Below, one piece after another: positions 1 through 54,843 of a DNA stretch of 54,843 nucleotides. The stretch covers positions 1-54,843 of the forward strand of contig MQRK01231607.1 of NCBI GenBank assembly GCA_001938485.1, read 5' to 3'. A program made the translations under genes and the position numbers. The DNA is from Girardia tigrina (lineage: Eukaryota). Every line of letters begins with the position of its first letter. Position 1 is the stretch's first letter. The notes below the pieces were generated by a model that was given only the letters and a program-made list of their open reading frames with translations, was not told the origin of the DNA and did no database searches.

Positions 1-359
1 CGGTTTTGAAGGTAGGTTTAGGCCGACCTTAATAACTTATAATAAATATAATATTTGACCTTAATAATAAAAAATAATAACTTATAATAAATATAATATT
101 TAATTTATTAGATTGTTTACAATAAATATAATATTTAACTTATAATATTCTTTCTGAATAAATAATATCCTCGTATTATTTATATATTTATTACAAAAAA
201 ATAAAACCAAAAATCAAGGTAATAACACAATATTCAAATAATTATCAAAATAAATTAAAGTCAAAATACTTATAAATATCAAATAATTATCAAAATAAAT
301 TAAAGTCAAAATCAAATAATTATATCAATGCCCAACATTTAATTCTGCTTTTAAAGGAA

Positions 360-1150
360 ATTTTCTACCTCGTACAGTTTATTTAGATGCAGGAACAAAT
401 AAAATGCACTCAGAGCTAAGTCCCCGTGAATATGTAGATAGTTGGAGGCTATGGAAACCGCCCTTCTCGATTTCGCTTTTAGAGAATGAATTGTGTGTAT
501 TGGGACATTATCATTGAGACATTAGAGATTGCGTTTCCGTGATTTTCAAATGGACTTTCTGAATGTGCTCGAAATAGTAACATAAGTTAATTTTCACATC
601 CGAGTCAGCATAATCTATTGAAACCATAACAACGAAATCCCAAAAATATTTAGCTCGAGGTATTTCGTGTAGCAAGTTGATGCTCGTAGCTTCTTTGTGC
701 TCATCTTATTTCTGATTTTCCATTTCTTAGACTTCTTTTTATTGTCTGGAAAATAGAGAGAAAGTTGGGTTTGCTCAACTGTCACATTGTTTTGAGTCTG
801 TTTTCAAATATTTTTCTTCTTAGAAACGTTATACGATACTTGAAGAAAGTTTTCTCAGACCCATATGCATTATGATCCCACGGTTGAACCGCACCAAAAC
901 ACATACCAAAAATGCTCCCCTTTTATATGTAATTTACCACCCTAACCGACTCGATCACGGAAACTTGTTCGAGTTGTGAACCCGAAATCTCCATTCTGAA
1001 TTGATCAAATTGTTGAAAATTGCGACCAATTCAGAGTCGAACTCCAAAAATCGGCACAGTCACATCGATTATAAAACCTGATTGAAAATGGGACTTCGAT
1101 CTGCAAAAAAACCACAGAATTTCGTCCAGGGAAAATTTCATTTAATCTTT
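360..1150 (-). mobile_element. Highly degenerate Helitron-type PIF1 helicase remnant
   Basis: Broken minus-strand translation gives LDEI, GGKL..G..F, SESPFE..R.TQ and FHSLQLSTYSRG in the order of PIF1 helicase motifs (WDE, FGGK..GDF, PFEFKR.QFP, FSHGQLYVA.SR). Many stops and frameshifts. Confidence 0.4.
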
Positions 1151-1304
1151 GCGGTCTCCGCGGTTTTCCCCCTCGTTAAAATAATATTCTTTTAATTCCC
1201 TGGCTGTGTTATGTTATCTCAAAACAAAATTTTTCACTATTAATTTATTAATTTTATTGTAAGTGCATAAGAAGACGATTTGTTGATATTTATGATTTTT
1301 TGAA

Positions 1305-1410
1305 TGTGACGTCACATTTCAGAATACCCCCATTCCCTATTATCACACATCGTCACAGTCAAATGAACTCCCTCCCCCCTTAGTACGTGACGTAGTTTAT
1401 GAACGAACCA
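1305..1410 (-). mobile_element. Orphan MITE/DNA-transposon terminus
   Basis: Reverse complement reads GGTTCGTTCATAAACTACGTCACG followed by a G-run (GGGGGGAGGGAG). This is the same terminus architecture as the MITE at 18586-19097. Confidence 0.4.
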
Positions 1411-2591
1411 AAATTCGACAATATTCTCCCATTTTTCTTTCATGTTTTCTTCAAATTTCGAAGGTCTTTTGTCACTATCCTCATCAAAAACACTGTCTAT
1501 CATGCTTAAATTGTGATATCCAATTATAAGTTGTAGTTTAGGGTGGCCTTCTTTATGTTATACATGTCTCAACTCCTCAATAATTGCCTTCGCTGACAAC
1601 TTCAAAACATGAAATTTTTTAATACTATAAAATTCCACGAGAGAAGACATGATTAACGAAAAATTGATTGGCCGCAAAAATTGGAGCATATGCAGATGCT
1701 ATCGTAAAAAAATATCAGTAACCCATAATACTCAAGGAACAAATCACAAAAAAAATCATTAAATTTATATATTATTAGAGCTCATTTTCGGGTATCTAAT
1801 GGGAACACTACGTAAATAATAATACCTAAAGGCAAATTCCGAACACAGAGTAATTTATATATTTTTTCTAATTGATAATTTTGTTTGAATTCTCAATCTG
1901 GAACATCCTCCATATTAATATTGAATTATTTATTTTTAATATATAATATTTCTGCGGTCATTTACAAAATAACAAGTTTTTAATTTCTTTTCTTTTTTTT
2001 ATTTTGTATTTATACACGAAATATAATTAAGTCTTATTAATGTCTATAAAAGTTTGTAATTATCAAATATAATATTATCACACATTAAAGTCGACTTGTT
2101 TTTCCTTGTAACTTGTAACAAATTATTTCAAAATGGAAAATAATAAATTCCATTTTTTGTTTGAATTACCGTCACAAAATTGTGGCATTTAATCGATAAA
2201 AGGTGTTCCACTTCTGTTTTCAGAAATTCGAGACTTTGCAAGATATCAAACAAGAATTAAAATCATTAAACAGATTTTCTATTTGTAACAGCTTAATTTA
2301 AACAAAAAAATCAGCGTTAAATGTTAGGAAATTATTAAATAATTGTAAATTTGGATCATACGAATACGTTTTTTTGAAGATTATTTGTAGTAATAGTTAT
2401 TTTTAGTTATAATTTATGATAATAAGTAATAATAATCAGGGAAACAGAAGACTTAGAAATAAATTAGAAGAAAGGATTCCTACCTGGGAAGTATTTCCCC
2501 CTGCGGCGACCTCCTGCGCTTTTAAATATAAAAATACATCGAAATACGTCCCGAATAATATTGTTTACAAATAATTTGAATAAATTACTTT

Positions 2592-2870
2592 TTATTATTC
2601 CAGACATGTTTCGATGTATTTGCACATTATTTTTAATTGTAATTGGAATTTTAAGAATAATTTTGTGCTTTTTAATTGCGTCATTTTCTAAGCGTTTTTG
2701 CATGTTATTCTGCACGTATATTTTATTTAGTGTGACCTTGATTTTTTGTTCAATTTGATTTTTTGTATACATATTATTGTTTAGGCACTCCTTAAGAATT
2801 TTTGAACCATGATTTGCTGTTTTTAAGTCGGATGAGAGATTATATACTCTATGATTTATATACAATTAAA
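2592..2870 (-). mobile_element. Internally deleted Penelope-like element (RT thumb region joined to a decayed pLTR hammerhead)
   Basis: ORF 2464..2865 contains HRVYNLSSD...ECLNNNMYTKNQIE...TLNK...LKIP, typical of PLE thumb/linker sequence. It is followed by ATGTG-CAAA-TACATC-GAAACATGTC, a hammerhead 3' half whose CUGANGA is mutated. Confidence 0.6.
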
Positions 2871-2900
2871 TATCTCTTCAAAATGAAATTAATTTAAATT

Positions 2901-2995
2901 ACTGTATTTTATTAAATAAGCGCACCGGTGCGTTTATTAATTGTAGCGACCCATTCAGAGTGTCTTTATTGAAAACGGTGTGTTTATTTAGTTCA
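2901..2995 (+). mobile_element. pogo/Tigger-like transposon terminus
   Basis: TA+CTGTATTTTATTAAATAAGCGC followed by repeated GCGTTTATT/GTGTTTATT subterminal motifs. No partner end found. Confidence 0.3.
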
Positions 2996-3239
2996 CCTAA
3001 ATTTATTATAAAATTTATGTATGGAGAATGGAGATGAAGCCGTTAAATTTTAGCACATGTTACATAATAAAAGTTTAGTTCCCTGTATTTAGAGTTTATC
3101 TTTTCTTTTCAATTCTATAGTTTCAATTCTATGGAATCAATTTAATATTTTAAATTTATAATGAAAAAATCAATTACAAGTAAACCATAAAATCAAAGTA
3201 TTAGAAAAATAAATTATAAGATAATAAGTAACCGTTTGA

Positions 3240-4120
3240 TTAGGAAAAAAAGGAAAAATTCAAGACTTTCAAAACTTTATATGAATCGATAAAGGAATTT
3301 TACTCTAAGAATTAATTCAGATTTGTTTTTGTCACTGAACTCATTTATACGACTTTCGAACCGAACATTGAATCAATCGTTTATTTTCTCCGAGCGACTA
3401 GATGCTGAAATACCAACTATTCAAAGAAACAAATTTCTATTATTTACATTTTACAATATTAATTCCAGGAGTCTTTATTCAAGCATCCATCTATTTCGTC
3501 AGAATCTGAAAATACAACAGTAATATCGAAGCCATATAAAACCCACTCTATCTACAGTGTAGATACGTCAAATTCAAACATACTAAGTAGCTTATGTTAT
3601 TGTTGCTCCCTCACACTCGATTTGTTTGTGCGATAAATCTCTCTATTTCCATTCTACTCGTTTAAACTTTTCATAATTAATATAGTTTATCTGTTAACAA
3701 ACAGTCATTTATTTTGTTTTATGTTCGTTATAAAATGAAAGTAATTTCAGTTCGTAATCTAATTCGTATTCGAAGAATACACTGCAACGTCTTCTTTAGT
3801 GGAAAATTCAAATTATTATGTTTTAAACTTTAATAAATAAGTGAAATATATGTTTTAAATATTTTAAAATATTGATTTCATTATTCATAAAAGCTTTAAA
3901 AGTTATCTATTGCAATTTACTAAAAGTGTTTGACCTTTGAGAGTGTAACCACAAGACCTTCAACCTTCAACCAAGGGATTTTTAAAATAATAAATAAATT
4001 CTTTTATCATACATTATTTGCATTTGTGTGATTTATTTATTTGATCATTTTAGTACATTTACAGTTTCTAATTTAAATTGTATTTGACGAGTCGATCAAC
4101 TGCACGAACTAATTGCATTT
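3240..4120 (+). mobile_element. Very degenerate Penelope-like RT/EN remnant
   Basis: Fragments LHFT and TTVISKP (cf. PLE TTVYRKP). A decayed hammerhead-like TTGACGA-GT..AC-GAAC lies at about 4084-4112. Confidence 0.25.
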
Positions 4121-4975
4121 GAGAGTATTTAAATTTTGTTTTAATTGATCGAGATCTTATAAACAAACTTCAAAGCCAGCTGTGTTACAATAATATTAAA
4201 TAGGGAGAAAGAAAATAATAATTATTTGTGTTGAATATTTCTTAAATAAATTTCTATATCAAAATTACTTTAATTAAAAAGTATAATTTATATTTTATTT
4301 AGCAAGGAAATCAAAAAAAAATATTTAAATATCGAAAAATTAATTTCAAAATAAAATAATTATTTCCAAAATGATTATTAAATCATATTTGATTGATTAA
4401 TTTGATAATTTTTATGACAAATTTGCAAAATAGTTCTTTCTTGATCTTCACCAAAAAAAAACGAAACTTAAAATTTCTTTTCATCAAAAATAAAATAATA
4501 AAACATAAATATAAAATAAATAATATTTTTCATTGACTGATGAAATAATTATTTAAAATAGTAAAATATTTTAATTTATTCCATTGAAAAATAAATAAAC
4601 ATTTGTGGTCTTTGAATAAAGTGAATTAATTTTACCAACATTTAGAAAAAGAATAAACAATTAGTAAGATACAAAAATACAAATTATACGACATTCGCCT
4701 TTTAATGGATTTTGGTGGACGAATATTTGCATAAATGTTTTGCCTAATAACTTTACTAAATTAAAACATTAAAGGCAAATAATTTTATGTTCATTTTCAG
4801 AGTAAATAAACGTTTTATTTATGAAATATGCTCTTTAAATAAAATAATAATATAATAAATATTAATAAATATACGAATATTATTTTTCTATTTATCTTTT
4901 TTTATATAATTTAATGTTTTGAAATTAGAATAATTTTATTTTGGTCTGTAAATTAGAAAACGTCATTTTATTAGA

Positions 4976-5013
4976 ACAATATATTTCGACTGAATTTCCG
5001 TCGTCATCAGGCA
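4976..5013 (-). ncRNA. Minimal type I hammerhead ribozyme (Penelope pLTR type)
   Basis: Minus strand: GC-CTGATGA-C-GACGGA AAT TCAGTC-GAAA-TATATT-GT. Core intact, stem II has one mismatch, stem III is the palindrome AATATATT, and AATAAA lies downstream. Confidence 0.75.
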
Positions 5014-6599
5014 GATCAGATCATCGCTTTTATGATCAATAACAATTATGTAATCGTTGAGCAATAATTTTTAAAATAGCAACATAATACTTTTTAGGTT
5101 TTATATCAAGAGATTTTAAAAAATAATAATAAATTTTATTTTAATACATTAAGGTTGATGTTTTGGTTGTCTTTCAAATCATGTCGTCTGGCAAGAGAGA
5201 TCAAAGTTGGGTGGCTAGTGGGGTTAATCACCTATTTGCTCTGAATTTTGATAAACAATCGGGCGCTACTGTCTGATTTCAGTTTTTTTCTCAAAGAGTC
5301 ATTTTTTAACAATAAATGAAAACTTTTACTTTCAATTAGTGTTGTTTTTCGGAGGGTTTTCTCAAGGCGCCTCACCCATCACAATTGTTAGATATTACTT
5401 TGGTGACCGATTCACTGGTTTCCATCTCTAAAATTAATGTTAACAGGAAAAAGAGACTGCTCTCAATTTCGATTGTCTATATATTAGTTTTTCAAATTCT
5501 TATTAATAATAGATTTTAGAATGGACGATTTGAATTTCTTGAAAGCATTAGAATAAGAAACAGTTAATATGTAGCAACAATTACATCTTTCATTGTTTCT
5601 TCTTTAGGTTTTAGATCATACTTCTCCTCAGTTATTTTTTCACCTTTTTAAAATAAGTTATAAATTGCTTTTCTTGTTAATTTTTCAAAAAAAGATTTTG
5701 AAAAAAAAGCACAAAAACCAATAGAAGGGATGGTCCACTATTTTGAACACAAATTTAGTCTTTAAATGTAAGAATTAACATGAAACATGTTTACTGAAAT
5801 AAATTATTATTAAGTCTAATAATTTGAAAAATAAAGATCAAATAAAAATGAAAATTTCTCTTTCTGTTTATTTAATACTTTTTAAAACTTTTGCAATCCC
5901 CATGGGTATTTATAATATATAAATATAAATATAATAAAAGTATTCATTGTATAAATAAAATATTAAAAAATATTTTCAAAAAAAAACTTTAGTATTGTTC
6001 TACTATTTTAAAAAAAACAATTTAAAATATTTTTAATTAATCAGAGATTATTAAAAAAATAAAAATTATAAAAATGCCGATTAAAAAACATTTTTTTGTG
6101 ATTTAAAAAATTAATTTTATTGAAAAAAAAATAATTATTAATTTCTTTTGTCGGTTTTTTGATAAAGAATATCAAGAAGGATTTTTAATTTATTTATTAA
6201 AATGTTTTTCAAGAGACCATTATGGTGGGGCCTAATACGGATGGGATTATTTATTCATGATTCCATTCTTTAAGGATTATATTTTTATTTTATGGATTAA
6301 AGAGTCTTTTTCCGTCTCTGTCTTCGGAATTGTGATGAATTGTCATAATTAAAACATTATAAAATAATTTTTTAAATTTAGATATCTGTTGCTTTCGAAA
6401 ATTTAAAATATTATTTTAAAAATAATGTTTGCTATACATAATAATCAGAGTCATCATGTTATATAATTTTTTTAAATTATTATTTAAAATTTTTTTTTTA
6501 ATTTTCAATTTTTTTCAACAGTTTCACTTGAACAGAAATTTTAAGAGACGGCAGGATATACAAACCCAAGAAGTTTTTATAAACTTAAGTGTATTCAAA

Positions 6600-6900
6600 A
6601 TTTGATAATGGACAGATGAGGCCTCTTTTTACCTAAATGGCAGTGTGTTCAGCAAAAATTGTGTCCTATGGTTTGATACCAATCCCCAAAAGAGAGTAAA
6701 AACATCATCACATTCTCAAAAGGTGATACTGCGACTAGGTTTCAATTCAAAATTATCGCTTCCACCATATTTTTTCCATTATCCTGTTAATTACGATCAA
6801 TACCTTCACATTTTAAAAGATAATATTATTCCTAATCTGAAAAAGAAAAGATAAGTCTCACAATATTTCTGCATGACGGCGCTATGGACCAAGGGAAAAA
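6600..6900 (+). mobile_element. Tc1/mariner superfamily transposase fragment (rosa/maT-like)
   Basis: WTDEASFYLNGSVFSKNCVLW ... YLHILKDNIIP ... FLHDGA, covering the first two catalytic Asp motifs. Truncated. Confidence 0.7.
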
Positions 6901-7547
6901 TAATGTCAAGGAATTTCTATCCTCGGGATTCTCTGAAAGAATATTCTGTTGACATTTTAATAATTGTAATTTAAGGAAATGGAGGAGTTTCTGAACATTA
7001 TTTGTTCAATACTGTAAAAGAGGTAACTGAAACGGATATTTCAATGATATCTTTTAACAAATGATATAAACAAATAAAAAATAAATTTTAAGTTAACTAA
7101 ACTATATAACAGTATAATGAATGGAAAATTACAAACGTGTTCTGTCACAGCCATTAATGACGTTATAATTGTTCTGAGTGACTGTTAAGAGAACTCACAC
7201 ATTTGACAGAACATTTATTACATTCACATTTCTTATCATCTTTATGATGATCAACAGTAATGCTTTAACTAGAATCAATCAATCAATTTTCAATATCTCC
7301 CATTATAATCTGAACTATACTTGATAAGATTATTTTATTTAAAAATATTTAATTTAAATTTGATTGGCTAAAATAAAATATTTTATAGTCATTTTTAAAC
7401 ATTAATTTGATTTTAATTATTTAAAAATTTACAAAAATAAAATCATTAAAATTATTTAAAAGTTGCAATAATAAAAACTAAAAATTTGAATATTAAATCT
7501 AAATTTAAATAAATTAGTTTCGGATTATAAAAATTAAATATTGATAA

Positions 7548-7642
7548 TCCATCTGGTTAGGAGAGACACAATTCCAAATCAACATACAACATTTGAACAT
7601 GCAAAAACTACACAAAAACATACACACACCAAATATTCCTCT
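7548..7642 (-). ncRNA. G/U-rich long hairpin, family copy A (unknown structured RNA or repeat)
   Basis: Homologous to 30726-30805 and 30872-30951: GAGGAATRTTT...TGTTG..ATTGTG.CTCTC..C-ANATG. It folds well only on the minus strand because of G-U pairs. Confidence 0.45.
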
Positions 7643-8563
7643 GATTGACAACGACGGGATTGGCAGAACACGGGTTGTCAGCAGCCGAATAATTTGTATT
7701 GCAATTAGAATTGTTGATCGAGCTCAAAAGAGATATTTCGAATAAGAAACGATTGTTTGGTTTTGTGGAATTGTTATTATCGTTGTTGTTATTGTTATTG
7801 ACAACTGCCGATGATGATGAGTGAGGATGGGAATCGATGAATCGAAATCGAGATAGAGAATGTTGTTGTGAAATTGTTCTTGAATTATAATTGTTGAATG
7901 GTTTTCTGTTGATTAATTTGCAATTGTACCTTTATTCTGTTCTTCACTACACGCGAATAAATTTTCGGTTTACGACAAAAGATCAAAATAAATCGGAGAA
8001 TCGTTGCCATAAACGCTTATGGTTCAAAATCCGCATTCTCGAATGAGTTTTCATTTTTCAATTTTATTTATGTAAATTTTAATAACATTATGTACATATA
8101 CAGCGTGTTAATAAAATGTTTATAACTTTATTAAAAATTTTTTCACAAATATCTGAATACACAATTGCTGGTTTTAAAATAACGTAGAAATTAATTCTTT
8201 TTTTAACAAATAATTCTAAATATTTTAAATGTTAATATTTTTGTTTGAAACCTTTTGATTGATTTTCTGAATTTATTTCAATTAAAATTAATTTATTAAA
8301 TCTTTTATTTCGCTCAGAGAAATGTATAAAAGTCTTAAAAGTTTAATTATTTATCATCAAAATAAAAAAATAAGAATTTCAAGCAATTAAAAATAAAAAT
8401 AATTAAGTCTCGGATATAATTATAATAAATATAATTTTTAAAAGGATTTTTTTATCTATTTAATTTTGTCTGTGTTAAAAATTTAATTAAATGTTTTTTT
8501 CACAAAATAATTTTTAAAACACCAAAATTAATTTTACGAAGCATGTATCTGATAGTTTATACT

Positions 8564-8700
8564 TATTGGGTTCTTGATCAAAAGACTTCGTCATTAACAC
8601 AAAACTTTATTTCTACCACAATTTGAGTTTTTTTATACAAATATTTTCGAGGAACTTTTGCACTTTCTTTTTACACAAACCATTATAAATAAGAATTGAT
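8564..8700 (-). repeat. LTR 3'-end-like dispersed repeat, copy 1 (diverged)
   Basis: Similar to 47409-47575 and 54453-54630: TTGGGTTCTTGA...CATTAACAC...TTTATTTCTA...TCGAGGAACTTTT. Confidence 0.6.
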
Positions 8701-9529
8701 ATAAATATAAATATGGTTATTGTATTTTTTTCCGAATTAAAATTATAATTTTTTTGTAATAAAAAATTATGAAGTGAACTTATTAAAATTTTGTCACAAA
8801 GATTTTGTTGCGTATTTTATTAAATTTCAATTTTATTGAACATTTAAATTTACCTGTTTCTCAATTAAATTTCCTAATTCTATGCAATAGCATTTTTCAT
8901 TTCGTTTTCATAATAGTTTTAAAAATTACTTTGCATTTAATAAAATAATGTTTTGAAAATAGAATTTAAAATCGCAATTTCGTTTAATTTAACAACTTTT
9001 AAATTACCCCTTTTTTACATAAAAAATAAAATTATATTTTCATTATGAGGTGTTAGTTTTAAGTTTCGCCAAAATAGTTAATTATTTTTTTAGTTTTGAA
9101 AATTTAAAGGAAATAAATTAGAAAATTAAAATGCAGAGTAAAAATATGATAAAATGAGTACGTGTTTAAAATATGTTTACATTGATAGCAAGTAATATAT
9201 TTTATAAGTGGAATAAGTTTAAATAAAATTTAAAATAAATAATTAACGAATTAATATTTTTAGAAATAATTTTTTTAATAAAAGGGCTTATTATAAATTT
9301 AAATTAATTAGTTTTTATGATAAAGTTTCGTAAGAATGTAAAAGTATTTTACATTTTAAATTTTGTAAATTTTTTGCAAAAAATGTAAAATTATTTTTAA
9401 GGTTTAATTTTCGTGAATTTTCAAAATTTAATTTAAAAGAATTGTAAATTAATTTTGGGCAAAATTATTGAATTAATTTGTTTAAGTATGTGAATTGTTG
9501 ATATTAATAAATTTTTGTGGTGTTAAATT

Positions 9530-10051
9530 ATGACTTCAGAATGTGATAATAATGAAAGTGGCATAAACGCTACTTACATGGCGAACAACGCTGCTTTGGA
9601 CAACTTCACGAACCAATTACTACCTGAAAAGTTCACGAAAGGTGACAATGTGGAGACGTTCATAGAAGAATGTGAAACATTCTTTCAATTCGCGGGAGTG
9701 GCAAAAGTGAAACAGGACGTTATTGTCTTATGTCTTTTGGACAGAGACATAAAGGAAAAATATAAGACCGTTGACAAGTCGATAATTGGTTATAAAAATC
9801 GACTTCGAAAAGCATTTGGTAGGACATCTTCGCTATTTGAGGATTGGTCTGAAGCTTGCCGGTATAGGATGAATAAGGATATACCTGAAGTTTTTTTCGA
9901 AAAAATAGAAAAGATGGCAGAAAGAATTATACAACATAATATGTCAAAAGAAAGCATAATGGAAACATTATTAATGAACTGTTGTGATGATATGGATATC
10001 AAGAAAGAAGTTCGGATGAATAACGTAAAAGGAGTGGAACGCCTACCGTAA
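9530..10051 (+). mobile_element. gag: Truncated Ty3/Gypsy-type gag ORF (173 aa)
   Basis: LLPEKFTKGDNVETFIEECETFFQF...capsid-like helical pattern. Ends abruptly, with no zinc knuckle or pol downstream. Confidence 0.7.
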
Positions 10052-10479
10052 AATTTATTTTATTTCTTCCATAAATTAATTTTACATTAAATTTCTGAAA
10101 ATCTTATTTTAACATATCTATAACAATATTGTACGGAATGTAATTGTTTAATTATTAATTTGATAAGATTGTAAATTCAAAAATTTTATGAACTCAACAA
10201 CGCTCCCAATAATACTTAAATTTTATTTTAATCCATTTTAATTTTTTTAAAATTAATTTATTTTTTAAGACATTTTCAATTATTTTTTCATTACTAATAT
10301 ATTTTAAAATAATTAAATTTATTTGTATTAAAAAATTATTTTTTTTATTTTTTACAGTTTTTTATGTAAAAAAAAATTTAAAGTACATTAAACGGGTTTT
10401 AAATAATTGTTAATTTTATTAAAATTTTCAACTGTATAATTTTAATATTCTTTGACATAAAAATGTAATTGTTAACCGC

Positions 10480-10535
10480 TGCAATTTGCTTCAGTATAGC
10501 TCATTTGACTGAGATTGACGTAGAGCGTTCTTCCT
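10480..10535 (+). mobile_element. hAT-like transposase C-terminal scrap
   Basis: LTEIDVERSS resembles the (F)APITSVDVERSFS dimerisation motif. Confidence 0.4.
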
Positions 10536-11269
10536 TGAAATTGCTTTTTAAAATTTAAAAAAAAAGATTATTATGTAAATTAAATGAAATAAATAATACT
10601 TTTATCAAAATTGGAAAATACAATGATAAAAATTATTAGTTATTTTTTTTATAAAAGAAATATTTTTCTAGATGGTAACATGTCTTAGTTACTTATGCAT
10701 ATGTATTTTCATTGTATATTTATTTATTTTATAAATTATTATTGTAAAAAATAGAACAATCAATATCATTTTTACACATTTTTTTATTCTTTTCATTATA
10801 TAATTATCTTTTTGAAGATTTCTTTTTTTTTAATAATTTTTTATTTGTCCTAAAATATTTGAATATTTTTTCAATAAAAATATTTATTGCGATCTTTATT
10901 TTGAATTGTTAAATTTCCAACTTTTAAAATTTAATTAACTTAAACTTCAATTCTTTCTCATTTATTGCCAATATATTCAAACTTCATTTCAATACGAATT
11001 TCTATTTTTTTAAACAAATTTTTGAGGAACATAATTTCCTATTCACAAAACTTTATAAATCGATATATTGTAAAATAAATATGTATACGTTAACATTTTA
11101 ATTTAAATTTTACAATCTCTTAAATTTTCAAATTTAAAACTTTTCAATTTTAGAGTTTTACCATTTGTAAAATTTTAAATATTTACAATTTTACAATTTT
11201 AAATTATGACGTTAAAAATGTTTGTGAATACAAATTCCTAACCGTAAGTAATTACAATTTAATCCTGGA

Positions 11270-11410
11270 TCTGCTGAAGGTTGCTCTACTAAATAAGACA
11301 TAGAAGGAAGACCAACGACTCCATGTGTCTCCTCACAATAATGCAAGGTCCCACCCGGCGAAAAAAACACATCGGCAAAGGATACTAAGGATTTCCAAGA
11401 CAGGAACGAA
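11270..11410 (+). mobile_element. mariner transposase fragment
   Basis: HNNARSHPAKKT, cf. LHDNARPHTAK. Confidence 0.5.
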
Positions 11411-11961
11411 TTTGCATGTTTTTTAATGTTCTGCTTTTGACTTATCGGTTGTGAAAATGTAAGAATGTTTCAGTGTAAATTTGGTTTTTGGTGGGCAATA
11501 TAGATAATTTTTTATTTTGTTACTTAATTAAATCATTTAAATATTATATCTAAAATCAAAAAAAATGTTTTTTTTATTGATTTTAAAACTTTATTAAAAC
11601 TTTTTATGAAGTTTTTATGCCGTTATTATGATAAAAAGTTTGTTATTAAATATCGAAAAAAAGAAAATAAAAATGACTTTCTCCGAAAAACGATCAAGTT
11701 TCCCAGTCTTTAGTCGACTCTTAAGTAAACTTTTTAAAAATAAATGACTATATTTTTTATTTGATAGGCCTTCTAAAATAAGCATTGCGCGCCGCATAAT
11801 TAATCATTCAAGCTCTCATTTCATTATTTAATAATGTTTTACAATTTTATGCACCATGAGCAATTATTAAAAGAATAATATTTATTAATATTTTTAACTG
11901 TTTTGATAGTAGGGAGTCCCAGACTCCATTGAGAGTTACCAAACCATAAGTTCTTTTAGCT

Positions 11962-12148
11962 TTTTGTTCAGCCCACCGCCCATGTTGTTCCGAATACCGG
12001 ACGGGGATAGCAGAGGTGCTCAGTAGGAATATGAGCTCAGACTCTTTCTGCTGGGCCCATTTTAATTTAAGATTGTTCAAACAGATTATTTTTGTTTTAA
12101 AATCAAAATCAAAGCAATGATAAAAAAGTTCAAAAATTTGAGCAATTA
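11962..12148 (-). ncRNA. Candidate U17/snR30 (SNORA73-like) box H/ACA snoRNA
   Basis: 5' hairpin ATTGCTCAAAT/GTTTGAACAAT, then box H AAATTA (12068-12063), then TGGGCC...GTCTGAGCTCATATTCCTA (m1 perfect). Upper stem CTGAGCACC/GGTATTCGG, m2-like AACAACAT, lower stem GCTCAT/ATGGGC, and ACA at 11967-11965. About 187 nt. Confidence 0.55.
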
Positions 12149-13399
12149 GAATTATTTAAAGCAAATAATCGTTTCTCCAAAATTACACAAAATAAACTTA
12201 AATCGTAAAATATAAAAAATCAAAATGCCTCTTTCCTCTTAAATCACAATCAATTAACCAAAGTTAGAAATCGTTTTGTATAAAATATGACAATCGATAT
12301 TCGTTTGTTTTTTGATAATTTACAAATGATCAAATCGTTAAATTACATTTGTTTCGCTAGTACAAGAGAAACATGAAAATCAGAAATAAAAATTAAAATT
12401 GAAATTAAATTTCACTTGTGCCATTAACTCGTTCTGATTGGATAGCCAATCAAAGCTTACGCCAAATTTATTTAACTTTTTTTTTAATTTTCCTTTTCCT
12501 TATTTAATTTAAATTTCTATTTTAATTATTTAATTATTTAACTTAAATCTCATATATCAAATATATAAGAGAAACAAAGTTATAAAAATCAGTAATTGTC
12601 ATTTGAATATCCCAATAAATAGCTCGATTTGAATTTGAGTTGGCATGAGAGGAATTCGATTGTCTTTTTCCAGGAGAGGTAATGGAAATCGACAATAGAT
12701 ATACAATAACAATACAATATAATAAATATTAAATTCGAATTTCGAACATTAAAAAAGTTGAAAAGTTCTTTTTAGATCAAAATACAGGTCATTAAATTTT
12801 CAAAGTTACAGAATGAAAAAAAATGTTTTCAAAAACTTCTTCATTAAAACATTGAATGTTCTTTATTAAGTATCATCTTGAATGACCTAAATAATATTTC
12901 CACTGCGACTTCTTTTAATACAAGCCATCTGTCAAATTGACCAGAAAAAGGATAAAGTTGTAAAGTGTTAAGTCTCAGATAACTTTCACAAATGTTTTTC
13001 TAAGATCTTTAAGCGACGAAACAATAATAAGCAAATTAAATCTTCACAATTTAGGAAGAGGCATATAACGAAGAATGAAAATATTTATTTAGAACTGATT
13101 TTAAAATTGATGTAATTTTATGGCTGCATTGTTAATTTGGTTTTCTGGTTTTTTTGTCATCATTATATTCAATATATCTGCATTTCAACATATAATTTTA
13201 TTCACGTTTTTTAATACAAATAAATATTTTTTTAAATATGTGATGTATAATGGAAAATGATTGATTGAAATAAAAAATGAATTACTATATGTTTTCAATA
13301 TAATTCATTACTTAAAGGATAAATTCTACTATTAAAAAATCGGCCATTTGTTCTTCATTGGATAACACAATCAAACTCGACTCAATTATGACAATATCT

Positions 13400-13770
13400 A
13401 TCCACTAGATCGCCTTGAATGACGACCATATTATATGGCGGTTACAGCACCAGGAGTGTCTGATCAGTCAGTCGGTTCGCCAACAGAATTTAAAAACGAT
13501 GAGAAGCTGGCAGAGGATGAAGATGGGAATAGAGTATGAATTTTGCGGGCGAATCAACGAACGAGAACTTATTCTCATTAGGTTGTGGCGATTTTGTCAC
13601 AGGATGGTAGTCTGCGCTCCTAAGCTCACCGCAGGTCGGATTTTTTTAAAATTAATCCCAGACTAAGATGTATGACGCCATCTCAAGAGTGCATGGACCG
13701 CACCCGGCGAATACCTTTATAATATGGAATCAGTTATTGAAGTTGTATAAGTTTTTTTAGGTCTTTATAA
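13400..13770 (+). mobile_element. Possible CR1/L2-type LINE 3' remnant
   Basis: RELILI and IIWNQL resemble the C-terminal RGDLI and N.WN.L motifs of CR1 RT. Weak. Confidence 0.25.
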
Positions 13771-13947
13771 CCCCTATTAAAGTATTAAACGAGCTCTTTG
13801 ACTTTCGGGTTCCAAAACTTGGGAAATACTATCAAAGATAATCACATATATCATTTTGATGTTTTCACAAAATCGAGTTACTGACGAGTTCCACTAAGAC
13901 GTTTAATAGGAAAAATGGAAAGTATGTAAAAAAATTTAAAAAGTACA

Positions 13948-15330
13948 AAATTCAAAGTATGTTCAGCAATAAATCTATATTGCAAATTGATGATTATGCA
14001 AACATCTTGCGCAATAATTAATTAAATATTTTCAACAAAGTGGAAGAGAGACTTGTTTGGATATTAATGTACGGATTAAGTGATTTAATCAATAATGCTT
14101 CACAAGTTACTCTTTCCCAATAATTTTTAAAATTACTGCACAATATTTTAAAATTAGTTGCTTTCACCTCCGATCTACAACCCTTCATATGTACAGCAAT
14201 ATTACTCTCATTACCCAATCGTCCATGCTCCTGAATCCGTTTACAGAGATGACGAGACGTCTCTCAATTGTATCAAAAACGAAATTCAAAGTATGTTCAG
14301 CAATAAATCTCGTACTCCTTTGAGTTCATGTTCCAAACTGGTTTATCGATTTTGTGTAATGGGTAAAACGCCACATACATTGGAGAGACGTCTCGTCATC
14401 TCTGTAAACGGATTCAGGAGCATGGACGATTGGGTAATGGCAGTAATATTGCTGGACAAATGAAAGTTTGTAGATCGGAGGTGAAACAACTAATTTTAAA
14501 ATATTGTGCAGTAATTTTAAAAATAATTGGGAGAGAGTTACTTGTGAGACATTATTGATTAAATCACTTAATCCGTCCATTAATTTCTGTAAAGTAAACA
14601 ATCTCAAAAATTCATAATAATTGAAAGTGCTTTCTTTAACAAATATATTGACAATTCATAACTGTAACGGAAAGATGTACAAGAAAAGAAATTTTTCTCC
14701 ATCACAACAACCATAAACAGGTTGTCTCAGATCGTCTTGATTATTAACGTCTCCAATTAGATATCTGATTTTTTTTATTATTGACTGGTTTTAAATTGAA
14801 GGGATTGGTTGAGGAAAGACGGAATAGTTATAGTTTACAATAATTATTTAATTTTCGTCTTTGTTGGAAAAACGGGATTGTTTAATTATTATTTCTTGCC
14901 CGTTGTTGTTTTCAAACTTTCTTTTACTGATTGGAAATTGAGGGAATTGGCTAAGGAAATGATGAAGTGATGATAGTTTCTAGGAAACTTCTTATTCTTC
15001 TAATTCAAAATCCAAATTTGTCGATCAATATTTTTATTGATTTTTTTATTATTTAATATTAGATAATATTACCATCCAAATATTATATTATATATAATAT
15101 TATTATCCTAATTTATTTAAACAGAAAATAAAATAAAAATTTACATTTACAATGTCCAAACAAGTCTCTTCCACTTAGTTGAAAATAATTTTTTTAGTTA
15201 TTACACAAGATGTTTGCATAATCATCAATTTGCTATACATAAGACAGCGAAATTGTTGTTAATTCTGCCTGAAGATGGTGGAAAATCCACCGAAATATAT
15301 TGCGACAATAAAATTTTATTTTTTGAATGC
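13948..15330. mobile_element. Penelope-like element 3' end (GIY-YIG + pLTR) present as an inverted duplication
   Basis: GIY-YIG C-terminus (ETSRHLCKRIQEH...SNIAVHMKGC...FKIL...EALLIKSLNPYIN) on the minus strand at 13977-14273 and on the plus strand at 14375-14584 plus 15151-15236, followed by a hammerhead and AATAAA. Confidence 0.85.
15266..15304 (+). ncRNA. Minimal type I hammerhead ribozyme (Penelope pLTR)
   Basis: TGC-CTGAAGA-T-GGTGGA AAA TCCACC-GAAA-TATATT-GCG. Perfect 6-bp stem II, palindromic stem III, 3-bp stem I. Lies directly downstream of the GIY-YIG end. Confidence 0.85.
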
Positions 15331-15839
15331 GTATATATAATATATATGTATATAACTATATGAAAGTATGTTGCCTTTTCCCTTCGATTGATAATGATAC
15401 ATTTATTTATTTGTTTAATTCGGAAAATCGTCTACGAATTAGCATCGTTCAGTGAACATATTTTCCATAATTATTCAACCATATAAAAACTGAAAAAAAG
15501 AAAATTGTAATATTACCTCAATTTTTGAAAATAAATATTTCTTAAAAATAATTCTGTTTAGATTGAGAGGTTTTATATTTTCAATTGATTTTCAGATGTC
15601 TTTTTTGAACCGTGGATCAAATTTTCCTCATCAAATTATTCTACATATATATTTAATTTATTTTATCATCATTAAGTTTATGAATTTATTAATTATTTCG
15701 ATATTTTTAATATGATATGAAGTATAAAATTAAGGGATAAGTATTAGTATATATCAAACTTTGATAATTTTACTAAATAGAACATTATTTATCATTTAGT
15801 GCATATTGTCTTGAAAATAATTCCCAACCTTAGTGGAAT

Positions 15840-16130
15840 TCTTTACAGAGTGTTACGTTTAAATTGAGACATACCACAAAATAATCATATTCACAAACCT
15901 GCGAAAGGAGAATGTGTACCTAATCGCAAACCAATTTCTGTGGAATAAGAAGAACGAAGAGAGCTCGATGACGTCCAGAGTTTTGGAAGCGCAGTGCAAC
16001 CTGGACGGGTTGCAGCAGATGATCGAAGATAAACCGTCATTGCTGATGCATGATCTTCCAACCTCACTGTAGGTTGGCGTGACGATGTCACTTCAAATGA
16101 TGATGTTCATATTTACATAAAACGAAAAAC
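15840..16130 (+). mobile_element. mariner transposase N-terminal (HTH) fragment
   Basis: Resembles the N-terminus of the mariner at 39905 (GECVPNR; ELDDVQSFG..; NLDGLQQMIEDKPSL). Confidence 0.55.
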
Positions 16131-16197
16131 TTTACCTACTATAAAAGGGAAATTACTTGACTTATTTGCCTTCATAAGTTTGTAAGGCTTTTAAACA

Positions 16198-16980
16198 TAT
16201 TATGTTGGGAAGTATAAAATTTTAGACATGATTACAATAAATTCAAATAGTTATAATTCAGCAATGACTTAATACTTTGTTGTTAAGTTTTCTTTGTTTG
16301 ATTGGTTATTGAACACATTGACAAAAATCAATTAAAATTATTAATAACTGTTTTAATAATCAGTGTTTTCAAAAATGGAAGAGGCACAAGTTATGAAGTT
16401 CGAGATCCTACGAATTGAATGAAAAGCAAAAACAAAAGCTTTTCAGTGCTTGTTTGATAATGTTTTCTAACTATAAATGTGATCACTTTTTTAATCAAAT
16501 CATTACTAGTGATGAAATATTGGTCAAATATGGCAAGCGCAAACATTCAGCAAGCTGAGTCAACACGAATGAAGCACAAAAACTCAGGTCAAAGCACAAC
16601 ATTCATCAACGGAAACTAATCGTGAGTGTTTGGTGGTTTGCCTCATGTATAATCCAATATCACTTAATGAAGCCTGATTCGCAGATTACAACAGATGTCT
16701 ACTACAACAATTTGGAAGAAATGATATGGAAACTCAAAGAAGAATAGCTGCATTTGGTAAACAGGTCGTCTTACATCTTGCTTCACGAAAATAAAAAGTC
16801 TCATATTGTACTTAAGGCAGTTACAAAACTTACAGGAACCTAAGTTGGAACTTCAGCACTATCTTCATACTCACCAGATCTAGCCCCAATTGTCTACCAT
16901 TTCTTCGTTCATTTGAAAGACTTCTTAATTGAAAAAATTATCAATTCCAAAGATATCGTAAAAATGACCTTTTAGGAATG
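16198..16980 (+). mobile_element. Degenerate mariner element
   Basis: TIR-like start, IITSDEILV, LLHEN...H and YSPDLAPIVYHFF. Same family as 23840 and 45424. Confidence 0.8.
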
Positions 16981-17789
16981 GCTAGTGTAAATTTTCGATT
17001 CGCTGAATAAGTTAATGTTTTAATTTAAAAATTTTGCAAAAATTAAATAATAAAAACAGAGTTTAAAATTAAAAAAATTTTAAAGTTGATATATTTCAGT
17101 TGACAGTTTTAAAATAAAAATTTTAAAAGAAATAATACAATTAATAAATGTTTTTGCGTAAATTTATATATCAAGCTGCTACAAACGTTTTTTACGAAAT
17201 TAAATAGTTTTCTACAAATTAATTTTAAAATTAGATGTTATATAAATGTAAAAAATTATTTTTATTGTGTTTAGAATATTTTTTTAAAAAATACATAATA
17301 ATAAATATTTTTAAAATTTTATAAGTTGATTGCATCTTATTTAAATGAAATAAATTAATTTTATAGGTAATAAAATTTTTAAAAGCATTCTAAATTAATA
17401 AAAAAAAGTTTTAATTAAAAATAAAAGTTCAAAAATATGTAATCGAATATAATAAATTATTTTTAAAGTTTTTACACATTCATTGGATTTTATTTAATAG
17501 AATGAATTAATTTTATTAGTCATTTAAATTTTGAAAATGCATTTTAAAAATAATAAAAATTTGATATAGTAAAATGTCAAAAATAAGTTATAAAATATAA
17601 TAAATTATTTTTAAAGATGTTTTTTACAAATTGAAAGTAAAATAAAATTTATGAGACGAGTTGAAAATTTTAATTAACGAAAATTTGTTTGAAAATTGGT
17701 AGTTGTCATATGAATAAATGTTGGTGTTAAAAATGAATTCTGATATATTTTGTTGTTGCAACCACTTCTCACAAGGAATATAAAGATTT

Positions 17790-17915
17790 AAGCCCAGTAA
17801 GTCTTTTGTCAAATTGACTCATCAAGCCTCCGCTCAAATGGCAAAAGTATGTCGATATTTGTATTGTCAATAAACTTTGACTTTAGTTCTATATATTTTA
17901 TACGTAACGATCTAA
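17790..17915 (+). mobile_element. mariner 3' end fragment
   Basis: CCGCTCAAATGGCAAAAGTATGTCGAT and TCAATAAACTTTGACTTTAGTTCTA match the 3' ends at 24380-24507 and 46510-46637. Confidence 0.7.
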
Positions 17916-18585
17916 TATACGGGTAAATTGCAAAATATTTCAGCTGTCCTTACAGACATGAAAACAATATGTATTTAAGTTTAGTTTATTTAAAAATTAT
18001 GTGTATAATTAATAAAGTTTATTCTTTGAAAATATCTATAAAACCCTAACATTGAGCGCATATTGACTTCCTAATTCGTTAAGTTTGTTTGACAAATAAA
18101 AATATTGCAGTCACAGAAACCTACACCTGTCAATGAGCATTTACAATAAATATAATATAAAATAGTAAACGTAATACTTTTTCGGTACTCATTTCAGTTT
18201 TTAAACCATAAATAATTTTAGATTTAAAAAAATAACTTTAGAATTGGTTTAGAAAATCTCTTCATGTGTCATTTTGGAATTACCGACACAAACAGATATA
18301 AAGATTATATATTAATTTTCCGACAAAAAATGACACCGAAATAATTATTTATTTGTATTTTTCTAATCAAATTAAAATTTGCATTATTTAAGGTGCTTTA
18401 TTCAAACTAAAATTATCAAACAGAAATAAAAATATCATCATTTGCTCATTAACGTAAAACCAGAAGCACTCAAACTTTATCCTTCGGCGATCGACCATGA
18501 AAGCTTTAAGCGTCAAACGATCGAGTTGGTAGAAATAAAAGACGAAATTTATAAATGGTTGTATATATATTGACTATATACACTA

Positions 18586-19097
18586 AGGGACCATCCATAT
18601 ATTATGTACGGACTGAAGGGGGAGGGGGGTGTTTAAATTTAAAAGATTTTGCGTATGGGTGCATATGATGATGGGGGTGGGTAATTATTAAATATGTAAA
18701 CAGGCAATGGTTTTCTTAAAAACATCTTTTTAATTTTCTGCTCTGTGAACACACCATCATTCTATCAACAAAGGTGGAATATAAAATCTAATAAAGAATT
18801 AAATTTTGATGAAAAAATATAGAGTTGGAATTGTAAGATTCCCTGACGCATATTGTTGTTATTCTGTTCCTTTCGCTTTACTCTAATAATATAAGGCATT
18901 TTGCATATAATGCACACAGCCAGCATTTGTTATGATACAGTGTTTGTTGGAAGAAATTTAGAACATTGTATAAAAATGGTGGTTCGAGACTCAATTTGTA
19001 TGTGCTTATGGTAGTTCAAAATGTACAGGGTGCAATGGTGGGAGGAGGGGGGTTAGAATATTAACTTTTTTGCGTATGTAATAAATGGATGGCCCCT
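18586..19097. mobile_element. MITE (512 bp) with terminal inverted repeats and TA flanks
   Basis: TA|AGGGACCATCCATATATTATGTACG ... CGTATGTAATAAATGGATGGCCCCT|TA, with G-rich subterminal runs and no coding capacity. Confidence 0.8.
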
Positions 19098-19139
19098 TAT
19101 ATATTGATGTTGATATATGGCACTGCATGTCATTTGCGT

Positions 19140-20260
19140 ACTTTTCATAGAATGACGCATAATTACTTCGCTCCAAACTTAAGGATGAGCCAATTACATT
19201 ATTTAGATTTAATGATCTTCATTTGGAAAATGCATAAGTAGGTTGACCCAAATAATGTTGTTAAATGAAGAACTGTTTGTTTCAAATATAGATACTTTTC
19301 TTCAGAAAACAAGGCTTTATCTGTAGCTTTGGCTCTGAGACGCATATTTGAAGTCCAAATTGAACGTGTTTGATATACTAGAAGCTTTTTTTTCAACAAA
19401 ATGGATGACACATGAGAGTTTTAATATCAGTGAAATCGTCTAAATCGAAAAACGCCATTCAAACTCACACAGAATATTTTTATTTCGTTCTCATAACTCG
19501 TAAAATCAAAATTTGTCTGTGAGTCGATTCTCAATTTCAAAGTCGGATAATTTTGTTAATCCATTTTATTCAGTTGATCAATAAGTAGTTTAAGTTTATT
19601 TTCAAATGCATTGATTGCACTGTGCATATCGATGGTGGTTTTGTTTTTCCCTTGTAGTTCAAAGTTATTTAAATTGGAATAAATTGTAACAAGAAAGAGT
19701 TGTCAAGAATGCCAAATTACAGAGCCATTTTTTCCTTTCTAAGCATTTCAGTCTCATGACCTCTTTCATCAAAAAACTAAATGATTATTTGTAGTTATTA
19801 TTGAAACCTTTCCAATGATTTGCCTCGACTTAAACACCTAACATCTGTATGGAGAAGTACATCAGTGTGATATGATTCATTAGTTTCCAATTGGTCTTTA
19901 AAGAAGTTTCATTATAAACTTTGAGCTCGTATTGAATTCACTACCTTCAAGTTTATGTCCGTAACCTCTTTTATATTTTATATTTTAGAATATATGACTT
20001 GCTGATGAATAATACAATAAATTGAAGAAGACGATGGAGTATCATCGTTCGCTCGAGAAAATCCAACAAATATATTCGTTTTTCCAGTTATGAATGGTTC
20101 TCCATCTGTTGATGGGTACGAGTTTATGTAATGGCAGCTCGTAGCTTCTTGAAAACTTAAATGAATCGTAAATATATATTTACCAGAAGTAGTTCCTTGT
20201 ATAGCAGTATCCGTCATATTAACTATAACACAAGACCACTTTAAAACGTTTAGCACAACG
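19140..20260 (-). mobile_element. hAT (SPIN/Buster/Charlie-type) transposase pseudogene
   Basis: GTTSGKYIF, TDGEP.ITGK, CIIHQQ, LLHTDVRCLSRGK.LERF and LFGSTYLC motifs across broken frames. Confidence 0.85.
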
Positions 20261-20279
20261 TTATTTGCAGTACTAATCC

Positions 20280-20790
20280 AACATTTGGCATCATAGAAAG
20301 AAAAACGAACCGAGAGGTAAAGTTCACGGGTGTTTTTATTGAAGTTTGTTTATCGACAGATTAAGACGAGTTTGTCATTGAGAATGACATAGGATCTACC
20401 AGGACCGGGAACTTTCTTTTTTCAAAAGTTTTCAGCAAACAAAACTTGATTTTTAACAATACATTGAAATTTTGACACGAAACCCTTATATTTTTTTTCA
20501 AAATAAACCAAACATTTACATCTGAAGGGCCAAAAACTTTGCGAATCGGTTTGGGATGTTCTTAAGCACCCTCAATATATTCCAGATGTTGCCACATCCG
20601 ATTATCATCTTTTCCGGTCACTGGAACATTTTATTCGCGGACACCGCTTTATTGAAGCTGAACACGTGTAACATGCCATTCAAAAGTTTTTCGACCAGAA
20701 AACGCTAGTTTTACCGCCATGGAATTTCCTTGTTGAGGCTTGTTTTGAGAAAAATAATTGAAAGTAATGGCAACTACATTAATGAAAGCG
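20280..20790 (+). mobile_element. Internally deleted mariner remnant (different subfamily)
   Basis: WDVLKHPQYIPDVATSDYHLFRSLEHF and terminal ESNGNY. Confidence 0.75.
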
Positions 20791-22047
20791 ATCCCCTTTT
20801 ATTGTAAAAATTTTACTTTTAATAAAATCTTAATTTACTGATAAAACTTTCGTTCGAGCCGCATAAAATAATAATATGTCACAATTTTTATAATAATTAT
20901 TAATGTTATGAAATGAATTTTTAAATAATTAATGCCAGTCAAATAAAGTACGTAAATTTATTGTATTATTAAAACAATCGAAAGATTGGGGGTTGGTTCA
21001 TTATTTATTTATATTAATATTTTAATTCAGTCAGCTCAATTAAACAAACAAAGTTCACTTTTCTTTCATAAAACTGATATTCAATTATTTATATTTCTAA
21101 AACAGTTGCATAATTTCAATATTTATATAATATTATTATTTTTAATTTAATTAATTTAGTCTAAAAATACGTTGTCATTATCAAAATTATCATTTGAAAC
21201 TTTTACCTAAACATAAAATATATTTGCATTTCAATGAATATTTTTATATAATTTAATATAATTAATTAATTAATTAAATGTGTATTTTTTATTAATTAAA
21301 GTATTTTTGATAAATATTTCATAATTTTTGTTCATACAATCTATTTAATGTGTTTTTTTATTTTTAAGATTAGTTTAAATAATTGAAAATTGTCTTTAGA
21401 AATAAAATTAACTTAAAGTTTTTTTGGGTTTACTTTGAGTGGTTCTGATTTCCAGCACTGACCTAAAGTGTACGTCCACATTTAATTTGAGCATTGTATA
21501 TTGTGGTACATGTTACAATTTGGTTTTGTGAGAGCACAATTGTAAAATGAAGAGGCAACAGAAGTGTAGTTTGACCCACAGATTTAATTTGAACACCATC
21601 TTGACCGAAAACGTACTTTTCCATTCTATTAAATAAGGTCTACGTTATTCTTTCTAATCATTTTTAGGTCCTCGTTTCTATAGTTTTAAATTCATGAAAA
21701 AGGAAACTATTGAACTTTGGATTAACTATAGCTCTAGATATGTTAAAAGATCAAGTAAAATTGAAATATTAAATTCATATGCAAAAATAATATAAAGTGT
21801 TTTTGAAAGTGTGAAACTATAATCTAAAAAATGAATTGGTTGATTCGTATACAAAAATCATATGGAATGTTGTTGAGTATTATTGAAGTGTTTTTATGTC
21901 TTAGGTTTTCTTGGACACTCTTGAATACGGTCTCTCGTTTTTCATAACCAATGACCAGAGGATTAAGGAATGCTTCTAAAACTAAATTTAATATTTTGTT
22001 TTAAAATAAAATCAAAAGAATAAAATTTATAACTCATAAAATAAGTA

Positions 22048-23490
22048 CAGGGTGTCCCACGATTGAGTCCCATTAATTTTTTAATCTAAAATAAGTAAAA
22101 ATAAGAAAAGCAATATTTTTGCAGTGTTTCTGTAACCATTTTCACTATTATTCCATGTTTACTAACACCTGTTCTACCATATTATAGAGGTATAAATTAA
22201 CATTTAAAAATAATCGATAAAACATTGACTATGAATTCCTATGTAGTTTGTTGGGAAATAAGTTCATTTTTGGATGTATCTTTTTCTATTTCTTTGGGTA
22301 TTTTTTATTTCATATTATTTCATATTGAAATAATTGTAATAAATAATTCTTTACATCAGCGTTGTTTTAATTTCTCATTTAAAATGTATACAAATCAATA
22401 AATTTACAAGAGCGAAAGAGTTTAAAAATTCATCAAAAATGCAAAAAAACCCAGTTCACATTTTGGAAGATTGTTCAGGTGAAAGTACTAACAGAAAATT
22501 CATTTACCGAACAATCAAAAGATAGGAGCAACATGGCTTTATTGTCCCATCAAAAGCCGGACTCGTCAAATGCTAGGAAAGGTTAAGCGTACAATAAAAA
22601 AGGAAAGACAGTGAGGAAAACCAGCAAAAATTTAATATAAGGAAAAGTTCAGTGCTCACAATCTAAAAGTATTTCTTGCATTTAAAAGCTTACAAACGTC
22701 AGAAAGCTCACACGATTCCAAATAAGAACCAACAAGTTCGTATGGATGGCTGTCAAAAAATCAATAGATTGCACTCACGATCGAACATCATATTTTCTGA
22801 CGAAAAGATTTTTATGTTTCAAAAGCAGCATAATCGTCAGAACTATCAGATTTTGTCTCATTGAAATTCCTATCATGAATGATTTGTTGAAAAGTCTTAA
22901 GGTTCAAAAGGAGTAATGGTATGGGCCGCAGTAATTGTCAAAGTTCGGCCTCTGTTGTTGTTTTTAGGGCGTTAAAATTTTTAAGGGAGTTAAAATAAAT
23001 CAAGAATATTATTTGGTAATTCATCATTGACTTTCCAGCAGGATTCTGCACCTGCTCATGTAACTCGACATGTGGTTCAACAATGGTGCAAAGATAATTT
23101 ACCAGGCTTCATTGACACGGACTTATGGTCAGCAGTATCACCAGATTTAAATTCTTTAGATTACTCAATCTGAGGTATTGTGGAAAGTCACTTAGCGAAC
23201 ATTGACACCAAAATGAGCATCGATGAATTCAAAAGAAAACTGACAAAAATATCGAATGAAAAACATATTTGAAAAGCCTGCAAATCCTTCATCAAACGAT
23301 AAAATGATATTTTTAGAGCTGATGAGGGTCGTGTTCAATTGCTCTAATAAACTTTGTTTTTTAAATGGGATGTTGTTTTTTTATTTTTACTTCTTTAATA
23401 ATGAAAAATTATATGGAACACAATACATTAATTTAATTTTTTTTATTTAAAGATATTTAATATTGAGGCTGCATTACTTTTCCCATTCTG
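22048..23490 (+). mobile_element. maT (DD37D-like) transposon relic
   Basis: TA|CAGGGTGTCCC terminus; IIFSDEKIF, QKQHNRQN, VMVWA, FQQDSAPAH...W..SPDLNSLDYSI*G. Right end is approximate. Confidence 0.8.
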
Positions 23491-23839
23491 GATATTATTA
23501 TTATTATTATTATTATCTTATCAGTATTATCTTATTAGTAATGATTCACAATACAATCTCTCAAAATGTGAATCAAAATTCTTTTGAAAAATAGAAAATT
23601 CATCTTTTAAAATTATTAATAAATAAATAAGTTATATTTTTGCAATATCTATAGCGATTAAGAACCTTACTCGATCTACTTGACTGTGAACACTCACTTT
23701 TTGTTTTGTTTGAGTATACATTCCATTTCTTTAGCAAATGATTTTATCACATATTCTACCAGGATTTAGTTTAGGAAATTCGTACAACTTATTTCAGACA
23801 ATTATGCCAACATTAAATAAATGTAAGAAACATTTTGTA

Positions 23840-24507
23840 TTAGGTTGTCAAGTATGAAATTTGTAGGCATCATTACAACAAATTCAATTCAAACTTTAAT
23901 TTGACAATGGTTTTACATTTTTATAAAAATAAAAATAATTATACGTTTTGAGAACATTTTATAATCATCAGTATATTTAAACATAGAAAAGTCAGAAATT
24001 AAAACTATTATGAAGTACGACATCCGACATAGAACCTTAGTCTCACAAACCGTGCAAAACATGAAAAATGTATTCCGATGCAATTCTACTTCACAGAAGA
24101 AAGTCTCAAACCGGTTCAGGAAATTTGTGAAAGGTTTTTTTAATCTCAATAATAAGTATAAGGGTCGTCTAGGCACGCAGTAACCGTGGAGTTGGATCCA
24201 GTACAAAGTACTGATGATGTATCGTTACCATTTAATATTAAAAGGCAAACAATATTGAATCATTTGGCTCAAATTTCTTCTTTAAAAAAAATCAATTCCC
24301 AGGATTGCTTAAAAATGGCCTTCCAGGAATTTATAGATTCTCACTCACCAAATTTTTATTCAAACGGACGTAACAAGCTGCCGCTCAAATGGCAAAATGT
24401 GTCGATAATATGGGTGCATACTTTGATAAATGACATAAATATTTGTATGTGCAAATAATCAATAAACTTTTACTTTAGTTCTACAAGTTTCATATTTGAC
24501 GACATAA
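23840..24507 (+). mobile_element. Internally deleted mariner (668 bp) with both TIRs and TA TSD
   Basis: TA|TTAGGTTGTCAAGTATGAAATTTGTAG ... CTACAAGTTTCATATTTGACGACATAA|TA. N- and C-terminal transposase pieces are fused and the catalytic core is deleted. Confidence 0.85.
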
Positions 24508-25559
24508 TATAACGCAAATGTTTTTGGAAGTAAAATTTTAATGATATTTTATATAAAATAAAAACTAATGTATCTAAACAGTAAAAATAGTTATACTAAG
24601 AGAGATTTTTAAAGAGATTTCTATTATATTTTGATAATACAATTGAAGGAATTAAGGAAAATAAAATTATTAGAATTATTAATTAAATATATTTAAAAAA
24701 AATGCAGAAAATGTATTTTGTTTATAATAACTCAACTAAGAAATAGGCGGACATTCAAATAAAACAAAATGTGTCACCAATTTATGTCATGGGTAAAGAC
24801 AAACGGTTAGACTTACCAAATAATGGCGTGGGTCATATTTCACTTTGCCCATTCCGAAAATCAACATGGAGCCATCAATGTTCTTTTATCACATACACAA
24901 AATACAGATCCTATATTCGTTTTAAGAAGACCATATTTTTTGTTAATTATTAGATTTTAAAAAATACGACATTTCAGTAATACAATTACATTATACAATT
25001 TAACTGTATTTTTTTAATATTTCTTTTACATTTAGGATTGCTAAAATTGAATCAACAAAATAGTTAAGAGACCAATATTTATTTAATTAATTTATCTTAG
25101 AATTTTAAGATTCTTTCCTAATATAAAAATCAATTATACGAATCCTTCAACATGGGAAAAATGGTTTAATTAGGATATTGTTATTATTAAAAGCAATGAC
25201 ACAATTACTCTGCTCACATTTTGAGTCATCACGACTCTCGGATGTTCTTTCACCATTTCACATCATTCTAATTAGTGTGGTTTCTGAATTTTTAATAATG
25301 ATTATTCAAACAAATTTCTTAATATTTATTGTTGTTTAGACTTTAAAATATTTCGTAAAATTATAAAAAAAATAATTAAACTAATTTTAAAATTATTCAA
25401 ACTTCTAAAATGTCTTTAATTAAAACATTCAACATGCTTATTTTAATTTTTGAAAAATATAACTTATATTAGAAATTACTCAATATTATTACTTTTTAAA
25501 TTTAAATTCTATCAGATTATTTAACTTGCATTAATGTAAAAAATTTTAATTCTGTTCGA

Positions 25560-25880
25560 ATGATCAGTTATCGCAAATACAAAGAAATAGCAATTTTCCA
25601 GATGGATTGGAGACTCACAATTCCTGTTTCAGCACGCTCAAATAAACATACCGCATCCATTCACAATTTAAAATATTCGTTACAGTGATTACGATTAACA
25701 AATTGAAGATTAGAATTGAAAAGAATAGGAATGAATTAGTTTCAAAGCATGTACGTCAATGTAGCATTAGCACTAAGATTATTTTAAAAATAAAATATCT
25801 CATCATTTCCATCACAAGTTTAATTGAACTGTTCTGAAAATGATCAAGTTTTCTTTTCAAAGCTAAATTACAACTAGTTT
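25560..25880 (+). mobile_element. Degenerate Penelope GIY-YIG remnant
   Basis: WIGDSQ..VSARSNKH...LVSKHVRQC, cf. YIGET.R.L..R..EH....H...C. Confidence 0.35.
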
Positions 25881-25942
25881 TATCATTCCTCGTCTAATCA
25901 AAAAACGCAAAATCGATTAACTTGATAACGAATATCAAACTA

Positions 25943-26414
25943 CAGTGAAAGCCGCTTAATAGGACCAGTAAAAGTCGGTTAATGGGACCACTCATGAAAC
26001 TGTTTGACCCTTCAAACAACATGAAAGTCATGAAAAACGTGTTTTTAGCGTAGGTCATACACCCACCCCAATCAACATACACATACACACGTAACAAAGA
26101 AGCAGGTCTTGACTTAATTTGTACTTACTGCATTTGTTCTTATCTCTTTAGCTGCAGAGAGCACCTGCTACATTTGTAGCACACACACACAGGACACAGC
26201 AAGAGGAAGTGTCCTGCAAGCAAACGTACAGTTAGTGGCGGTAACCCCATACACTTATCATCCCAGGTACGCATGTGTGTGTGTCGCCTAACTCTACATC
26301 AATCTTGCTAGAGCACAATGGGGAGGGTTGCAGACTGGCTGCTGACGAGAGCTGCAGCAAGCTCACACCCTCTTATGAAATCGTCACCACCAACTTCTCT
26401 CTTGCTGGTAGGAC
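25943..26414 (+). mobile_element. pogo/Tigger-like element left end running into the gap
   Basis: TA|CAGTGAAAGCCGCTTAATAGGACCA followed by the subterminal repeat TTAATGGGACCA. GC content is much higher than the flanks. Confidence 0.5.
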
Positions 26415-27400
26415 NNNNNNNNNNNNNNNNNNNNNNNNNNNNNNNNNNNNNNNNNNNNNNNNNNNNNNNNNNNNNNNNNNNNNNNNNNNNNNNNNNNNNN
26501 NNNNNNNNNNNNNNNNNNNNNNNNNNNNNNNNNNNNNNNNNNNNNNNNNNNNNNNNNNNNNNNNNNNNNNNNNNNNNNNNNNNNNNNNNNNNNNNNNNNN
26601 NNNNNNNNNNNNNNNNNNNNNNNNNNNNNNNNNNNNNNNNNNNNNNNNNNNNNNNNNNNNNNNNNNNNNNNNNNNNNNNNNNNNNNNNNNNNNNNNNNNN
26701 NNNNNNNNNNNNNNNNNNNNNNNNNNNNNNNNNNNNNNNNNNNNNNNNNNNNNNNNNNNNNNNNNNNNNNNNNNNNNNNNNNNNNNNNNNNNNNNNNNNN
26801 NNNNNNNNNNNNNNNNNNNNNNNNNNNNNNNNNNNNNNNNNNNNNNNNNNNNNNNNNNNNNNNNNNNNNNNNNNNNNNNNNNNNNNNNNNNNNNNNNNNN
26901 NNNNNNNNNNNNNNNNNNNNNNNNNNNNNNNNNNNNNNNNNNNNNNNNNNNNNNNNNNNNNNNNNNNNNNNNNNNNNNNNNNNNNNNNNNNNNNNNNNNN
27001 NNNNNNNNNNNNNNNNNNNNNNNNNNNNNNNNNNNNNNNNNNNNNNNNNNNNNNNNNNNNNNNNNNNNNNNNNNNNNNNNNNNNNNNNNNNNNNNNNNNN
27101 NNNNNNNNNNNNNNNNNNNNNNNNNNNNNNNNNNNNNNNNNNNNNNNNNNNNNNNNNNNNNNNNNNNNNNNNNNNNNNNNNNNNNNNNNNNNNNNNNNNN
27201 NNNNNNNNNNNNNNNNNNNNNNNNNNNNNNNNNNNNNNNNNNNNNNNNNNNNNNNNNNNNNNNNNNNNNNNNNNNNNNNNNNNNNNNNNNNNNNNNNNNN
27301 NNNNNNNNNNNNNNNNNNNNNNNNNNNNNNNNNNNNNNNNNNNNNNNNNNNNNNNNNNNNNNNNNNNNNNNNNNNNNNNNNNNNNNNNNNNNNNNNNNNN
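26415..27400. other. Assembly gap (N run)
   Basis: 986 N bases. Confidence 1.

Positions 27401-27437
<37 letters not shown>
27401..27437. repeat. (TA)n microsatellite; others at about 28841-28884, 36128-36156, 36592-36624 and 47374-47407
   Basis: Direct reading of the sequence. Confidence 0.95.
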
Positions 27438-27439
<2 letters not shown>

Positions 27440-27476
27440 CGAAAATATAATTTGATTAGAGTTTTTTATATAATTT

Positions 27477-27516
27477 TTGGACATGTTTCGATGTTTACAT
27501 ACATCATCATCAGCAA
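27477..27516 (-). ncRNA. Minimal type I hammerhead ribozyme (canonical GUC site)
   Basis: Minus strand: TTG-CTGATGA-T-GATGT ATGTAA ACATC-GAAACATGTC-CAA. Perfect stem II, palindromic stem III ACATGT, GUC cleavage triplet, 3-bp stem I. Confidence 0.85.
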
Positions 27517-28343
27517 TTTTCAGATGTTTAGTATATGAATATTAAATTGTTTGAATAATACAATTTGAACAGATACATTTACTTTAAAAGGTAACGAAAA
27601 AATTAATTATTATTATTTTGGTTTTCAGAAATCAATCCCTCATAGAACCATTCCTAACATTCATGAATGGTCTTAATAATATATCTAAAAATTTATTTAT
27701 TTATTAATATAGAATAAAACATAATATGAATACATAAATAAGAACATTTTTTAATTATTCATAAATCAATAAAAAAAATAAGAGGACAAAATAATTTTAA
27801 AAATTAGCAACTATAAGTTTAATGAAAACTTTTCTTTTTAAGTTGAAGACAATTGGTTTTATTCCCTATATATGTGGCTCTTACAGTGGATGACTTGTTT
27901 GAATATCTCTCAATAAAAATTGTATTATGTAGCGTAATTTGTATTGGTTCCGCGTTGCGCATCCAATCAATAATTTTAGTCCTCAAATGGACTGTTTCTC
28001 GTTCTCTTTCATTACTATCCAACATATTTGATATAACTCCGGACAAATTGAAGAGATTCGACAAGTCGCTCTCTTCGTCGACAATCGTCAGCAATACGCG
28101 CAAAACACCTGCGATGTATACCCCGATTCAATTTTTTTGCAATTCACAAAATATCTAGTTTCTCAACAATCTATATATAATGTTATATATCATTCGATAG
28201 GGAATTTAAAACTGCATATTAAAAATTCAACACATCTTTGTTTTAACGTATTACTTTAATTGTCTTTCCAATTTTGCATTTTTGAAAGTTGTAAATCGAT
28301 TCAAAATTTTTGCATTAGTAATAAAAGTAAGCTGTTGTTTTTA

Positions 28344-28382
28344 NNNNNNNNNNNNNNNNNNNNNNNNNNNNNNNNNNNNNNN
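28344..28382. other. Assembly gap (another at 31164-31220)
   Basis: N run. Confidence 1.
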
Positions 28383-28720
28383 CTTTAGATGACTTTATCA
28401 TCTGAATTACGAAATTTAATTTATGAAAAATTAAGGGAGAACATGACCAAAGTCGACATTGCTAAGGCATATAATGTAAGTTTAAGGACCGTATATGGCA
28501 TTGAAAGGCAAGGAGTAGAACTCAAACCTTCTGTTAAACGTTCGAAAAATGCTAGGAAATCAAAATAAGTTGTTAGAAGGGCTGTTAATGCATTCAAAAT
28601 GAAATATGAGCGCACATCTTGCACTAAAATAGCTAATATAATTATTACACCTTTCTCTAAAAGTACTGTGAGACGAAACTTAATCTCACTAGGTTACAAA
28701 TATGTTCCTAGTGTATGTTC
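28383..28720 (+). mobile_element. Tc1-like transposase N-terminal HTH fragment
   Basis: LRNLIYEKLRENMTKVDIAKAYNVSLRTVYGI ... SKSTVRRNLISLGYKY. Confidence 0.65.
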
Positions 28721-28836
28721 CATTATTTTATTTATTTTCAAAAAATTTCAATTTATTTTCAAAAAATTGTGCAGAAATTTTACTTTAACGACTTTCTATT
28801 TAAACATTTTTGAACATTTAAAAATAACTTAAATTA

Positions 28837-28887
<51 letters not shown>

Positions 28888-29029
28888 CAAAGAAAATCAC
28901 TACAGCGACGCAATCCTCTCGAGATTACTCAAAAATTACAAAATTTTATTTCAAATTTTAACAGTTGATAAATTTAATTAACTTAATATACCTAAGTTCG
29001 ATAAATCATTCGAATTTTCTCAACCAGTA

Positions 29030-30230
29030 ATATTAAAAACACTTATGATTTTCAACACCTCAACTTCTATTGGGATTGGAAATTGTCTCTGCGACAACTC
29101 CAAAATAAAACAACCGTCATTTGACAAACGAATTACATTGATAAGATCTTAAAATGAATCGTTTTAAAAGAATTCTTAGAATAAAGATTTCCATTTTAGA
29201 CAATTGAATTAATTTTAACGATTTAATTTTAAAAACCTTCAATAAATCGATTTATTAATTTCATCTTAAATTTTACATTAAAATTATTTTATTGATTTTT
29301 AATGAACATCCTTTATTCAATCGATTTTAGAAACTTAATGGTAACTTTTTATCTTTAATAAAGTTAATGAATTCTTTTTAATAATTTAACATTTTAAATA
29401 TGTTTTGTTTCAATTTAAAAAGAAAATGATACTTGAACAATCCCGAAGCTCAAATTTCAATTTACATGGAGAAAACCATTTCTAAATACCAAATTTTAAA
29501 TATTCCTCACAAACAAATTATTAAATAGCAACTTAATGTAATTTAGTTTAAGTTATACCAATTATTGCGTTTCCGTTTTTAAGTTTTATAGAAATTTGAA
29601 AATTAATTCAGGAACTATTCTTGAATAAGGAAATTAGTGTAATAATATATTCTATAGGGTTGGTTAAAACTATGTTCTAAACAAAAGTTGAGCCACAAGA
29701 GATTTGATGAACACAAAACAATAAACATGTAATTAAATATAACAATAAAAACAAACAAAAGAATTGAAAATAGTTTCGGAAGATGCGCTTGCTGATGTAA
29801 TGTAAAGATAAATAGAGATGAATTTTGATATCTGTTTAGATGAATATTTTTGTCTACATTCTTTAACCTTTTTGTCGGTAATTGACTTTATGAAGGTTGG
29901 GGTTGCACATTTTGGGTGAGATTAATAATTCAAGAATCATTCACCCTTGTTTTCTGAAATCCTTTAAAATTCGCAATTTTTTGGAAACTTTGTCTAACTT
30001 TCTGAGTAATATGACAGTAATAAGATATTAATGTCACAGTAATATGTTAGAAACAATAACATTACCGTGAAGAAAATCACATAATTCAGCATAATAAACA
30101 AATCTTATTAAATTATTTAAGTTTCATTTGACAATAAATCTCTTGATCTAACAGAAATACTTGTAGGAAAACATAAAAATCGAATCTCATCTGAAAGGTC
30201 AATGCTTGTGATACTTATGGGGTCTATTAA
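29030..30230 (-). mobile_element. Degenerate Penelope-like pre-RT region
   Basis: Pieces resembling LS.GLNFC (about 29680) and DLII...D.G..IL (about 29100-29150) in PLE order. Confidence 0.35.
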
Positions 30231-30725
30231 GAACACTCAGAGGATTTTCAAAATAATTTACAATTCAAATTACAATTTATTTACAATTCGATTGCAAGAT
30301 AATTTATAATTTAAATTACAAAATAATTTTCATTATTTAAAAAAATATTTTAAATATATTATTTAAGATATAATAATTTAATTTTAATGTTGTTTATTAA
30401 CACCACAATCAGAATTGTTATGACACCAATTATCCAAAAGACTTTCGCTATTTGACATTTTCTAGATTAATATTTTTTTCTGAATTCATACTAATTATTT
30501 TCAATAAATGAAAATCTTTTAATAAAATTTATTAATTATAAATAATCTAATTGATTAAAATTAAATCTAAACTATTTTAAAAAAAGTACATATTAAATTA
30601 AGATATTAAAATTTTAAATTACATTAAAAATTGAATATTAAATTCAAAAATTATTTTAAATCTTTTTACTTTAAAATTAAATTAAATTATTTTTAATTAG
30701 TAGGAATCAAAGAAAATATCAATCA

Positions 30726-30805
30726 TCCATCTGTGTAGGAGAGGCACAATCCGAATCAACACACGACATGCACAATATCAACACACAATTCAAAACATTC
30801 CTCAC
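30726..30805 (-). ncRNA. G/U-rich long hairpin, family copy B
   Basis: Stems GAGG/CCTC, TTTGAATT/GATTCGGA, GTGTG/TGTGT (all wobble) and TGATAT/ATGTCG. 3' tail CCTACACAGATGGAT is shared with copy A. Confidence 0.45.
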
Positions 30806-30871
30806 ATTATTTATTTACATTTTTAAATTGTCAAAATAATACGATATTTAAAACATTCAAAATATAAATCT

Positions 30872-30951
30872 TTCATATGGGTGAGAGGAACACAATCGAA
30901 AGCAACATACCAAATAACATATAATAAACACCATTCAAAAATATTCCTCAC
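30872..30951 (-). ncRNA. G/U-rich long hairpin, family copy C (tandem with B)
   Basis: 9-bp basal stem GAGGAATAT/GTGTTCCTC, plus TTGAA/TTCGA and TATTA/TGGTA. Followed by ATATGA (ANANNA). Confidence 0.45.
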
Positions 30952-31239
30952 TAGCTAAATATAATGTCGCTAAGTTTTACCTTAGCGAAATTGTCAAAGA
31001 ATATTGTAAAACCGCACTTTTTTACTCAACCAATATTTTGTTAGGGTTCCAAAAAATACATGTGAACATTTTTGATAAAATTTTATAAAGGAAAATTTTT
31101 AAAAAATTCTTTTAGTAAAATTATTAATTTCAAATAAAATAATATTTAGTCTAACAAAACTTGNNNNNNNNNNNNNNNNNNNNNNNNNNNNNNNNNNNNN
31201 NNNNNNNNNNNNNNNNNNNNTTTGTTTTATCTCATCAAT

Positions 31240-32050
31240 TTTCAAGGCTGAGGAAAATTACTATATAAACAACATCAAATTCAGTTTTAGTTTGCCCAAA
31301 AATATTTGCAAGAAATTTTAACTGAAGAGAATTGTTCGTAAGTAGAGTTATCATTAATATTTACTTTATATTTTTTCAAACTTGAACAAAACCTGTAGTA
31401 TCCTCTATTGGAGAACAAGGTTTACAGAAGAGGTCTAAGTTTAAATCAAAGCATCGTTCGTTTTGGGAGATTCACAGTTTTTACTGTAATCTGTTAACTC
31501 GCACGAAATATTGATTGTATTTGTATTCTGTCATCAAAGAATTGAATTATTATTATTATTTGTGACTTGTTGATCTTTGTTATTTGAAATAAAGGTTGAT
31601 AAAAGAATTTGTGTTCATTATTCATATATTTATGTTGGAAGACCTTTCTGAATAATTGGAGTCAGATCAAAAGATAAAAGATTATTGATTGAGAATTATT
31701 GATAAAAGATCATTGATTGAGAATTATTGATAAAAGATTATTGATTGAGAATTATTGATTAAAGATTATTGACTAAAGATTATTGATTATGGAATTAAGA
31801 AAAGAGATTTACGATTAAAGATAAAGATTTAAGATTTGTGTTTTTAAAAAGTGAATAATTGAAGTTAAAGACATTTTTAATAATTTTAAAACCCAACAAT
31901 TTCAGTCGTCTTCGAATTACCACAGAAAGAGTTGAAAGGTTGTTTATTAGCTTATTTCGTATAAATGCATATAAGGTAGCAGTTGGACTATTCACACCAG
32001 TTATCCAAAATCATTACATTTCATGTTTTGTGCAGACAATTTGAAGTTAG
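31240..32050 (-). mobile_element. Probable Penelope-like N-terminal region remnant
   Basis: N/S/K-rich broken frames with an LNLDLFC motif (cf. L.LGLNFC). Weak. Confidence 0.3.
31673..31790. repeat. Minisatellite, 28-bp unit GATAAAAGATTATTGATTGAGAATTATT, about 3 full units plus half-units
   Basis: Units start at 31673, 31701, 31729 and 31757. Each is built from a 14-bp subunit. Confidence 0.95.
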
Positions 32051-34849
32051 CTAAATCATGCTGATTTGTTTGTATGTCTCTCCCAAAAAATATGTAAACG
32101 GAATTGAAAGTATTTATCCCATATAGTAATTAATAGAACTTTAATTTATGTGTAAAGTCTTGAGGGTCACAAAGTACTAGAAGTATCAAATACCTACTGT
32201 GAAATATTGCAAGGTCATTGTTACAAATTTTTATTATTTTAGTCTATATGCAATCAGTCGATCCCATTGATATGTGGTGCGGATAAAAAGTCCTTAGACT
32301 CGTATAGACATAAAATAATTAATTGATGACAATTTTACTATAGAACAACAAATATATACAGGTAAATAATATCAAGTTTGTTCAACTGTGTTAATGTTTT
32401 GTAATTTAACTTCCAAAAAATGTACCACCTGTGGAATATCGCAGCGTTATTCAATTTTTGCTTTGGAGGAAGACTTAAAAGAAGGACATAATGCGTCAGC
32501 AGCCGGAAAAATAAGGAAATAAATCTCCAATATTTTTGAATTTCAGTATTATTGCCTTTGCCGTCGATGAATCCAGACACGGATTTAGGCCCATTCTTTA
32601 TCTTTACTTACTAACTGTCAAATAATGCCAAGTTATGTGAGAACATTCTTGCCATGAGATATTTCCTTTCGATTCTCCGGAGAAGATATTTCTCTAGGCA
32701 TTAAAAATTTATGATCCGATTGGACTAAATTTTAAATATCAAGTAGCTCTTAATCTTTCGCTTTATTAAAAGGCATTATGTACACTAATAAATGTTTTAA
32801 ATGAAGTTTTACGGGGATTTTGTACCACACCGATGTTTATTGTCTTCCTCAGGTGAAAAAATACGATAAATATGTTCAGCTTTGGAAATAAATTGAGTAG
32901 TAATATTCTATCAAAGAGGAATTGTCTCAACGATGTATGCAGAGAAGAATTTGTCAGAAGTCCTTTTTGTCAGAAAATGTTTACGATTTATCAATTTAAA
33001 TTACTTAAATTTCATTTAAATTACTTTTGACACAAAAGCAAAATATGTCTTCCTATCTGAAATTACACTTTTAAAAAGAATTTGCCTCTTGGGAACCTTT
33101 ACGTTTGGTTGAGTGGTTTTTTGTTGATGGTAAATTTTTATGCATAGTAGAACAAGATATTTTAATAATTAATACTACTGAAACAAGCAATACTGCTGAA
33201 AGACCTTTGTGGGGTCTTCGTTTTCCTCATATAGGAAGGCATCGCTCATTTGTTGCCAAATTGCTTGCAGTTAATTTTCTACCATGCCCTAAATGGTCAT
33301 ATTGTTTTCCAAGTTCTTTAATTAGATTAATTATTTTAGTAGCAGGTCATTTTCCAATAGGTCAAAGCTGCGAATTTACAATCTGCAGAATTTCCTTCTG
33401 GTAGATGGTGATGATTGAATCTCGATGGGCAGACTTTCTTGATATCTAATTAATATAAAATCATCAATAAAATAACCTAAAAAATCTTTGGGATCCCATA
33501 AATTGTATAATTTAGTATCAAAATGCCTACAAAAGCATGATAATAACCACATCCGTTTGTCCTAATTATGCGAACCATCTCTTACAAATACAAATTCATA
33601 CACTAAATCGTTTAATTAACCCATAAATATGAAATAAAAATCGAATATTTACCGAACCACCTACGTTATTTTGTCTTAATATATATCTGGTTTTTACAAA
33701 TTAATTTTAGAATGATTATCACTTTATAAATTATTAAATATTTTTGAATGATTGAGAGTAATTATATAATTAAAATATAAAATTAATCTAATTGATCAAC
33801 TTTTATTAACATCAGCAGCTGTCCCTCATTATAAACAGACAAAACAGAACTGTCTCTGAGAGATTCGTCCGATTTGGACCGCACTGGAATAGGTCGTCAT
33901 CGTATTCGTGTCCTAAATGCATCCTTCTGTCTTTCTTTAATATTACTTACACTGAATTTATGTAAGGATGGAACAGGGAGACTGTACCCTCATGACAACT
34001 GGTAAAAATACAGAGAATACTTTCCAAGTCGCGTGTACGATTGCTTTTAAATAATTGAAGTTAAAACTTTATTACATATTTATTTTATAAAAGATAATCT
34101 TTCTGAAGTCGTAATTATGTAGTTAAATTGAACATGAGAATTTTTTGAATAATGAGAATTGTCCAATTTTGAATAAAATATAAGTCTAAGAAATGTAGGG
34201 TACATAAATGTTATAAAATGCTTTAACACTGATTTTTAATTCCATTCAGGGCGCAGTAGCTATTTGCGAACACATAATATAGGCGCCAGACTTTTCTGTG
34301 TGATTTAGTAACAGTATTTACCGTTACAGGTAGCAGTTATTGTCGCCTTGGCTGCAGAACACACCGATTCTTAAACTACTGCATTCTTGAAGCTCGCCTG
34401 ATTATTTGTATTTAAAGTTCATAAAGAAATTGGAGTTGCAAAGGAGGATGTGGCCGAATTTTCCAAACGAACTATATTTCCAATGTTATGACTAGAGTCA
34501 CCTTTTTTTCGCATTCATGAAAAAACCCCACCAAATCGCGAAAAAATACGAAAAAGTATTATGAACATGAAAAATTGCTAAAAATGACTGAATTGTAAAA
34601 AATAATAAGAAATTGTTACTTAATTATCAAACAATAATTTTTATTTGATGAATATTATTAAAAGTTAAATAAAAGCCATAATAAATTTTCCAATTTGCAA
34701 AATTAAATGAAATGATCTTCAAATTAGATTAGTAAAAAAAATAATTTCTTCAAATTACACAAGTAAATAAAATTATTTTTAAAATACAAAGTAAATAAAT
34801 TGATCCCTTAAATTACTTAAGTTAATAAAAAATCCTTTAAATTATAACA

Positions 34850-35190
34850 GGGGTTTTAAGGACATTATTTGGATACAGAGTAGAATTACAGAACTTTAGA
34901 GTTTTCTTACCGGATAATGCCTCTTGCATGGGAAAGGCATTTCGAGATGTATTTCTCATAAAATCTAACACATCACTTGCATCGCTCATATTCTGAACAT
35001 AAGTGGAGAAGAGTAGCGTAAAACGTTTGATAATGTTGATAAGTTATTTGAGCTTGTTAAGGCGATTCTGGTTAAGGCAGCTGATCGATATGTGCGGTTT
35101 CTAATGTATCTTCGTCAGCAGAATGTGGAGTCACCAACTCAACCTCCAGAATCATGTGTAACACATTAGGTCACCTGGTTTCAACCTTCA
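34850..35190 (+). mobile_element. hAT-like DDE transposase fragment
   Basis: LTDNASCMGKAF followed by HITCIAHILN (frameshifted) and a terminal T.*VTW (cf. TRWGTW). Confidence 0.7.
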
Positions 35191-36124
35191 CCGAAATCTG
35201 ACCACGTCTAGATTAAGTTATTAAGGCCCAAGAAGCGCACTTTTGAATGTGTTAGCAATGCAAACAAAATATAAATTCTTTAAAAAAATATTTATTTCAT
35301 AATTGAAATTAATTATCGCTTGTTTATAAGAAAACATAATTGACAATTAAATTAAAATATTTTCAGAGATGTTTCATTTATTTTTATTCAAATACGATAA
35401 AGTTTTAAAGAACTCATAAATGATGATGACCTAGGTCCATGATCCAGTATATCAGGACGCCTTGGCTGACAGACAAATTTATATTTTGAGTAAATGTAAC
35501 CTAATAAAATCTCTTATTTTCAGTTTATGAATTAAACAAGTTAATATGTTAATATTAATATTAATAATGACATTTTTAAACCAATAGTGTACAGCGTATG
35601 ATAGTCATATATATTAATATATTAATATATTTTTATATTTACATATTTATATATTTATATATTTATATATTTTAAAATGAAATATTTATATTTAAACTGC
35701 TATTACTAATTAAAGTTATTAAATAATAAAATAATCAAAAAACAAAAAAAGAATTATAAATTTCATTAGTAATGAAATTTAACTTCCTTTCATAAAACAA
35801 ACCTTTTTCTAAACCCAAAAAGTGTATTGAGAAAAAAATAATCGTTATTAAAAAATGAAAATTTTATGGAATATTTATTCATAAATCAGTTTTTTGTTTG
35901 ACATTTTCGAGGAATTTATTTTGTAATTTTTATTTTTTTCTCGTATTTTCTTCAATATTTTCAATAAAATAAATTATACTGCAACAGAAAATATATATTC
36001 AAAATGAATATTTTTAATAAATTTTTCCTCATTTACGAATAATGTCATAATTTACAAGAAATTCATTTTGATAAATTTTGCTGTATCATGTTTTAACATC
36101 TTTGTCATAATATTCATTATACAT

Positions 36125-36159
<35 letters not shown>

Positions 36160-36583
36160 CAGTCAAATTTTTTTAATGTAAAATATTTTTTTAATTTAAC
36201 ATTTTAAAGATTGAATTTACTTTGTTTGATCTACTCTGAATGGTAATTAATGACTGGATGCAGGGTCTGACCCCTTGAAATTCACAAAACTGCCGCTCAA
36301 TGTAAGATTCAAAAATTTGAAATCATTGAATAATTATTTATGGAGATAAAATGTGCGTTTAGAAAAATTAAGTAATTCGAGAATATCAAAGAAATGAAAA
36401 TGAACTTCAAGCTCTTACTTTGAGAAAATAAAATGTCGTAAAAAGTTATTAATAAAATGTTTATTGCAATAAAATCCTAAAAAATATAATATTTACTGAT
36501 AAAATCAGGCTTACATTTACATTTTATTAGATTTTTTATAAAATTCCAAAACACTTACAATAATCAATTTCTTAAAAACATCT

Positions 36584-36629
<46 letters not shown>

Positions 36630-37518
36630 TATTTTTAATAATTAAATTTGATTTACTTATATGAGAAGCCATTTTTTTCTTTGATTATTAAAAATTAAAT
36701 CTTTAATTAAAATTGAAACTATTATTTTTAAAAAAATATAAACAGAACTTAAAATAAATAGAATCAAATTTTGTTTATCTAAATAGTTTAATTAAATGAA
36801 GTAATTAAACAAATAATTCATAAAGCTATAAATTTATTAATTAAATAATTCATAAAGACTTTTTTGATGGAAGAAAACAAATTAATATATGTTGAATGAA
36901 TAAGAAAAAAAGGTAAATATCATTTAGAACTTGGTCGAAGATGTCGTCCGAACATATTTATATGGAAATTAAATACATTGTAAATAATTTTCAATAATTC
37001 AATACGACAAACAAAAATAAGGAAAGAAGATTAGTGTATAACCACCTAATTAAATTATAAATATTAAAATTACATTTTGTTTTCCCTTTACTATTATAAA
37101 ATTATTATTATTTCTATTCCAGTTTCTATAGGGGAGTCATACTCTAATGACCGACTCCTAATTTGAAGTGAAAAAAAGTGTATTATTATTTATAAGTGTA
37201 AAAATATCGGATTCGGTTACTACAGATCAGAATTGATCAATATTTCTTTTCGTATTGTCCTCGTTGGGGAACCGAATTCGATATCTTTAACTCGTTTAAA
37301 ATAAAGAAAAAGTCCAATAAGATAAATCATGGACTAAATTAATCAAACCTAATTAATGGCTTTGCGGTTTGATTAATTTATTCAGTATTTAATCAACAAT
37401 AGCTATTAGTAGGAAAGTAAGCGTAATAGACTCAAAAATTATATAATGTAACAAAAAAATAAACTCTAATCAAAATAACCTTTCACAATTAAACTTAGTC
37501 CGTCAAAGTATCAAATTA

Positions 37519-37740
37519 TCGTCAGTAAATTAATTAGTAGGATTCGAACAATTAGATTTTCTGCTGATATTCGTCGGATCTGAGTATAGGTAAATAAATC
37601 GTGAATTGTCAAGTGAGTTAATAATAATATCGTCAATAAAATAGTAGGTGGAGTTGAATAATTAAATTTCGTACTGGTATTCGTCGAATCTGATGATAAA
37701 TAAACAAATCGTGAATTGTCATGTGAGTTGTTAATACAGG
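37519..37740. repeat. Diverged tandem duplication, 2 x about 110 bp
   Basis: TCGTCA..AAAT..AGTAGG...TATTCGTCG.ATCTGA...AAATCGTGAATTGTCA.GTGAGTT occurs twice. Confidence 0.85.
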
Positions 37741-38076
37741 TAAATTCACGCTCATAAGTTCTAATTATAATTATTTGTGATCGATTTCAATTTGAATTCA
37801 AAGTCAAATTCAAATTGTATAATTAATTCATATAAAGTAATAATTTGCTTTTATAATAATTTTCTTTTCTGTCTTTCAAACTGTCTTCCTTTAATTATTT
37901 TTTTTGTTCTTTAATTAATTTTAATTTCGATTGTGGTATTCTAAACTCCTCAACTTACGGGATTGATTGAACGTTTTCTTTGGCTCTTTTTCGATAAACA
38001 CATAAATAACACGATATAAAAAATATATAAACACAACTCAAATAGTCTACTTCGTATAAAATAAAAAAATATATAA

Positions 38077-38223
38077 TCACTGTGGTTAATAGATCGACAC
38101 ATGCGCAGGACAACAACAGACGTGATGATACACACACAAAAAATAATAAATAACAAAAGCAATCAAGTACATCCAAAAGAAATAAAAAGAATAGGGTACA
38201 CGCATGTAAAAACATCGAACACC
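38077..38223 (-). ncRNA. Long G/U-rich hairpin ending in ACA (H/ACA-like candidate, possible family copy D)
   Basis: Stems GGT/ACC, TCGAT/GTCGA and ACATGCGTG/TGCGCATGT. ACA lies 15 nt after the upper stem, and the tail TAACCACA resembles TAACCAGA in copy A. Confidence 0.3.
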
Positions 38224-38803
38224 GTCCGTTTGTTAAAATGAGGTATCACAATAAGTATTACTATTATTATTTATTTGAATTATTAATTTTGAATTATATA
38301 TGATTATTTCGATTTTTGGAAGTCATTGATAATTCATATTTAAATTCAAAAAATAAAAATTAATTAATATCAATAAAATAACTGACTCTTATAAAAGAGG
38401 ATAAAAATTCTTGTCAGTAATTTATATCAAACACAATTACAAATTCGTGTTATTTGTTTGTAAGTATACTGAATTTTTCACGGTGAAACGATTCCTCAAT
38501 ACTATATTACTGAAATAAGTGGTGCAAAGCCCGACAAATCATTCTGCATATCTTTGACTAACTCTAAAAAAATGACTCATTGTACTAATACATAAATATT
38601 TGATTTTTATTCCAACATAGTACCTGTGCACCCCCTGAAATCCGATTATCAATATTTTTTATTTGCTCTGTCATTCGCGTGTAAAGTTATTTATTATTTT
38701 AGTTTCAATCCCCTAAACATTTTTTTCTTTTTATCGTGATATGTTAACTATTTTTTAACTCTTTCTGTTTTGAGTTTGTCACAACTAATATAACTTTATT
38801 ATA

Positions 38804-40092
38804 TTAGGGTGAACCAAAAGTCTTTTCGTATTTTTTATTAAAAATTTTAACATAATTTTACAACAAATAAAAAACATTTAAGTTTCAAAGTAAAGTCCAT
38901 TTGAATCTATAGCTTGAACCCATCTATGGGCAAGTTGTGCGATCCCGCTGCGGTACCAATCCTTGTTCTTAGAAGCGAAGAACTGGTGACACCCGTTTTC
39001 GACCTCGGCCAGATTATTGAAACTGCGACCACGAAGAAAGTGTGTCATAGAGCGGAAAAAGTGATAATCGGATGGCGCAAGATCCGGACTATACGCTAAG
39101 TGTAGAAGAAGTTCAAAGGCGTCGAGATTTTTGATTTTTTCCTTTGTTTGTTTGGCGGTGTGCGGTTTTTCATTGTCCTGTTGTAGAAGAACTCGCTTTC
39201 GATTGATCAAAGCGAGTTATTTCTCGCTAAGTACGGTATACATTCGATCAAGTTGGGCGCAGTAAAGGTCAGCGTCGATGGTACGACGGTTTGGAACCAA
39301 CTCGAAGCGAATCACGCCTTCGAAATTCCACCAAACATACAAAAGTGCCTTCCTTGAGAAACGATCTCGTTTTACTACCGGTTTAGCAATTTGTCCGGCA
39401 TCCAACCATTGATTTTGTTGGTCTGGATTACTGAAGTAAACCCAATTTTAATCGCAAGTTCCAATTCGACGGATGGAACGGTCTTCGCATGGATTTTCAA
39501 GCAATTTTTGACAAGTTTCGAAACGCTTTTCGGCTTGAATTGGTGTCAATTCATGAGGTACTTCTCGACATCGTCTATTGACCTTGCCAAGAGCGTGAAG
39601 GTGTCATACAATGGATGTTTGAGGAATATCGAGTTCGACCGACAATCTACAAGTAATTATTGACGGATTGGTCTCGACGGCTTCACGAATTGTTCCGGAA
39701 TCTACGGTGATAGGTCGGCCTGAACGTGCATTGTCTCCGAGGTCAGTGTTGCCTTCGTTAAACCTTTTGAACCAATTTTGTGCAGTACAATTTGGGATCA
39801 CATTATCGCCTTCAACTTCGCAGATATCTTCTTTATGACCACAGTTGCATGGAAACCCTGTTTCCATTAATGTCGTAAAAGAACACGAATTTCAAAATTT
39901 TCCATGATTTTTCTAAAAGACCATAAAAATTATATTAACGATTAATTATAAGTTTTAATATATATTGTGATGGTGCAGTTCAAGAGCTTTAAAAACATAT
40001 AACACATATATTTAAAATATCTTTATTTGGTAATAAGAAACAATTGAACAAAAAGACGTGGAAAATACGAAAAGACTTTTGGTTCACCCTAA
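38804..40092 (-). mobile_element. Full-length mariner (1289 bp), perfect 31-bp TIRs, TA TSD
   Basis: TA|TTAGGGTGAACCAAAAGTCTTTTCGTATTTT ... AAAATACGAAAAGACTTTTGGTTCACCCTAA|TA. Confidence 0.97.
38878..39905 (-). pseudogene. mariner DD34D transposase pseudogene
   Basis: MENFEIRVLLRH*WKQG..., WFKRFNEG.TDL.D.ARSGRP, LYVWWNFEGV, QQDNEKPH and YSPDLAPSDYHFF. Contains stops and frameshifts. Confidence 0.95.
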
Positions 40093-40975
40093 TATAATTC
40101 TAAACTTTATATTTTATTTCTTTATTGTTTAGGAAAGGATTTAGTCCATCAATTTATTTCTTTTAAGTCCTATTATATTAAAATTTATACTCTAATTATC
40201 AATTTTATTGCCAACAGTGGGTTTACAGATTCCTTTTATTCAATCTAATCTTTCAACTCAATTTTAAAATTATATTTAGGAAATTTTATTTTAGTCAGTT
40301 TAATTTTTAAAAATACTAAAAACGAAAAATTTTAATTTTATATTTAATTATTATAAGGAAGTTGACAGTTGTTTTTGGGTAATCTTATTTTAGTCCACAT
40401 AACCAAGAATTATATTTTATCATAATTGTAAATCGTCTATCACAACTGCAATGTTGCAATGAATTTTAAAATATAATCATTTTCAAAAACATAAAAACTG
40501 CCAATGGTTATGAAGGATTTTAAGAGTCATTTTAAGTCGAGACATTCATAATATACCATATAATTATACTAAGAATATAAAATTATAATTTTATATTTTA
40601 TCATAATTATATACCTTATAATAAATTTATGTCACTTATTTATTTAAATAAAAATACTTAATATTTTTCTAACAAAAACTCGTAATGCCAGAATGCCTAC
40701 TGAGCGTCTTATTTTATATTAGAACAATTATTTAAAAGATTATATTACTCTAAAACGTCGAAAATATGAAAACCAAATGACCAAGTATAATTGACCCACA
40801 CAAATGGTCCATAAAAGTCTGTCAAAGAGTCTTCTTAAACTGTCAAATTTGTAAAGTTTTATAGTTTTTTTTAATTAAGAGGTTTTTACAACGTTCGTAA
40901 TGATGTCAGAATTGTTAATGATAATAAAAAAAATTTTTATTAATCATTTTAAAATATAGATGTTACGAAAATTAT

Positions 40976-43318
40976 TAGGGAGCGACGATGTATCGTTAAA
41001 CAATGCATCGGAAGAACAACAATAAAATAAAAAAACAGCTATATTCAAATCTAAAATTTTATTTGGTCATTGATACTTGCTATTGAACTACAATAATGGC
41101 AAAGAGGATTTACAAAAAAGAAAAAAAATTTCAAATTTATTTTTGGAAAATTGAATTAAACTATAAAAGGTACATCAATTATTTTCTTCATCAGTCTTAA
41201 GTTTTCTTTTATACAAACAAGTTTTTCAACTTTGGATACTGAAAAATTTGTTCTACTGTCACCACATATATTTCCAGCTGTGGAAAACACACGTTCAGAG
41301 TTGGAAGAAGTTACTGGAATCACCAATGTTCTCCTGGCGAAGCAAGTTTGGGATAAATAAGTGATTCCTTTTTCCAGTATATCCAATTATTGGCATTCGG
41401 TGTTGTTAAATATTTTTCTAATTCCGCCTTGATGTCCGCCATTAAGGAGGTCCTCCTTTTCGGGTTATCTACGACTTTTCAAAAAGTCTTGACCTGCAAA
41501 CTTTTGGAAGGTCTTCTTATGTATGCAGTTTTTTTGTATTTTTAGTGGCTGTTTTTGTGTCTGTGTTTATGTGTTTGTGTCTTGTTGCGTGTCATCAATG
41601 AGAGATTGTGATGTGTTGGGTGAGGAAGTGTTCTTAAGTACGGCCTTGTACATGTTGAACACAGCTTCCTGCATTAATATTTTGGTTATGTTGTATCTTT
41701 GCCCAATAACATGTAATGTCGATCCTTTGTAACGTGGATCCAACATGTTTGCATATGCGTATTCTAAAACCTGAGCTCCACAATCGGGAAACATGTCAAT
41801 CATTTCCAACAAGTAATGATCAACGACCACTTTCATCATAAGATTGGGTGGATCATGTGATATTGACTGCAACTCTTCCTTCAGATCAAAGAGTTTTGGA
41901 TTGACATTGACTATTGAGAATCTCGTTCTCTGGACTTGCAAGGTTGTAGAGTTCTTCAAATTTTTTTCAATAGTTCAATCATTGTCCTCAAGTGTTTAAT
42001 CTCCTCTTCATCTGGTAGTTTGTTGTCTAGATTTTGTGAAACATCTTTTTCTGCTACAATTTTGATGGCAGGCAGTAGCTCATTGATAGATTATAATTGA
42101 TGAAGCTCACAGTTCCATCTGGTTGAGCAACTTTGAACTATTTTGATAATTATGATATCTAGAATTTAAGATGCTTCGGTAATAATTAAATCCTTTAACT
42201 TCTGAAAATGATTGAAGAAGCCAACCAGTGATGTCATCTTATCACTTAAATCTCTCTACAACTCACATTTCGATGCAGCACTTTGCCCAATCAATTTTTT
42301 CTTATGATCATCACACCAGATGATCAACATCATTTATAACACAATGCTTAAATGATGTACGCACATTTGATCCCAAGTTTAAGTCTTTAGTGAACCTATC
42401 CAATCTTTATGCGATTTCTTCCGATTAATGTTTGCCAGCAAAGTGTTGAAAAGTAACCAAGAAACACTTCATTTGAAAATCTGAATCAATTTAGTGCTCA
42501 GGCATAGCAATGTATGCTGCGTTGGTGATTCTGTTGGTCCACAGATTAGACGTGAATGATATTCCATCAAAATGAGGTTTATCTTCATTTAATATTTTAT
42601 CAATTGTTGCCTTCATGGCACTGTAAACATTCGGAATTTTAGTACGCAAAATTTTCCTTGAAGAAATTGGAATATACTGTCCTTTAGTACATACTTTTAC
42701 AAAATTTTTAAAGTCATCGTTTTCAACTACATTAAAAGGCAACATGGTACTTGCTGTCCACTAAACTTCATTCTATTAGTCGTCATTTCTAGGCCATGGA
42801 CTTTTGGTGAATACCCGGTTTGTTGTTGTTGTTTCGTCCGAAATTTCGTCTTTTCTTGACCTCTTCCTGGCTTAGGTCATGACAATGGCTGCTCCTGATG
42901 GTCAAGAGCCAGAAGAGGGTCCAACTTTAAAGTCATTATCTGAGTCAGAGTTTGCATCTACAGTTTCAACTGTTGATCTTGCATTCACCCTGGCCTCCCT
43001 TGCTTCTTGTGTTTTAAAGCTGGTTTTGTGCTTTATCCTAAGATTGCCTCTTATCCATGTTATGCTTCCAGTAGACACCCTGTAATGCTCACCACACTCA
43101 ATGCAGCTACCCCTGTTTTCATTATTTATGGTGTAGTAATCCCAAATTAAGGAAACTTTTATCATCTGGAAGGGAAAAAATCAATTTAACTATTTCGTTA
43201 ATCGTTCATCACACATCTAACAATATATCTGTATATCAATCAATCAATTTAAAAGTTAAATAAATAAATCTATTTATACATTAATATATATCCATCTATG
43301 TACCTTTTCACCTAACTA
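40976..43318 (-). mobile_element. hAT (Ac/ZBED-type) transposon relic with BED finger
   Basis: IWDYY...CIEC...STGS (BED finger), LPFNVVENDDFK, SFTSNLWT, TRWN, MLDPRYK and IPVTSSNSERVFSTAG. 3' terminus TAGGGAGCGACGAT at 40976. Confidence 0.92.
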
Positions 43319-43320
43319 TA

Positions 43321-44600
43321 ACGGGTGCGCAGGCAAAATCTGGACAAATTTTAAACCACCATTGTGAAAAGACGAAATTAAATTTCCAGAAGCTGTTTAT
43401 ATTTTATTTAAGGGCAAGATGTAAGGAACAAAAAATGTTTACAGAATAATTGAAAGTGGTCCGTCTCCATACACAGCACGAAGGCGTTTTTTAATCCCTT
43501 TGAATTCCTTCCGCAAAGTTGACTGATCCATTGTTTTCAACAATTTCTTAATCCGTTACTGTATTTGAGGGATTGTTTGAGCCTCCCAAACTCCCTCATA
43601 CACTTTCGCCTTTAGAGCGCCCCAAAAGTTCTCAATGAGGCGGCAGTATGGGACGTTGGGAGGATTACACTCCTTGTCAACAAAGGGGATGTTGAGATGA
43701 TGGAGAAGATTGAGAGTGTTGTTGGCATAATGTGCAGAAGCCAGGTCCGGCCAGAAGAGAATTTTGTCATCTCGATGATATTTCTTGATAAAAATCATTA
43801 GACCTTGTCTGATACACTGCTCGTGATAGAAATCGGCATGTACACTGTTTGGCCGCTGCAAAAATGTAGGATCACTGATGTGGTCTGCAGAGACACAAAG
43901 CCAAACCATCAGCTGAACAGAGAAATTTCTTCCTGTTCTATATTTGACGTGTTCAGGAGCAGATTGAAGACTCGAAGTAAAGTAGTGATCATTTCCTGGT
44001 AGATAATCCCATTTCAACTTGAAGTAGCTCTCATCGTCCATGATGATTTTTTATCACTCAAACTTCGGAGTAATTTCCCTGCTCTCAGCTTTACTCGCTT
44101 TACTTGCTCCTCTGTGTACTGAGGAGCCTTCTTTCTCTTTCGGTATTTTAGATAATAATATTCTTTGATAATATTCCTAATCGTCGTGTCACAGACACCA
44201 TACTTGCTGGCTTCACGTCTGAGAGATACACCACGCTTTGTTTGAATCCATCTCCGAATACTTGCGCGCTATTGATTTGTTAACTTTTTATTGTGACCTC
44301 CACTTCCTGGCTTCATGTGCACATTTGAACTCTTGGAGAGGTTTGAGAGAAGCGTATAGATGGTAGACCGTGCACAACCTTCATTTACAAAGTGGTTTAC
44401 AGTGAAGGCTTTTCCTTTTAAAAAGTTCAGATGCCAAAAGTTGTGAACTCTCTCACGGAGCTGTTGCTCTGTCATGTCTTTTCTGAGAAAATGAATGCCG
44501 AGAGGATGACGAAATATTATGCAAGAAACCCCCTACCCAATGTGATTCATGCTGCAACTCTAAATTTTGCATTAGAATGAATCGAAATATTGGACTAAAG
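43321..44600 (-). mobile_element. TRT / ITmD37E (DD37E) Tc1-like transposon, pseudogenised
   Basis: MDDESYF, FWPDLASAHY and NPPNVPYCRLIENFW with 37 residues between D and E. N-terminal HTH at 44269-44475. One terminus at TA|ACGGGTGCGCAGG; the other is not recognisable. Confidence 0.9.
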
Positions 44601-45423
44601 AAACGGTAGTACATGATCGTTATTTTCAAAAATTCAAAATGTATAACCTATTATCTTTTTATAATGTAGTGACTTAGAAGAATATAGAGTGACTTATTCT
44701 GTTAATAAAGTCGAAAGATGATTCTGGGCAATCCTTAAAAATTATTTAAAAAAATAAAATAAGAAACAGTCTTAAAATTGTTGTTTTTTAAATATTATGA
44801 TAAAAAATTGAATAAGACATATTTCGCGACAATCTTTTCCTATAAGATCTTCCATTTATTTAGAATACAAAACACTAACAATGCTCTATCAATATTTACC
44901 TTTTTATATTATTTTTCTCATTATAATTTTTTAATTATTTCTAAATTATTTTCTTTCGTGCAATAATGAAATTTGAAATTTATGATTTAATTCTCAAAAA
45001 TAATGTAAAAAATTGATTGCTTTAAAAAAAATAAAAAAAATCTCAATAAATTTTGATAAAAACAAATTGATCTGTTATTAAGAGGAATAATGGAGTTTTA
45101 TATGAAAATTGTACAACGGCCTCCAGTGCTGATTTACGCTGACAAAGCATAATGGTTTATAAAAAATTAATATTCTAACTAATACAATTATTATACATAA
45201 AAAATAATTATTAAAATAACTTTTTGAATATTATTGAGCTAATGAATATTTATCTGTTCGAATCTTGTTCACCAATATTCGTGTAATTGTTGTAACGCCG
45301 CGCGAGAGGATTCTCGTGAGTTTGGTGAGAGAATCTAATAACAAGGCCATATTGAAGGTGGAAGTAATATTGTTATGACATATACATTGTAAAGAGGACA
45401 TAAATCTTAATATATACTTAATT

Positions 45424-46637
45424 TAAGGATGATTGGGAATACCATAAAATATTTATGTAAATAATTTATTAAAATATCAATACAATAAATTCTAATACAA
45501 TAGTTATAATTTGACAATGACTTAACATTTTGTTGCTTAGTTTTTTTGCTTGATTGATAACATCTTGGTTACTGAATATATCAATAAAAATTAATTAAAG
45601 TTATTGATGACTTGTTTTAAAAATCAGTATTTAAAAAAATGAAGTCAGAAATTCTAACTATTATGACGTGTGATTTCATACGTGGAACCACAGCATCAGA
45701 AACCATGTAAAACATCAATAGTGTATTCGGATGCAGGCAGCCTCAAATTAATTCAGCATATTTGTGGAAGGTTGTTTTAATTTCAATAATGAGTCTCGAG
45801 GTCGCCCAGGAACGCAAGTAGACAATGACGAACTGAAGATAAGTGTAGAGTGGGATTCATCACAAAGTGCTATCGAAAAAGTTAAATAGTTGAAATCAAT
45901 GTAAGTGAAATGAAAAGCAGAAACAAAAGCGTTTGTATGTTTGTTTGATGAGGCTTTCCCGTTTTAAATGTGATAACTTTTAAAATCAAATTATCACTTG
46001 TGATGAAAAGTCGATCTAATATGATAATTGCAAATCTAGGTTGATACAAATGAGCATTACAGCACAGTCCAAAGCACAATATTCATTAAACGAATCTGAT
46101 TATGAGTGCTTTCTTGTCTGCCACAGCTGTCATACATCATGCTTTTTTGAACCTTGGTTCGTCGATTAAACCAGATGTATAATGCAACCAATTGGAAGAT
46201 ATGATGCAAAACCCCGAAACAAACCAGCCGCGCTTCGTAAACAGATCTACTCCAATCTTGGTAAACGACAATAAAACACCACATACTGCACTTAAGACAG
46301 TGACAAAACTATAACAACTTGATTTGAAATGCCTGCATCATTTTCAAAAACTCACCAGACCTGGCCTCAACTGAATACCATTTCTTCCTCTTTTTCTACA
46401 GTTTTTTAACATGAAAAAAATTCAATTCCGAAGATTCCGCAAAATGGTATTCCATGCATTTATAGATTCTCACCCACCAAATTGTTATTCGAATGCCCTC
46501 AACAAGCTGTCGCTCAAATAGCAAAAGTGTGTCAAAAATATGGGTGCATAATTTTATGAATGACATTAATACTTGTATTGGTAAATTATCAATAAACTTT
46601 GATTTTAGTTCTACAAATTTCATACTTGACGACCTTG
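45424..46637 (+). mobile_element. Degenerate near-full-length mariner
   Basis: RGRPGTQVDNDELK, IITCDEK and SPDLASTEYHFF. The right TIR CTACAAATTTCATACTTGACGACC matches the 23840 family. Confidence 0.85.
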
Positions 46638-47367
46638 TATCACAAATCGTTAGATACGGAAATAAATTCCAAAACTACATTCAAACATTTTCCCTAATAT
46701 TTACGGTTAAAAATCGACGAAAATGTATAACAAAATACTTTTTATTTGAAAAACTGTCAAATTTATTCAAGTTTTTATTCACAATTTTTTAAAAGAGTAA
46801 TGAATAAATTTTTCTAATTTTGAAATTTTTATTCGAATTTATAATTTAAATAAAAAGAAAATGATTATTGTAAAATTTCAATATTTTAGTTGGTTTATTT
46901 GTCTAAATGCATATGTGTTTTCATTGTACACAAGTCCGAGTTTATTTACTGTTTTCCTAAAATTGAAAGAAAAATCGTAACATAATTTTTATAAATAATA
47001 AATTTATCAAAGGGATCATGCAAAGGATTTGTTGATTTTTTTATTAACTTACTTGAATTGCAAATTTTCGTGATTTGTAAGTAATGCATACAAAGCTTTA
47101 TGGGGTAATTTAGATAAAACTTTTAAAGATTTTGATGTAGGGTCATTGAGTTTTTATAGGCCGTATACAAGGTCCCCCTCGACTTACATCATATTTTGAT
47201 TGAAAACCTCACTATTATAATAAGTTTAGTATTTAAATAAATATTTTTTTTATTTTTTACGCATCAAATTCTTTTGTCACCAAATTTTAATTAGCTTCAA
47301 TTTATTATAATGAGGAATATCGTTTGTTTATATTTTTACCATTTTTCATTCTTTTTTTTATCTCCCT

Positions 47368-47408
<41 letters not shown>

Positions 47409-47413
<5 letters not shown>

Positions 47414-47575
47414 GGTTTTTGATCAAGATTATAATTCATTAACACTAAATTTTATTTCTAACACAAATAATAAATATTTAAACAATTTTTCGTCGAGAAA
47501 CTTTTCTTTTGTTTTCTTTTGACCAGATTCTTTATACATAAAAATATGCGATTATAAATACTGATAAGTTATTTA
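47409..47575 (-). repeat. LTR 3'-end-like dispersed repeat, copy 2
   Basis: Minus strand ends AATAAA...CCCAACA and abuts a (TA)n tract. Strongly similar to 54453-54630. Confidence 0.7.
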
Positions 47576-48269
47576 TTAAAAATAATATATTAAAAATTGA
47601 ATTTTTTTTCATTAATTTTATAGATTAACATTCTAATATTTGATAAAATTTAATTTAAAATAAAATATAAAATCAAAAATTTTATTTTAACTAAATTAAC
47701 AAAAAAAGTTAAAGTTTTATTTATTATCAATATTTCAAATTAAAAACATTTTATTACCTAATTATTTTAACTATTTATTTGTTTCATTTCTTTTACATGT
47801 CTAATTTACTTTACAAAATATATTTATCATTTTAAACTCATTTTAATGTTTTAGCTCAATTTTTTAATTAAAAATCCTTTAGTATTTATACAATTCAAAT
47901 ACAAAAAAATAATTTACAATATTTACATTTAATATTATTTTATTACGATTCTTAATTATAAAATTTTTAATTATTTATCGAATTTTTAATTGGCAGAATT
48001 TCAAACTGACTTTAAAATTATCTGTTTTTTTTAAATTACATCTCTGGCAATAAAAATTTCAATTATTTATTTTTCAGAATAACTTTTAAAATTAATAAAA
48101 AAGATGATTATCCTTGGCTCTATATATTTCTTTTAAATCAATTATTTTAAAAATCAATTATTTCACAATTAATTTCATTTTAAATTTTTATTTTGCAATT
48201 AAAATTTAATTATTTTAGAAAATAAATTTTTAAAAATAATTAAAGATGTGTAATTAATTAATGTGTAAA

Positions 48270-48440
48270 GTACCCACTACTTCAGGCACATGGGGTCGCA
48301 TGTTGTTTTTGCCGGTATTAAAATTGGTATGTTTGTGTATTTGTCATATTGTTGTTTGCTATTTTGTGTATTGATTGTTGACGCCACTATTCGGGGCCAA
48401 TGTGAGTGTGCGGCCGCGACACAATTTGGGTGCAGAGCAA
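48270..48440 (+). ncRNA. Structured GC-rich hairpin followed by box-H-like AGAGCA (H/ACA or scaRNA candidate)
   Basis: Basal stem GTACCCA/TGGGTGC, large internal loop, 11-bp stem GGTCGCATGTT/AGTGTGCGGCC, G/U-rich apical domain, and AGAGCA at 48434. Confidence 0.35.
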
Positions 48441-51400
48441 ATCACCTTATGTTTTAGTTTTTTTGTGTTCCAAATGATTGGGATAATTGGTTGAATTGAA
48501 ATTAATTTTGTTTTAATATTATTTGACAAATAAATACATAGTTTATTTTATGTCAAAAAAACCAATAACGATTCCCACGAAATTACAGCCAATTCCAAGC
48601 AAAAGCCAAAAATGATGCTTAATACATTAAAATTTGTCAATCAATAATGATAATAATAATGAGGAATTAAAAATTCGGATTTAACTGTTATTACTGATTA
48701 TGATTGTGAGTATATATTTTTTTCTCATGTATTTTTTTGATTAAAAGTTATCCTTGTTATTATTGTTATTTATTTTTTGTATTCATTGGTTAAAAGTGAT
48801 TCTAACGGAAGAATTATCATTCCGTTATAACCACTTTTACTATATGTTTTACTTATAATTGCTTAGAAAACTTTTTATTTTAAATATTTCCTTATTTTAG
48901 AAATTCTTTATAAAAATTAATTATTTCAAAATTTTTAAGAGTGAACCTGTCCTTTACAGTATCCATGGAATTTAGAAACCTGTTTTTGAAGGCATTTTAC
49001 TTATTCAATTTTCTTCAAACTTGATACACTTACTCATTCTCGATGACAATAAATGATATTGTGAAAATTTGATAAAAAACTTTTTTTAAAAATAAGGAAA
49101 AACGGAACATTCGGAGTTCCAGAACAATATTAATTGAAAAAAAATTAGTTATAAATTATAAGTAGTTTATATTAATTTGTATTGTTTTTTTAATTATTTT
49201 TTTGAATAAAATTTTTGTTTTTTTTTGATTTGCTAGTTTAATATTACGTTTTTTCCTTTTGACTCATATTTAGAAAATTAAAACAGTTTTTTTAATATTG
49301 TAGACCTAAAAAGGAATAAGACTGTTAAAAAATGATAGTGAATTTACTGGACAGACATCATGAATAGCGCAATTTAGAGTTCATTTGTGAAAATATAAAA
49401 TAAAATATTTTTTAATATTTTAAATATCTTTCTTTAAATTGAGCTATTTGCGATGTGTTTTCAGTAAACCAAGACATCAGTCCCGACCTAATGTATTTAA
49501 ATAATGTTTTATTCATTTAATTTTTATTTATTAATGTTAAAGATAAATAAAAGATTAATTTGTCATTTGAAATATTTAATGATATGATTTTTCTAAATAT
49601 TTGATTTATTTATTCAATTAAAATAATATATTAATTAACATATTACTTTTTTCGTTCTTTAAGAAAAATTATCTAATATAAATTTATTATAAAGTTTTCT
49701 ATAGAAATAAAGTAAATCACAATTAAAAAAATATATTAATTTAATGAATCACATAAATTAGAAAGAAAGTTTTATAAATTAATAATTTTTCTATCCTAAA
49801 ATGTCTGTTTATTCCTAGACGACAATTTTGTACGGAAAATGAACATTTTATATGGTTAATAAATCCTTTTCGTTTTTTTTAATTCTTACTTAAATTTGTA
49901 CGAGGGTCACCAAATATTTTTTATGTCCAAGATTTATTTTAAAATAAAAAAAATTTAATTTATTCTAAGTAAATGAAATTAATTTCGATTTACAACTGAT
50001 TTATAGACTCGTCCTAGAATTTTAAGTTGGTTAATATTTTATGGACTTAATTAGAATATGGTTGGTTGCCCACAGTCACGGCTGCGAACGAACAGGAAAC
50101 TTTTATTAAAGTAGAAAATTTAATGAGCGGAGAAAGGCTTTCCCCCTGATATTCGACAATACTCTCCATTCCTAGTTAAAAATTAGCCCAATGGGTTTTT
50201 TAATGAAATATTTTGCCTTTCTTTTCAACGAAGAAATCCGAAATAAAAGACTGCCATAAATTACAATATACAATTTCAGACAAAATAGGATATTCTATGT
50301 TTCAGAAATACAAATATTAAATTATAAAGACTTAATTTATATTTTTTCAATTATAATTTATGTTCATAATATTGTAAGTATGAGTTCTCTCATAGGTTTT
50401 TCTATGTCACAGTAGTGTTATCCCCAAGTAGGATGTGTTTTGTTCTTATTCCCTTAGGAGAGAATTAAAATTGAAATGTAGAGAAGATTCGTAAGAATCG
50501 ATATAAAAAATTTTATATATACTTCAGAATTATGTCATCAAAGTAGGTATTGTTCGATAGGAAGGATAATTATAATATGTCACTAGTGTTCAAGAAAGGG
50601 TAAACGAGATTATAAAAAATTAGAAATAGTATTCCAAAAGCAACATTTGTTCCGTTTGAGCCCTCAGTTACCCTAAAGAACGCACGGTTATAGCGATAGA
50701 GTATCGATTTTGGATTTGAAATTTGGGGATGTTGTGTTCGTAATTTATCCATTTTATTGTGGAGAAAAAATGTTCACTCATCGAATGATAATTTTATTTT
50801 TATTATACATAAAATTAGTAATTCAAAATTCAAAAAAATAACAGTTCGATAATTTTTCATAAATAAATCAAAATTTGAAAAAAAATTTCAATTAATTAGC
50901 AACGATTGTTTAATAAAATTTCAAAATACTGTTAAAAAATTTCAATAATCAAATTAATGTTCGACAAAAAATGTCAAATAATTAACGTTTGACAACAAAT
51001 TTCAATCAAAGTTTCAACCAGAATTTCAATTATTAAATTTAAAAAAAAATTCAAATTGAATGCTCGACAAAATTAACGAAAAATTTAAATTGACATAAAG
51101 ACAAAAAATGTGATATAATTTCAAAATATGTCTGACCCAAGGCTCTCTCTGATTGGTTGACCAATCTGATCGAACATTTGATTCAATCACCGATTTGTGA
51201 CACATATACAAAGAAATCGGCGCACCAACTGACATGATAATACTCGACCATTTTCACTAATTCACTGAGTTACATGACTCATTAAAAATTAAATAATAAA
51301 TGAACCGAAATCATTTCAAATTCAATTTTATTATTATATTATTTATCGATCTTCTAGTACAGCTTCAGACATTGAAGATCGAAGATTATACACATTTTAG

Positions 51401-51794
51401 GACATTTTACCGATTTTTACTTGTAAATAATTACAATGCAATCAGTTAAGAAAACAAAAACACATGAAATATTAATACGTTCTCGTTAGATAAATCATAC
51501 AACAGTAGACTTATTTAAATATCCTATAGGGTAATATAATCTTCTAAAAAAAATCCAATGAAATATAATTAATTATGTGTATCATATAATTAGATTAATT
51601 TCATGTTTTTTTCAATGTAGAAGTTAATTGATTTATCCATTTATTTATTAATTTCTTCGAAAACAAATGTAGCTTATGTGAAAATTATTGATGATAAAAA
51701 ACTAACTAAATTAAACAAAAGAAATAGTATCTGTATTTTCAGTTTTATTCCGATTTTTTTCAAGAAACCTATATATGCGATCATTTTAGGTATA

Positions 51795-52380
51795 CTTATA
51801 TACTGTCGGTAATGATTTCAATTCGTCATCAATAAATCATTAAAAACCCTCAATAAAGTTGTCGAGAGTGCATTTTGAACGTTTATTTTAGGATCCAAAG
51901 ATCTTATATATGACGCTTCACATGTCACTTTCTCCCAATAATTCTTAAATAAAGTGTACAGAATTTTAAAGTTATGGATGTTTATGTTGCCTTTACAAGG
52001 CTAACTATGCCCAGCGATATTACTTCTAATTTCCTTACGATTGTGTTCCTGGATTCTCTTACAGAGATGACACAAAGTCTCCGCAATATATGGGGCATTA
52101 CATCCATAACATGCATATTGGTAAAGGAAATCCGAACACAATCCTAACGGTGTTGAAGATTTATTACTAAACATAATTTCAATTTTTTGGATACTGGAAA
52201 TTATTTTAAAATTTATTGTATCATCTACTGGTTTCAAAATATAATGTTTAAATGTTTTAAACTCTTCTGAATAAGGTAAGGTTAAAACATATCCAAGTTC
52301 TAAACTATTTTTATTAGTGTTACAAGATTGATCTTGATCTTGAACATCTATTAATCTGATGACGGTTAATCCTTTGAAAA
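51795..52380 (-). mobile_element. Penelope-like 3' fragment (GIY-YIG) with decayed hammerhead
   Basis: LTLPY...FSNKSSTPLGLCSDFLYQYACYGCNAPYIAETLCHLCKRIQEH. TTGATGA...TCATTACC-GACA at about 51797-51833 is a mutated hammerhead at the expected position. Confidence 0.8.
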
Positions 52381-54452
52381 TAAAACAAAAATTTTATTTG
52401 GCTTTCAAATTTTAATTATAAATTTAAATTATTGTTAATAAATTGTAAAATTTATTTTATATATAAAAATTTTTTTAGTTAATTCTATATATTTTTGCAA
52501 TGATTAGTTCTGAGATTAAATTATATAAAATAAAGAATTAAAATGAAATCGGAGAGCAAAAATATTGGGGAACGATTCGTGTTTCCAGAGCCAGACAATG
52601 GTTCGGTCGGGGATCTGTCAATAATCTGTCATAAATGCAGAGAATATTAGCAATTCAACATATTATTTAGATGGAAAAAGAGTTTAAGCTCCTAGATTTT
52701 CCATCATTTTCAACTGATCCAATTTTGAGTAATTTAAAATTAACGTGGATTTTTTATAAATGAGTTTGTAAATTAAATTTAATTGCAAAATATTTCCATC
52801 AAATAATTCTAGAAATTAAATAAAATTCTAACTCAAAAAAAAAGTATCATAAAAATTCAAATTTATATTTTTAATGTTTCATTAAATTGTTTTTTTATTA
52901 AATTTGTTGATCTAATTTCGAGACACTAAATTTTAATTGATGTTAAATGTATATAAATATTAATTAAATTACACGGAGTCTCATACAAAATGTATAAATT
53001 GAAATAAGTTTTTGTTGCAAAATATTAAATTAGTTATTTAATTATTTGCTGGTTAATGTTATATTTAGTTTTGAAATAAATTATAAAAATTCCAACTAAA
53101 AATGTTCGTTATAGCGATCATACACTGAACTATCTTGGTTGTAATTTATTGATGGCTGAAAGGAGGATCATATTTACAAAATTTCCTCAATCAGATCAAA
53201 AAGTGTTGATACAATATCGAAAATTAATTTCATTTATGGAAAAATATTTGCTAATTTATGGTACTATATTAAAGACATTTATAATATTTTTCTTGTTATC
53301 GTTATTTATATCGAAAAATATCCTTGTACCTATAAGACAATCTTCATTTGATTTTGGAATCACCTTTCATCGTTTATGACTTTGAACAACAATCGCTGAT
53401 CTCCAAATTGCTAATTTATTTGCTGCTTGATGATACAAATAATAATATTATAAAATGATTAATTAATGTAATTAAATAATTAAATAAAAAAAATAATCCA
53501 ATTTGAATAATAGTTGTAGTGATTATTATTTATTTAAAATGAACAAAGAGATTTATTTTATTATGACTCATCAAGAGTCGAAGTTATTTAAAATCGAGTA
53601 TGCGTTCTGAAAATGATTGCCGAGTTGGTCTCTATTGGAGGGACAGAGACAATAAATGGCTGATTGGTTAAACAATCAAAGCGAGTCTAATGTCAGAATT
53701 TTAAGATTTTTAAATCACGTTTAACTAAATCAATTCATGTTATTATTGTTTTATTTTTTCTCGATTGACATTTGTTTTTGTGAATGTTTCATGAGCGATT
53801 ATTTGAGTGCTGATCAATATAAAATTGTAAATGATCTTTTGAGTAAAATTTTCATGATTGTTTGCAAAAACGAAGTCGAATCTTGAGATTGATATTACAA
53901 TTGAATTTGAAAATTTTGTGAATGATTTTTTGTGATTTTGTTGTTAAATAAAATCGAATTTCGAGACTGTAACTGCTATTAAAATTGAAAAGTTTGCGAA
54001 TTGTTGCTAAAAGAAATTAAATCTCGAGATTATAATTGCTAGTGAAATTAAATGGATTGAATTTTAATTATTGTTGAAAATCTCGATTAACAAGCAATCA
54101 TCTATAATAAAATGAGTCCATCACAAAACGTCCGAGCTACAAATAACTCGCCACCGCGACTCTGCTGTCACTGTTCGGTCTGAGGGAAACCTGAAGATCG
54201 GATGGAAGACTTTTTATTATCGATTAATAAAAATATGGATTTCTATTTCATCTGTTTGGAATTTTCAAATTATTTAGATTTTAACATTATAATATTTTTT
54301 TAATAATTTGCGAAAAGAGAATTTATGATTAAATTATTAATTTACCAATTGAGGAAGAGGACTTTATTTGAATATATTTTAAATAACTGTGTCAGAAGCA
54401 TTTTAATTTGTAGTTTTAATAAAAATCTGGAAATAATAATTTTTATTAATGA

Positions 54453-54630
54453 TGTTGGGTTCTTGAACGAGATTAAGACTCATTAACACCAAAATTTTAT
54501 TTCTAACACAATTAACAATTATTCAAACAATTTTTTAATAACAATTTTTCGTCGAGGAACTTTTCTTCGTTTTCTTTTTGACCAGATTTTTATATAAAAA
54601 TATGCAACTATAAATACTGATAAGCTATTT
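54453..54630 (-). repeat. LTR 3'-end-like dispersed repeat, copy 3
   Basis: TGTTGGGTTCTTGAACGAGATTAAGACTCATTAACACC...; homologous to copies 1 and 2. Confidence 0.7.
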
Positions 54631-54760
54631 TAAAATTGATACTTTTTTATTTTCTTTATTTTAAAAATTTACATTCCACAATTTTATGCAACCTAATTTA
54701 AATTAAAACCAACATAATTTATTGTAATAACCAAAGTCATCCATTTAAAAATATATTTTA

Positions 54761-54801
54761 CGATAATATATTTCGACGGATCTACCGTCATCTTCAGGTC
54801 A
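54761..54801 (-). ncRNA. Minimal type I hammerhead ribozyme (Penelope pLTR type)
   Basis: Minus strand: TGAC-CTGAAGA-T-GACGG TAGAT CCGTC-GAAA-TATATT-ATCG. Perfect stem II, one stem I mismatch. Confidence 0.8.
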
Positions 54802-54843
54802 CTAATTAATAATCAATTCACCTGTATATAAATACAAAAATGG

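Follow-up and report, generated by a model that had tools for sequence, protein, structure and literature searches.

Does a short GC-rich segment on the minus strand of an AT-rich stretch of DNA with decayed transposons derive from the U17/snR30 RNA, and if it does, is it a working gene or a decayed copy? Among the H/ACA RNAs of yeast U17/snR30 alone is essential, and its m2 motif and 7-nt spacing are reported as fixed (excerpts of PMC2664660 and PMC7601244). From opposite sides of its basal pocket, the motifs m1 and m2 form base pairs with rm1 and rm2 of expansion segment 6 (ES6) in the 18S rRNA; this pairing keeps the central domain open until cleavage is permitted by assembly (excerpts of PMC2664660 and PMC12095548). 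According to the extracts concerned, the m1/rm1 and m2/rm2 pairing has been shown through compensatory mutation (PMC2664660), rm1 and rm2 provide most of the binding energy (PMC9176245), and an essential element lies in the distal 3' hairpin, at 561-566/572-577 in yeast (PMC2664660). The window, that is the whole stretch of 54,843 nt analysed here, is AT-rich (about 26% GC, with 16-37% in 2-kb bins) and contains 1,082 N. A preliminary description had proposed in it a 187-nt diverged U17/snR30 homologue or pseudogene, with a 5' hairpin, an H box and a 3' hairpin that carries m1 and a variant m2.

All motifs named in that proposal (AAATTA, TGGGC, GTCTG, m1, AACAACAT and ACA) are present on the minus strand in the order given. 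The H-box-like ANANNA word AAATTA (12068-12063) stands 3 nt ahead of TGGGC, as in human SNORA73B; ANANNA words cover 5.2% of minus-strand positions and are therefore common by chance, which makes this word weak evidence when taken alone. The equivalent of the internal hairpin (12059-12038) has the arms TGGGC(C), with TGGGC at 12059-12055, and GTCTG at 12042-12038. The 5' strand of the basal stem P1 follows at 12037-12033, and then m1, ATATTCCTA, at 12032-12024; it conforms to the consensus AUAUUCCU(A/G/U) and matches exactly the commonest form, found in 11 of the 14 rows of Table 1 in the part of PMC7601244 at hand. The upper stem P2 with its 16-nt loop extends over 12023-11990 (strands 12023-12015/11998-11990) and is weak, having 8 of 9 pairs with one C-A mismatch and several G-U pairs. 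On the m2 side we find the segment AACAACAT (11989-11982), in which the variant m2 ACAACAU (11988-11982) is identical to AAACCAU at five of seven positions. The spacer and the 3' strand of P1 consist of two tandem 7-mers (11982-11976 and 11975-11969), and a 2-nt purine tail leads to the ACA box (11967-11965), 14 nt beyond m2. Both departures that had been claimed, in m2 and in the distance to ACA, are thus real, and the basal GCTCAT/ATGGGC stem was confirmed with 6 bp including one G-U pair. The six bases 11967-11962 fit ANANNA as well, so that this ACA could serve as an H box.

The domain 12059-11965 (95 nt, minus strand) has 56% GC, and the content falls sharply to 20% or less immediately 5' of 12059; the 80 nt preceding the H-like word have 20%, and the sequence past 11898 has 18%. 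The 5' hairpin of the proposal would have to form in the AT-rich stretch 12148-12069 (minus strand). Its core (12134-12075) reaches -6.7 kcal/mol at z -1.19, with 20% GC like the background, and the hairpin is unsupported; nothing confirmed the boundary at 12148, and the 187-nt candidate as a whole has no folding signal (z -0.54). The domain is single-copy in the window. About 370 nt upstream, on the strand of the domain, there is an inverted pair of CCAAT words (12436-12450), and after it come a run rich in pyrimidines and, at 12346, a donor-like site; a non-coding host gene could have its promoter here. By BLAST, 12400-12720 has no other copy in the window; a second CCAAT inverted pair stands at 51151-51165. 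Roughly 500 nt downstream on the minus strand there is another, unexplained island of raised GC content (11230-11470), which is single-copy, matches nothing in Pfam or Rfam and gives no folding signal (z +0.28 and -0.42).

How much of this arrangement would be expected by chance? The m1 motif alone is at chance level, with two occurrences against 0.99 expected per window (31 of 100 shuffles reach two), and for the surrounding 11-mer the result is borderline (3 of 100 shuffles). We therefore turn to the whole arrangement, using a descriptor anchored on m1 and built from published features: a 7-mer resembling m2 that closes on the two bases with which m1 begins, two stems, one basal and one upper, and ACA at a distance of 5-15 nt. 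Its thresholds were fixed at the observed values (m2 5/7, basal stem 4 bp, upper stem 8/9). Only one of 60,000 shuffles of the local flanks passes the full descriptor, and eight of 60,000 do so when the ACA condition is dropped. Two sets of block shuffles of the whole window gave 0 of 1,500 each, or three and five without the ACA condition. Among the three real m1-type sites in the window only 12032-12024 passes; those at 44171 (plus strand) and 17781 (minus strand) have neither stem nor m2. The pattern of ordered words shared with human SNORA73B (given below), whose words were picked post hoc, was reproduced by none of 100 shuffles and by none of 3,000 block shuffles. The U17-like arrangement as a whole is not at chance level.

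The Rfam models for SNORA73/snR30, whose silence had been named as one of three conditions that would refute the homology, gave no match: there was none at the gathering score, none at E values up to 10 on 901 or 121 bases around the locus, and none at E up to 5 on the window, the sensitivity of these models for invertebrate U17 being uncalibrated. One ciliate U17 was recognised through manual analysis of m1 and m2 (excerpt of PMC3177221), which suggests that a missing Rfam match is not fatal.

The predicted minimum of the 98-nt domain (-28.5 kcal/mol) is a three-way junction in which m1 occupies a 9-nt apical loop and the variant m2 a second loop, with pair probabilities of 0.91-0.95 for two stems. 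A three-way fold had already been offered as an alternative, and as the minimum-energy fold it is real; its drawing was wrong. In the corrected form GCTCA/TGAGC stacks on AGCAGA/TCTGCT and is not a separate arm, the basal stem takes the second TGGGC, and the second arm is formed by 12004-11998 with 11982-11976. The U17-type folds are less stable: -14.0 kcal/mol for the one first drawn, -18.3 for the second register explained below, and -23.6 for a four-way fold. An internal loop with m1 and m2 on opposite strands at its basal side can thus be drawn, and is rare in shuffles, at 4.9 kcal/mol above the minimum (6.7 with one 7-mer removed), a difference that is uncalibrated without a genuine U17 as control. 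For the stems of the U17 type the long fold gives pair probabilities close to zero. Predictions of this kind can be overridden when proteins assemble on an RNA as it is transcribed.

Could the likeness be fortuitous after all, so that the locus is an unrelated GC-rich element, another three-way non-coding RNA exposing m1 in its apical loop, or an unrecognised transposon fragment? The silence of the SNORA73/snR30 models, even on 121 bases, speaks for this, as do the well-paired minimum fold and the fact that one m1 per window is expected anyway; moreover, thresholds and flanking words were picked after the locus had been seen, and the window was itself chosen from a genome-wide scan. However, the three-way fold is no better than that of shuffled sequences (z -0.46), there is no second copy in the window, and the geometry, the words ahead of m1 and the repeat with period 7 are each rare and, as evidence, for the most part distinct from one another. 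We consider a fortuitous likeness unlikely. Because the descriptor is so seldom passed by shuffles, and the ordered words and the H-box spacing are common to human SNORA73B, the domain probably descends from U17/snR30; this and the other confidences in this paper are judgements and were not computed. The earlier suggestion of a diverged homologue or pseudogene is upheld as far as descent is concerned, through the descriptor tests and a likeness to SNORA73B seen by eye, while the covariance-model match it called for did not appear.

A protein-coding origin was considered as well. Open frames at 12155-11847 (minus) and 11950-12120 (plus) cross the GC island, the interval 12176-12052 is without AG, and YAG and donor-like sites are present, so that a short exon (e.g. 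12050-11940 on the minus strand, CAG to GTAACT) or a decayed plus-strand fragment of a retrotransposon pol gene could be imagined. But neither frame has a Pfam match (best E 0.24) or a match among PDB sequences (best E 1.2). For the minus frame there was also no word-indexed match to longer proteins and no ESM Atlas hit (recognition 1246), and for the plus frame a full HMMER scan returned 0 hits. We regard a coding sequence as very improbable.

The setting of the domain is one of decayed mobile elements, and the host would be a eukaryote rich in repeats. In the 150 of 217 ORFs (at least 50 aa) that were scanned, the only Pfam matches above cut-off are pieces of mariner and hAT transposases. 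Broken mariner, hAT and Tc1-like transposase genes lie at 38878-39891, 41156-43180 and 43556-44532, the last having relatives at 38-70% identity. The nearest long ORF (9527-10051, plus strand, 174 aa) is Ty3/gypsy-type gag-like by language-model features (score 0.94) and has one 95%-identical relative (P0001). Two fragments without Pfam match (13978-14655 and 51830-52393) look, by their motifs, like ends of GIY-YIG (Penelope-type) retroelements; the former includes an inverted pair (14060-14273/14375-14587) of 214 bp at 92.5% identity. A GC-rich region with CA/GT repeats (26118-26414) adjoins a 1-kb N gap; its composition sets it apart from the remainder of the window, and it may be foreign or have been joined wrongly. 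The window yielded no host gene, no tRNA or tmRNA, no significant Rfam family and no rDNA. A plasmid or phage origin was rejected, as the matches were just chance ones of 22-24 bases (E 0.5-0.6). HDV-like and hammerhead ribozymes, RNase P/MRP, telomerase RNA and SRP RNA were rejected too: by eye, none of them has its parts in the right order, and Rfam reports none of them.

The preliminary description missed that a 7-nt unit, duplicated in tandem, makes up the 14-nt spacing. The 14 nt starting at the last base of m2 are two 7-mers identical at six of seven positions, equalled at a fixed place by 237 of 200,000 draws. When one 7-mer is left out, the stem has 7 bp, the tail 2 nt, and m2 lies 7 nt from ACA, which is the canonical spacing; the spacer would accordingly have arisen by duplication of such a unit. 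The 5' strand of the basal stem pairs with either copy. With the first (4 bp) the pocket is of normal size but 14 nt remain to ACA; with the second (5 bp) stem, tail and ACA are canonical, which is seen in 11 of 60,000 shuffles, but the variant m2 sits seven bases too far up. No register offers the canonical pocket and the canonical spacing together. The seven bases at the canonical m2 position of the second register (11981-11975) match m2 at two of seven positions and pair poorly (median -1.2 kcal/mol), and as a compensated motif they fit none of the 32 18S stretches described below. The simplest course for a functional RNA would be to pair with the second 7-mer and loop out the first.

This brings in the reading in which the locus is a variant U17 still at work, and which we hold to be possible, though distinctly on the doubtful side. 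The second 7-mer would then form the basal stem by ACA, the first would be looped out as a tether, and m1 would be placed as in yeast. In an alternative form of this reading, based on the four-way fold, the second 7-mer pairs with the TGGGCC arm and the pocket stands 14 nt above ACA. Part of the case for a working variant is the canonical stem, tail and ACA of the second register, together with the high GC content that was kept and the -23.6 kcal/mol of the four-way U17-type fold. Against it stand the lack of any register that is canonical in both respects, the dominance of the competing three-way fold and the unsupported 5' hairpin.

The m2 of a working variant would have to find a partner in ES6. 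In order to compare it with real 18S sequences, a contig collection was scanned for two conserved words flanking rm2, which gave at least 52 loci (about 240 estimated). Of these, 41 were kept and 11 filtered out, nine of the latter looking like chance matches and two (L019, L050) like true 18S; all six loci tested are eukaryotic SSU rRNA by Rfam. These eukaryotic 18S fragments are contaminant contigs in many species-representative prokaryotic assemblies, the 41 of 52 being counted among the matches listed. The set was reduced to 32 distinct ES6 stretches from eukaryotes other than the host; since the m1 pairing was built into the search pattern, it is no evidence here. The usual rm2 sequence in ES6 is UUGUUGGUUU, and among the matches listed canonical rm2 is present in 27 of the 32 stretches, UGGUUU being absent from the other five. 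In three of the loci (L030, L033, L011) GGCCU or GGUCU replace GGUUU at rm2; m2 probably varies in these lineages too, which tempers the claim of invariance.

None of the 32 stretches has an exact complement of the variant m2 at rm2, so that in these sequences pairing in the canonical register is not available. However, 29 of them carry UGUUG three bases upstream of rm2, which pairs with the variant m2 over 5 bp, and the isolated duplexes are of nearly the same strength (medians over the 32 stretches of -5.1 kcal/mol for the variant and -5.2 for canonical m2). Of the 135 double substitutions of m2, no more than 6 retain five contiguous pairs with ES6. In a working variant m2 would thus read UGUUG and displace the weak base of an ES6 helix, or the lineage would have its own rm2, a proposal as doubtful as that of the looped-out spacer to which it belongs. 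That rm2 can vary, as in the five stretches without UGGUUU, agrees with it, and in Trypanosoma a change of m1 is known to be compensated (excerpt of PMC2664660). On the other side, the shifted register must open 3 bp at the ES6 helix base in 29 of 32 stretches at a median cost of 2.1 kcal/mol, and this opening changes the three-way junction that is seen by cryo-EM (PMC12095548). A 2-nt deletion would explain the m2 variant with less surprise. The compensating 18S change that had been suggested as a possibility is, in these 18S sequences from other species, neither evident (0 of 32 for the exact complement) nor required, given the shifted 5 bp. As for other 18S contacts, the best conserved 8 bases (12018-12011) recur in 33 of 41 fragments, about what chance would give by a rough estimate, and a 9-base AT-rich contact occurs in 20 of 41. 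An exact reverse complement of canonical m2 stands 35 nt past the variant m2 (11947-11941, minus strand); it may be due to chance, and no role was found for it.

A further possible hairpin with a second ACA, also missed before, lies downstream on the minus strand. It extends over 11943-11896, with a lower stem of 7 bp (11943-11937/11908-11902) and an upper one of 6 bp (11927-11922/11918-11913), and it follows an A-rich stretch and has the ACA at 11901-11899; its assignment is uncertain. One could imagine that the H/ACA RNA is rearranged and longer, with about 165 nt (12059-11896), the m1/m2 hairpin being its 5' hairpin, ACAAAA the H box, the A-rich part the hinge and 11943-11902 the 3' hairpin. 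The raised-GC island spans just this interval (56%, 29% and 42% against 18-23% outside), a hairpin-plus-ACA descriptor is passed by 2 of 4,000 shuffles and 6 of 1,486 real tiles, and the AT-rich 5' hairpin would become unnecessary. However, this descriptor was tuned to the observation and with looser stems is passed by 112 of 1,500, the hairpin has z +0.23 with pair probabilities of 0.06 or less in the long fold, and its pocket lies 11 nt from ACA, not 14-16, with a target in none of the 41 partial 18S fragments. Papers on U17/snR30, moreover, place m1 and m2 in the 3' hairpin. We hold such an RNA to be improbable; just as well, a retrocopy could have taken the segment 11943-11899 with it from downstream of its source, in the way of the mammalian snoRNA retroposons covered by the excerpt of PMC1687206. 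A partial self-duplication of the m1 segment into 11926-11890 was dismissed as not significant (952 of 3,000 shuffles).

Taking these observations together, we tentatively prefer to see the locus as a decayed or impaired copy of U17, although we would put this at somewhat less than an even chance and only slightly ahead of a working variant. The GC-rich 95-nt domain would descend from a U17/snR30 gene whose product works as U17 does, with a dyskerin/Cbf5 complex on the basal stem and ACA. In the copy the 7-nt spacer would have been duplicated in tandem and m2 altered at two positions, and it would now be impaired or silent, a duplicate or 5'-truncated retrocopy among decayed transposons, while the canonical U17 would sit elsewhere in the genome. 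Impairment is favoured because m2 departs from AAACCAU, the form given by every one of the 14 rows in Table 1 of PMC7601244 (whose text, in the part at hand, permits compensated variation), and because the spacing departs from the 7 nt between the m1/m2 element and ACA, which the excerpt of PMC2664660 calls invariant. That the U17 fold lies above the minimum, that there is no folding signal and that an ES6 helix has to be opened points in the same direction. A decayed copy in particular is suggested by the GC step 5' of 12059, by the transposon surroundings and by the existence in mammals of U17 duplicates and retrocopies, some truncated or with downstream sequence (excerpt of PMC1687206).

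Several observations oppose decay. With the second 7-mer in use, m1, the 5-bp basal stem, the tail of two purines and ACA are all preserved and placed canonically, the domain shows no visible drift to AT, and the variant m2 belongs to the few double substitutions that preserve contiguous ES6 pairing. The repeats flanking the domain, of which the longest have 5 and 7 bases, are A/T-rich and give no convincing target-site duplication; there is no poly(A) tail, and the CCAAT pair and the donor-like site are upstream on the right strand. In yeast a spacing longer by 1 nt was harmless, one shorter by 1 nt mildly harmful, and one shorter by 2 nt nearly abolished 18S (excerpt of PMC2664660). If the locus works at all, it works like U17. 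That it is in fact the working U17 of its lineage, with the doubled spacer looped out, ES6 read in a register shifted by three, the helix base invaded and the recognition hairpin maybe placed 5' in a longer RNA, seems to us rather unlikely.

New in either case is the 14-nt spacing made of two near-identical 7-mers. In a working RNA two features would be broken that are said not to vary between yeast and humans, and the locus would be a probe of how the position of m2 controls release of the 18S central domain; the doubled spacer and the shifted register would amount to a different and directly testable grip on ES6, in a lineage whose U17 is invisible to Rfam. As a decayed copy the locus would be a minor finding, yet one that points to the parent gene.

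Among known systems, the guides of pseudouridylation have in common with our locus a hairpin followed by ACA; the m1 motif is specific for U17, and no guide-type pocket with its top 14-16 nt from H/ACA and a matching target was found with the 41 partial 18S fragments. In the literature, with limited coverage of subscription papers, no U17 with an ACAACAU m2 or a 14-nt spacing was found. The snR30 of Trypanosoma brucei likewise has one recognition motif off consensus; there, according to the excerpt of PMC2664660, m1 is changed, 18S rm1 compensates and m2 is invariant, whereas here m2 and the spacing are changed and compensation is not evident. Compared with the snoRNA retroposons of PMC1687206, as far as its excerpt describes them, the locus has no poly(A) tail, just short A runs after either ACA, and no parent gene in the window; in line with such an origin, its surroundings hold pieces of transposons and its GC content changes sharply at the 5' edge. 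In human SNORA73B the order is H box, three bases, TGGGCC, loop, GTCTG, basal strand and CATATTCCTAC (excerpt of PMC10538263). By eye, the locus has the same words TGGGCC and GTCTG in the same order and the same 3-nt gap after the H box, with 12 nt in the loop instead of 5; its TGGGCC 5' arm prefers other partners in predicted folds. From U17/snR30 in general (human SNORA73A/B, yeast snR30, C. elegans CeN96, Oxytricha Onc90) it differs in the m2, the duplicated 7-mer before ACA, the weak upper stem, the unsupported 5' domain, a U17 fold that is not the predicted minimum, and the missing Rfam match. Because m2 agrees at only five of seven positions and the spacing is 14 nt, we do not place the locus as a member of U17/snR30 and call it U17-derived. 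With these RNAs it shares the same exact m1, an m2-like motif that faces m1 across a basal pocket with identical two closing pairs and, in the second register, the 5-bp basal stem, the 2-nt purine tail and ACA.
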